From contig NC_043003.1 in the NCBI RefSeq assembly GCF_006345805.1, positions 74,214,001-74,278,000 of the forward strand: a stretch of DNA of 64,000 nucleotides, written 5' to 3'. This DNA comes from Octopus sinensis. Its lineage: Eukaryota. Position 1 is the first letter of the stretch; the number at the start of each line of letters is the position of its first letter. The translations under genes were made by a program, and so were the position numbers. The notes under the pieces were generated by a model. It was not told the DNA's origin. It worked only from the letters and a program-made list of their open reading frames with translations, and searched no databases. Shown here in pieces: positions 1-64,000 of this stretch.

Positions 1-244
1 GTCAGCACTGAAAGATCATGTTTTATCCCAGAATAAGCTAAGATTTATATGTATGTGGATGCATGGGAGTGTATCTTTGCGTGTCTCTCTCTACACACAC
101 ACATTGCGCACACGTGCTCAAATGTACATATCTGTACATAGGTGCGCGTGAGAGTGTGGTACATATATTGTGTATATATATGTACTGTTTAAAATATATA
201 GATACATACTATATTTAGGCAAGGCAAGATTGCTGTATACTTAC

Positions 245-307
<63 letters not shown>

Positions 308-1429
308 TATGTGTGTGTGTATGTGTGTGAGTGTATGTATGTATATATATATATAGATCAATACATGAATTTGATAAAGAACGAAAGAGAAAAAGAGGGA
401 GACAGAAATTAGAACAAGTCTTCCTGGTCTAATCATTCTAAAATATCCCATCCAGAAAGTACACACACGGATACATACACAAACAAACATACTCACATAT
501 AAACACACACACAGGGATACAAATATATATATATATATATGGTGTGTGTGTGTGCGTGTATATGTGCGTGGCTACGTGCGCTCGTGCATCTATGAGCGCG
601 CGCGCTGTGTGTGTATTAGTATGTTTACTTTGTGTACCGTAAGGTAGACATTCTATTCAGAAACACGTAAGAAATCCATTGGTATATAAAGATAGTAAAT
701 AATATATTTACAAGTATCCCGAAAGACACGTGGAACAACCGCTGGGAGTATGGCTTCTTCAGATGCAGCTATTTTTCTGATAATCTTGGATGTTATGTAC
801 GCCAGTGGTTATTACTTACACCAACTCCGATAACAGTCTTTACTAAGTAAGTCATTTAATCGGTTTTTCTGTTGCTTGTGAATGGAAGCATCATGTATAA
901 TCTATTCCCGACTGCGTTTGTCTTTCAGATTTTTAAGCTGATGCCGTAACTTTTGTATATGCCTCCGAATGATTTCCCCCCCCCCATCAATGTATAGTGA
1001 TTTTGCTCAAAAATCTTGGGGGGGGGCTAAAAACCTTGTAGGTAGGGTAAAAACCTTTCTGGCGGTCCCGTTGGTCTAAATTAGGTTGGTCTAAATTATA
1101 GGTTTGTCTAAATTACTTGTATAATTTTTTTTTAGCATTCATCAAAGGAAACAAAGTTAGAAAAGCATTGACACGATTTTGCACTTGTTGCTTCATACAC
1201 GAGTTCACACAGCTGTATTTACATACGGTTTCTGTATATGCCAAAAAGTGCGTACACCTCAAGTTTGTTGACATCGATTTAGAGAGAGAAGCAGACAGAA
1301 AGAGACAGAAAGAGGGAGAGAGAAATGTAATTTATGAATAGAAAATAGCGTTTTGAGGTGTCTGGTGTACTAAAATACTTGCAAATTAACAAAATAATAT
1401 TCCGCCTATATAACATCTATAAAACAGAA

Positions 1430-2450
1430 AAATCTAGTACCCGGATCCATACATGCTGCACTCTGACCATGAACTGAGCGGCCAAATAATTTATTTGGAG
1501 GTCATGAATGAAGTTGTTGGCCTTGGGACCATCTGGTTCACTCGTCTCTGGATTTCATCCCACAGGTGTTCAAACCATGATGATGTGGCCACCACACACA
1601 TCTCTCTCCACGACACATGCGTCACTATAGTATTCCCCCTCCTACGCCACACGCTCACTCTGCCATCTGAGGTGGAAACGCAATACCGGCTCTTGTCAGA
1701 GAAGACTATCGACCTCCATTGTTGATGTTGCCAATGTAGGTGTTGTGTAGTCCACTATAGTCGTGCCTGACGGTGGCGGGTGGTGACGACAGACCCTCGA
1801 GCAGGATGACGGCAACGCAGGTTGTTGGCGGCCGGTCAACGTCATTCAGTGTTCCTCGCTGGTGGGTCGCTGTCCAATGTCAATGGTGTTGTGAAGTTTC
1901 ACGCTGGCCAGACTGAGGCGATTACGGATGTGTTGCAGGTGGATGAAGCGGTCCTGCCTGGGTGTGGTCTCCTCAGAGCTCTCTCTGCGGCACTTCCAGC
2001 AGTACTGGCGGTGATGTATCGCTGTTGCAGGTGATAGATGATCCTAACATGAACATTGTAAGCTTTCGCAACAACCGGGTCACACTGTCCTGCTTGGAAT
2101 CGGCCGATAGATTCTTCTCTCTGCGCTGTTGACAATCGGGTCATACGAGATGCGTCCAAATTAATAATGCCTGGAACGCGGTTGAAGTTGGTTGTCATAC
2201 CAATAACATCCACGTGATGCACGTGCATTTCAGTTTTCATTACAATTGTTTGCGACTGCCATCCACGGCATTTAACGCGAGTGCGATTTGGCGTCTGATT
2301 TCAGAGAAAGTTAAAAGGTTACCTGTAATTTGCGTCGTAGTCATAAATCAGCATGTCTTCGAATTTACCCCTACATCACCGAAATCAATTTTCAGATTTC
2401 ACCATATATAAACGACATTTGAAACAATCGCGTTTCTTTTGCAGTACATT
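1430..2450 (-). mobile_element. Tc1-family DNA transposon remnant with internally deleted transposase
   Basis: Minus-strand translation gives an HTH-like N-terminus (MTRLSTAQREESIGRFQAG..VAKAYNVH), then WRSIVFSDKSRYC (Tc1 W..V.FSDESRF), DGRVSVWRRRG and GGHIIMV, fused near 1573 to EHLWDEIQRRV. Frameshifted, with most of the DD34E core missing. Confidence 0.85.
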
Positions 2451-2510
2451 GCGTATGTCTTTGTGCGTATGTGTGCGTATGTATATATATATATATGTAT
2501 GTATGTGTGC

Positions 2511-2545
<35 letters not shown>

Positions 2546-3603
2546 TATATATATATATGTATGTATGCATGTATGTATGTACATGTACGTGTATTTACAC
2601 ACATAAATTTATGTGAATTTTTGTCAATAAAAAGACGTTGCATTCATTCGTGTGCGAGTAAATACATATTCAAAGCTTGAAGAGATGCTATATTTTCGAA
2701 CATTTCTCATGGTTTAACTCAAGGTTCAGTTCCTCAGACTTAACTTTGAGTTTATATTAATTCCACCCTGGAAAACATTTTCAATAATCCGAGAATTTTT
2801 CTTTCAATGTTAAATGCTTACAGGCAAACTATATGGTTTTTCTTTCCATCTTTGTTTTCGGGTAAGAGTCATCTGTCTGTATATTTTAGTCAGCGTGACA
2901 TATAGTTATACGCTCCTGCGACATCAGTAAACAATATCGTGTGTGAATTGCATAACAATAACGTTTACTTCAAACATGATTAAAATGTTACGCCCATAAC
3001 CTTTTAAGATTATTCAGAAAATTTACTAACATTTCGACGGCACTTTTATTTCGCAAACAAGCATATTTCTCGGGTTAACGAAACGAAGTGCTAATTCCCA
3101 TGCTCATCATATTACATTAACATTCGGCAGCAAGCAGCATGCGCTCCGGAACTTATTGCACATGGTAATTTGAACTGGTTCATGGATATGTCCTACATGC
3201 AATACACAATGATGAAATGAAATTCGAAAGTAATACTACTACAGAGTTGCAGAAGCGACCTTCACTTAAGTCTAAACAGCCAGTGGATGTCAAAATCTAT
3301 CACTCAGACAACGTCTGCTGAACAAAATAAAAGAAGTGAGTTATTTGCATGCAAACTCAAAATGGAAAGTAACAACATCATAAGTTAGAGGGTAACAACA
3401 TTGACAGAAAAAATAGCCTTCGAAGCGTATGTGATAGGTGCATTGGATCCCATCTAAAAGGTTATACTTTCCCATTGCAGGGACAGGAAATGCCTACTAA
3501 ATATCTGATAAGCAAAATGTACAGAGATATCGTCTAACCTTCATGTTGTTGAAGAAACTGTTGGCTCAATCATACCAGAGTAGAATATATAACCAATATC
3601 ATA

Positions 3604-4119
3604 ATCAGTTGTCACAAAATGTGTACGAGATAGTATCTGCCCCCTGAGACATGCTGTAGTTGCAAAATCAATTTTCAACACTATCCCCAAGAAGGATTGC
3701 TCAGCAATATGCATCAAAGATATGACAGAACCAGCATATATTTAAAAGTGATTTAAAAGCGAAGAATACTGTTCAAACATTCCAATGAAAACACCAATTC
3801 GGTGCAAGTATATCAGACCTGATGTATTTCTGTAGAACAGGGAACAAAATTTACGCGCTGTTGTAGAGGTCATACTTCAAAAATTATATTCCGCAGCACT
3901 CCCGATTTTCCATATCAGGTTAGGGCCCGGAGTCTTCAAAATGGACGTATTACATGTCGCTTACTCGAATCCGACCGTCATTTATTCCACAAATGCATTG
4001 TCATCAATGCTGCACTTTTCCGTATCAACGGTTTCGACATAACTGTAATTATAAATATACATATACTTACATACATACATATATATATATATATATAACC
4101 TGAGATATGATGTAGTTGC

Positions 4120-4179
<60 letters not shown>

Positions 4180-4281
4180 CCCACACAAACAAAGCAACGC
4201 CGAGTATCTTTGGTAGAGATCAGTTGCCTCAAAATATATACGAGATAATATCTGGCCCCTGGGATATGATGTAGTTGCAAA

Positions 4282-4284
<3 letters not shown>
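3604..4284 (+). repeat. Three local copies of a motif ending tgtagttgcaaaatc
   Basis: 3604-3669 and 4219-4284 align over about 66 bp; 4099-4125 is a partial copy. The last two are each followed by (CT)n(AT)n. Confidence 0.8.
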
Positions 4285-4341
<57 letters not shown>

Positions 4342-7300
4342 GTTGAGAAGAGAGAGAGAGAGAGAGAGAGAGATGCATGCAATCAAAGAGAGATCAAAGA
4401 CTGAAAAATATCTGACGATGAATATTTAGGTGTATATATATATAGAGAGATATTTACATGAATAGATCAAACTTATACAGAGTACAAACGACAGAGAAAC
4501 GTAATGAAGAGGCATGGTATTATAAGTTCAATAGCTGTTTCTAGGGGCTCAGTGATCCATCAGAATTTCGGAAAGTGTAGTTCACCTTAATATGGAAGTC
4601 GCAATGATGAATCTCTATGACATCAGATACAGTCGTCGGACACTTCAACTCTTCCCTTCAATTTTCTCTATCATTTGTACTCTGTGTAATTTTGATCCTA
4701 TTCATACCAGTTTCTTTTATGTTTCTATCATTGGAGCGAGGGCATGCAGGAGCACCGCCTTGAAGAGCCGAAGCATACTGAACGCTTCACGAGTTGGCGT
4801 ATCATCTATAGATTTATGTGTGCGTGTTTTTAAGATACGTATAGTAACCTCATACCAATTTATGCCATATGCTATTTATCAACACATTGCTTTGATAGGG
4901 AATGCCGTTAGTACATGCACGTTATATCGAAGTGAGAATAATGTAGTTGGGAGTCAACATCTTGCCAAAATGTCCTTGGTTCAATGTGACAATTTTTCAT
5001 TAGCTTAAGGCAATATTGAGTCGGATTTTGTGTTTATATGTGTTTAAGTTCCTAGTAGCTGTAAAATAAAAATCTAGCTATTAATTGCAAGGTTGATAAT
5101 GTCGACACAGCTTTTCACTCGTGACGACTGTGCTAGCATTATCAAAGGTTAGAATCTATAACCTTTTCATCACGGCATTATACAAAGAAATCTAGACCAA
5201 TATTTATTGCCGCTACTGCTGTGTCTACTTCGACTTCTTATAGGGAATAATAATATCAGAAATTGACGTTAATGTTTTGCACAACCTCTGCCTCCAGATT
5301 TGGCTTTGGCTTAGTTTTTCACACACACACACCCACTACAGACGCACAACAAGCTAGAATTGAATAAATATAGTGACGGCGGTGGTTATAGTAACACCGA
5401 CAGTAAATATGATGACGATGATGATAATAATGATGATGATGAGCAGGAGGAGGAGGAGGAAAAGGATGCTGATGATGATGATGGTTACTATTATTATTAT
5501 GATGATGATGATGATTCATGGTTCATCAACTTTATAGCAACATATGTATTATTTGTTAAAAAGAGATATAAATGATTTCAGAAATAAGGTGAATTCTATA
5601 GCAGCATCTATAACACCAGTATGGTTGAAGAACATTACAGTACTTCTGCCTCTTATAATGAAAGGAACAATGTGTCATGACAAATGTTTTAGATATACAG
5701 TAAAATGATACCATCATATACCAAAGCTGTACCCTATAACCAGTGAAATTATTTCAAAACATGAGATGAAAGCAACATTTCAAATACATAATTAACGAAT
5801 GTGGGATATTTTCCAAATTCAAATCAACTCCTTTCTTTATATATTCACTTGCTTGTTCCAATGACACACGTTTCTATTCTGAATTGCAATTACTTCAACA
5901 TTCATTTCTAAGATTATCTGTCGATTACCGAAACCAATCGTTATCAATACTTTCATCTCTCTTTTTATTTAACTATTTCTTTCTTAACTCGCTTGTATCT
6001 CTTTTATCTTCTTATCTCCTTGTCTTAGCACTTCATCTAACATACAACTCTCTAATTTGCTTCAGTCTTCTATGTCAATTTTACGAGTTTCTGTCTTTCC
6101 TTCTTTCTTCGTCTCTCGGTGTATCTATATATGCACATACATTCAACCTACATATGCACACCCTCAGCAATCGTTTACAAGGATACACTCACACGCATAC
6201 ACACAAAGCTCGTACGCTCGCATTCACAAGGATTACGCATGCACACACTCACACACGCACACATGGACAAATTTGCCCGCTTGTGAAAAGTATAAAATCG
6301 CATTTCGAAAATAATAATAGTATATGCAGTTAAATTAATTCAACATATTCTGAAGATCAAATTGCTGGATTTTGAGCTCAGTCTCTATGGGACATGCGTG
6401 TATATATAATAGCATACATTGATATCACCTTTTGAAGCATGCGATTGGATTACTACTATATATACATAATTGGATTATATAATTGACGGTGTTGATGCCA
6501 ACTTTAAATTCCCCGAAACTCATGCAAAGTATCCAAAATCTTGAATACTCTGCTGATGTATAAAATCAGTGCACTTTATGTCATCTGTCTTGACAATTAA
6601 TAATTAATTATCATATTCAACTGTTGGTTAAATTAACATTAGCGCTAATTGAAATGCTTCATTGAAATAACTAGAATATGTCTTGGAGAAACATGGCATT
6701 GACACCAAAATCAAGAATATTTCAGAGAGAAAATATATATATACATTAGCACACAAAAATTGCTTACACTGGTTGACATGTGAGAAATAGTTAATAAAGA
6801 TATACAAAGGGAATTTTTTATATTGTAGAAAAAACAGAAATATTCCATGAACGCATAACTTGAATCGGTTGAGAAAATTATCAAAGTACTACTATAATAT
6901 AATTGTTGTTTTTTCTGAATAACTATTAATAATTAATCTTGGAATTTGGGAATTTTCAAGACCTAGAAATTAAATTTCTTCAATTTTTTAATGTATATAT
7001 GTATGGCAACCTTGTTAAGTAATGGTTTCATACTCTTATTACCTGGTGACGAATGCGACATATGGATATATAAATCTATACATATAAATTTGACATGGGC
7101 GATTCTTTCTTCTCTTGGAATTCACGGTCAAACGGCTGGGTAGAATTACGCGAAATATTACACAGATGTGTAGAACCATCTAGTGGTGATGCTGTGCTTT
7201 GTATTTTTTCATAACTCCCATGATTACCGAGATCATCTACTATAATAATACTCTTGTGTTTATGAATGAGAAAGGATGGGGTGATAGATGAATAAGGAAG

Positions 7301-8255
7301 GATGGGGTGGTGTCATATTTAGTAGTGGGATGATGAATATTGTACGCTAAAAAATAAATCAAGCAGCGTTTCAACTCTCTGCCAATGTATGTGTGTATAT
7401 AAAAAGGGTATGTTAATGTGTGTGTTTGCTTGTGTGCGTGTACGGGTCCGCAATGGAAATGGGATGGTTCATCTTTATTCGCTTATTATTTGGGTTTATT
7501 TTTTGATTTGGTTGAAACTTCGTTCTTTGTTTTGTTGGTCAATTATTTTTAGTGTTTTGAATGAAAGAGTCATTCTAAAATTGCATTCAACGTAAACGTA
7601 CCCAAAGAAGTTGAATGCTTACACAGAGCAGGTTTTACAGCCACATCATCCAAACCGACCGGGCTTAGCTGCTAGTTATTATATAAAGTAATGTTCACAA
7701 TAAACACATTTGTATACATTCAGTGTTTGTATACGGCTAACAAGGTAGAAATATCGATGCCTGGGTACGCGCCAGGTGGCAGCACTGGATAGATATGGTG
7801 TTTTTAATCCTGCTCCATAGCGGATAATTTTTTTCTCCACGGTAACTGCAAAGAATGTGCCTTCAGCATTTGAAGTATATCACAATCATATTTAACCTTA
7901 GCTGACTTCGCTTATGCCCAAACACTGTTGGCCGCTGATACTGATATAACACACACACACATACGCACTTATATATTACTGAAAACAGTGTGATTCGGAT
8001 TCCCTGCCACATATATAACTTCTTACCTTTCCACTTGTTTATGTCATTGGACAACGGCCGAGCTGGACCCCATCGGTAGTGGGTATATTCGAACAAATCA
8101 GCACCGGCACTAATTTTTAAAGCCTGATAATTATCATGAATGTTTCCTATTTGGAAGTGTTAGGTTTCAGTGAAGGAAACAAACCATCTCTGATTTTAAA
8201 GGGGTAGTTTGAGAGAAACACACACACACAGATAGGTATAAACATGCATACACAC

Positions 8256-8368
8256 CTATATGTACATGCCGTAGAAATCTTTTCCTTTCTGTCACCAAAT
8301 TCACTCAAAAGGCGTGTCACGAAGTCGTGCTCAAGGGCAAAGATGCTGCGAAGTGGGACGGAAAGCAT
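8256..8368 (-). CDS. Candidate alternative first exon (MLSVPLRSIFALEHDFVTRLLSEFGDRKEKISTACTY)
   Basis: aatATG start, TAG|GTGTGT donor (phase 2), non-repetitive GC-richer island. No homology recognised. Confidence 0.22.
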
Positions 8369-8438
8369 ATTGGGTAGTAAACTTCCTACGAAATACCCGT
8401 GCTAGCGCTTATCTATATGTGTGTATGTGTGTGTGTGT

Positions 8439-8483
<45 letters not shown>

Positions 8484-8991
8484 GTGCGTGTACGTGTGTG
8501 TGTGTATGTGTGTGTGTGTATCGTAAAATCGACAAAGATAGTGCACTGAAGATCCCGGGAACTGTAAAATGTCAACGTTTGGAACTGATTCTTATTTTCG
8601 GGAGAAAATGACAGGAGAGAAATTAATGAGAACCGGCAAATCTTTTATATTGTGCGAGTAAATACAACTTGATTCTACTTAGAAGATGTAAAACTCTACA
8701 ATCTCTCACTAAATATTTGCCCTGGGAACTCTTTTGTGAAGAAGAACTGTATTGAAAACGTATTTGCACTTCTATATGAGATCCCCACTCTATTTGTGTG
8801 TGTGTATATATATATATATATATACGAAGGTACTACACGGGCAACTACATCGCTGAGAATAGAAATCACAAATACTTCTGTATATATACGTATATATTGT
8901 GTAGTGTTCCGTGATGGTAAGATCAACAATAATGTACTCCATATGGTAAGCGATAAATACTATTTAATAAACACATTTTATATTTTTATTG

Positions 8992-9131
8992 GCTACTAAT
9001 TGTTTAATGGGAAGAGAACAACTCAGATAGCATTTTCTACCACGTCTGGTGCCTTCAGGTAATATTCATCCTGGCACCACACATATAAAATGCTGTCTGA
9101 GTTGATTTCATCACGTGAAACCATTAGTGGC
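8992..9131. repeat. Imperfect ~45-bp inverted repeat forming a long hairpin between TA tracts
   Basis: 8992-9036 versus the reverse complement of 9087-9131 (core caactcaga(t/c)agcatttt), with an inner ggtgcc/ggcacc stem. Confidence 0.75.
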
Positions 9132-9193
9132 TCATAGAAAAGTATATACTCTGTTTATTAACTAATAAATATATATAATATATGTGTGTGTAT

Positions 9194-9224
<31 letters not shown>

Positions 9225-9402
9225 CACATACACACGCGCATACACATATATATATATATAATATAATATTTAAATATATGCACATATACATACATATATT
9301 TAAATACCTACATATATATATTTATATACACGCATATATGGATACAGGAAATGATGAACACAATGGGAAAGAAAACATAAAAAGAAAGGCATAGAAACGA
9401 AC

Positions 9403-9494
9403 CTTTTTCGAACAACGAAAAACCCCCCAGAGAAACGAGATATACAACATAAGGAATATTCCACTTCTTTAGTTGCCCCTGTTCCATTACTCAT
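9403..9494 (-). CDS. Candidate first coding exon of an unidentified host gene (MSNGTGATKEVEYSLCCISRFSGGFFVVRK)
   Basis: acgATG start, AAG|GTTCGT donor (phase 2) and CT-rich upstream leader. No homology recognised. Confidence 0.25.
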
Positions 9495-10501
9495 CGTTAC
9501 GAAGGCAAGGACAAGACGCAACTTCGTTAAATCAGTCCTCCCGCAAAGCAAATTAAATAAAATTTGGAATTTTTTGCAGAGGGTGACAGTGGTAGCAAGA
9601 ACAGGACAGTGAGAACAAAACAGTAAAAAGAACAGGACAGTGAGAACGAAATCGGTTAAAACAACAGTGAGCTCTGTTAAGCCAAGACAATAGAAAATTA
9701 TTATGAACGCTAAAGAAGTCGAGCTTATGAAAGAGGCTGTATAAGCAGGCTTTTTCTTTACGAAGGTTGTGGGCAGAGGGAGAGAGAGAGAGATTATCTT
9801 TCGTCACGTGTTAGTGACGAGAGAGTCGAGGAAGAGGAGTGAGAGAGAGGGAACGGTGAAGGGGAGAGGAGAATAGTGAAGTGTGGGAGAGAACATCAGA
9901 AGGGATGAAGAACAAGAGAGGGAGAGAGATAGACACAGAGGAGTGTGTGGGTAAAATTTTGATTTGGCATTTATTGTCATCTCTTCTCTCTCTTTCCAAA
10001 TCTACAAAATTACACTCATATGATATGTTCACTTACAATTTACATTACATTCCTCTTTGCTCTTTCTTATATGTATTTTTCATGTCTCAACCCTAATTAC
10101 CTTTTTTGCCTTATGTAGACACTTTTCTTCAAATGCTCATTTTCTATCTATATATTCTCCAAAGTAACATAATAACTATGGTATTATTTTTAGCATTATA
10201 TTTTCGTTTGCATATGTAGAATCAATGTGTCTTTTTTTGCGCAAAACTATCTATTAGGCTATCTCTAGATCTCTATATTATATCAAAATTTCTCTTTACC
10301 CTTGATTCTCTCTCTCTCTCTCTTTCTATATAACTATTACTGTTCGCCATATACTTCTTGCAGCGTGTTTGTCAACATTGCCTTCTATTACCCTTCATAA
10401 TCATTATTCTGACTTCACTTTCTTTCGTCTTTTTCTTTTTAGAATTTTTTATCTCTTTTCCGAGCACCACCATATACAGGTACTCACATCATCATTATAC
10501 A

Positions 10502-10518
10502 TACACACACACACACAC

Positions 10519-10581
<63 letters not shown>

Positions 10582-10669
10582 ATATATATTATATATATAT
10601 ATATATATGTAAATATATATATATATACATATATGTAAATAGATATATGCAAGTATATATATAGATAAG

Positions 10670-10717
<48 letters not shown>

Positions 10718-10824
10718 TATATGGAAGTACATATATATGCACATATAAACACATACTATATATTTGTATGTATGTGTGCACAATCATAGAGATACATATT
10801 TATACATACACACACACATATATG

Positions 10825-10866
<42 letters not shown>

Positions 10867-10892
10867 TCTATATCTATATATATATATATATA

Positions 10893-10935
<43 letters not shown>
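10502..10935. repeat. Compound (TA)n/(CA)n microsatellite field, one of many in the window
   Basis: Directly visible dinucleotide runs. Similar fields at about 240-355, 23170-23290 and 49655-50065. Confidence 0.97.
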
Positions 10936-10939
<4 letters not shown>

Positions 10940-11424
10940 GAGTGCGTATGTCCATATAGATATGAGCTGTGTATATTCTTTAACGAAGCGCATTATTACG
11001 ATTCTGATTACATTAGTAACATTCTTCAGATGAAAATCATTGCCTCGGGTCATTGGTCTTTGAAGTTGTGAGGAAATCTAAGTTTTACCACATTACCATA
11101 AACCTATTACACATTCATGCTTCAGTACAAATAATAGCAGCAGGCTAGTTCGAAATGTACGGAATCTGTGTCATTCGAGATAAGATTTTCTTGCCGATAG
11201 TGACAAAGAAATATTTTAATTCAGCCTAACCAGAACTATAGATTGTACACTTCATCACAGAGAATTATTAACCTGATAGGATTACAATGTACTTATATTA
11301 ATGATATGAATATCGGAAAACTTCTAAATTTTCCATTATTCCAGCCTCAATCTACAGGCTATTTAAGACCTGATTTATGGAGGTGTAGCAGCATGATTTC
11401 CAAATTATTATTATTATTATTATT

Positions 11425-11747
11425 GAGTGAGAGAGCAGTGCATGCCATCGAAGTGACACTGGGGTAAAATATACGAAGCCCAGTATTCCCAACATGACTA
11501 CCTGTCTGATAAGAGTACACTAGGCACATGCATCACGACCATATGTGTGGGACATGGTGATCTCACATCAAGATAAACAGCACATGACCTTGCAGGTGGG
11601 GCCCAGTTAGAATTTTCGAGTAACCCATCCCGCTCAAAAGGTCCCTGAATAAGGGTTGTTTAAGGATGTTGAACGAAACATCTACGTTTCCAGAGCCACG
11701 AGAGCCACTGCCTGGTACTGAATCAGGGCAAGTACTGCATCAGGGCA
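11425..11747 (-). mobile_element. Internally deleted copy of the 556-bp TAA-associated non-coding element
   Basis: Same termini as 28832-29387, middle ~240 bp missing, short duplication of gtactg(a/c)atcagggca at the right end, and (TTA)n on both sides. Confidence 0.9.
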
Positions 11748-11771
11748 ATATTATTATTATTATTATTATTA

Positions 11772-11804
<33 letters not shown>

Positions 11805-11820
11805 CATCATCATCATCATT

Positions 11821-12870
<1,050 letters not shown>

Positions 12871-12940
12871 CTTCTTCTTCTTCTCTTCTTCTTCTTCTTC
12901 TTCTTATTATTATTATTATTATTATTATATTATTATTATA

Positions 12941-12998
<58 letters not shown>

Positions 12999-13013
12999 TA
13001 TTATTATTATCAT

Positions 13014-13418
13014 TACTCTTTTACTCTTTTACTTGTTTCAGTAATTTGACAGCGGTCATGCTGGAGCACCGCCTTTAATCGAGCAACTCGACCCCGGGAC
13101 TTATTCTTTTGTAAGCCCAGTACTTATTCCATCGGTCTCTTTTGCCGAACTGCTAAGTAACGGGGACATAAACACGCCAGCATCGGTTGTCAAGCAATGC
13201 TAGGGGGACAAACATAGAGACAGAAGCACTCACACACACACACATATAGATATACATATATACGACAGTTTTCTTTCAGTTTCCGTCTACCAAATCCACT
13301 CACAAGGCTTTGGTCGGCCCGAGGCTATAGTAGAAGACACTTGCCCAAGGTGCCACGCAGTGGGACTGAACCCGGAACCATGTGGGTTGTAAGCAAACTA
13401 CTTACCACACAGCCACTC
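13014..13418 (-). mobile_element. tRNA-derived SINE, family A
   Basis: Minus strand: A box tggctgtgtgg, B box ggttcagtcc, accttgggcaagtg body motif, internal (TG)n and gtaaaaga repeat tail. Several homologues in the window. Confidence 0.9.
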
Positions 13419-14174
13419 TATTCAGAATTTTAATTTTTATCACGTGTTCTCAGTACACTACCGAACACAGCTCAGTATGCCTTAGGTAATGCTGTGGTTT
13501 GTCGTAATGCTCTTGTAGTCACTTTTGTGTAGGATGTGTGAAGTGCTTAGTAGTGCTATTTTCTGCATGCTATATATATTTGTTAGTCCTGGCATTTTTG
13601 TTATGTATTTTCCTGAATATTGTTTTATCATTTTTTGACGTCTGTTGTTATCGATACATCAATTAGAAAGCATTTTTTTCTTTCATGACCTCTGACCACT
13701 ATATCTTGCCTATTGGCTTTGATTTCTCTATCTGTGTTTATTGGCATATCCCTTAGTATTGTTGCTATCTCATTTCTGTAACCTTTTCAGGTGTGTTCAC
13801 ATAGCATCTTTTTCTGTCGTTATTCCATAGCGTTGGCATATCTTCCAGTGTACGTAGGTCTCAACTCTCTCGTGTCTGTGAATATATTCCTTCATAGCCA
13901 GGACTGGGCAGCCAGAGACAATATGACTAATTGATTTTTGTCCATCTCCAAATATTCTGCAGTTACTTGTTATGTTTCTTTTCATTATATGATTTTGGTA
14001 ATTTCTGTTGGGTAGGCTTTGGTCTCTTGCTGCAAGTAAATATCCTTCAGTCTCTTCTCAACCGTTGCTGGGATGTTGCTTTGTCTGTTTCTTTGGCGTT
14101 TAGTTTAGCCCAGTATTTGCCATGAAGGGGCTTTCCTTTCCATCGTTACTCTTTTACACTTTTACACACACACT

Positions 14175-14207
<33 letters not shown>

Positions 14208-14800
14208 GCGATAGGCTTCTTTCAGTTACCGTCTACCAAATCCACTCACAATGACATGGTCAGCCTGAGGCTATAGTAGAAGACACTTGGCCAAGGTGAC
14301 ACGCAGTAGGACTGAACCCAGATCCATGTGGTTCGTAAGCAAGGTACATACCACACAGCCACTCCTACACCTATAATGATCATGATATCATGCTCCGTTG
14401 CTCTTCTACTTTTAGTCTGGATTTCATTTGTTTTACAGCCTTTGTTGTTTCCTCTTTTTCTTCGTAGTTGTTAGATAGTATGACTTCTTTTATGTATTTG
14501 TGAGATTCCTTAAAGATTGGAAACAGTTTTTGTTTTGGTCATGTTTTGTGGCTATTTGTAGTAGTTTTCCGTGCTTCTGAAGTAGGTATTTTTGCAAGTC
14601 ATATGGTGGTTATTTTGTAATAGATTGCTAGCTGTACAAGGCCTCTACCACTTTCTATACGTTGTATATATAACCTTTCTATGTGAGATTTTGGTTGCTG
14701 CATCCTAAATTCTGTCACTTTTTTCTTGTTATCCTGTCTATTTTTATTAGTTCATTTAGTGTCCAGTTAAGGATATTCTAGCTGTATTATCATGTATTAT
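13419..14800 (-). mobile_element. Second R4/Dong 3' fragment, interrupted by a SINE at ~14147-14372
   Basis: ORF 13797-13985 (SNCRIFG..HIVSGC..EYIHRH) is paralogous to 12281-12796, and the homology resumes after the SINE. Confidence 0.88.
14147..14372 (-). mobile_element. SINE family A, internally deleted
   Basis: Matches 13260-13418 (cgtctaccaaatccactcacaa...gactgaaccc) plus the tail. Confidence 0.88.
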
Positions 14801-14889
14801 TATTATTGATATTATTATTGTTGTCGTTGTTGTTGTTTTTTTCATCTTCTTGTTTTAGTTGTTATTATTATTATCAATATTATCGACAC

Positions 14890-16030
14890 TTTTTCTCTGT
14901 CTCATGTTATGCCGACATTAAACCAAACGAGCAAGCCAGAACAAATGGTCAAATGTCCTTTGCGTCGTTCCTTCAACTGTCTACAAACTCTTTAGAATCC
15001 GTGCTGTTCCTAATAAGGCAGTCTTCTGCAGAATTTCCATTTACATGGTAATTCCTAGCTTCTCAAGCCGTGCATCGAACCTGCTACTAAATGCCCCCAG
15101 TACACCATCCACAATTGGTAGCATTTCTAAATACTTGGTTTTCCATATTTTCCTAATTATACTTATCAGCTCCTGGTATTTCTCAACTTTATTACTTTCC
15201 TTCTCATTTGCTCTGTTGTACCACTTTGAGGCAATATCCACAATAATATCAGGTTTCTAGGCATAATAAAATGGTGATATTGGATGGTCATGTTCCATTA
15301 GATCTTACATTGTTCATTTTCAGCAACTTATTCCTGTTGTTTCTCATACCTTTCTCACTTTTGCTCATCTCATAATTTTGACAGGTGTTCCAGAGAGCCT
15401 ATCTGGCAATGCTACCGGGGTGCCTTTTCTTGTTTCCTTTTTGTACATGCATCTTACATTTACTAATAATGTAGTTTATTGTTTCACTATTCTCCCCCAC
15501 ATATCCTATAAAGCGGGTAAATGACTTCCGAAGATTGAACTTGATGTAATTCGTTTCTGTATCTGTTCTACGGTTGCAAAGATATGTGCTTCAGTTACAA
15601 TTTTCAACTCGCTTTACCTACTCCATTCCAAGTGATTATTTTTGTCAAGTGTTTCAGGCATTTCCAGCAAGAATTGTATCTGCCTTTCCAACTATTCAAG
15701 GTGTTAATCTGTTTGTCATGTTTAAATTATATTTTTTCTATTGCTTTATCACTGATAAAGACTATTCATGCTATCAATTTCTCCTTTGAATTCTTTACAT
15801 ACAATGTCACATTATTTTCCTCAGACTTCAAACACAATTTACTGCTAATGTGATCTCTCCCTCCTCTCTGTCGTGATAGATACATGCTGTCCACTTTTGG
15901 GGTGTAGAAACCCTTGTAATACCATCATTTTCCAGGTATTTCCATCAAGGTCCTTAAGTTCATCCCTGCTCCACTCTATCATACCCGCTATATATCTTGT
16001 AGAGGGAAAAATGATTAACTTAAGGCCGGT
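14890..16030 (-). mobile_element. Divergent R4/Dong subfamily fragment
   Basis: Endonuclease C-terminus KESNKVEKYQEL..IRKIW..PIVDGVLGA (15041-15241) and EWSRDELKDLDGNTWKMM..GFLHPKS (15845-16063); abuts a TTA tract. Confidence 0.82.
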
Positions 16031-16589
16031 CTTGGACGCTACTGGAAATATGTAAGCCAGCACAACCTCTGTCCCATGGTCGAGTCATCGGGGATGAAAG
16101 CGGCAACGCCATGAATTTCCTTGGCAAGGAGGAGGGTTTTTGGACATCGTGCGGGATGAATAACAAAACCTGTCACAAGGTGGAGAAAATCAGGCGAGTC
16201 AACTGTCATCCTAAAACTTTTAAAGTTTGCAGCTACAGAGTATAAAATTCTGGATCGGTGACCAGTGCATGATATCTCCCTACAATTTTAAGGTGCGAGG
16301 GCTCCTGAAAGTTGCTTATGTTACACTCTAGAGATGGTTTCTCAAAACCAAAAAGGTAATAAATACAAATCACGGTCATGAAGAACCTTAAAATCACTGA
16401 CCTTGATGTGTAAAACGAATCAAAGCAATCATTTACACAAAGACCTGGGTGGTGTTGGAGCTTGTAGAGAAAATACCTCGTCTGGAATTTGTGTTCTAGG
16501 TGACCATCGCAGGCTCAGGCATCGTCATTATACAAGAATGAAGTGGGTTAAGGCGGTAACGTATAAATGTTTTATGTATACTGTGTGCG

Positions 16590-17008
16590 GTGCCTACTAG
16601 TGGTATTTGTTGTATGTTATACATATTCATAATTACTTGCATTTTGAATCTGTATTTGTCTGTTTTTAAATCCACATCCGGGTTTGCCCTATTTCCAGAT
16701 TTTTGTATTTTGCAAGTTTCTCCGTTTCTTTTAGAGACACCTTGTAATCCGGATGGGATTAATACGATGATTAGAAAGCATTTCTCTACTTGATGATTAT
16801 AACAACCATATGCTTGATCTATCTATCTGTGTCCTTTTTCTATGGTTGCTGTTGTATAGTGAAAATGTATACCTCTACTTTACAACAGTTGCTTTGTTAT
16901 CTTCTTAGAAACTTTGCGAGATACGCTCATACCACCCTTTCCTTTGGACATCCCATAGCGTCGGCATAGCTTCCAGTCTATTTAGGAATCAACTGTCATG
17001 TGTCACCT

Positions 17009-17070
<62 letters not shown>

Positions 17071-18900
17071 TTAATGTGTGTGAGTCAGTAAAATTGTGAC
17101 TTCATGTTTATTGTCGTCTCTTGTCTGTCTTTCCAAATCTACAAAGGTACATGTTTTCACTTAGAATTTAATCATATCCCTATTTTTTCTTCTCGTAGGT
17201 ACTTATTCATGACTCTTCCAGTCCATATAGGTCCCAACTGTCATGTCTGGGTATATATTCGTTCTTTATTGTTTCTTCTTCATCAAATCATATTCTGCCG
17301 TTACTTTTGTATTTTACTTTATTATGTGCTTCAAGTGGTTTCTGGTGGGGTGGTTTTGATATTTGCCGCAATTAAATATCCTTCAGTCTCTGGTATGTCT
17401 TCTGAATTTCTGAAATACTGTTGATTTTACTTCGTCTATTTTTCTCTTTATTTTATCTCTGTATTTGCCATTGAATGGCTTTTCCTGCAATCATTTTATC
17501 ATGAAATATTTCGTTCCAGCTTTAGTTTAGGTTTCAGTCGATCTAAAAATTTAATTGTTTGCTCTTTGTTGTCATAGTTCTAAGTTACTATGACTCTTTC
17601 CTTGTAGCCTTCGACTTCCTTAAAGACTGATAAGAGGGGATTTTGATTTCCTCGTGTTTTGTGGTTATTTGTGTCAGTTTTCCTTGCTTCTGAGTTAGAT
17701 GTTCTGTAATCATATGGTGGTTCTTTTATAGAAGTCTTGTATAAGACTTCCAATACTTCAGCTCTGTGTCAGATTTTGTGAGAGTATTAAAAAATCCGTC
17801 ATTATTTTAATTGTTTTCCTCTCTAGTGTAGTTAAATCATTTAGTGTCCAAGTAAGAATATTGTAATTGTAACTCATAAACTGGGACAGCTAGATTATTG
17901 ATACATATTATCTTGTGTTTAGTATTGAGCTCTTTTTAAATATTAATCTAACTCGTATATAGTATTCTTCCGCATCTCCTGTTTCCTTTGTGTGTGTCGT
18001 ATCGTATCAAGTTTATTGATTCTTAAGTATTTGTCATCATCATGTTTTCCATAGCTTTATGCGAATTTCTACTACATCACGAGGTACAGCTAAATTTTCC
18101 TGATGTTGGTTCCGCGATATTTTCTTATTTGAACGTAATGTAGGTGCGTGTTCAAATAGTACATTTGCTATTGATTGCTGACTAGTAAACTATAATCCTT
18201 CCATTCAATCTGTTATGTCTAGTTTTTGTTTGCATTTTGTCTTAATTGTGTGATTAGTGGCATATCTTTTAATGTCAGGCAGTGATATGTTAGACTGTCC
18301 TGTGATATCAGTTAATGCCAAATTTATAAGATGAGAGAAGTGAAAGTCATTGGAGTTATAATATTATCGAGTGTTACTCTATAAAGATATTTGTTGTATT
18401 ATCGCATTAGGTGTTGAATGTTCAGATTTTGTTGCATTATAATAGTTCGTTGCATTTCTTGAGTATCTTTCAAATCTTAATGAGTGGTGGCTTTGCAAAT
18501 TATATAGTGCTTAGTGTCCTTCTACTGTTTGAGTTGTTTCATTCCATTGCATGCGATTGTAAATATTGTCTGTGCCAGACACTCGCTATATTGCCCTGAA
18601 TTCCGTTATGAATCTGGGAATGGTTTATGTGATCTACATGATTGCACAAGATATACTGGTATTTCAGACATTTTTATTCACTTCCTTTTCCCATATTCTT
18701 CTTATTTCAATTGTGGTATAATTGGCTTTCGACAGCCCCATCTCGTTATTTCCGAAATTTATTCAGATTCTGCGAGGTGTTATTTGTCTTCTTTTGTTAT
18801 ATTTCATCATATATCGGTTTACTAATGGCTTCTCTTTACATGCAAGTCACTATTTGCGATATCCTTTCTAATTCTGTGTTAATATGATTCTATATCCAAG
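16590..18900 (-). mobile_element. Old, decayed R4/Dong copy with internal TA expansion
   Basis: Patchy similarity to 11920-12870 and 14400-14800 (ETEGYLIAA at ~17365-17392; ttagaaagcattt); many stops. Confidence 0.7.
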
Positions 18901-21900
18901 GGGATAAATAGCCTTCTTTAAAGAATGACAATAAATGCCTTACATTCCGTGAGCAAGCACGTTGTAGACTTGATTTGTGGGGTTTTCCTGCGTTGTTTTG
19001 AGGAATTTGTATGTTTTATCGTCTAGCAACTGTGTAGATATTGTTATCCTCGAAATTAAACCGACCACTGACAAAAAGAGGCGGGAAAATGATTGAGCGC
19101 CAGATGCTACGCGTGCCACGGGTATTTTAATGATTAACAATTACCTAATTATAAGTGAAAATCAACTGAGAATGGTGGTAGTATCCATAAAGCTAATTGA
19201 TATTCTTGTGGTACTCCCGATCTATTGTCCTCTTAGGCAGCAGCTATCAACAGAATAAACAACAACAGCCACCCAGCAAACTTAAAAGTGACAGCATCAG
19301 CAACAAGAAGCAACAATATCTACAGAACCACCTTCCGCATCTAAACTATAATTTCCACTCAGTATATTTGCCTATATCAACACAAAGAAGCATATACAAG
19401 CGCGCCGTACAGATAATTGCTATTGTGATGAGGCCAAAGTGGCAAACCTTTATAAAATGTCTTAACCTGGGTGATGTGTAAAGTTTAGAATTCCCAAATC
19501 GAAAGTCCTGCCTCAAACTGAATGACAGAAAGGTTGACTGAGTGGTAAAGTTTCCGCCAACGTGGCTCACAACAGCGTCAATAACAACCACAAATACAAC
19601 ACCATCCGCAGTAATAAACAGAAACTAGTTGTAAAAGAACAAGAAGTAACAGTGGGACACAAAACAAACATTGCAAAATCACGTAGAGAGTAACAACATC
19701 AACAACCAAAGGTACCACAGCAATCGTCTCTAAACTTCACTGATGTATTCTGAAACAGACGTGTGCTGTTGGAATAGTTTACACAACAAAATACACAAAC
19801 ACAAAACAAACACACACATACGCATGTGGAGTCGGGTTTATAACCCAGAAAATAAAACAATACATTGATTACTGTTAATGTAATCAGCTCTCTACATGAC
19901 ACAAAATAAATTTCACGTATGACATCAGAATTCTGCGAAACAGAGTAGACCAAATATTTGGAGGTAACTATGACAGAAATGCAGTCCTTGTGCAAAAAAA
20001 GAAAAACTTAACTCCTCTAGAAGTGACATCTCGCGGAGTCTTTTTTGTCTTCCAAGAAACATTGCATAATTTAACATGGCAAAGTTTATGAAACATGGAG
20101 AAACACTAGAAGCAAATGAAAAAGCAACGATAATGGCATAAAAAAAAACGAAAGCATAATGTTCTTTTTTAAAGAAAAACATATGACAAGGAAAGTAAAT
20201 ATATTTGAGTCTGAAGATAAACACCAAATATTTACATTATGAAAGATATAGTAAGAAATATGATAACATTAATAGCAGCCACAGCAGTCTCACAGATTGT
20301 TGACACCGGTAATATGTAAGCGTGCCAGATGTATCACAAATGGCAGTGCAACCTTGCTCGAAGAATAATCAAGGAACAAGCAAGAAAGTGAATGATATAA
20401 AGGGGGGGAGAGGGAGAGGGAGAGAGAGAGAGTACCAAACTACTTTGTTTTTTTCAAAGATGAAATCAGTTTCTGATATGTATAATGAAAATTTAGCAAG
20501 AAACAATGGTTGCTTAGTGAAAAAAATATGATGCAGTGACTGACCTCCAATGCGTGGAAGATTGTACCAGGTTAGTGGATGCCATCACAATGTGTGTTGA
20601 GACAAAGTACTGGATTGATGACTGGTTACATTGTTCCTAAGTTGGGCATTACATGTTGCGGTTACTAACACATGGTAAACGTGGAGGAGAAATCATTTTA
20701 TGAACTAACAGTAAACTAACGATATAAGAAACATGTTCCAGTATCTCTTAAAACTGGAAGATTTCAATATTTTATCTAAGTATATTACTTTGTTTTTTAT
20801 AGGACATCTATGGTTTCGCAAATTCTTGGACATCTGTGCTTTTGGCAAAGATATGCGTATGTAAAATAGATTGATTACCCCAGTTCGTAAATATCATTAT
20901 TAATTTTGAGTTGAGATTTTAATGAAAATATTTTTATAGATTATATGAAAAATGCAGATGTCAATTGCATGAAGATACAGCATAACATCTGCTATTTGCT
21001 GTTCTTAAAGTAGATACATATCAGTATATATCAGCTGTTTGTAGCCACAATCATCTCACTTGCTTCATTGGTGATTTATCATTTAATTTTCCCATGAAGA
21101 CGTCTAACATAAGGAGATATTTCAACTCAGCTCGTATAAGCTGCAACAGTTTCGAAGAAAATAAAACCTATTAAACTCGCACTTAGCTTCTGGCGAATTA
21201 TACATAAAGAGACTGAGATACTTTTGCAGCTACAAAGTAATATATAAATTTTAGCCAGAAAGAGTAGTGTTTGTGCGTGTATGTGTGTGTGACAGATAGT
21301 GAGAGGGATTGGAGAGAGAGTGAGAGAGAGAAAGAGAGAGGGAAGAGTATTGTTAGTTAACACCGGCACTCTGAAAGTGATATACCCACTGAAGTAACTC
21401 ATTCCGTACGCTCGTTGCCATTTTCCCGTGTAAATTTGTGGAAAATAATGTACTATTCTCCCTGTGTATATTTACGTCCAATGAAGAATTCAACATTCGG
21501 CTATTTATGTTTAACACTATTGGGGTAGTAATTTTATAATTAAATATTTCTCATATTACGATAGACAGAAACCCTTTTATTATATTTCAAATAAGCGTTA
21601 TTATTCTGTAACTTGTTATTATTCTCTGAAATCCAATAACTGCTATAGTAAGTGTCTATTTTACTTATCTCAGAATTTGCGTGGTTCATTGTCAATTTAA
21701 AATATTCGTAGTATTATAACTTACCCAATTTCTTCTATATTATGAAATTATGTGCAATATTTAGATATTGTATTCATTCTCCCCGTGTATATTTTATGTC
21801 TATTCATGATTTTCATTTCAATTGCTGTTTCCCCAACATTACGAATCTCACATTTATTGCATTATTTGCATTTCGAGGACTAAAATTCTATACTCAGTTG

Positions 21901-23249
21901 GCTTTTACCTTTTATTGTATTAAACTTGATAATGTCTTCTGTGTATTTACAATATCTCCTTTACTGTAATTGTTCCTTACGCGTCTTGTCAATTTCTATT
22001 TATTCTTAGGTTTCTAAGAGATTCCTTCGATATTTCTTGATTCAGACTCATTTTCGATTATTGTTTTTATGTCATCTTAATTATTCAGAGAATTTAATCC
22101 AGGTATTTTCTTTCAGTTCCCTTGGCTCTTACTGCATTCTACTTTCCACATTCTATCTCAATAAATGTCAAATATCCATTCTCGTTAATTGCGCCATTTT
22201 ATCCAGATGTATTTGTTGTCTCAGTATGAATACTCACAAAGCTAGCCTGACTTATTCCATTCTCTCACAATACAATCAATATCTCAAATCTTCTGTGAAC
22301 ATGCGAAAAGAATGCATTGTACTAGAGACATGCTTAATGATTTCCTTCAAATTTGATTCAGAATACTATGTCACGTCGGGACTATATAAGATGAATGCTC
22401 GCCAAAATAATGGAAAGACATTTTGACAGCAGGTAAACCAGATTTATAGAAAGCTGTTGTCGTTTCTCTTTTCACTGTCAGTCATATGAAGGAAAGTATT
22501 TGTGATGCGACCTGCAGTCCGACTCATTATATGCATATTGTTCGCATAACTACCCTATACAATGCCTCCTTTCTTCAGCAAACCATTTCTTTGTGACTTG
22601 ATATATATTTCTTTCTAGAATGTCGGGTGATCACGTAGAGGTGCTCCTGCTAAAATGTTGCTATTGTTTGTGGTCAGGTAAGCCATGTCATACTTGATGC
22701 ATAAACAATGAAATCCGTCCTTCGCATAAACAACTATATCGACAAGAATGATGGCAACCACCACAGAGAGATGACAACATTATCATCAACAGTGTAATGT
22801 GTCACGAATTTTTTTCATGAACTGGTAATAGAATCCTAAAAATATTGGTTATATAATAGCTGTAATGGTACAAGTGGAACACATTTTTATGCAATGGTAA
22901 GTATTCGGCTTTTCGACAAGGTTAATTATCCGTGAAGTTAGCTGAGTAAGTCACAAGTTTGTGTACACGTAATTAAATTTCAAATCAATCTGAGGTTCAA
23001 ACCTGACACAGGGATATAATTATGGTGCCACAAAGAAAATGAGAGAATATCACTTGCATCAAATAGGTTGATGCTCTAATAATAATTTTAAATCAGCAGT
23101 TATTTAGTACCAATTATAAGTAATTTCGTAATTTCATTTGCAGATATCATAACTCACTATATTGAGACTATTATATATACATACATACATACATACATAC
23201 ATACATACATACATACATACATACATACATACATGTATAAATATATATA

Positions 23250-23292
<43 letters not shown>

Positions 23293-23363
23293 TCCCGGGT
23301 TGAGTCGGGGTTAACCACAGTAAATAAGGTACTCAATACATAGCAGAGTAAATTAATTTATTT

Positions 23364-23473
23364 TATAGAAGGAGCTTCTACAGGACTAGAACTGTTTCAT
23401 TCAAATGAAATCATCAGGAAGGCTTCCTGATGATTTCATTTGAATGAAACAGTTCTAGTCCTGTAGAAGCTCC

Positions 23474-23480
<7 letters not shown>
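23364..23480. repeat. Perfect palindrome (58-bp arms, 1-nt spacer) in a TA-flanked insert
   Basis: 23364-23421 is the exact reverse complement of 23423-23480. Confidence 0.97.
23422..23470 (+). ncRNA. Type-I hammerhead ribozyme motif (mirror copy on the minus strand)
   Basis: Stem I GCUUC/GAAGC; CUGAUGA 23427-23433; weak stem II UUC/GAA closed by U.U; GAAA 23446-23449; stem III ACAG/CUGU; GUA triplet 23463-23465. Confidence 0.78.
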
Positions 23481-23545
<65 letters not shown>

Positions 23546-23572
23546 GTAAAATAATATGTGACAATTATTCAA

Positions 23573-23643
23573 TAGCCAAGATAAAACTCTCAGTTTCGGA
23601 TGCCGAGGTGGAAATCCACAACACCATCTCTTCGGTATCTGGC
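23573..23643 (-). ncRNA. Degenerate hammerhead-like motif in a second TA-flanked insert
   Basis: Minus strand: GCCAGAUA-CCGAAGA-GAUG..GUGGA/UCCAC..CAUC-C-GAAAC-UGAGA-GUUU-UAUCUUGGC. Core U-to-C change and an extra U. Confidence 0.5.
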
Positions 23644-23699
23644 CATCTCTATTTCCTCTAGTTACATAAGATTGGGGTCTCGTTATCTTACCGTTTTTA

Positions 23700-23738
<39 letters not shown>

Positions 23739-23739
23739 C

Positions 23740-24000
23740 CAGGGAATGTTTAAGAAAACAAAGTTGTTTTTTTTTTATTTGAGACTACATAGACAATGTT
23801 TTAGTAGGATAAGGACAATTCCCGTGAGCACTGCTTTTGCAGTCCTACCATCTTTGGGTTTACTGGTATCTGAGGTAGGTAGTAATTAGCCCGTACGCAT
23901 CATTCCCAATGCTCCTATGACAACAGGTATTGTTCTATTTCTAGATTAAGATCCCTTTACTTGATTAGTTTGTGGCAGTCTTGATAGATAGATATCTATG
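23740..24000 (-). mobile_element. Old R4/Dong 3'-end fragment
   Basis: cctatgacaacaggtattgtt (IPVVIGA) and tagtaggataag are homologous to 24250-24390. Confidence 0.75.
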
Positions 24001-24003
24001 ACT

Positions 24004-24051
<48 letters not shown>

Positions 24052-24052
<1 letters not shown>

Positions 24053-27000
24053 TACGTTTGACTTTTGCTTTATATTTGTACAAGTTGGCTCCAAGTCTCA
24101 CCCAGAGACCTCAAGAGACAACAGGGTTGAAAGTTCATGTTGTTGTTATGCCTAGTGTGCCATATATTTGGGGGGGGGGTTGTACTAATGAATGCCTAAA
24201 AAAAAAAAAAAAATTTTTTTGTTTTAAACCTTGAGATTACATAGAAAGTATTTTGCGTAGGATATGAGCAGTTCCCATGAGCACTATCTTTTGAATTTCT
24301 GCCATTTTTGGGTTTCCTGGTATCTGAGTTAGGTAGCTATCTGCCCCTTTTGCTATCATTCCCAGGGCACCTATGACAACAGGTATTGTTTTAGTCTTCA
24401 GCTTCCACATTTTGCTGATTTCTATTTCAAGATCTTTATATTTGCTCAGTTTTTGGTAGGTCTTGACAGATACGTTTATATCGATTGGGACAGTCATATC
24501 AATGAGGAGGCATGTTTTTGTTTGAAGTCTTTCAATATGATGTCTGGCCTATTTGCATCTATCTTTCTGTCAGTTTGAATGGCGAAGTTCCAGAGGAGTG
24601 AGATGTGGTCATTTTCAAGCACTGGGGGTGGTTTGTGTTCCCACCAGTTTTTTTCATGGGGCAAATCCAGGTTTTTACAGATTACCCAGTGAATATATTG
24701 TGCAGCTCTATCGTGCCTGTTGAGATATTCTGTAGGCGCTAGAAGACTGCACTTGGAGACCACATGGTCAATGGTTTCATTTTGTTGCTTGCATACACGA
24801 CATGTTGGACTGCTTCTGATCTTTAATATGTTGGCCTGGTAGTTTCTTGTTGGTAGGCATTGATCTTGAGCTGCTATGATAAACCCCTCTGTTTCCGATT
24901 TTAAGCCAGAGGCCATTAGCCATTGATGGGTCAGGGTTTTGTCAACATCTGCATTATTTGCTCTCGTTGGGTATTTGCCATAGAGACGTTTTTCTTGCCA
25001 TTTATCATTCAGAATATCTAAGGCCGCAGATTTAGCACGGGTTTTCATGCGCTTAGCTTTTTCTGTGCCTGTTTCTTGTATGTCTATCTCTAATTCCGAA
25101 ATTGGTTGTATTCGGAATTCACTTAGGTATTCCTTTGCCTGTTTTGTTACTGAGTATGATGCTTTCTTGTTTTCATGTTTTGAGACAAGTTTTAACATCC
25201 AGTCCTCAGAGTTTTTCAGGTAGGTGTCTAGGCCAATTGTAGCAATCTTCATTGTTATTGCCAGTTGTAAAAGTCCACGGCTTCCCTCTTTTCTTGGCAG
25301 ATAAAGTCGTTCTGTATCTGCCTTAGGGTGGTGCATTCTATGCATTGTCAACAGTTTTCGTATTTTTCTGTCAAGATTACATATTTCAGTAATTGACCAG
25401 TTAACGATACTGAAACTGTAAGTCACGACTGGTATGGCTAATGCATTGATCGCTTCGATCCTGTTTCTCGCATTCAGCTCTGTCTTGAGTATTGCTCTTA
25501 CTCTGCGATAGCATTCTCTCCTGATCCTTTCCTTCATCTCTGAATGCCTTATTCCTCCTCCTTCAATTAACCTTAAATACTTGTAGTTCTCTGCTGGGTC
25601 TAATCCTTTTATGACATTCTGCTGGTCAAGGTTAACGTTAGATGTTTCTGTCATTTTTCCTTTGATAAAGGTAGCTTTTGCGCATTTATCGAGGCCAAAT
25701 TGCATTATGATGTCATCACTGAATTGTTTGACAATCGCTAGTAAGCCCTTGAGTTGCTGGTCATTTTTTGCAAAGAGCTTTAAATCATCCATGTAAATGA
25801 GATGATTTATATTTTTATCAAACATTTTATATCCGTACTGCGCATCATTGAGCAGTTTTGAGAGAGGTATTAAGGCTAAACAGAAGAGGAGCGGTGATAG
25901 TGAGTCACCCTGGAAAATGCCACATGAAATTTTTACATCACCAGCATTTAGAGATTCATTGTCACTGTTCAAAGTTAGTGTGGTTCTCCATGATCTCATA
26001 CTTACAGACAAAAAGTTTCGCAGAGCAGGTGCTATCTTATACATTTCTAGGCATTTATTAATCCAGCTATGTAGTAGGCTATCAAAAGCCTTTTTATAGT
26101 CTATCCAGGCTATTGATAAGTTTTTGTGTCGTTTGTGACAATCTTCTAAGATCATCTTATTGATGAGTAGTTGATCTTTACAACCGTAGGATCCACGTTT
26201 ACATCCATTCTGTTCATTAGGGAATATGCTGCTGTCTGTCAAAAAACTATAGGTATATTCCGTCAGGACAGATGTTAGTGTTTTATACATAGTTGTTAAG
26301 CAGGTTATGGGTCTATAGTTTTTGGGTTCATTTGTTTCTTCACTTTTTGGAAGCAGGAATGTTAACCCATTAACTAGCCAAGGAGGCATCCTACTAGGGT
26401 GTTGCAAAACATCATTGTACAGTTCTGCTAGCAGTTCATGGCTCTCTGGGAAGGCATTCAACCAAACGTTAGGGATTTTATCCTTTCCTGGAGACTTCCA
26501 TTTGCTTGACCTCCTGAGAGCAGATCTTATATCTTCTACCTTGACACCCTCCCACTTTTGCTCTTCTAAGGAGTCCAGTTCTTTAGATATTCTGTCAATC
26601 CAGGGGGCCTTTTCGCTGTGTGTTTTTTCTTCTGCCCAAATTTTATTCCCAAATCCCTGCACTTCTTCTTTTGATGGTACAGACTTTACAGTAACTGTTG
26701 TTTTTCCTATCTCCCTGTAAAAATGTTTGGGGTTATTTTTGAACATGTTGTTGTCCCTGTAGAATCTAATACGCTTTTCATACCTCGCTATGCGGGCAGC
26801 TTTAGCAGATACCTTTTGCTAGATGGTTTCTATGGTGGCATCAATATCAAGTATAGTTTTCATATTATATTTTTTCATTAGTTTTTGGGTTTTTGCAGGT
26901 TTGGTAGTCTTATGAACCTTAAGGTTTTTCAAATATTCAATGTCAGATCTAAATAGTTTAATTTGTTGTTGCAAACGCTCTTGCCAAGAAGGCTTTCTGT

Positions 27001-28110
27001 GGAAATGTTGCCGTTTTCTAATCTTTTCACCACATAGGATCGTTGAGATTTTCGCGGATGCATAGTATAGGTGGTTGAGATCTGTGATATCAACATCATT
27101 AGCTGAAATTATATCCTTAAGTGCAAGCCGGATTTTACCAATTATTTTCATGTTTTGGTTAGATTTGCGTATTTTAGGGAGTGTATCACGTTCATCCATA
27201 CTGGTTTCTTTAATTTTCATCCATTCAATCATGATTTGACTTTTTAGCTCATGTAGTTCTGTCGGGTCAATATTTGTGTGACTTTCTTCATATATTTGAT
27301 GTTCATCTGTCTTAGTGTTTATATTTGGTTCAGGGAGTATTTCACATTGCCTATCACTTATACTAACTCTTTCAATCCTTACTTCGTTTGTATTAGCTCT
27401 GAGCTGGTCTATAATTATTTCCTCTGTATTATCTTCTTTAGCTGCAGCTTCGTTCATTTTATCCGTTACTGCTTGTTTAAATTGATCAATCTCTACTTCA
27501 GTCAGTAATTTTTTTTTTATAATGTTTCTTCTGACGTTGACAAGTTTGTTACTGTCTATGTAGGGTCTTACTTCAGGGTGTTTCTGTCTCCAGTTTATGT
27601 AGGTTTGTATAGTGTTCGATTTATCTGTGGGGAAATATATGGCATGATAGAAGGCTGCAAGAACTTCTTTATTATCTTCCCTAGTCCATTTTTCCTTCTT
27701 TTTCTTTTGAGTGTGTGGTGACGAGCATGGATGGCCATCTGTTGGAATATTCCAGTTGCGGGGTACGTCCAGCTCCTGTGTGTCGGGAAAATTTGATCCA
27801 GTAGCTGATATTTCAATCAGACTTTGGTTCAATTTTCGGGTACGTGGTCTTTTGTAATCCGCGCAATGACCAATGCGGTTTATTGTTTGATTTGTTGACC
27901 TTGAAGCATGACGAGCTTCGACTCTTACATTAAGAGACGGATCTGTCAGTTTAGGATTTTCTGCACGTAAACATTGTTCGTAGCGTAGTTTCCTAAGGCT
28001 AGCAGATCTGTATTCGTCTGTATTTTTTTTGTTGATAGTTTTATCTCCGGGCATAGTTTTCCCTTCTTTTTATTTATTTATTCATTTATTTCTTTAAACT
28101 TATGAAAGGT
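24052..28110 (-). mobile_element. Near full-length R4/Dong-clade non-LTR retrotransposon inserted at (TAA)n
   Basis: Single-ORF RT plus restriction-like endonuclease architecture. A 185-bp 3' UTR ends exactly at the TTA array 24008-24051. The 5' boundary is approximate. Confidence 0.96.
24237..28054 (-). pseudogene. R4/Dong polyprotein of ~1270 aa (Myb-like N-terminus, RT, CCHC, PD..D endonuclease) with two disablements
   Basis: ORFs 26819-28054 and 24494-26746 are in frame and separated by one TAG at 26819-26821. A 1-nt loss near 24515 breaks QKTCLLIDMTVP. Motifs: KWTREDN, YRPITCL, IDYKKAFDS, GIFQGDSLSP, YMDD, CRVC..ETIDHVVSKC, RHD, RPDI..ID, K..KY. Confidence 0.95.
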
Positions 28111-28763
28111 TCACTCTCGCTGTATTAGTTCGAAAAAATGAGAATAAAATACGAGAAAGGAAAAAAAATAATAAATAAATAATAATAATAAACAAATATA
28201 AAATAAGAATTATCATCATCACTGTCATCACTGTCATCATCATCATCATCATCAATGACATTGTTTTATGTATAGTCACAGCGGTAGCTTATTATTATTA
28301 TTATTCTCACTATCACCATCACCACGGTAGAGTGGTCATGTTCTATAAATAGATTCATCAGATGGTGGACAAAGGACATTTTGGGTCAGGAAAAGGTCAA
28401 ACCTGTTTACTAGTACCAGCGTTATCTTGAAAAGCAATCCAGCTATATATATATACCTATACACATATGTATATATATATGTATATTCACATACGCATAT
28501 TTTCTGATATTCACTCGAGGATTTTTTTTTTTTTTTTAATTTCTGAGTTCAATTGTGTTTGGAAAAAAAAAAAAAAAAGATTTTTGCAAAGGGAAGAATG
28601 TTTACATTTTCGAATGCTCAGAAAATTTTTCTTTTCTTTTTAAAAGTTTAAAAGTTATGCTGTGGTTTACAGTTTTTGTAGTTGTGCAGTGTATATATAT
28701 TGGTATACGCTTACTTCCATAGTTTTTTATCGTGCATTTAATTGTGTTGTTACAATAAAAGGC

Positions 28764-28831
<68 letters not shown>

Positions 28832-29387
28832 GAGTGAGAGAGCAGTTCATGCCATCAAAGTGACACCGGGGTAAAATATACGAAGCCCAATATACCCATC
28901 ATGACTACCCGTCTGATAAGGGCACACCAGGCACATGCATCACAACCATATGTGCGCGACATGGTGATCTCAAATCAATATAAACTGCACATGACCTTGC
29001 AGGTGGGGCCCAGTTAGAATTTTCTTCAGGTTGAGTAGCCCATCCCGCTCAAACGGTCCCTGAATAAGGGTTGTTTAGGGATGTTGAAAAAACCACCCAT
29101 GTCTCCATAGGTGAACTATTCAAACCCCAAAGAATCCCACTCAACACATGGCTATGATACTCCCCCACTACTTCTGCTCGTGATCAGAGATGCACATATC
29201 GTCAGCCACTAAGGGACATGCTCAACTGGTTACGGTCAAACAACTGACAAGCAAATCTGTGGTATTGAGCAGAATATTTGCTGTAGCCCATCTTTTATAC
29301 CAAGACAGAACAATGTACATGATAACACTTCCAATCAGTTAAGATCAGAAGCCATGAGAGCCACTGCCTGGTACTGCATCAGGGCAC
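28832..29387 (-). mobile_element. 556-bp non-coding TAA-associated element, tandem copy 1
   Basis: Flanked by (TTA)n and apparently identical to 29498-30053. Strand inferred from the fixed left end and variable right end. Confidence 0.92.
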
Positions 29388-29497
<110 letters not shown>

Positions 29498-30053
29498 GAG
29501 TGAGAGAGCAGTTCATGCCATCAAAGTGACACCGGGGTAAAATATACGAAGCCCAATATACCCATCATGACTACCCGTCTGATAAGGGCACACCAGGCAC
29601 ATGCATCACAACCATATGTGCGCGACATGGTGATCTCAAATCAATATAAACTGCACATGACCTTGCAGGTGGGGCCCAGTTAGAATTTTCTTCAGGTTGA
29701 GTAGCCCATCCCGCTCAAACGGTCCCTGAATAAGGGTTGTTTAGGGATGTTGAAAAAACCACCCATGTCTCCATAGGTGAACTATTCAAACCCCAAAGAA
29801 TCCCACTCAACACATGGCTATGATACTCCCCCACTACTTCTGCTCGTGATCAGAGATGCACATATCGTCAGCCACTAAGGGACATGCTCAACTGGTTACG
29901 GTCAAACAACTGACAAGCAAATCTGTGGTATTGAGCAGAATATTTGCTGTAGCCCATCTTTTATACCAAGACAGAACAATGTACATGATAACACTTCCAA
30001 TCAGTTAAGATCAGAAGCCATGAGAGCCACTGCCTGGTACTGCATCAGGGCAC
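29498..30053 (-). mobile_element. 556-bp non-coding TAA-associated element, tandem copy 2
   Basis: Direct repeat of 28832-29387, separated by 110 bp of pure (TTA)n. Confidence 0.92.
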
Positions 30054-30655
<602 letters not shown>

Positions 30656-31662
30656 ATTGTAACACGTTTATTATCAATGTTAAGATGGGATGTCATTAAA
30701 TTCTATGGAGCAGTATTCTTTTTGTTAAGATATTAACATGCAATCAATCTTGAGTATTATTATTTTGCTGTAGTACGTATGAGAATATATAATTATATTT
30801 GCACAGATTCAGAGTTTCACTGAAATATCATACTTTTTTATTCAATATATGCTTCATGATTTAATTATGTTACATTTCTCATCAACATTAACTGTTTGCC
30901 AATATGAGGCATCCGTGTTCATCGTATATTTCATATGATGATTACTATGGCTCTGCGATATTTTCATGAAATTGATTATATTCATATAATTATGCAATAA
31001 TTACTTGTAATTTTCCACACCTTTCACATTTATCTATAAATGGAGTGCATTTGAGAATGTGATCCAAATATACATACAAAATAATGTCGAAGAAGCTTCT
31101 GGTTATCATATCACATGCGTAGCTTTCAGCAAATTCAATTAACAGAGCAATAAAAAGTAGAAAAATATTTCTGATATTAGCACAAACAGCATGCTGTAGA
31201 TAAGATTGAGTAGACCTAAAATTGTCCATGTTTTCATGCATACAGGAAGATTAATATTCCAAACCATGGAAGTAAAAATAAACTTAGACAAATAGGAAAA
31301 AATCGAGGATAAATCAAGTCTAACGTGATTGTACTCAAGTATTTAAGTGGGATCACGCGTAACGACAGCAAGATATCTAGTGCAATTGATGGCTGAATAT
31401 CAATGTAGTTTGTAGTCACATTGTTAAAACCATGGCGAGATAATCATTAGTACGCTTCTTGCTTATAGCAGGCATGTCTAGGAGAAATCTAAAACAGTAT
31501 ATTAGAAGCATACCAACATTGACACAAACAACATTCACACATATGCTCGAAAGCATCAATTGTAAAAAGAATTTAGTAGTAGGTCCAATGTTTAACATTT
31601 TAAGTAGTATAACATTTCCAAATTTGTAGCAAATAAACACTTAATGATTTCCTCTGTATGCT

Positions 31663-31707
<45 letters not shown>

Positions 31708-31712
31708 ATATA

Positions 31713-32080
31713 GACGTAACTGTGGTAAGAAGATTCCTTCCCATCCACATGGTTTCTGGGTCAGTCCCACTATGATGTACCTTGGGCAAGTGTTTTCTAC
31801 TACAGCCTCAGGACAAGTACAATCTTGTGAGTGGATGTGGTTGACGGAAATTGAAACGACCCCGTCGTGTATACACATGTGTCTCTTTTTGTCCCCTCAT
31901 TACTGCATGACAATCGTTGTTGGTCTGCTCCCGTTCTCCTAGCTTAGCGTTTTGGCAAAAGAGACTGATAGAATAAGTACTACAGTTAAAGAAACATCAT
32001 GGGGCCAAATTGTTCCACTAAAAGCTCTTCAAGATGGTGCCAAGTATGGTCGCAGTCAACTAAAACAAGAAAAACATAAA
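31713..32080 (+). mobile_element. SINE family A, diverged
   Basis: tgtggtaag..cagtcccac..accttgggcaagtg..ttgtgagtggat..ggcaaaagagac..gaataagtact. Confidence 0.85.
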
Positions 32081-32679
32081 ATATATATATGTATATTCAT
32101 ATAGGAAATAGAAGCAGAGCTAGTATTAAAAGCATTATATACCACATACACTTAACACACGAAACCCCGGTATTTGCCAGTATGCTGCGACATGGTGTGG
32201 TGGAGAATATTCTCTCAAAACGCCGAGTGCTACAACTCCTGAAAGTCATGGACAGGCGAGATAACCCACTGCAAATCTCATCGAGGAATGTTCGACGTCA
32301 ATGCTCCGCTACTTTTGAGGCTTGTCGACACCACGTAACCGATCTAAGATGAATCATATCGCCAGTCTATGACTTATATGCATATAGTGTAAACAGTATG
32401 TACCGATGTGCCAGAAAAATGCATACGTAAAAATAAATTCAAATATGAAATAATATCGGACTATTGTAATAAACATTATCAAGCACATATGCTAAGCGCA
32501 CTTGTCGTTTATATGTACCTGTAAGCTGCATAATAGCACAGTGGAGCTTACTCTCGCACCAATGATATCGTCTTTCTTGGGCCGAGCCGTTAGGTTATAG
32601 ATAATCAAAGAGACTAAAACTGGCTGGCAAGCGTTGCAAAATGGGACAAATGCATACACATAGACAAACACATATACTA

Positions 32680-32800
32680 CGCGCTTCTTTCAGTTTCCGT
32701 CCAACAAATCCATACAGAACTCTGAGCGTTTTGCAGACTATACTAGCAGACACTTGGCCTCAATATGCCTCAAATCGGGACTGAACCAGAGCTATGTGCT
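32680..32800 (-). mobile_element. SINE family A, head fragment
   Basis: cttctttcagtttccgtc...gggactgaacc. Confidence 0.7.
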
Positions 32801-33826
32801 CGAGGAGCTTCATGCATGCATGTATTCATTGATGGAGAGGTTACACAAAACCTGATCATTGATTAGTTGATAGACGTAACACGTGAGACAGAAACATGAG
32901 AATAATTTGAGGGAAATACTGCCAGTAACTGAGTGGTGGTATAAAAGTCAAATTTTAAAAACGCTATTTATTTACCTGTGTTATTATAGGCATGATCACG
33001 AACACTAAGCTTTGGTAATTGCTTCTTCAAAAGTAATGTACGCAAACCATTGAACTTAACGTCGGCTGCCTAAGAGACGCCTGTGGTTTGCTAATCCCAA
33101 GAGATTTTAAGCAAGATGTGTTTATTTTTTGCTTTAAATGTTAATGTGGTTGTAAATAGAGATGACAGAGCAACAATTGCACAGCGGTAAAAGGATAAGC
33201 AAGGAAGTGCGAGTGTTATAATAAGAGAGACGAGATACATAAAGAGAATATGAAAACCTAAATATAAAAATGGTTTGGTATAAATAATGATAAAAAACAC
33301 AGAAGTACGCGCGGGCGCACACACATACACTTGTATATATATACGCATATAATACAGAGAGACAGATGGGAAGAAGGAATGTAGGGGATGGAATGAGATA
33401 ATTTTTTTTTTAAATATGAGAAAGAAATTGAATTTGTTTTTTCATCGTAACCAAAATATATCTGAAAATGAAATTTAGAGCTCTTCAAAGACAAACATTA
33501 TTAGATCAGCTAGAGCTATTCCCAGTAAAATAAAATACATCACCATTGAACATTGCCACGCATCATTGCTTCCTTAACAGTGTTTGCATAACCCTTTCCA
33601 CCTCTGGCCCTCACGATCAATAGAATATACTGTAAAATACCGGCAAGGAGAGAAAGAGAGAAAGGGGAAAAAAGGATTGTGTAAATAATGTATTCCCATT
33701 TATTTCAACAAATACGTATTTGAAAGTAAACAAAATTCGGATATGATGATCGTGATCATCATGATTATGATGATGATAAAGATGATGATGACGACGACGA
33801 CAATAATAATAATGATGATAATGATG

Positions 33827-33887
<61 letters not shown>

Positions 33888-34023
33888 TATAATAAATACA
33901 TCAATAATAATAATAATGGAAATAATAATAATAATAATAATAATATGATGATGATGATGACGACGATGAGACCATATTGATGATTTCGTTACTGCCATTA
34001 TTATTATCAATATTTTTGTCGTG

Positions 34024-34092
<69 letters not shown>

Positions 34093-36017
34093 CAAACGCA
34101 AGTGATGACGAAAATAATAATAATAATAATACAAATACTAAATGATACACCAATATAAAAAAAGGAATTATTTTCGGCTCAAGTGATTTTTATTGATATT
34201 AATTTTAAAAAGTAATTTTCGGGGCAATTATATCACTAACACCGCCATCACCACTACTACCGACATCACCATCAGCCCCATCATCATCATCTATTTGATG
34301 TTTGCAGCACTATAAATATTGTGGACGTTTACAGTATCATCATCGCCATCATCGTCACAAGGATCAGCGCCATTAATATTTTGATGATGATGATGATGAT
34401 TATTATCATCATCATCATCATCAACTGTCATTGTAGCTGTCATATTTTGTGAGCATCACCATTACAAGAAAGATGATTAAAGTAGAGACTGTGATGATTA
34501 TTTTCATTATCAACAGCGTATTCAGAATCATCCGCAACCTTCCTCTCCTCTGCAGAAGCATCACCATCATACACATCACTCATATAATTATTATTATTAG
34601 CACCACCATCCCCATCCTAATCACCACCATTATCATCGTCATCATCATCCTCATCGTAAGGTATTTTTGTTTGTTGTTGTTGAAACATTAAACGTAAAGA
34701 AAAACGTTTTACATCCACTCAATCAATTTCAAAGTTAAAATTTCTCTTTGATCTGATGGACAGTTTCCATTTAACAGAGTGAACATTTTAAACGATCAAT
34801 GTTAATTGACAGTGATTGATCTCAAGCAATTTACCAAAGGAGGAGAAATCTAACAACAACTACAACTCCAGGAACAAACGCAATTAAAGTACGATAAAGT
34901 GAATTTTCGTTTGATATATAGTATTAAATCATACGATACTGATAAAACATATCTTCGAATATATGTAAAAAATAAATATAATTTTTTGAGTCTTATGTAG
35001 TCTAGTGCTCACAATTTTGTCTCTAAAGTGTCGCCTGACCTGTTTAAAATAGTTGCTACATATTCCTCAACTACACTCGGCTATTTCATGTTCATGGAGA
35101 ACTACATCTGAAAAATAAAAAAAAGTGTGCTGTGATCACTATTAAAAAAACATAGTATATCATTCCTCTGTCTAATCATCTCCATCCTTTGGTAAAATAA
35201 GCTTTATAAGAACAACAACAACATACATAGCCTTAGACTGAATTTCATTTCATGTCGAGGAGATGAAAATGAATTCCTCTACGACCTGGGATTATATAAA
35301 TACTACGGTATTCTCTTAAACTAGCTAATTACTCATTACTCAATATTTTCTCATTAAAGTGAACATATACCGATCCCTTCCCTATATAAAAAAACGTCTA
35401 TCCTTATGAAATGCCACTTATCGGCATAAAATCAACTCACATCTCAAAAGAGCATTTTCCTATTACCAACAAAAATTCCCCGTTACAATGCATAATTTAC
35501 TACTATAAATAATTACTAATTAAAGGCAGGATTTAACCTATTTGTAAACATTTAACCATTAAACCAACAGTTATAAAATCTACATTTTCCGATGACAAGT
35601 AATTCATTAGTTCTTTCAGCACCCCTGAAAAGAAATATATTGTGGTTATATTACTTTTTTGGTGCAGGCAGAGATCAATCAAATGATGAAGAGAGAATAA
35701 TTTTTTAGTTTGCACATAAGCTACGTAAAATCAAATACAAGATTTCCTAGAATCCATAATTCTAATTTTTTTCTTACTTCTGTATACATTTGTCATCCAA
35801 AATCTAATGGTTCTCTTTCCATTCATTCCTGAATGACTAGGTATGACTGAGCTAAAATGTCAACTACATTTTACGTATTATATTCATATTGGAATGCATT
35901 GTCATAATCTTATTGCTTCAAGTGAGGATCGACCTCTGAATTAGAAAAGTTGCTTGACATTTCTCATTAATACTAAATCAATACCATGAATACTAAATTT
36001 CATGTTTTATTAACCTA

Positions 36018-36401
36018 CTAGCAGTATCGCCCGGCGTTGCTCAGGTTTGTAAGGGAAATAATTATAAAGCATTTTTAGAGAGTTATAGCCAAAAAATAGC
36101 AAAAAAATGGAAAAAAAATGATGGTAAATTTTTTTTGAGAGTTAAAAAAGGTGGAGTTGCGTCCCCTAGACGGTCTGTGGTTTGGGTTTCTGATTCTCGA
36201 CCCCATGTCGAATTTATCGATCTTTTTCAGAACTGGGGGAACTTTTCAAAATTTTCGCTGCGTTAGTTTTGAATTATGACATTGGGCTATGTGTGTGTCA
36301 AGTTTCATCAGAATCGGTTGAAAGCCGTGGTCAGGGTGAGGGTACGAGAAAACAGACACACAGAAAACGCACAGACAAACTGCCGTTTATATAGAGAGAG
36401 A
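36018..36401 (-). mobile_element. Non-autonomous Helitron (384 bp)
   Basis: Minus strand begins TC(TCTCTCTATATAAA), ends with the GC-rich hairpin cctgagcaacgccggg followed by CTAG, and sits between A and T with no target-site duplication. Confidence 0.88.
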
Positions 36402-36599
36402 TTACCATACTGGTAGTTCAATACACATTACACTATCTGTCGAGATAGAAAAATAATTACATACATACAAAAAGATATATATGGCTCTTCACATCTTGAT
36501 AGACAATGTCTTAATTAGATACACGTAGTCTTCTTCCTGCAGCTCCTCTTATGGCTGATCTTTACTATTTTTGATGGGCAAGTAATACTACAAAATAGC

Positions 36600-37990
36600 A
36601 GGAACAGAAATTCCTGCAGGGCTACGATCTATTGTCTTACTTTCTTTGACGTTTTTGCCTTTGAGGACCAAGAAGTTTTCTTCCTTAAAGTTTCTTCACC
36701 GACGTTTTCCATGCTGTTCTGTCTTCAGTTGACTTTTTACCAAATCTTTGCATCGATGTAGCATTTGGTCAGGTTACCCTTACATGTGTCCTTGAAGCTC
36801 AGCTTTGGTCGTCCTCCGGCTCTGCTACCCTGATCCAACTCACCGTATATTTTGCAGTCATCCATCCTCTTCACATTTTCTAGCAATCTTAGTTTCCTTT
36901 CGCACAGAATAGTTGCTTGTTTCAATATTTATTTATAGGCTATTTTGTCTTGCCGTATGATGCCAAGGATCTTGAGCAGGCATCCCTGATGAAAGACATT
37001 CAGCATCTTCTCTTCTCCTCTGTATAATGTGTATAGTGTTCAGGTATATGTTTCATGGAGGAGAGCGTTCAGGATTAATGCTTCATAAATCCCCATTTTA
37101 GTTATTATTTTTAGCATCATATTATTCCATGATCTCTTGTTGAGTCTACCAAAGGTTGTATAGCTTTTCCCATACTAACATATATTTCGTCGTCTAAGGG
37201 TTCTGTGGAAGTTATTATGTTCCGAGAAAACAGAATTTCATTACAACCTTATAATGCTTGTTGTCCAGTATGATTTTTGCCTGTAATTTTATTATCTTGT
37301 GTCACTGACGGTCTTCTTGACGCTAATTACAAGAGAAAATGTTTTGCAAGCTTCTAAGTGTTGTTTCATGATTGTCTGTAGACGCGAATCATTTTGAAGA
37401 AGCAATTCTCCATCATTAACAAAGAGGAGGTCTCTGATGGAAGTTGTCTTCGTCTTGGTTTTTACGCTGCGGCATGCAAGATTAAAAACGTAGACATAAT
37501 TTTTCCAATGAAGACATATATCTCAGGAGATTCTCTGGAGGCGCCCTGCAAGAGCCCAACAAAGGAAATGCCGAAAATGGTTGGTGCTGGAACACAAACC
37601 TTTTTTTGACTCCAATAATGATCTCAAAGCTGGACTGTGATTTTCCTACCTTTAAGGAAATACATGATTGAAGAAGAGCTGATGGCTATCCAGTCTTCTG
37701 ATGAAGCATGTACAATCCTAGTCTACTGGCTTTATCAAAAGTTTTAGTTAAACCTACAGATGTCACACGTAGGGGTTGGCATTGTTCGTAACAATGTTCT
37801 TGCTGCTGACAAAGAGAAAATACCATTGTTGAGCGTCCTAATCTGAAACTGCACTGATATTTTGAAACAAATCAGTCTGTTAATTTCTGCAGGCGCTTCA
37901 ACAGTATTCGGGCAAATGCTTTTCCTGTAATACTCGGCAATGAAATTCATCTGCATTTGTTGCAATATCCCTTTTTCTTATACATAAAGT
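36600..37990 (-). mobile_element. RTE-clade LINE remnant
   Basis: IYGELDQGSRAGGRPKLSFKD (36737-36925) and GVKKG-CVPAPTIFGI at ~37565-37613 (RTE GVKQGCVLAPTLF); many stops. Confidence 0.85.
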
Positions 37991-38699
37991 TGCGTTCATA
38001 TGCTTAATGAGAAGATGATAGCGTTAATATTTGTATAGTATTGTGTTCGATTCTTAGAGCAGGTGGGCATTGAACTTTACAGTAAGGTACTTCATTTCTA
38101 CAAAATAAACACATGTCTCGTGAAGTGCTAGTCCATCTAGCTTTGCAAACGACGTTTTTATGTTCTATGAATAACGCGTGGGAGAACCTGACGGGCATGT
38201 TTGTACTCTAAATGACGTACGCACTTAAAAACAAATAAATTAGATATGTCACCAAGTATCTTGTTTGATTACTAGCAACGGTGATTCATTGCATTGCTGG
38301 TCATCATTTTCGGTTATGGGACCATGTTTAATTATTCAGCCGACATAGATATTTCACACACAAGAACTTAAATATATGCATTCAGTTAGAGAGTGAGACA
38401 GAGAAAGAGAGAAGGTGAAAGAGAGAGATAGTGTCTGAAAGAAAATAGTGAGAGAAATAATGAGCAAGAGAGGGAGAAACAGAAAATTCTCTTGAATTAA
38501 TTATCAACGGGAATTGCCATTAAATAGAAATAAAGAAGTGAGAGGGAGACCAACAGAGCCAAAAAATATATCTCCATAAATCATTCACTAAGATATTTAA
38601 ATGTAAATTAATGACAACGGTAATGAAATGAAAATTGAAATAATTAAAATGTAATGCATAGAAACACAGAATATAAGGAATATTGTAAAAGATTTCGGA

Positions 38700-39410
38700 A
38701 ATGTAGCTCATTACCGAAGCTTTAGACTTCGAGCTATTTTTGAAGGGAAAACGTTTTCATTTTAATTCTACATGAATCATTTTCGTATTTAGATAACATC
38801 GATAAAGGAGAGAAATTTTATTCTGAACGCCAGCTAATCTGTTTGTTCTTCAGACTTACTGTAGTTATATGAGTGTGCTAAGCTAATTGATGTCTGAAAT
38901 AGACTGCCATTAGATATAATGTATATCGGGTCATATTATTCGGTATGTGTAATTATGTGTCTTGCAATTCATGATATTGGAACCAATGTCCAAATATTTG
39001 AAGTAGTCGTTGTTGTTGTTAAATAGTCCACATTTATCCTCTCCACTGTCATACCGTCATGAGGTGTTTATTAAGAATTTTTCATTGACGTATAGTGTTT
39101 CGTATAAGGTTTCCATCAAACAGATTCTTCATTTTCAGGTTTTGTATGAATATTCGTAAGTTCATTTTTATAGTGTTGAAACTATTGGTTACTCTTGGAT
39201 TGTGGGTACTGATAAATGGAATCGTATTTCTTCCATTCCTTTCTTTGGTGGTCTCACATGTATGATGTCTAGTTTCATCATTTATCAATTTCGAGGAGTA
39301 AATCCCTTTCTAGGATGCCGTTGAATTCATTTTTCGATCAACTACTATTGCACAGAGAATTCTTACGATACTATATGGAATAGTCCTTGTGATGTGTGAA
39401 GGATGGCGGG
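38700..39410 (-). mobile_element. Penelope-like element remnant (RT thumb/linker towards GIY-YIG)
   Basis: HPSHITRTIPYSIVRILC at ~39350-39405 (Penelope HP.H...IPYS..LR...IC), IPFISTHNP (39082-39288) and NCKTHN..Y near 38960. Confidence 0.75.
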
Positions 39411-39921
39411 AGTAGAAGTTCAAATACTGAAGCGTTTCTGTTCATTCGTAAAATATCACGAATTTGATAAATGCAAATTGGGACAAGAACGCAAAACATT
39501 CAGAAGACGATACAAAAAACACGGACGGGTCATTCGAAGCCTTCAATCTTCAGTCAAGAACCGGATCATCCTCGCAATTTCAGCTGATTAGGTTTGAGAT
39601 TGCTCCAACCTGGCCAGCCCCAAGGAAAAACTAAGCTGAGGGCATTAGATTCCTTGGAAAAAAATGCTTCGAATGTACACGAAACAAGGACGGAAAAACG
39701 GACGATGTTACACGAATATAGATACAAAAATAATACGAAAAAAACAATAATAATAATAATGATAATAATCTCTTTTAAAAGAGATTTTGAACTAGATATT
39801 TACATGCTTTTTTTCATAGCTATATGTTTTTCGTGTTCCGACCATCCTTTCTGGTTTTCTGTTTGTTTGTCTGTCTCTCTTCTTCTTTCCACATATATGT
39901 GTTTTGTGTGTGTGTGTGTGT

Positions 39922-39961
<40 letters not shown>

Positions 39962-41531
39962 TTGTGTGTTGGTGTGTGTGTATGTATACATTCAAACAGT
40001 ATTCTTTCTTTCATTTATTGTTAAAGAATATATGCACTGATTTCGAACGTTGTTGCGTCCACTTATTGTCGATGTAATCTAGTGAATCAATATGATTCTC
40101 TTCTACGGTGCCACTTACCGTAGGGCGTCTTCAATCTCTTTTCTTGAAGTATTAATCGCATCACTCATTTTGTTTTTAATGAAGCTCTGGTGTTAGTTGT
40201 AAACTTATTTTTCCACGTAGCATCGTGTAATAGATAAACATTTATAAATGCCATAAACGGAAGCACAGATATTTATTAACACACACCACACACACACACA
40301 CACTCACACACACGCATCCACACACACACACACACACACACACAAACATACGCGGGCACACACACACAGACACACGTTCACGTGCATATATAAGCACGCG
40401 CACCATGCATATAAATACACATATACACAGTCATAAATATATGTCCTGTGAATTTTTCGCACTGATCTGAAGATCCTTTTGTGTGGTGTCTATAGAGTAA
40501 GAACTTTTATAATTTTCTATTACTGCAGAGGACGATTCTGCTTTACTTAGTTACCACAACGAGAACAATATTGTCTTCATTCTTGCGTATCTGATATTGT
40601 TCAGTGTAGCATAACTCCAAATATCGTGTTATCATTGTTAATATAAATTCACTCCTGTTAAATAACTGACATCGTTATTCCTTAGTTTCTATTAAGCGAT
40701 AAAATAACTATTTTTCTTTATTTTTTTTTTGCCGTCCCATTTTACCGTATTGCAACTTGTAATCATTCTAAGTAATTTCTTAGTAAGTAGATAGGAAGTC
40801 ACAGGAGTATGTCTTTTTATCGAATATCAAATAGCATGAAATGACTAGCATTCAGAGACAAAGTAAACAACCTATATCCCAATGAATTGATTTAAATTGA
40901 GTTCATGGAGAATGCACTAAAATCCAAGTGCGCACAGCACGAATATTGCCTTAACTTATAAAGTGCAATCAGTACTTTATTGTCTTAACTTATAAAGAAT
41001 ACTCGCCCAGAGGGAACATAGCAAGCTTGACGTTCACTGCATCGAGTGCTGATAAATAAATTGGTATGTTTGAACATCTTTTTTGATTATTTACTTATTG
41101 ATTGATGACATGTAAAGTAAAACATGCCAAATGCAACCATCATATATCAAACGCGTTCTTTGTTTACGAGAAGAGGATATAAGTTTGCTTTATTCTCTGT
41201 AGTACTTCACGTAGACGATCTCTGCTTGACCTATATCAACCCGTTGTGTATTTTGACAAATTTTAACATATCAGTAACATATCTGTTAGAAACAAAGTCA
41301 TCTATGACCATATTTTATCATTCATCATTTAATTGTTTCTGTTATAAGTTTGTGGGCATACCGGAGAACAAACCTGAAGAATATTTGTCGAACGAATTCA
41401 TGCAGGAGTCGTTTTCCTTAAGTTTGGTAGTATTATGTCGGTCTCATTCGCCGAAACGTTACGTTACGTAGAAGCGAGCAGACCATCACAGGTTGTCAAG
41501 TGGTGGTGGGACACAGACACACACATTCACA

Positions 41532-41565
<34 letters not shown>

Positions 41566-41571
<6 letters not shown>

Positions 41572-41993
41572 CAAAATAAGCAACAAGAATAACTTTGGTA
41601 ATTTGGTACGATCGTTTCGCACTACATCATTTTATTAAAAGTTGTAAGCATTACAACAGTTTTAAAATGCTGAGCACTCATTTTTTTTTGTCCATTCTTC
41701 GCAGAACCTTCTAGTAGTTCAGAACAACTGAATATTAGTCAGTCAGTTGATAAACTCCACTACCTTAAATGTTCTTAAAATTTAAATCCACATCTTTGTC
41801 TATATATCTACCTTCTATGTAAGGTTATCACTTGATATGGATATTACGTATTAATGGAAAACCTCTATTAATGACTGATGAGTGCTCAGCATTTTAAAAT
41901 TGTTGTAGTGCTTACAACATTTAATAAAATGATGTAGTGCGAAACGATCGTACCAAATTACCAAAGTTATTCTTGTTGCTTATTTTGATTATA
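41566..41993. repeat. 116-bp inverted repeat starting at a TA tract
   Basis: 41566-41681 versus 41878-41993, with a few mismatches and a 196-bp spacer. Confidence 0.95.
41869..41960 (+). ncRNA. Type-I hammerhead motif with long stem II
   Basis: CUGAUGA 41875-41881; 59-nt stem II (GUGCU/AGUGC, CAUUUUA/UAAAAUG, UGUUGUA/UACAACA); GAAAC-GAUC-GUA 41941-41952; stem I imperfect. Confidence 0.78.
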
Positions 41994-42095
41994 ATCACCA
42001 CATGGATTTATATGGATAACACCATTCAAAATTCTGGTGCATCTAACTAAAGTACCATATTCATTTGAATCTAAATTTTGCTGAACTTATATGTG

Positions 42096-42134
<39 letters not shown>

Positions 42135-42390
42135 ATACGGCACTACGACATCAGCAACGAGTGAAAAATACGTAGGACAAAATACCCGAAGAATATAATT
42201 CGTTCGTCACTTGTTGACTATTTTATTTCTCCCTATTTCATTGAGAAAAAGGAGGCAGTCAGAGTTTTGGATAATCATTTAATAGCGCTTTCGTTTGTTT
42301 ACGAACCCGTCAAAGCACAGTCAATATCAAAATGGTCATATATATATATATACAAACACAAACACAAACACGCGCACACACACATTTAAA

Positions 42391-42545
42391 CGATGGGCTT
42401 CTTTCAGTTTTGTTGTACCAACTCATCTCAAGAGGTTTTCAGTGGCCCGAGACTTTACAGCAGCGGATGCATGTCCCACGTCCCACTTACTGCGACCGAA
42501 CAGGAACTATGTGATTGGTAAGAAACGTCTTACTACAGAGACACA
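42391..42545 (-). mobile_element. SINE family A, old head fragment
   Basis: cgatgggcttctttcagttt..ggcccga..gaactatgtgattggtaag. Confidence 0.65.
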
Positions 42546-43282
42546 CCAGCGCCTATATACGTCATGCGGAATAATTTTAAGGGAATTAATCACGAACAAA
42601 TTAGTCAATGGATATAGCGTGACACCTGATTTAGGACTGCTTTTGGTGCTAGTCATCGCAAGTCAGGCATCCACGCAGATACAAGCATGACGAAGTTATA
42701 CCGGTGATACTTGGGAGTTAGTTTGTGAGATTAAATGCTATGTTCCTTTTATTTTCTAACTTCCCATATTGAGATCAGTGATTTTAAACATTTATTTAAG
42801 CATGGCCACTAAACAAAGATCTCTGTAATTATACTGGTTCTATTTCGAACAGTGCATTTGACAGTCTGGTTTGCTAGTTACAAGATCAGAGACTGTATGA
42901 GACTGTAATTTATTTTTATATATCTTATATACGGGATAATACTAATGCCATGCCTGGCGAATGACTGCACACCACTGAAGTGATCCAATAATATCGAAAT
43001 CTGATGGTCTAGTATCTAGGGTAATAGGAGTTTTCCCCCAGTTTGTGATGAATATCGATTGCACGAGCGCAGTGAATAAAAAGTTTATTTTTTGTTTTGT
43101 TTCTCTGAACTTTTCTTTGGAGAAACGTTAAAAAAGCTACTCTTCTTTCCACCTTTCCAGAGCGTTAAACTAATATATTCCTTGTGTACGCCCTATTGTT
43201 GTTTTGTTATTACAATTTTTAATGTTCGATTATTTGCTCGAGTTTTAATGTTCGATTTGAATACACTCACACACATACATAC

Positions 43283-43334
<52 letters not shown>

Positions 43335-43483
43335 AATATAAGAGAGTGGTCACTATATGGCTCACTCTAGCACCAGTTAATCCAAAAGGTTTCAACCACG
43401 AAAATACATGTTTCCCATGAAAGTCAGTACGATTGTTAGCTCACACGGACAGGGCAAATAAAAAATAACAAAAATACAGATTA

Positions 43484-43566
43484 TTTTGGGACAATTGTTT
43501 CGCTATTAATGAATTAAATGTAATTTTACTTACAAAAAAAATCCATTTGTAGCTCGTCAGCCAAAA
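43484..43566 (-). ncRNA. Type-I hammerhead ribozyme (minus-strand copy)
   Basis: Exact reverse complement of 44563-44645. Confidence 0.9.
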
Positions 43567-44562
43567 CTATCTGGATGAAATCCACTCAATCACACGCCAG
43601 ATTTTACCATAACGATAAATACGCGTGTGGTTCAATTGATTACATCCGACGTTATAATTCAAATGCCCCAACTAACAGCGCGCCAAACTTTCACGGAAAA
43701 CAAATACAGCATTTAGAAATAAATGCAGCATAATTATAATTAATTAATAAGGGTGAGAGAATTAGATACTAATTTAATAGTATATCTATTCAACACCAAG
43801 TGGCCTAGTGCTCCGAGAAACCTGGATTATTATAATATTTTATAACATATTATAATATTTTTACAAAATAAATATAAGAGAGTGGTCACTATATGGCTCA
43901 CTCTAGCACCAGTTAATCCAAAAGGTTTCAACCACGAAAATACATGTTTCCCATGAAAGTCAGTACGATTGTTAGCTCACACGGACAGGGCAAATAAAAA
44001 ATAACAAAAATACAGATTATTTTGGGACAATTGTTTCGCTATTAATGAATTAAATGTAATTAAGTAAAATTACATTTAATTCATTAATAGCGAAACAATT
44101 GTCCCAAAATAATCTGTATTTTTGTTATTTTTTATTTGCCCTGTCCGTGTGAGCTAACAATCGTACTGACTTTCATGGGAAACATGTATTTTCGTGGTTG
44201 AAACCTTTTGGATTAACTGGTGCTAGAGTGAGCCATATAGTGACCACTCTCTTATATTTATTTTGTAAAAATATTATAATATGTTATAAAATATTATAAT
44301 AATCCAGGTTTCTCGGAGCACTAGGCCACTTGGTGTTGAATAGATATACTATTAAATTAGTATCTAATTCTCTCACCCTTATTAATTAATTATAATTATG
44401 CTGCATTTATTTCTAAATGCTGTATTTGTTTTCCGTGAAAGTTTGGCGCGCTGTTAGTTGGGGCATTTGAATTATAACGTCGGATGTAATCAATTGAACC
44501 ACACGCGTATTTATCGTTATGGTAAAATCTGGCGTGTGATTGAGTGGATTTCATCCAGATAG

Positions 44563-44645
44563 TTTTGGCTGACGAGCTACAAATGGATTTTTTTTGTAAG
44601 TAAAATTACATTTAATTCATTAATAGCGAAACAATTGTCCCAAAA
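44563..44645 (+). ncRNA. Type-I hammerhead ribozyme with canonical core, extended stem II and palindromic loop 3
   Basis: Stem I UUUUGG/CCAAAA; CUGACGA 44569-44575; stem II GCUA...UAGC 44576-44627; GAAAC 44628-44632; AAUU; GUC 44637-44639 (predicted cleavage after 44639). Confidence 0.92.
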
Positions 44646-44920
44646 TAATCTGTATTTTTGTTATTTTTTATTTGCCCTGTCCGTGTGAGCTAACAATCGT
44701 ACTGACTTTCATGGGAAACATGTATTTTCGTGGTTGAAACCTTTTGGATTAACTGGTGCTAGAGTGAGCCATATAGTGACCACTCTCTTATATTTATTTT
44801 GTAAAAATATTATAATATGTTATAAAATATTATAATAATCCAGGTTCTCGGAGCACTAGGCCACTTGGTGTTGAATAGATATACTATTAAATTAGTATCT
44901 AATTCTCTCACCCTTATTAA

Positions 44921-45000
<80 letters not shown>

Positions 45001-45193
45001 CTATATATGAAGGATACCCATAAACAAGTGTTACTGTTTATGTAGTTCAGGCTTCCACCGCTAGCGATTTCAGTGCAGTCGCACTTTGTTTTGTATTGCT
45101 TCTCCCCTTTTCGTCGACTGGCATGATCAACACACATGCTTACATGTGGTTTACGGTTCCTTTTGGGTACCCATATATATATATATATTTTTT

Positions 45194-45533
45194 CTTTGAC
45201 CCCCTTCGGTCAGACACTGACCATGGGTTTGCACCTAGAGAGTTACCCTCTGAGGCACAAGTCTGGGCAAGGTTGTTTTATGGAAGACCAGCAGTCGCCC
45301 ATGCATACCGGTCTTCCCTCTCCACGTCACCGATGTTGTCCAAGGGAAAGGCAAAGGGGCCGATACAGCTTGGCACCTGTGACGTCGCAACTCATTTCTA
45401 CAGCTGAGTGAACTGGAGCAACGTGAAATAAAGTGTCTTGCTCAAGAACACAACACGCAGCCCGGTCCGGGATTCGAGCTCACAACCTCACGATCGTAAG
45501 CTCGACGCACTAACCACTGAGCCACGCGCCTTC
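45194..45533 (-). mobile_element. tRNA-derived SINE, family B
   Basis: Minus-strand head ggcgcgtggctcagtggttag (A box) ...gagctcgaatccc (B box), then ttcttgagcaagacact body; flanked by TA runs. Confidence 0.9.
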
Positions 45534-45535
45534 AT

Positions 45536-45597
<62 letters not shown>

Positions 45598-47279
45598 GTG
45601 TGTGTGTGTGTATGTATGTATGTATGTATGTATGTATGCGCGTTTTCATGTTAAAGTCTAATTTGATGTTTCATAGAGTAAACCAACAGCATGCCATATT
45701 TGCGAGTTTTCGAGTCAGCGTTCTTAAAATACATTGATGTAAGGAAGGAATTTTTGAAAGTAGTTGGGAACCTGGATATAGTACATGAGCAGCATAATTA
45801 ATGGAAAAACCTGCAGTATGAATTCACAGGTAATGCATTTTTCACCATCTACACTTTCAGGTTGGGCTCTGAAAACCATAACAGACACCGCAGAATTCAT
45901 AAATAAACGACATATCAGAGGTATATTGCATTCCGAGGTTCACAATAAACTTAGTTTGCTAAAACAGGGACAGTATTTGTATTTCGAATATCATTTAATA
46001 AAACGAGTTTTCATTACAAAACTTGCTTACCCGTCTTTTTGTCTTACAGTATTTTTTTGTATTTCTTGGCGAAACGACGATTAAGCTATTTAGTATTTAG
46101 TCGCACTTGTATTTTATATTTGTGCACGAGTGTACATATTTGTTTGCCTTTGTTGTTTGCAGTATAATTTCCAGCTAATGCTCAACAGTCACTTTTTGTG
46201 GAGAGAAAAATACAGAAAAAGTAAAATTTCTAAATATACAGCAGAGGAGGTCGGAACCGCACATTTAAATGTGGCTGAAACACTAATAACGTAAATAAAA
46301 ATATTTATCGTTATCATCATCGTTTTGAAGGTTGAAGTATGTAGCAATACTGAACATTAAACATTGTTCATGAATAATTTTAGCATTAAGTCGCTACCGA
46401 AGGCGGGTTACTTATAATGATATATTGGCGTTTACTGTCGACTTCACTAATGTATACACTAGATGTCACAAATACACTGTATTTAGAGTTAGAGCACGCT
46501 CCAGATGGTGAAGTGAAACGAAGCGAAATTATTGTTGGAGACTTATCTGAATCTAAATAGTCAATCCCAAAATTCCCGCTATCAATTACCGACAACTATG
46601 TGTCTGCCTTCTGAATCAGTATATTATAAGGCTCTATGTATAGAAATATGACAGAACATTAGTAACGAATTTGAACTCGTGACGTTATTAGACGATAATG
46701 CAATACTTTATCTTCTCACCTCTCACCCTCAGACGAAATCTTCATAATATTTAAATACCACCTGTCAGCAACGTCCGTTCTTTCCTATCATTATTTTGTA
46801 TAATGTCAAACAATATAGAATTATTGACAGGCTGTCCATTTATTTAGCTATGCATGATGAAGAAAATCTAAATTATCTGACGCAGTTTCGGTGCGTTTTA
46901 TTATTTTTTCTTCATGCAATATTCAATTATTTTATATAGTTTCAATACATCCTACTAACAGCAATGAATATTTCATAAAATTCATCATTAATATTCCCAT
47001 TGCTCTTATCGTTGTAATTGTCGATCGTGTTTTGGCTCACATATAAGGTGTTTGCTTCTAGTTACATTTTTCATCTAAAATTTAAAAATGCTGATTGTTG
47101 ATCTTCATGTAATAATTCTATTTGCGAGTTTTATTGTTTTCAATAATATGCTGTTCTTCCTCGACGGTAGCTTAAAACAATTTCATTTGCGTGTTGCTCT
47201 TTAAATATTCATCGTAAGTCGAAGGTATCCAGTTACACATTCCAGCTATTTCAACCGATATAATACGAAATAAATAACA

Positions 47280-47672
47280 TTGGTTTTAAGATTTGGAACA
47301 AGGCAAGCATTTTCGGCGCAGGGATAAATCGATTACATAACTCTCCGCCTCCCCTGTGCTTCACATGGTATTATTCAACCTCGGAGGAATTTGCATTGAG
47401 AACGTGAAAACGAACTAAGAATATGAAGACGGGCGAAGCAGATTTGCCCGGCATGTTAAAAATTCTGCCAACTTACTTATTATGCTATTGATTTCAAATT
47501 TTGGATCAAGGCGAGCAATTTCGGGGGAGGGAACACGTCAAAGAGCCCAGTGCTGTCTGGTATTTGGTTTATTAACCCCAAACTAATGAGGGCAAAATTG
47601 CTTTCAACGGAATTTGAAAGCAGAACGTAAAAAAAAGATGAAATGCATTTTTTCCGGCGTGCTAACTCACCA
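47280..47672 (-). mobile_element. Two adjacent decayed copies of SINE family C
   Basis: 47280-47475 and 47488-47672 resemble each other and the reverse complement of 51030-51218. Confidence 0.75.
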
Positions 47673-47708
47673 CCGTAGTAGTAGAAGTAGTAGTAATAAT
47701 AATAATAA

Positions 47709-47760
<52 letters not shown>

Positions 47761-48189
47761 TGTAGTAGTAGCAGCAGTAGCAGCAGCCGTAGTAGTGGCA
47801 GTAGTAGTAGTAGCAGTAGTAGTGGTGGTGGTGGTGGTTGTGGAGGTGGTGGTGGCCACAAGAGTTGCTAACAACATTTAAGACAAAACATAGACATGGA
47901 ACTGTGAGCATTTACTTTAAAAACGTGCAAACAATTCTAACAATAACAATTAACAATTTTCTTTAAAAAACAAAACTCTGCGCTATTGAGGTGGGTGAAA
48001 GACAGTGGCAACAGACGAAGCCCACAGATACCAATCCATCCCACCCATCAGAATTACCATCGTAAGTTATCTTTTTCCTTAATACTCAGTTAACATGTGA
48101 CAACTTAAGCCCAATTACTTGGACCATCTTTGCCTCATTCACTCACATTTCAACGAATTTACTGGAGATGTGTGTAGCACATCAATCTC

Positions 48190-48700
48190 AACCACTACCC
48201 TACTTTTCAGATAAAATATATCGATGACATATTGGCTGATAGGTGGACTCGTCCTACATCAGATGCAGCTGTTCGAAATTATTCCACCAGTCAGCAAAGA
48301 GCGATCAGCGCTTGCAGGACAGCTGCTTCCTCCGGAGCGTCTCGGGCCGGCAGTAAACCAAGTGATTGCACCAGCTGCCCTACTATACTTGAAGAGATTA
48401 TTCCGAAGTAGCAATGCTCCTAAATACTCCGAATGAGAAAAGTCAGTTGACTATTGTCGACAAGCGCTGACCTCTTAGTTATCACTTTGGCCAAATATTT
48501 CAAATATGCATTTAACAGAATTATTGGTCTCAAGTTGCTAAAAATCACTCTCCTTCTTATTCTTAAAATCCTTTCTCAGCATCACAATCACCACTCATTC
48601 CTCACGTCTGAGTATTTTCCCGTTCTGCTCCCAGTTGCAGTTGACGTTTACCAACAGGACAGCTAGCAAGTTTGTGTCACATCACGATGGATCTCTTAGA
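48190..48700 (-). mobile_element. L1/Tx1-like RT remnant
   Basis: Minus strand ~48455-48545 reads FSNLRPIILLNAYLKYLAKVITKR (compare NWRPISLLN.DYKILAKVL..R). Confidence 0.55.
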
Positions 48701-49719
48701 GCCGCAGTGGCAGCGGTAGGAGCTACATTCAATAAATATGTGAAATTTGTATGTCATATATATAAGAATTTTTGATTTTGTTATCGTCCATACAATAACA
48801 GGTTCCTTACAGTGACCGTCCCCAATTATTTGGACACAGAAATATGGTAACTAACTTCCCTTCTGCATAAGAATGATACATCGGGTGATATAAAATGTGA
48901 TTGCCTGTGCAGTCTTAGTAAACAAAGGACTTTATTACGAAAAGTCAAAGATCCAAGTACTCTGCACTATATGTTTTTCCTGTACCCAATTGAAAAATAA
49001 TAGCATCTTGATAGAGAGGGTTAAGATTGTTCCGCATTATACACATTGAAATGAAGATTGAAATAACGGGAATGTAGAATATGTACTCAGCCATAGTGCA
49101 TGTCATTGAAGCATAAAGTGTTTAAAAAATGAATAAATGTTCAGTACACTTGCAAATACGGTAAACAAGATAAACCGCATTTCTACGAATGATATATATG
49201 CTGAGTGAAACATTAACTATAACGGTAACTACTTTAAGCTAATCTCGTCTACTTTGCGGTTACAGAAATCTGTAGAGTACATCTAGCCTTATCACAACAA
49301 CAATAACTAAAATAATAATAGTAATAGTAATAATAATAATGATAATAATAGTAATAATAATAATAATAATAATGTTTATCAGTTTAAAATATCACAAATC
49401 AGATTACATATACTCTACAAAAAAAATACGGGGAAAAGATATAAGTAGCACTGAAAACTAGAAAATAAATCACAAAACATTGAATACAAACACACTATGG
49501 TACTCCCAAAAGACACAACACCGCCCAGCTCAAAATATATACTTGCACCTGTACCAAGCTGTATAAGCTTGCTTCATAGAGTATAGAGTTTAAATCAGGA
49601 AGGAAATAATAATGATTATTTAGAGAAACGCTGTACACATACAAAAGCATACTTATATATATATATATATATGCACACAAACACAAGTAATATATATATA
49701 TATATATATATATACATAC

Positions 49720-49790
<71 letters not shown>

Positions 49791-49853
49791 TGCACACAAA
49801 CACAAGTAATATATATATATATATATTATATATATATATATATACATACATAA

Positions 49854-49908
<55 letters not shown>

Positions 49909-51029
49909 CATATATGCACACAAACACAGTACATACATACATATATACACACACACACATATATATATGTATACATACGCATATATATATATATGCACAC
50001 ATTCAGGCGCATATGTATATATACACACACACACACACGCATATATATATATATATATATATATATGTTTGGATGGATGTACATGTAATTTGGTATATGT
50101 ATGTATATATCTATATTTATAGATAGGTCGAGGCAGACAGGTAGATAGATAGATAGATAGATAGGTAGATCGATAAAAAGAAAGATAGTTATATACATTA
50201 CTAATAGTATATTAACTGTTGTAGAAATATAAGAAAAAGAGAAATGTTATTACTGATAATACTATGCCTACCACCACAAATATAGAATCACAAATAAATT
50301 TATAAACATGTAACAGTGAAATAGAAAAATCGAAAGATCTTCTGGATACAGTACGAAAATAGTAGTCATTATGTATGGACCAATCATCGTTTACCGTGGA
50401 GACTCGACAAATTCACATAATCGATACAGACTAATGTTCTCTCTTTAGTTTCTTCTTGGAATCTCTTTAGCCTTAAGCAGTTCATTATAGTTGAATAAAC
50501 TAACATCACATCGGTTAGACTGCCGGAAAAAGAAACGTCACTTTTCTGATGGCAATCAACGCACAGAATATAAACATGTTATATACATGTATATTCTCTA
50601 ATGTTTACAAACACAAACACACACACTCACACACACACACACACATACACACACGTACTGACACGCGTACTTATCACATCTAACGCCCATGCAAATTTAA
50701 TATAAAAAACAACACTGGAATGAGAGGAAAACAGAAGAGAAACACATTTTCTTACACACAGCTGTTACAATCACATGGATGCCTTGTTATGAAGCTAAAA
50801 GTATTTTTAAAGAAATATTCCCATGCACACACATATATCATTACACACAGAGGCACACACATACATGTATATTCACAATAAAATGCATAATTTTCCTCAC
50901 AAAATATATTCCGAAATAAAAAGAACACACCAACGCACAGGCGCGTGTATGAGCGCGCACGTGTGTGTATGTGTGTGTGTGTGTGTGTGTATGTGTGTGT
51001 GTGTGTGTGTATGTGTGTGTGTGTGTTTA

Positions 51030-51218
51030 GTAGAATCGTTAGCACGCCAGGCAAAATGCTTAGCGGCATTCCGTACATTGAGTTCAAATTCCGCCGAGGC
51101 AGCATTTGCCTTTCATATTTTCGGGGTTGATAACAGTACAAGTTGAACACTGAGGTCGCTGTGATCGACTCTTCCCCTCCCCCATATTGCTGCCCTAGTG
51201 GCAAAATCTGAAGTCATT
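51030..51218 (+). mobile_element. tRNA-derived SINE, family C
   Basis: agaatcgttagcacgcc..gagttcaaattcc (B box)..tttgcctttcat..ttcggggttgataa. Confidence 0.82.
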
Positions 51219-51270
51219 TTATTATAATTATTATTATTTTTTATTATTATTATCATTATCATTATTATTA

Positions 51271-51313
<43 letters not shown>

Positions 51314-51339
51314 TATTATTATAAACGATGCACAGTATA

Positions 51340-51888
51340 CAATGCCGTGTGGTTGTTAATTAAAGATATTTTGTCCACCAGGGGTTTGCACTGTTTGCCA
51401 GGTCACATTAAGGTCCTCAGACAGATAGTATTTTACGCAATATGTGTGCACTTCCATGTGATGTCGACTATTGCCATACACCTAGATTGTAAGGTATTTC
51501 TAAATTATTCAGATGGCTTTTCAGACTTGGTGGTATTGAACCCAATGCTCCGATGACAATACAGATAAACTTAGTTTGATTCTCGTAGCTGCCACATCTT
51601 AGCTATCTCAGGTCTCCATATATATCAATCTTTCCTCTTTCTTTCGTGGCCATATGTTGATTTCCTAGCACTGCCACGTCAATTATTAGGCACTCTAGTT
51701 TGTCCCTCCTAAAGATTACTCTATCTAGCCTTCGTTCTCTCATATCTTGTGTCCCTGGAAGTGGATTTTTTTCCTTCCCCTTTTCGTCCATTACGTTTTC
51801 TGGTGTATGTTGGTACCAAACACTCCTAACCTCATATCCATACGGCATAGTAGCCAGTAGGTTTTGGGCTACCTGGTCGTGTTTACAC

Positions 51889-51890
<2 letters not shown>
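51340..51890 (-). mobile_element. R4/Dong-type endonuclease 3' fragment between TTA arrays
   Basis: ORF 51603-51848: WYQHTPE..ERRLD..ECLIIDVAV..KERGKIDIYGDLR. Confidence 0.85.
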
Positions 51891-51937
<47 letters not shown>

Positions 51938-51950
51938 TATTATTATTATT

Positions 51951-52499
51951 GAGTGAGAGAGCAGTTCATGCCATCAAAGTGACACTGGGGTAAAATATAC
52001 GAAGCCCAATATACCCATCATGACTACCCGTCTCATAAGGGCACACCAGGCACATGCATCACAACCATATGTGCGCGACATGGTGATCTCATATCAAGAT
52101 AAACAGCACATGACCTTGCAGGTGGGGCCCAGTTAGAATTTTCTTCAGGTTGAGTAGCCCATCCCGCTCAAGCGGTCCCTGAATAAGGGTTGTTTAAGGA
52201 TGTTGAAAGAACCACCCATGTTTCCAGAGGTGAATTATTCAAACCCCAATGAATCCCTCTCAATACATGGCTATGATGCTCCCCCACTACTTCTGCTCGT
52301 GATCAGAGATGCACATATCGTCAGCCACTAAGGGACATGCTCAACTGGTTAAGGTCAAACAACTAACAAGCAAATCTATGGTATTGAGCAGAATATTTGC
52401 TGTAGCCCATCTTTTATACCAAGACAAAACAATGTACATGATAACACTTCCAATCAGTTAAGATCAGAAGCCATGAGAACCAAAGCCTGGTACTGCATC
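51951..52499 (-). mobile_element. 556-bp TAA-associated element, diverged copy
   Basis: Colinear with 28832-29387 with scattered substitutions; lacks the last ~7 nt; TTA-flanked. Confidence 0.92.
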
Positions 52500-52504
52500 T
52501 ATTA

Positions 52505-52553
<49 letters not shown>

Positions 52554-52649
52554 AATAACAATTACTCTTACTAGTATTATTATTATTATTATTATTATTA
52601 TATTATTATTATTATTATATTATTATTATTATTTATTATTATTATTCTA

Positions 52650-53310
52650 ACGCATGCCTGTTTGGCTGGTGTTGTATTTTGAGGTTCGGTGATAACAAAT
52701 TTCCTCAAATCTCAGGAATTAAATTAATTTCTCTCTCTCTACTAGGTAAATTTTTGAGGGTTTTTTTTTTCAGGTGGACCAATTACTAGAGGAAATGTTG
52801 ACTCGCTCTTCCACATCTCTGAACAGATCTTGTTATTCTTCAGTTTCTTCAATCCCTTTAGAGTAGTTCGGAGTTTCTGTTAACATACGGAATTGCCAAA
52901 TCTATAATCTTGCACTGTTTAATTTTTCCTCTATAATCTTGTTTGTTCTTCCTGCTTCAATAGAATGGCCAATCTTTGACAAGATCTTGTAGTTCCTATT
53001 TTCTGTCACGGCCTCTTTGTCGTGTTCATACCGTTTATCTGTTGTTTTGATATAACATACTTATCTAATCTCCCAATGAACTCTTGGCCTACACTCTCAT
53101 GTCTGCGCTTGTATTCCTTTTTTGTGCTAACATACTGCACTCAATCTAAATGTAATTGATATTCTCGTCTCCTTTCTTGCAGATTCTACTTTTGTTGTCC
53201 AACTACGTTTTGTCTAACGTTGCCTTTACCACATTTGTCTTAAAAGTTTCTTCATGGCAAGTTATATTTGATGTTTCTGGTTTACATTTCAGGTCCCTAT
53301 CCGTCTACCA
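52650..53310 (-). mobile_element. Decayed R4/Dong 3' fragment
   Basis: Minus strand shows KEYKRRHE..HWE near 53075-53120, a C..C..H..C remnant and VIG near 52780; abuts TTA. Confidence 0.65.
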
Positions 53311-54449
53311 AAAGTAGAAAATGTTCATGCGATTATATATCTTTCTATTTGTTCATTCTGTTGCACTTCCTTTTCTCTTTGAACCCTCTTTCTGCTTCAG
53401 TCACATTTTGGATATGAGACGTTAACAAAAATTGTCTTTGTTTACTCTGTACGACATAATTTTTCAGACTTAGTATCTCAGTGTCAACATTATCCACCGT
53501 GTTTGTTGTTTTTCATTTCTATTATTATCGTGATGTAAACACTTAGCTTGTTTCGCTGAATAAGATGGAAAGTGTCACTATGTACAACATACTTTATGAA
53601 AGCATATATATCGCACTACTAACGGTATGTCCAACATTGATTTCTTTTCTTAGTCTTCCTTGACAACAAACAACGTCTAATGGATTAGCCTCGTTGTTCT
53701 TGTCTCTGTGTACGATGTCTTTCCATTCTCGGAGATATTTTTGTCACGCCTGCTTATAATAGCTCTTTTCCCATAGGTATTTTATAGCAATTTGTGGTGC
53801 AGAAGAATGTATTCCTACAAAGTTATATATTGCAAGAAGAGAAAGTATTTTATGAGCTTCTTCCACATCTCATTACTCTCCTATCAGCTGTAATACTCTA
53901 CCTACTTACGAACCATAGTAGCTCTGGAATGTTTTACCCTTTGCAGCTTTTAGAACACTTCACCCTCTTTTTAGTATTCTATATAGCTCAGTAAGTTTTG
54001 GAAGAGATATATATTTGTCTTGTTACGTTTTCTTCAGTTTCTCCAATATTGGACATATATGTGCTTCGCTTTAAGTTGCTTTTTGATAGCATTTTGCAAA
54101 CAGAAATATATATTAGAAATTAGGTGTTAATTATTTTTGTTGTTTTTTAAATATCCATTTTGTAGTGCAACCACTGTTTTCTATTTGTTAGTACCAATGA
54201 AGAGGGAGAACAGAATATGTGTTTCATGTATATTTGTAGTTATTTTCCATGATTCTCTAAGTAGTAATTTCATATTCTTTGAAGCATATTTTGTAACTGG
54301 CTAGTCGTTGTTGGATACACATGACACTACCTGCTCTAAATAAAAGTAATTCTGTCGTATATTTTAAAGTTTATTCTCAAATTCTTCAATATTTAGGTTA
54401 TTTTGCACCCAATTATTATTATTATGATCATTATTATTTCATTGTCTTT

Positions 54450-55570
54450 TCAGAACTTCTAACGCTGGAGCTGTACTACGGTGTCAGTTGTTAACTACCA
54501 GTAAGCTAAGGTAACACCCCTTATTTTTCGAACACAATCCAGAGTAATTGAGCTATTCCAAGCAGTGCTGTTTACTGCAAGTGTCCCACCCTTATTGCAG
54601 CCATATTTGTTCCATGTATTTCTCAAGATGTTTATTCACTGTTCCTAGGGCTCCGATAAATATTGGTACTACTACCAAGTTTTTCATCTATCACAACTGC
54701 TTAACCTCACAAGCTAACTTGTCATATCTGTCGATTTTCTTTCTTCCTTATCGCATACTTTGTTGTCAGTTGGGCATGCGATATCTGAGATCCAGCATCG
54801 TTTGCTTCCTTGTTTCCTATTCTCTATCTCATGGTCACACTGAATCATAATTTCTCAGATCTTTGCATTATCGTTTTCGATGATGATTTCGGGTTTTCTC
54901 ATACTACGTTTTTGCACTGTCTAGTCCATACTAGTTGCAAAGTGTCCAATGGAAGAGAATGGCTGTCTTGTCATGACGTCTCTTATATTCTTTCTGGGTT
55001 AGTGACGTACATTTACTGGTAATATGCCATACGGTTTCACTATTTTGCCGACGAATTCTGTATTTAACACTGTCTGATGTGTTGTCTATTCTGTACTTGA
55101 TTTAATTTGTTCTGAACACTTCCTCTTTGGCAGCAAAAAAGAGCCTCAGTTTCCAGTTTTAAATCAGTTTTTGTCATCCATAGCCATCTTTCTTGTCTGT
55201 CTATCTTTTCTGGAACATCCTTATGAAATTCTCCAAGCATTATTTTCTTTATCCACCTATTTTTAGTTTCATTCATTCGCAGGTACTTGTACAGTGCTTT
55301 ATCTATGCAATATTCCATCCTACACAAACCGGACGTTCATACTTCCACTAAATGCGGTTCCTTGACATATTTTACATACCATATAATGTAGTTTTCTTCT
55401 CCTCTAATGCTGTGATCACATCCAATCAATCTTCGTGCCCCTCTTTTTCTTCGTATATACAGACTGTCTGTGTCACATTTTGGGGGGAGTATCCTATATC
55501 TAGTCCTTCCTTATCGTTCTGTTTAAGCTCTTTAGTTCGTCTACTGTCCATGCGATTACCCCTGCTCCAT
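54450..55570 (-). mobile_element. Decayed R4/Dong 3' fragment
   Basis: ORF 55064-55327 WLWMTKTDLKLETEALFC; VVPIFIGALGTV at ~54635-54675; 3' UTR next to a TTA tract. Confidence 0.8.
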
Positions 55571-55699
55571 ATTTATTATTATTATTATTGTTGTTGTTGT
55601 TGTTGTTGTTATCATATGTTTGCTGGAACTCGTCGAGTCTTGCTTGCGTAGCAGGCTTGCTACCTTCGGTACCATGCTATTCGTTCTTTTCCGTTATAC

Positions 55700-55910
55700 A
55701 TTAGTTATACATTACTGTCCTGATTATTTTGGCCGGTGGTAATTGGAGCTTTAGGAGCAGCTTCCAAGGGCTTTGAAAAACATAATAAGAATATTCGAGG
55801 TGATTCAAAGGACAGAATTGTTGGGTACAGTTCGTAGTTTAAGGAGAGCATTGTCTCATTGAGTCACAGAAGGCACTGCTTGAAATCTTTGGTGATTTAT
55901 TATTGCCTGC
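55700..55910 (+). mobile_element. R4/Dong endonuclease C-terminal fragment, opposite orientation
   Basis: PVVIGALGA at ~55733-55760 and LLGTVR near 55820. Confidence 0.6.
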
Positions 55911-56034
55911 TTTCATGTAAAGAATAACCGATAGTGCAGAACTATCTGAGAATTTTTCAGAATAAAAATAGAACTACTACTACTACTACTACTACTACTA
56001 ATAATAATAATAATAATAATAATACTACTACTAC

Positions 56035-56067
<33 letters not shown>

Positions 56068-56459
56068 AAACAGTCATCATAGTCGTCGTGGTCGACATCA
56101 TTATTATCAACATCACAGTCATTACAATTTTTTCCTGATCGTTTCTAGGCCCTGTAGCTAATGGAAATTCTGACCAAATGTATACTGAAAGGGACAGATG
56201 TGCTGTTATACATTGAGGTAGTTACTTTAGAAATATGTGTTCAAGTTGACATTTAATGCATCGGGGCACTCCTTTATCTTTATAATAACTCAAGATTACT
56301 TTATTTACTTACAGATAAAAACAATGAAATATACATGAAAAGTCATGAAAATTGAATTGCGTATGTGGAACAACGCCTTATAACGATTTTAAAACATTGT
56401 AACTATTGTTTTTTGAATGTGGCCAAGTGTGGTCAAATTAGGGAATGATCATTTCTGCC

Positions 56460-56821
56460 AAATGTAAATAAGTGTCAAAAGGCCTGATGTCTCCCAATCA
56501 TTTTTTTTATTAATGGCTAGTTTTAATTTAAAATACATCGGCAATTAAATAAATTGCACGCAAAATCTTTAGAAAGTGCTATGTCACGAACCAAAACTTT
56601 CAATTTCCCCATAAAATCCGTTCGTTGGAATAAGAAAAACAGAACTGGCACATTCAAAGTATAAGTTCATTCAAACAATTTTGAAATTGTAAAATTTAAG
56701 GACGCATAATAATTTGGATTTTAATCAAAGCACAATTTCAAGCAGTGACACTTGGATCGTAAATGTATATTTTTTGATTCAACATTTAACGCTAAATACG
56801 TCCACTTAAAATAGAATAATT
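56460..56821 (+). repeat. Left arm of a ~362-bp long-range inverted repeat
   Basis: Near-identical reverse complement of 60485-60845. Confidence 0.95.
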
Positions 56822-56832
56822 ACATATATATA

Positions 56833-57160
56833 TACTCTTTAGTCTTTTACTTGTTTCAGTTATTTGACTGCGGCCATTTCTGGAGCACCGCCTTTATTCG
56901 AAGAAATCGACCCCTGGACTTTTTCTTTATAAGCCTAGTACTTATTCTATCGGTCTCTTTTGCCGAACCGCTAGGCTACGGGGACATAAGCACACCAGCA
57001 TCGGTTATCTTCAGTTTCCGTCTACCAAATCCACTCACAAGGCTTTGGTCTTCCCGAAGCTATAATAGAAGACACTTGCCGAAGATACCTCGCAGTGGGA
57101 CTGAACCGGAAACCATGTGTTTGGTAAGCAAGCTATTTACCACGTAGCCACTCCTGCGCC
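56833..57160 (-). mobile_element. SINE family A, lacking the internal microsatellite segment
   Basis: Colinear with 13014-13418; intact 5' head ggcgcaggagtggct. Confidence 0.9.
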
Positions 57161-57733
57161 TATATGAATATATACGTCTATCTATCTATCTATCTTTTTC
57201 TCATTCTCCCCCACCACGTTTGTTTGTGTGTGTGTGTTATAGGAATATCAGACCTTGAAGCAGAAAGAACTTTGAATACTAGATTGTAAATATAGCGTAA
57301 AAGACAATTTGGAGAAGAAAAAATGATAGCTTGCTCAGGGACACGAACCCGCATGGTACATAGCCGTGTAAGTGGTCCATTAAATAAAAGATTAGATTTT
57401 TACTTTATTTTTGCCGTATTTTGTATTCTAATATGAATTATTATTTGTTTTCTTTCCACATTTTTTTGTTACGTGATAATCCCAATCTTCATCCTAGTAT
57501 AACAATAACATAGATTCAGCAAATGATTTGGTGTTTATTCTTCAATAACCAATTTACATTCAACTTGTATATATTCATATGTTGACAAATCAAGCTTTTT
57601 TCCATACTGTCTGTATTTGGAGTAAGTGATAAAAAATATGTGGCAGTCTAGCTGCCGTTTAAGATTGCCTCTCAATTGGCGAATGTAACTATAATGCGTG
57701 CGGTGACATAACGCTATGGGATGTCCCAAGAGA

Positions 57734-58047
57734 TGTTCTCCATCATAAGCACGCCGACAGATCGACAGTTCTAATATAAGCAGAGAAACAAGTGCAAGTA
57801 AGTGTATGTGAGACAAAATATTGTGCGAGATACACTGGAGCTTCCATGTATATTTTCTCCAAGTGTGTGCTCTATATTATGGTATGGAGTAATGTTTGAT
57901 TTAATCACATATCAAGCAGATTAAATTGTCATCTTTAAATATTGAATTTTATACAGGCTTCTCCACCTCTGTAATACATGTTGTACTTGTTTCTCTGTTT
58001 ATATTAGAACTGTCGAACTGTCTGTGTGCGTATGATGGAGGGGAACA
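57734..58047. repeat. ~62-bp imperfect inverted repeat
   Basis: tcgacagttctaatataagcagagaaacaagt (~57761-57792) versus acttgtttctctgtttatattagaactgtcga (~57985-58016), extending outward. Confidence 0.85.
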
Positions 58048-58330
58048 TTTATTTCTATATTCCTATATTAAACACTATTCTATGCACTTTACTTATATGT
58101 TTAAATAGTTCTTCATATATAGAGTAAATTAAATAGTTACTCATTTCAATTCAACAGTGATAAGTGGTAGTGTCAAAAATATCCCATTACTTATGTAAAT
58201 CTTCATATCACTTACCTCTATTCACTCCAGTCAATTCAACGTCTGTTCGTAAATAAATAATTCCTATATGACACGACTTTACTCTCATACGTTTCTATGT
58301 AATTATCTGTCCCTTAGACAATTACATATA

Positions 58331-58395
<65 letters not shown>

Positions 58396-60484
58396 CAACG
58401 TGTGTATGTGTGCATCATAAGAGCATACGTCAAAAGACTTAAAACCGATATACTGAGATTTCCTCTATTCTTCACTTCTTTATCTATGATATTATAGAAA
58501 CCACTTTTCTGATATCAGCCCATTTCTACACTATTTTAGATGCAGTTATATCTATACTTATTTCGATATAACTAATAAAGGATGTAATGCCAGTAACAAC
58601 TCCTCCATATCTTTTACTATAATATATCAAATACATTGCAAGAAAATACAGACATCATATGTGACATAAAACAATCAGAGAACATGGAATATTCTCTCTC
58701 CTACAATGAAACAGCAAGAAAGCCAAAAACACGAAGCGTGTTGAAAATAGTACAAATACATATATAGGAAGACATACTACAATTCGGTTCCAGTCCGTTG
58801 ATGCTAAAACTTAAAATAAACCCACAAAACATATAGATACTAGATTTCTATAATTTATATAAACATTATTATATAATAAATATATAAATATATAATTATA
58901 TAATTTTCAGAAGAAGCCTCAACAATGAGGGTATGGATGACATTTTAAAAGTATCAGATTCAATGTTACACTTATTATTTCGTAAATGAAAGCAGACATT
59001 GGACAGTTTAGACTCCACCTCAGCCTTATAGATTTCTTCGATAAGAAGAGTATCAATGATGAGTAAATTTTCCGAACTAAGCCTACTGTACCCCTTAAAA
59101 GAGATGTTACAACAATTTAGATACATACAGAGCCACAATTTCCAAACTTTCTAACAGTGCACATAAATGGAAAGAAACATTCGTCGAAATGAAAATGGAT
59201 CTTTACTAACACGGAAGAACAACAATATAATTATCCTAAACTAAGACAAAAATGGTGGGGTGATAGAGATTAATGATAAATACAAAATATTGAAACATCT
59301 AACAAATCAAAAATACTAAGAGTAGCAAAAAAGAAAGTCAGGATGAAATAAATATGCTCATCTGTAGTTTATAACAAAGGAGGTAAAAAAAAAAGCAAAA
59401 CAAAGGAAGATGCACGTATGATACGTACCTTAGAAGTAGCCCTACGGATGTACCAGTACACACGAGATTGATACATGGCCGACCTAATGCACTTCTCATG
59501 AGGAATTCCGGAAGGAGCTTCGTTAGACCACGGCTGAGACGCTTCAAAAAAAATAAGAAAGAAGAAAAGCTGTTGGAACACCGATTATAGCAGCGACTGC
59601 ATCTAATAATATCTGAAGAAGGAATTTTATTCCGTAATATATCAGACTGTGGATGACTAAATTACAACAGGTATATAGTCCGTTGTTTTTACTATAGTGC
59701 ATTGTTGTACCATTCCAAACATTTTATTCTTTACTATAAGAATATTAATTAATCAAAACTCCGATTCATTCACAAATAAAGAAATGCTGTAGATATGTAA
59801 CTAATTAAAAAAGAGCTATTTCCACAGATACCTGAGATCCACAAAATTTCGGAAATACAGCGTAAAATTCAAAGCAAGTTTTCCACTGGTGCATAAAAGG
59901 GAAACTGACAAATTTTTACACTTCAACTATCACCAATTGGACAATCCCAGAAAATTACCCCTTTCTCTATCTGCGTAAGCACAGGATTAACTATAAAAGG
60001 AAATGCAATTTCAACAATCTCAGAAAAAGTGGTCAGTCACCCTCTCTTACGTTCTCTCCTCTGTCTTCAGCCTTCCTTGTACTCCTTTATTTCACTTTGT
60101 CTTTCCTTTTTCGTTTATCTTTCTCTCTCTAAAGCCTAGAAAGAATCTCATTATAGGCATGGGTACTCCGAAATCCGGGAAAGAGATTGTGATAGTCTTC
60201 AAAATCCGAAGAAAGGTGAAAAACTAGGATTTAAAAGCTATTTAAAGAAACGTATTAAACAAAAACGCGTGGTGGGTGCATTGCCGTCTTTTGCCGTACC
60301 ATCAGATTTTCAACTATTCATGCTCAACAAATATCGATAGTGGCAATGACAATTTCGTTAATACCTCACTGATTGAGTTACTACATTTTTTACGTAAACA
60401 CATACATACACACACATATACACATATACGTGTGTATGTGTGTGTGTGGTGTGTGCGTGTATGTGTGTGTGTGTGTGAAGTGAA

Positions 60485-60845
60485 ATTATTCTATTTTAAG
60501 TGGACGTATTTAGCGTTAAATGTTGAATCAAAAAATATACATTTACGATCCAAGTGTCACTGCTTGAAATTGTGCTTTGATTAAAATCCAAATTATTATG
60601 CGTCCTTAAATTTTACAATTTCAAAATTGTTTGAATGAACTTATACTTTGAATGTGCCAGTTCTGTTTTTCTTATTCCAACGAACGGATTTTATGGGGAA
60701 ATTGAAAGTTTTGGTTCGTGACATAGCACTATCTAAAGATTTTGCGTGCAATTTATTTAATTGCCGATGTATTTTAAATTAAAACTAGCCATTAATGAAA
60801 AAAATGATTGGGAGACATCAGGCCTTTTGACACTTATTTACATTT
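60485..60845 (-). repeat. Right arm of the long-range inverted repeat
   Basis: Reverse complement of 56460-56821 with very few differences. Confidence 0.95.
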
Positions 60846-62377
60846 ACGTACACAAAATTAGTATTTGGAACAGATCCAATATTTGATCGTGTTCTTTATC
60901 AATCCCAGATAGCAATGGTCCACGGGCGTGCTTCTACATCATAAACTATACTGTAATTCGTCATATTTATCCCACGCATGCTATTAATATAGTTTTAGAA
61001 GTGTGAAGCATATATTTAATGTGCTACAAATCGTGCCCTGCGTATTGGAATTGCCATTCTCTTTACTATAAAATCTGCTATTTAGACTCATGTCAAACCA
61101 ACTCAAATATTTGGAACACTATTTCTGGAAAAAATTCATATATTACGTTAGAAGACTTTGCTTCACTTTTTTCTATTTTGATATGGAAATCATTGATCCA
61201 GATGTTATTTTTATGCCTTCCGCTTCCCTTGTATAATATATGTTGTAGATTTCCATTAACGATATTATTAGCACTTACTGATGCAACGTGCACACGCAGC
61301 AATTTTAAATCACATCGCAATCTTCTACCATGACACATTCCGTGTATTCATTTATTCCACCTGTTTTATTTCAATTACCTCCTCTATTAAGTAAATCGCT
61401 ACATTGATCGATCATCAAATGTTCGAACATCGTAATCATTGACGTACTTTTCTTTATTTGTTATTAATACCAATTCCATATTCTAGACGAGCCAATATAA
61501 GTAACTACAACATCAAACACAGATTAACAAACACATTCTCCATAACATTAATTGAATCATGGTGAGTGTCAGAAGGTATTTCGAAAATGAAAATAACAAC
61601 ACTAACTTCAATAACGGAAACAATGCTAATGTCATCCGTTATAGCAATACCGAACCGACAGTGTCATTCGACATGATTGAAGTGTCATCCGAATCTCTTT
61701 GAAATGACATGTAATACACTGATAAAAGAAAGTATCTATTGAAGAATTTTGCCATATATAAGAGCTTTAAAAATAATGGTATTGTTAACATCTTAGCTCT
61801 ATTTCTTCTGTTCTGTAGATTGATGGACGATACAGTTTGGTTAAGAAAGATTCTCAGAACACGAAGACAAATATATTATTCATATTTCACAGTATATAAA
61901 TAGACTTTTAATGTCATAAACACACGCATGCAATCACACCCACACTCAGACACACACGCACGCACGCACACACACTGACACATACACACACACTCGGATT
62001 ACTATTGGTGCTATTATCTTGAATTATATGCCAATAAAAGGGACGGCAAATGGCATGAAATTTCCACCAACAGTTTCAAAAACATCGACGACTCTCCTAC
62101 CTGGAAATTTCTTTGATCTCAGATTACATCTGCACATCACTTTGAATCATATTTAGATAAAAACTGGCAAAGATCCCAGGATGATGCTTCATATTTTGAA
62201 AAAGAAATAGAGAAGAACCAACAAAATTCAATAAAAATGTAAGGAAACGTAATTTTTAGGAAATGTTGGTAATTAAAGTAAATGTGGACACAGGAAATGA
62301 TCACAACTGTAAGGAGAGGGGCACACACCAAAATTACATTATAGATCTTATCAGCCTTTCCATACTAAAATAAATAT

Positions 62378-63063
62378 ATCATGTACATTGTTTTGTCTTC
62401 GTATAAAATATGGGCTACAGCAAATATTCTGCTCAATACCACAGACTTGCTTGTCAGTTGTTTGACCATAACCAGTTGATCCTGTCCCTTAGTGGCTGAC
62501 GATATGTGCATCTCTGATCATGAGCACGAATAGTGGGGGGAGCATCATGGAAGCACTCCGTTACGACGACGAGGGTTCCGGTTGATCCGATCAACGGAAC
62601 AGCCTGCTCGTGAAATTCACGTGTAAGTGGCTGAGCACTCCACAGACACGTGTACCCTTAACGTAATTCTCGGGGATATTCAGCGTGACACAGAGAGTGA
62701 CAAGACCGGCCCTTTGAAATACAGGTACAACAGAAACAGGAAGTAAGAGTGAGAGAAAGTTGTGGTGAAAGAGTACAGCAGGAATCACCACCATCCCTGC
62801 CGGAGCCTCGTGGAGCTTTAGGTGTTTTCACTCAATAAACACTCACAACGCCCGGTCTGGGGATCGAAACCGCGATCCTACGACCGCGAGTTGGCTGCCC
62901 TAACCACTGGGCCATTGCGCCTCCACGGGGGAGCATCATAGCTGTGTGTTGAAAGGAACTCTTGGAGGTTTGGATAATTCACCTCTGGAAACTTGGGGGG
63001 GTTCGTTCAACATCCTTAAACAATCCTTATTCAGGTACCTTTTGAGCGGGATGGGCTACTCGA
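62378..63063 (+). mobile_element. Truncated 556-bp element in opposite orientation, interrupted by a SINE
   Basis: Reverse complement of the middle of 28832-29387 (atcatgtacattg...gggatgggctactc), split at 62549-62926. Confidence 0.88.
62549..62926 (-). mobile_element. Full-length tRNA-derived SINE, family D, with 13-bp target-site duplication
   Basis: Head ggaggcgcaatggcccagtggttagg..ggtttcgatcccc; duplication gggggagcatcat at 62536-62548 and 62927-62939. Confidence 0.94.
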
Positions 63064-64000
63064 CAAGCTTCTATCAAATTAGATACCGATACTACCAACA
63101 TGGAACTTGATCCACGAGGAAGCTATAAATATTTGGGGATAAACAACTGAGATAGAATACAACATGGTATTGTATATCGTATAGGAAAAAATAATAAATG
63201 AGTATTACAGAATAGTAAAACTTGTAATAAAAACTTAACTCAACCCCACAAATCGCATCGGAGTCATTATCACACTGGCACTTCCAGATTTAAAACCATC
63301 AACTTGAATCTTACAGAATTCCAGCGCCTGGATAGGAACACAAGAAAGCTACTAACATATAAAAACATGCACCACTCAAAAGCAGATGTTGATCGTCTGT
63401 ACCTTCCCTAGAATTAATCGGGGAAGGGGAATGATACAGGTAGAACTGTGCTATAGGACCACCACAATAGCATTGAACAAGTACTTATCTAGTAATGAAA
63501 ACTGGATGCTGCGAGCTGCGGATTGTGTGCAAACAAGAAAGCAGCAAAAAATCAAATTTTATTGTCAAAGAAGTTTGCAATGTTGCAAACTATCTCGGTA
63601 TTAACTCTGTTAGATGATGAACTTGAAACCACTGCCACCAAAGAAAACGGAACAAACAGACTGTAAAAATGAACGGGCAGATACAAATTGAGGATCAGTG
63701 GAACAGAAGCCTCTACATGGACAGTATATACTTCGAAGCTGAAATGCTGTTGTAGATTAAGCAACAAACCATCAGTAGCTCAGAAGCTCCGGACTGAAAG
63801 CAGAGAGAGACAGAAGGTTTCATATTAATGGCAAAAGAACAAAGCCCGCTTATCTAAAACTACCAGGTTAACATTTTTCAAAACGGTTCTGATCCTAAAT
63901 GCATATTTTATGAAACATTTGATAAAACAATACACCATCTCGTCTCGGGATGCCCTGGACTGACACCAAACAATTACAAAAGTCACCACTATAGTTTAGG
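63064..64000 (+). mobile_element. Decayed R4/Dong RT-to-CCHC fragment running off the window end
   Basis: SYKYLGI (~63121), MHHSKADVDRLYLPR..GRG, LRSSGLKAE and TIHHLVSGC; frameshifted. Confidence 0.9.

Follow-up and report, generated by a model that had tools for sequence, protein, structure and literature searches.

A perfect palindrome in the Octopus sinensis genome: a young insertion from an abundant family of non-coding tandem repeats

The palindrome at 43329-44800 of the window (the whole 64,000-nt stretch of Octopus sinensis contig NC_043003.1 that was analysed) represents a single, young insertion from an abundant family of non-coding tandem repeats. The insertion was probably made in one event, in which a cut (TA)n microsatellite primed, at each of its 3' ends, reverse transcription of the RNA of a non-autonomous, hammerhead-bearing retroelement with a 536-bp tandem unit. 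As part of this explanation, the element is likely to be a non-LTR 'retrozyme' of the Penelope-like kind.

The palindrome and its repeat family

Extending the inverted repeat outward from its centre by script gave two arms of 733 nt each with 0 mismatches, separated by a 6-nt spacer (Table 1), in agreement with the coordinates, identity and spacer of the sequence-only reading that preceded this work. That reading had also placed the spacer within the apex of hammerhead stem II, and the same letters do stand at the stem II tip in the minimum-free-energy fold of 44556-44652. A perfect inverted repeat of this length cannot have arisen by chance. The 743 nt at '100%' given by the repeat finder is a rounded value; the outermost 10 nt enter the (TA)n with 3 mismatches.

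The 536-bp tandem unit, recognised as direct-repeat families D4 and D5 at a spacing of 536, makes up both arms, as an antisense and a sense copy whose outer ends lie at different unit positions (q), q197 and q327 respectively. The antisense arm stops 130 nt before q327, in an AT-rich tract, and the sense arm is 129 nt longer. Homology of the sense arm begins at 44061 by D4, and a trimer query places its start at q530, with a 1-nt overlap. Both ends of the insertion adjoin (TA)n, no (TA)n lies between the arms, and the flanks are unique, unlike each other and unduplicated.

Table 1. Parts of the insertion and of its hammerhead motif, in window coordinates
Feature	Position	Strand	Basis
Left portion of the (TA)n target microsatellite, ACAT-type repeats before it	43286-43328		sequence
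Antisense arm, ~1.4 units; outer end q197 (AT-rich tract), inner end q1	43329-44061	-	perfect complement of 44068-44800; unit mapping
Complete hammerhead motif, mirror of 44556-44652	43477-43573	-	mirror symmetry and plus-strand motif
6-nt spacer AAGTAA, sense-arm unit positions q531-536, stem II apical loop region	44062-44067	+	direct repeat D4
Sense arm, ~1.6 units, ending at the canonical 3' end q327 (...TTAATTAATTATA) adjoining (TA)n	44062-44929	+	unit mapping
One-sided 'tail', unit q198-q327, on the sense arm only	44801-44929	+	arm comparison and 62 inverted insertions
Right portion of the (TA)n target microsatellite, then (TGTA)n	44930-45003		sequence
Complete type-I hammerhead motif	44556-44652	+	sequence; RNA fold -27.5 kcal/mol, z = -4.4
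Hammerhead stem I	44556-44568 with 44640-44652	+	sequence and RNA fold
Hammerhead core C-TGACGA	44569-44575	+	sequence
Hammerhead long stem II, apical loop 44600-44605	44576-44627	+	sequence and RNA fold
Hammerhead GAAAC	44628-44632	+	sequence
Hammerhead helix III: 1 bp, palindromic loop AATT; then GTC	predicted cleavage 3' of 44639	+	sequence

The family to which the unit belongs is young and abundant. A search with the 536-bp unit gave at least 230 matches at 96-100% identity (40 candidates scored), and, across the 2.72-Gb genome, the 3' end of the unit was found beside (TA)n at 592 exact places, whereas the control had none. Nearly every family insertion that we examined adjoins (TA)n-type sequence at both ends. 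The tandem unit is non-coding (GC 32%), with a longest open frame of 69 codons, so that the element can only be a non-autonomous passenger. Longer head-to-tail arrays, of at least 11 units, occur elsewhere (L077), and in 19 of the 20 best-scoring loci a sense array follows an antisense one, the junction differing between loci.

The hammerhead motif of the unit was identified from its sequence and predicted fold. The conserved core and the G10.1-C11.1 pair can be read from 44569-44639, where the core positions, in the standard hammerhead numbering, are C3 U4 G5 A6 N7 G8 A9, G12 A13 A14, A15.1, U16.1 and C17; N7 is C, G or U in different copies, as is permitted at that position. The minimum-free-energy fold shows stems I and II, with the helices in type-I order, and in the intact copy the tip of stem II reads TGTAA-GTAAAA-TTACA (44595-44610). 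Helix III has the form C-AAUU-G described in passages of PMC4209133 and PMC7229834, and a helix III of only 1 bp is reported to make self-cleavage dependent on a dimer (PMC4209133). Among the retrieved loci there are 336 full-length copies of the motif in 98 distinct sequences, mostly with single changes, a family too uniform for covariation to be counted.

Rfam gave 0 matches at the gathering score over the whole window, and at E <= 10 the region 43200-45050 matched microRNA models only, with no hammerhead; any perfect hairpin earns such microRNA matches. The ~44 nt inserted into stem II probably explain the miss. A strict pattern, CTGANGA-N(4-30)-CGAAAC, likewise had no match, because stem II exceeds 30 nt.

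Inverted insertions and their turning points

We took the first 100 of the 592 3'-end/(TA)n places as a sample of the family. Inverted insertions account for 62 of them and sense-only insertions for 33 (one of which runs off the retrieved stretch), with 5 unassigned. The 62 share a head-to-head design, found on many chromosomes, in which the sense arm runs to q327, the antisense arm runs to the AT-rich tract and (TA)n lies on both sides. The outer end of the antisense arm falls within q190-240 in 58/62 and within q320-335 in none, and the family tail is ~90-130 nt long. Among the sense-only insertions, 11/33 have their 5' end in the AT-rich tract (q196-267), which fits an engagement of this tract, through homology, by the second (TA)n end.

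The turning points vary from copy to copy. The arm ends of the inverted insertions are spread across the whole unit; the arms are out of phase in 49/62, and the antisense arm exceeds the sense arm in 22/62. The junctions overlap by at least 1 nt in 37 cases, have zero overlap in 14 and carry inserted letters in 11, and so look like end joining or template jumps. In the window the arms share at most 1 nt at the junction.

Mirror palindromes like that of the window are a recurrent subclass of the family. Near-palindromic junctions were found in 13 of the 62 insertions, against an expected 4.3% (binomial p = 1.9e-6), at 13 different turning points, all other than the window's. The sense arm is 80-140 nt longer in 10 of the 13, so that the arms match except for the tail, as they do in the window.

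Does the ribozyme hairpin itself set the turning point? Only 3 of 124 arm ends in this unbiased sample lie in the 16-nt window of the stem II apex (3.7 expected), which gives a hot spot at the apex no support. A targeted pattern did recover palindromic junctions in the same apex at 4 further family loci (3 simple, 1 complex) in addition to L047; these are independent events, since their spacers differ. With this pattern design the apex yielded 5 family loci and two other sites yielded 2 and 3 places, so that the apex is mildly favoured in this comparison and is at most a mild hot spot. The hammerhead cleavage site (q36/37) was rejected as a common arm end, with 5 ends within q30-46 against 3.9 expected.

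The sequence-only reading had attributed the inversion to fold-back priming or template switching at the ribozyme hairpin, and random inversion points across other copies would count against it. The spread of arm ends among the 62 inverted insertions is largely of that kind, and a cause in the hairpin is unsupported, given the frequency of apex ends, the junction overlap of at most 1 nt and the insertions with a longer antisense arm.

Probable two-ended priming and its alternatives

In the explanation that we favour, one end of the cut (TA)n would start a cDNA at q327 of the element RNA, and the other would anneal to the (UA)-like RNA tract at q198-260 and start a second. Both cDNAs would run ~1.4-1.6 units toward the 5' end and stop 6-7 nt apart in the stem II loop, probably at the template end or at a shared stop. 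Stops so nearly coincident (no more than 7 nt apart after ~0.8 kb) would need a common cause, and we assume one such as the RNA 5' end. Finally the cDNA ends would be joined, with no more than 1 nt of microhomology between them. The enzyme may have been supplied by one of the genome's many Penelope-like elements, which are also located in (TA)n.

The main competitor, unlikely in our estimation, is the earlier fold-back idea limited to the mirror cases. A single cDNA would start at q327, reach the template end in the stem II loop, fold back and copy itself, and the strand so made would be taken up by the other (TA)n end at q197-235. A self-copied single cDNA would indeed yield an identical mirror, and 10/13 near-palindromic insertions, like the window's, are full mirrors except for the tail. 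Several mirror junctions lie on natural short palindromes (GTAC, ACGCGT, GGAT..ATCC), the apex recurs in other family loci, and L047 is the exact product expected at the natural GTAA-AA-TTAC repeat of the apex. In the window, however, the 3' end ...TTTTACTT is unable to pair with the site AATT... at which copying would have resumed, and with a junction overlap of at most 1 nt there is no pairing to prime a snap-back. The RNA would also have to be removed or displaced before copy-back. Simple self-copying is ruled out for the 22 insertions in which the antisense arm is the longer, and these and the 49 out-of-phase ones would need a second mechanism, that is, most of the family.

A rearrangement of DNA after an ordinary insertion is very improbable. 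A simple sense array might have been partly duplicated in inverted form by template switching during replication, or by hairpin-mediated repair, at the small inverted repeat of stem II, and inverted duplications made by fold-back typically have perfect arms and a tiny spacer. The flanks, however, are unduplicated, and 58/62 independent inverted insertions have the same pair of outer ends beside (TA)n, at q327 and at q190-240, which points to the step of integration and not to later events. The same perfection and small spacer could betray an artefact, either a long read made chimeric by fold-back or a repeat that had collapsed in assembly. Passages of PMC8557442 say that the tandem and inverted structures of Penelope-like elements (PLEs) trouble assemblies, and short-read contigs break at microsatellites and repeats, with none of those listed spanning the locus. 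An artefact would nonetheless hardly leave two different unique flanks or a design that recurs on many chromosomes, and the asymmetric end signature of the family (a 129-nt tail on one side, an antisense end at q197) is not expected from a fold-back read; we give this reading very little credence. We give as little to two independent family insertions in opposite orientations within one (TA)n tract. Double hits are made possible by the strong (TA)n preference and the at least 592 copies, but an antisense arm with the canonical q327 end occurs in 0/62. The arms are also more alike within a locus than between loci (median identity 98.0% vs 96.7%, Mann-Whitney p = 2.4e-5; 46 within-locus comparisons and 147/150 random between-locus pairs), and together with the absence of (TA)n between the arms this argues for one event rather than two.

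Read-derived contigs were compared with 42900-45300. Logan contigs from four DNA runs (three organisms, three studies) cover the left flank to 43257 and hold family sequence at very high depth, and among the contigs listed none bridges the microsatellites or the centre. Contigs of three further runs, guessed to be RNA, carry family sequence and nothing locus-specific; one of 298 nt passes uncut through a hammerhead, in a kind of data that cannot show circles. A>G and T>C differences were considered as signs of editing and set aside: they are few and are differences between copies of a multi-copy family. A read-through transcript of the locus would fold to a long hairpin, and the sequence-only reading suggested that such dsRNA might serve as a substrate for ADAR editing or siRNA production.

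Relation to known elements and significance

The inverted architecture is already described for Penelope-like retroelements, and the window insertion is ordinary for its kind. According to passages of PMC8557442, PLE insertions contain partial tandems and carry beside them an inverted copy truncated at its 5' end; a tail is present at only one of their ends, and they are biased to (TA)n. This bears out the statement in the sequence-only reading that they often include an inverted partial copy. We found the corresponding tandem copies, inverted adjacent copy and one-ended tail here; reverse transcriptase (RT) and GIY-YIG were not found in the element. The likeness extends to head-to-tail tandems with a head-to-head inverted copy, a hammerhead in the repeat and a (TA)n or AT-rich target. 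The arm ends are also consistent with reverse transcription from two points and with both target strands acting as primers. In vitro, a purified PLE protein cut both strands and extended them, and reverse transcription began at two internal RNA sites separated by an interval equal to the tail (PMC11167929).

The octopus family nevertheless differs from PLEs in several ways. The 536-bp element lacks an ORF for RT and GIY-YIG, and the window tail, taken as 130 nt, compares with 30-40 nt published for PLEs. The second start of the octopus family is spread over q197-239, within a (TA)-like tract, and looks guided by homology, whereas the in vitro starts are non-homologous to the target. In vitro, start sites show no difference between top and bottom strand (PMC11167929); here each inverted insertion has one arm of each start kind, and we would attribute these two arm kinds to (TA)n homology, not to the published mechanism. 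In sequence, too, the unit is unlike the PLE copies examined: blastn against six PLE-bearing loci gave no similarity to PLE body or ends, and the only matches at these loci were nearby family insertions (L127, L130). Potential partners are plentiful in the genome, with 5029 first-look candidates from a GIY-YIG search (147 of the 150 scored matched), and intact 781-aa ORFs carry RVT_1 and GIY-YIG and are flanked by (TA)n.

With animal non-LTR retrozymes, as described in passages of PMC7229834 and 10.64898/2026.07.22.740005, the family shares non-coding, low-GC tandem repeats with a type-I hammerhead in each unit, a 1-bp helix III with a palindromic tetraloop, and high copy number. Its unit is longer (536 bp vs the ~170-400 bp reported there), as is stem II (~52 nt vs ~4 bp plus loop), and inverted arms, tails and (TA)n targeting are absent from those passages. 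They do propose that retrozymes depend on PLEs. We offer one generalization tentatively, and think it less likely than otherwise. Retrozyme insertion may be obligatorily two-ended and asymmetric, so that in almost every two-armed insertion one strand would start precisely at q327 and the other within the (UA)-like tract, guided by homology; the fifth of two-armed insertions that are exact mirrors would then be two cDNAs off the same RNA end, and the PLE 'tail' would be the interval between a protein-chosen and a target-chosen start. This rule for the tail is not stated in the passages of the PLE and retrozyme papers cited here.

Twin priming of L1 (LINE-1) also produces head-to-head inversions, with outer ends that are cDNA starts, junction microhomology and a second primer that anneals internally. 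The octopus insertions share the inversion and the short microhomology and, in the explanation favoured here, would share the cDNA starts at both outer ends and an internal, homology-annealed second primer. They differ in putative machinery (GIY-YIG and a telomerase-like RT vs APE and L1 RT), in their tandem template and in the far greater frequency of inversion (62/100). Foldback (FB) transposons have long inverted arms of tandem subrepeats, with a variable repeat number per arm, and resemble the family in this respect. In the octopus family, unlike FB transposons, the outer ends differ (q197 vs q327), cDNA starts would account for both the (TA)n junctions and the orientation rule, and no transposase partner is known.

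The window locus itself is of little importance: the insertion is selfish and very recent, lies in intergenic DNA rich in repeats, and belongs to an element with no known host function. Palindromes of its type are the usual product of the family. The family, in turn, combines large size with youth and uniformity (592 exact 3' ends, copies 96-100% alike), and keeps both cDNA starts and the internal junction. It thus offers hundreds of independent 'fossil' integration events, which could test the two-strand, two-start model derived from one in vitro system (PMC11167929), and its architecture adds to the evidence for the proposed mobilisation of animal retrozymes by Penelope-like enzymes. In this genome, perfect palindromes of 0.1-3 kb at (TA)n are to be expected biologically and need not be misassemblies, and each would give a long hairpin RNA if transcribed through. 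If the two-ended origin is true, the family is a natural record of Penelope-type integration.

Anatomy of the palindrome and its hammerhead motif

Extended outwards from its centre, the palindrome shows perfect self-complementarity over exactly 733 nt per side, so the arm coordinates proposed in the sequence-only reading (43329-44061 and 44068-44800) are exact. A repeat search gave 743 nt at "100%", the extra 10 nt lying in a (TA)n run with 3 mismatches. Both arms consist of one 536-bp unit arranged head-to-tail (direct-repeat families D4 and D5, spacing 536), which we numbered from q1 at position 44068. The antisense left arm has about 1.4 units and the sense right arm about 1.6, leaving the latter with 129 nt that the former lacks, referred to here as the tail. 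The longest open frame in the tandem unit is 69 codons and its GC content is 32%. (TA)n directly adjoins both outer ends of the insertion, and no further unit copies were found within the window.

The target microsatellite is roughly mirror-symmetric, with (ACAT)n(AT)n as its left part and (TA)n(TGTA)n as its right part (mirror pair I6, 69 nt, 93% complementarity), and the unique flanks outside it do not match each other; it is probably a compound microsatellite and not part of the palindrome. Nearby, a very high-copy repeat other than the unit begins, with a summed contig word depth of 1e5-1e6 in four DNA runs and coverage also by contigs from runs guessed to be RNA.

Features of the inverted insertion, its predicted hammerhead and neighbouring elements (window coordinates)
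Feature	Position	Strand or orientation	Description
Left arm	43329-44061	antisense	~1.4 units, 733 nt
Spacer	between 44061 and 44068		6 nt, AAGTAA
Right arm including spacer	44062-44929	sense	~1.6 units, 868 nt
Tail, sense arm only	44801-44929	sense	q198-q327, 129 nt; absent from left arm
Type-I hammerhead motif	44556-44652	sense	sequence reading
Stem I			CAGAUAGUUUUGG paired with CCAAAAUAAUCUG; small internal loop
Core			C-UGACGA
Stem II			long; opens GCUA...UAGC
Segment after stem II			GAAAC
Helix III			1 bp, capped by palindromic loop AAUU
Cleavage-site segment			GUC; predicted cleavage after 44639
Region enriched for inner arm ends	44193-44239 and its mirror		q126-172
Target microsatellite	43261-43329 and 44936-45004		mirror pair I6
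High-copy repeat, start	45168-45300		distinct from the unit
LINE-type element	24494-28069	minus	774-aa ORF with RVT_1 and zf-RVT, preceded by 416-aa open frame
Reverse-transcriptase ORF	24494-26818	minus	RVT_1 and zf-RVT
Separate zf-RVT fragment	12281-12808	minus

Each arm contains one complete hammerhead motif, together with the 3' half of the motif at the centre. Folding of 44548-44660 as RNA returned the form with stem I and a long stem II tipped by UGUAA-GUAAAA-UUACA (-27.5 kcal/mol, z = -4.4; none of 200 shuffled sequences was as stable). The spacer, q531-536, falls within this tip, which bears out its earlier placement in stem II. According to passages of PMC4209133 and PMC7229834, helix III of animal type-I hammerheads usually has 1 or 2 pairs with a palindromic loop, and a dimer is thought necessary for cleavage when helix III is short. 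The Rfam hammerhead models left the motif unscored at any threshold tried, probably owing to the long stem II, and no covariation was visible among the 336 copies in the loci compared, which are too alike. Because of these two results the ribozyme claim is weakened, and we describe a predicted ribozyme known from sequence and fold.

Related insertions in the genome

The window corresponds to C7:74214001-74278000 in the 2.72-Gb assembly, where the 40 candidates scored, out of 855, yielded at least 230 unit matches with 96-100% identity. At 19 of the 20 best-scoring loci an antisense array is followed directly by a sense array, and (TA)n-type sequence adjoins nearly every insertion end at these 20. 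Family insertions have one fixed outer end, ...CCCTTATTAATTAATTATA (q327), and another near ...CTCTTATATTTATTTT (~q197-235). Searching the assembly for the q327 end plus a following TATATA gave 592 exact places, and the reversed control gave 0. Contigs from runs guessed to be RNA match at family level only. Two insertions lie 8.7 kb apart (L107, G000:C2:30409654-30415980, and L108, G000:C2:30418402-30424728), with nearly equal arm lengths and neighbouring junctions (q133/q454 and q127/q431); they may represent a local segmental duplication containing the insertion, or two similar events.

As an unbiased sample, the first 100 listed of the 592 places were mapped with a trimer of the unit over 6 kb inward each, the first 60 having been covered by an earlier pass. 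An antisense arm was adjacent in 62 places. Another 33 were sense-only, one of them extending past the sequence retrieved, and in the remaining 5 no sense match reached 45 nt. Of the 62 inverted insertions, 58 have an antisense arm whose outer end falls within q190-240, and none has it within q320-335; this arm is the longer one in 22. Junctions overlap by at least 1 nt in 37 cases, by zero in 14, and contain extra letters in 11. Among the sense-only copies, 11 of 33 have their 5' end at q196-267.

The 124 inner arm ends of these 62 insertions are scattered across the whole unit. Their numbers in the 16-nt stem II tip (3 vs 3.7 expected), in the whole hammerhead (24 vs 23.1) and around its cleavage site (5 vs 3.9) are given against expectation; the sole enriched region is q126-172 (26 vs 10.9, Poisson p = 7e-5), where reverse transcription may pause or RNAs may preferentially end.

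In 13 of the 62 insertions both arms end within 11 nt of the same unit position (4.3% expected, p = 1.9e-6). Ten of these 13 have a sense arm exceeding the antisense arm by 80-140 nt, so that apart from the tail the arms are full mirrors. The window palindrome (733 vs 868 nt) belongs to this mirror subclass; L136, a locus similar to it in size, turns at q367-377. The 13 turning points occupy 13 different positions, several on natural short palindromes (GTAC, ACGCGT, GGAT..ATCC) and none in the stem II tip.

A pattern of antisense and sense 10-mers flanking the stem II tip, at most 14 nt apart, was found at 8 places in the genome (reversed control, 5), and 5 of the 8 belong to the family: the window, L051, L057 and L058, the last three with simple junctions at the tip, and L053, with a complex one. 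A further locus, L047, also turns at the tip and escaped the pattern through a 1-nt deletion. The spacers at the tip-turning loci differ, so they are separate events. The same design gave 2 places at q143 and 3 at the helix III loop. The stem II tip is thus a recurrent turning site, at most a mild hot spot, and not the rule. At L053 (G000:C2:118654689-118657711, ~1500-1600) the turn at the tip is followed by 7 nt of sense and a second turn on a natural palindrome, CCACTCAATTGAGTGG, a compound junction that suggests serial template jumps.

Candidate machinery and known systems

The sole reverse-transcriptase ORF of the window is LINE-type and not from a Penelope-like element (PLE). A genome search for GIY-YIG gave 5029 first-look candidates, of which 150 were scored and 147 of those matched; among them are intact 781-aa frames carrying RVT_1 plus a GIY-YIG domain at the C-terminus, and the nearest Atlas clusters of these frames are PLE-type proteins of molluscs, chordates and arthropods. 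The 781-aa copies are flanked by (TA)n, and no sequence similarity was found between the unit and those examined. One copy (L128, G000:C1:207473500-207481500) lies between 656-bp direct repeats, 98.9% identical, that hold a compact 43-nt hammerhead-like motif, CTGACGA...GAAA...GTC (84-126 and 6019-6061); they may be the pseudo-LTR of that PLE or another retrozyme family. At L130 (G000:C2:147696500-147706000) a PLE fragment with a GIY-YIG frame is separated by 1 kb from a family array of 6.8 units in opposite orientation (3053-3964, 4946-8590), a proximity that may be chance because both target (TA)n.

The sequence-only reading had linked the inverted copy to PLE insertions, and this agrees with the parts of PMC8557442 that describe them: 5'-truncated partial tandems, often with a directly adjacent inverted 5'-truncated copy, a 30-40 bp tail confined to one end, a preference for (TA)n in some clades, and structures that trouble assemblies. 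A purified PLE protein was shown to cut both target strands and extend them; reverse transcription begins at two sites within the RNA, spaced by an interval that corresponds to the tail, and hammerhead cleavage is dispensable for insertion in vitro (PMC11167929). Animal non-LTR retrozymes are described as non-coding tandem hammerhead repeats in passages of PMC7229834 and of a preprint (10.64898/2026.07.22.740005), the latter arguing that they derive from PLE pseudo-LTRs; the searched passages of both make no mention of inverted arms, tails or palindromes.

Origin of the two arms

Two independent insertions are an unlikely source of the two arms, since no antisense arm among the 62 inverted insertions has the canonical q327 end and no (TA)n lies between the arms. 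The arms are also more alike within a locus than between loci (median 98.0% vs 96.7%, p = 2.4e-5; 46 within-locus comparisons vs 147 between-locus pairs), which again argues against this explanation. Snap-back priming, in which the cDNA folds back and copies itself, fits L047, whose structure is exactly what snap-back at GTAA-AA-TTAC would yield. At the junction in the window, by contrast, ...AAATGTAATT (q1) closes the antisense arm and (T)AAGTAAAATTAC (q530) opens the sense arm, with at most 1 letter common to both ends. The single strand ...GTAATTTTACTT would here have to resume at AATT with its 3' end lacking base pairing at that site, so snap-back is not favoured, and with it the fold-back priming at the ribozyme hairpin that had been suggested from the sequence.

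We take twin priming of L1 to be the closest general model; a literature search for twin priming with Penelope-like elements yielded three papers, none of them on PLE structure judging by title. Our proposed mechanism is based on the opposite-sense arms, their fixed but different outer ends in (TA)n, the variable inner ends, the little microhomology and the mirror subclass. One cut (TA)n end would prime cDNA at q327, while the other would pair with the (UA)-like tract at q198-260. Pairing on the RNA would prime a second cDNA, giving the inverted arm; pairing on the first cDNA would instead start second-strand synthesis and leave a sense-only copy truncated in this tract. In mirror cases both cDNAs would run to one shared end of the same RNA, where they would be joined. 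The window palindrome would be such a case, its common RNA end placed within the apical loop of stem II.

Follow-up and report, generated by a model that had tools for sequence, protein, structure and literature searches.

The 64,000-nucleotide stretch of Octopus sinensis DNA analysed here (the window) carries a hammerhead ribozyme motif with a stem II of 52 nt. The architecture is real, recurrent and missed by the published descriptor for such ribozymes, and the element that carries it is itself of a known kind. The motif lies in a non-coding 536-bp tandem repeat, and the reading that we favour, and hold to be probable with some reservation, is that it cuts as a dimer only and that its 52-nt stem II consists of an ordinary helix II of 3-4 bp with a hairpin of ~40 nt added to it.

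A complete type I hammerhead core, with CUGANGA, GAAA and NUH elements and helices I-III and open at helix I, is found at 44569-44639 on the forward strand, and an identical full hammerhead lies at 43490-43560 on the reverse strand, inside the inverted arm of the same insertion; a scan of the window with stem filters returned no passing motif besides these two. In the forward copy the catalytic box CUGACGA (44569-44575) is followed by the 52-nt stem II (44576-44627), which folding and alignment resolve into a basal helix GCUA/UAGC (44576-79/44624-27), a 2x2 internal loop CA/AA (44580-81/44622-23), a middle helix (44582-89/44614-21) and an apical hairpin UGUAA-GUAAAA-UUACA (44595-44610). The GAAA box (44628-31), the palindrome and C17 then occupy 44628-44639, the palindromic stem III AC-AAUU-GU, that is ACAAUUGU, being at 44631-38. 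Site-specific self-cleavage is predicted after C44639, between 44639 and 44640. Stem I is formed by 44556-44568 and 44640-44652 as 7 bp, an A-A mismatch and 5 bp, is supported by covariation, extends beyond the 44563-44645 stretch originally delimited, and holds a conserved U1.7 at 44646 in its 3' strand; the position names 1.7, 10.1, 15.1 and C17 follow what we take to be the standard hammerhead numbering. Immediately 3' of stem I is a conserved U-rich element (44653-44680) that is weakly common to autonomous Hydra-type PLEs.

The three helices of stem II constitute both the minimum-energy and the centroid fold (-11.8 kcal/mol, z -3.5, with 1 of 200 shuffles as good), and the whole motif folds at z -4.7 (0/200 shuffles as good). 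The first-pass annotation had described this stem, its three helices and the AC-AAUU-GU palindrome, and all are present where it placed them, with the fold confirmed. That the motif is not a chance occurrence follows from a genome search for the core with 35-65 nt spacing and ACAAUUGU, which gave 5,030 matches against 14 for a reversed-pattern control. When a 221-base stretch was compared with the Rfam model RF00163, 44563-44645 was matched end to end (E 7.5e-6), with 40 nt of the arm aligned as an insertion in loop II. A scan of the whole window against Rfam gave no hammerhead among 150 of 154 matches listed, nearly all of which are microsatellite look-alikes.

It had been proposed from the window alone that a long stem II is recurrent and that length-restricted searches would miss it, and both proposals are borne out genome-wide. 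The pattern CTGANGA-N-GAAAC-NNNN-GTH, applied without a folding filter, restricted to forms with a 4-nt loop III and able to count one site in two bins, gave 18,977 matches for N of 6-35 (control 1,470, leaving ~17,500), 38,637 for 36-65 (control 1,708) and 13,240 for 66-95 (control 1,235); ~49,000 matches above control thus have N of 36-95, and ~74% of all above-control matches are at 36 nt or more. The published min-HHR descriptor, as set out in PMC4209133, admits a stem II of 3-7 bp with a loop of 3-10 nt, ~24 nt at most, and the window copy scores 30.1 bits against RF00163, below the gathering score of 34. Length-limited searches therefore miss long-stem-II hammerheads, and Rfam under-scores the window copy. 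Surveys that count hammerheads in animal genomes depend on descriptors and Rfam models with an upper limit on stem II, and with about three-quarters of the above-control matches at 36 nt or more, they may undercount badly in some invertebrates; the giant squid annotation lists 235 hammerhead_1 loci, in a different genome and by a different method (PMC6962438).

The further proposal that long-stem-II motifs form a discrete class does not hold, since stem II lengths grade into one another and vary even within a lineage. In 29 loci chosen to span stem II lengths, one lineage whose 3' flanks are 80-90% alike has stems II of 14, 16, 19, 37-39 and 68 nt and is linked less firmly to a form of 94 nt, so that lengths range from 14 to 94 nt among related elements; another has 60, 69, 75 and 83 nt, the longer forms having arisen by AT-rich duplications at the tip. 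Tandem repeat families with arms of 25, 44, 45 and 75 nt all amplify, so a long arm is not needed for a tandem-repeat lifestyle. Other tandem hammerhead repeats were seen at loci L297, L299, L300, L301 and L208 (units ~400-600 bp, stem II 25-76 nt), and a family with a very stable 85-nt stem II (-38 kcal/mol) at L303 and around position 1000 of L302.

The repeat at the window is a non-coding tandem repeat with one type I hammerhead per unit, a unit from cut site to cut site being 536 nt (44104-44639, forward strand). The insertion consists of two head-to-head arms with (TA)n on the flanks. The forward arm (44061-44934) holds 1.6 units, is broken at its 5' end inside stem II and runs to a long, tailed 3' end followed by (TA)n, and the inverted arm (43319-44061, reverse strand, 743 bp) is 100% complementary to 44068-44810 and runs to a short 3' end, again followed by (TA)n. 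This locus is probably not a source copy, because only one core is complete in the forward arm and the two arms together make an inverted repeat of 743 bp. A search of the 2.72-Gb genome gave 1,225 candidates; 44 matches from the 40 scored are ~100% identical, many of them in tandem, and the 536-bp family is very young. Older subfamilies, with flanks ~60% alike, share its organisation. At locus L286, 15 GAAACAATTGT sites follow one another at intervals of ~533 bp or double that length.

The 3' ends of the family cluster around two unit positions, 44810 and 44934. Of the 18 head-to-head insertions that were fully seen, 17 combine a short 3' end with a tailed one, and a non-autonomous PLE is recognised by such features: partial tandems, an inverted arm truncated at its 5' end, and a tail at a single end. 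Since the tail of an Anolis PLE is the stretch between two RT start sites (Frangieh et al., PMC11167929), the two 3' ends can be read as RT starts, which would lie ~170 and ~295 nt downstream of the cut. A role for the stem II hairpin in priming, suggested earlier, is unlikely, because both insertion ends lie at these distances downstream of the cut. Small hairpins at 44768-44790 and 44880-44902, just before each 3' end, are kept across subfamilies and are candidate RT start signals. A tblastn search with four PLE proteins found no match in 36 family loci. In its anatomy, the element looks like a non-LTR retrozyme of PLE origin.

Twenty sequencing runs from eight studies hold the repeat; none is on record as RNA, and they therefore give no evidence on expression. 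Contigs from these runs contain the joint between the end of one unit and the start of the next, which fits tandem DNA equally well. In the contigs of four runs the differences within 44643-44812 are mostly A-to-G (17/27, 7/14, 6/9 and 8/8 places), all of them lying downstream of the cut site and none upstream, and A is the base at nearly every one of the 16 such sites checked in young genomic copies. The pattern resembles A-to-I editing of sense transcripts, in runs that lack an RNA record and whose source may be other individuals or species.

Conservation of the arm was examined in an alignment of representatives from 22 of 28 clusters, six being left out: four that were near-duplicates or junction copies from the young family, a deleted copy, and a motif unrelated to the rest; pairing was assessed by counting pairs, by shuffling, against slid controls and by parsimony on a tree. 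Across the 22 subfamily representatives 89.6% of cells pair, as against 33-42% in slid controls, and covariation over the whole motif exceeds all 500 shuffles, which ignore kinship. The extension alone is 89.1% paired, with a double change in 5 of 14 pairs and a score that 2 of 500 shuffles reached, kinship again being ignored. Counted by parsimony, double changes number eight in stem I, five in basal stem II and two in the middle helix, the apical helix having none, and within the extension 23 one-sided changes that keep the pair stand against 23 that break it, 15 of the latter at the tips. A second clade (15 representatives) gives a similar picture, its apical helix being 87.9% paired with double changes in 2 of 8 pairs. 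Helices I and II thus covary, as in a type I hammerhead, and the extension does so weakly: its pairing is retained, mostly through G-U exchange, with modest covariation. Conservation of sequence, above all at the tip, is more evident there than covariation.

The palindromic stem III fits dimer cleavage, a view supported by folding predictions and by comparison among motifs. In the predicted monomer the two pairs of stem III form at a probability of ~1e-4 and the core misfolds, with GAC pairing to GUC; a duplex between two ACAAUUGU palindromes is predicted at -6.4 kcal/mol. Among 29 motifs that were not chosen by loop sequence, 20 have an exactly palindromic loop III, as against 1 in 16 by chance, and the loop III palindromes switch in concert between families. 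Dimer action is already known for PLE hammerheads, as described in PMC4209133. Strong self-pairing is predicted for the monomer that runs from cut to cut (z -6.8, 0/100 shuffles).

Natural hammerheads are described as sharing one common tertiary pair, an A-U Hoogsteen pair between the A that ends loop II and a U beside position 1.6 (PMC2553840, PMC11875169). A44623 is present in 22/22 rows and U1.7 in 21/22, and the base opposite U1.7 varies (A10, G7, T5). Because A44623 and U1.7 match the conserved pair, we infer that the canonical contact is intact and that loop II has had a hairpin, the additional 40 nt, grafted onto it; the placement of the arm as a loop II insertion by the RF00163 alignment is in line with this. 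Against it, A and U are easily conserved in AT-rich DNA, U1.7 is less fixed in the other clade (11/15), and the apical hairpin is more constrained than a mere spacer requires.

According to the reading that we favour, two ACAAUUGU palindromes in tandem transcripts would pair and the RNA would be cut into 536-nt units, which would be circularised or kept as multimers. Arrays much longer than one unit, as at L286, imply that the template must be circular or multimeric. A PLE RT/GIY-YIG protein, most likely of Hydra type, would copy the units into (TA)n, beginning at the two putative start sites downstream of the cut. Within the ribozyme, A44623 and U1.7 would retain the usual contact between loop II and stem I, and with it standard catalysis, the loop of helix II having been opened into a 2x2 internal loop that bears the extra hairpin. 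The added hairpin would have arisen through AT-rich growth and would have to remain folded, holding the two core boxes together, and its conserved tip in the window's lineage may since have taken on binding as a secondary function. Against this reading, trans-acting hammerheads can be inhibited when stem II is extended by a segment with internal loops (PMC11875169), and for the Anolis Poseidon element hammerhead cleavage is dispensable for insertion in vitro (PMC11167929). The weak covariation of the extension, mapped 5' ends that show no pile-up at the cut site, and a search for an autonomous partner that identified none also count against it. A very young, non-coding 536-nt family with two putative RT start sites offers a compact test bed for the purpose of PLE hammerheads and for circles as templates.

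The constraint on the tip invites a different account, which we regard as doubtful, in which the apical hairpin with its loop GUANNA serves as a binding handle, for the PLE protein or for some host factor, in folding, packaging or mobilisation in trans; RT recognition, as put forward in the first-pass annotation, is of this kind. In the window's lineage the GUANNA hairpin would then be a sequence-specific handle that gates cleavage or selects RNA for the RT, the long arm being the form of most hammerheads in the genome, and it would give a non-catalytic module in PLE hammerheads its first concrete role. The apical 16 nt change by 0.875 steps per column as against a flank median of 1.75 (13 representatives), with 11 of 252 overlapping flank windows as slow. 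A family search anchored on the flanks, and making no demand for AGTA, gave 2,009 matches (control 0), AGTA being present, by eye, in 98 of 100 matches listed; these ~2,009 family matches are in the length range of 30-60 nt, as against only four at 4-33 nt. An Anolis PLE hammerhead, moreover, cuts only with protein present (PMC11167929). However, deletions are rare per copy and length retention alone is little proof, the tip sequence differs among families that bear related Hydra-type ORFs, non-coding tandem families with a 25-nt stem II exist in the same genome, and the minimal Anolis template begins 20 nt downstream of the ORF start, beyond the first core box, and reaches far downstream (PMC11167929). 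It is still less probable that the arm, and perhaps the ribozyme too, are passengers, the hairpin being neutral growth and cleavage irrelevant to spread. The continuum of stem II lengths, the insertion in vitro of cleavage-dead Anolis RNA (PMC11167929), the remark of Craig et al. (PMC8557442) that hammerheads may be no more than parasites of PLEs and the 61 mapped 5' ends, which show no pile-up at the cut site (3/61 at 44643-48), all favour it, but they are set against a core identity of 0.90-0.93 compared with 0.57-0.66 in most flank stretches (13 representatives), the recurrence of double changes both in stem I and in basal stem II, and the concerted switching of loop III palindromes between families.

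Dimer stabilisation, one of the functions initially offered for the long arm, and docking of the apical loop on stem I as a pseudoknot are very improbable. Loop II pseudoknots are described as common in hammerheads (PMC3088659), and weak pairing is possible between the A-rich loop and the U-rich stretch past stem I (-2 to -4.6 kcal/mol), but the loop lacks self-complementarity, its distance of ~17 bp from the core is more than the usual contact could span, and neither a common register nor covariation was seen in 13 representatives; the pseudoknot was rejected for want of a consistent pairing register. Hardly more credible is an RNA-processing signal hidden in the arm, either a 5' splice donor (GUAAGU/GUGAGU at the tip, in the window's family) or a poly(A) hexamer (AAUAAA/AUUAAA, in other families). 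A donor-like motif is retained in most subfamilies, and an intron of Drosophila Penelope is reported to end at its hammerhead (PMC4209133), but the GU is lost in several subfamilies (AUGAGU, GCAAGU, AUAAGU) and the contigs of four runs hold no joint at the donor, although contigs cannot show absence; the splice donor was rejected on these two grounds. As to the hexamer, AWUAAA occurs ~23-26 nt before the cut in 14 of 15 other-clade representatives and is followed by a GU-rich stretch, but the window's family has no AWUAAA in stem II and such hexamers are frequent in AT-rich DNA. In the alignment of the other families (A2, e.g. L039:1471-1591), AAUAAA/AUUAAA in the 3' strand of stem II together with the GU-rich stretch has the layout of a poly(A) signal, which the window's family (family A) lacks.

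Grafting of a hairpin on loop II, with dimer cleavage, remains the reading that we prefer, and it calls for a PLE that supplies the protein. Among 152 matches to a PLE RT, 20 loci were chosen for long frames. Nineteen of these 20 Hydra-type loci carry a hammerhead with a 47-60 nt stem II on the same strand as the ORF, and their proteins have, by eye, RWK/RWA, DKT and CxCX5C before a C-terminal nuclease-like region, motifs given as marks of the Hydra clade by Craig et al. (PMC8557442). Pfam gave no match in the two Hydra-type proteins tested, and one Hydra-type protein aligns to a Pfam-positive RT at E 1e-7. Loci L141-L160 (e.g. L150:2146-4671 and L143:2498-5338) comprise several Hydra-type PLE families with frames of ~700-1,100 codons and near-identical copies; the elements are longer than the described Hydra elements of <3 kb, by way of Asn-rich inserts, and have 3' UTRs of ~1-1.7 kb. 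The window's family gave weak matches only to the pLTRs of Hydra-type elements, at the 3' half of the ribozyme (best E 0.003), and no autonomous partner of the 536-bp repeat was identified among the candidate PLE families compared. A young PLE of DKG type with a 781-aa protein was considered as the driver and rejected, a relaxed scan finding no hammerhead of its own in nine loci; family A copies near this PLE look like separate insertions. The DKG-type PLE (L112:1374-5074, and L111-L127) has a 781-codon frame with RVT_1 and GIY-YIG and an overlapping upstream frame of up to 479 codons.

The repeat resembles the non-LTR retrozymes, as these are described in PMC7229834 and by Li et al. (2026, bioRxiv 10.64898/2026.07.22.740005), in being a non-coding tandem repeat with one type I hammerhead per unit, a weak palindromic helix III, a self-paired monomer and co-occurrence with PLEs. 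It differs from them in its unit of 536 bp, as against ~300 bp for the typical retrozyme described by Cervera and de la Pena (2020, PMC7229834), in its 52-nt stem II, and in the head-to-head arms and two-end tail that tie it to PLE-type insertion; circles are an inference here. With the PLE hammerheads described by Cervera and de la Pena (2014, PMC4209133) it shares the CUGANGA/GAAA core, a palindromic helix III, predicted dimer action and U-rich flanks. The helix II lengths given there reach 7-8 bp at most, far below the 52 nt of the window, which also makes the initial premise that minimal PLE hammerheads have a short stem II only half right, since their helix II is described as larger than usual. 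Strict min-HHRs in that account have no loop III, whereas the window motif has one of 4 nt, and the window motif further differs from the hammerheads described there in its defined stem I extension and its tertiary-contact signature.

Hydra-clade PLEs, in the data of Craig et al. (2021, PMC8557442, File S2), likewise insert at (TA)n, as partial tandems that include inverted copies and bear a tail on one end, but their hammerheads have ~12-25 nt between the boxes, as against 47-60 nt here, and their tails are 30-40 nt long, as against ~95-125 nt here. Two spike-moss elements in that file, PLE-X1_sMoe and PLE-X1_sTam, marked there as deviating, have a stem II of ~50 nt like that of the window motif. 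The long stem II of PLEs thus has a small published precedent, these two elements being tabulated there without a genome-wide prevalence; literature searches, largely outside subscription journals, found no paper describing the long-stem-II architecture. The idea that the eight Naiad 'half-core' cases of Craig et al. are long-stem-II hammerheads was not borne out in the one record read by eye, Naiad_Ovul, which has GAAA upstream of CUGAUGA.

A second hammerhead motif, at 41875-41952 on the forward strand, belongs to another family and lies in a head-to-head insertion of its own (~41566-42090). The first-pass annotation gave it the same design as the motif at 44569-44639 and called the two unrelated in sequence. 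The design is shared as far as a 59-nt stem II (z -2.1, 5/200 shuffles) and the palindrome ACGAUCGU are concerned, but the first pair of stem I is lost: the motif has GA where 30 of 34 motifs from 30 overlapping family loci have GG. With a stem I of only 3 bp in this family, the loss of that pair makes the motif probably a decayed copy. The lack of relationship holds roughly, in that the family A model does not detect the motif, with a borderline similarity to family A (P ~0.03-0.04). The family of this second motif has 1,476 genome candidates, and at locus L065 a copy precedes a Hydra-type ORF fragment.

Elsewhere in the window, LINE-like frames occupy 24494-28069 on the reverse strand: a frame of 774 codons (24494-26818) has RVT_1 and zf-RVT, and an adjacent frame of 416 codons has no Pfam match. 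The 2.3-kb RT frame at 24494-26818 looks like a LINE. A second zf-RVT match lies at 12281-12808, and a GC-richer stretch between microsatellites at 45190-45530 has, on the impression gained from reading it, a SINE-type look.
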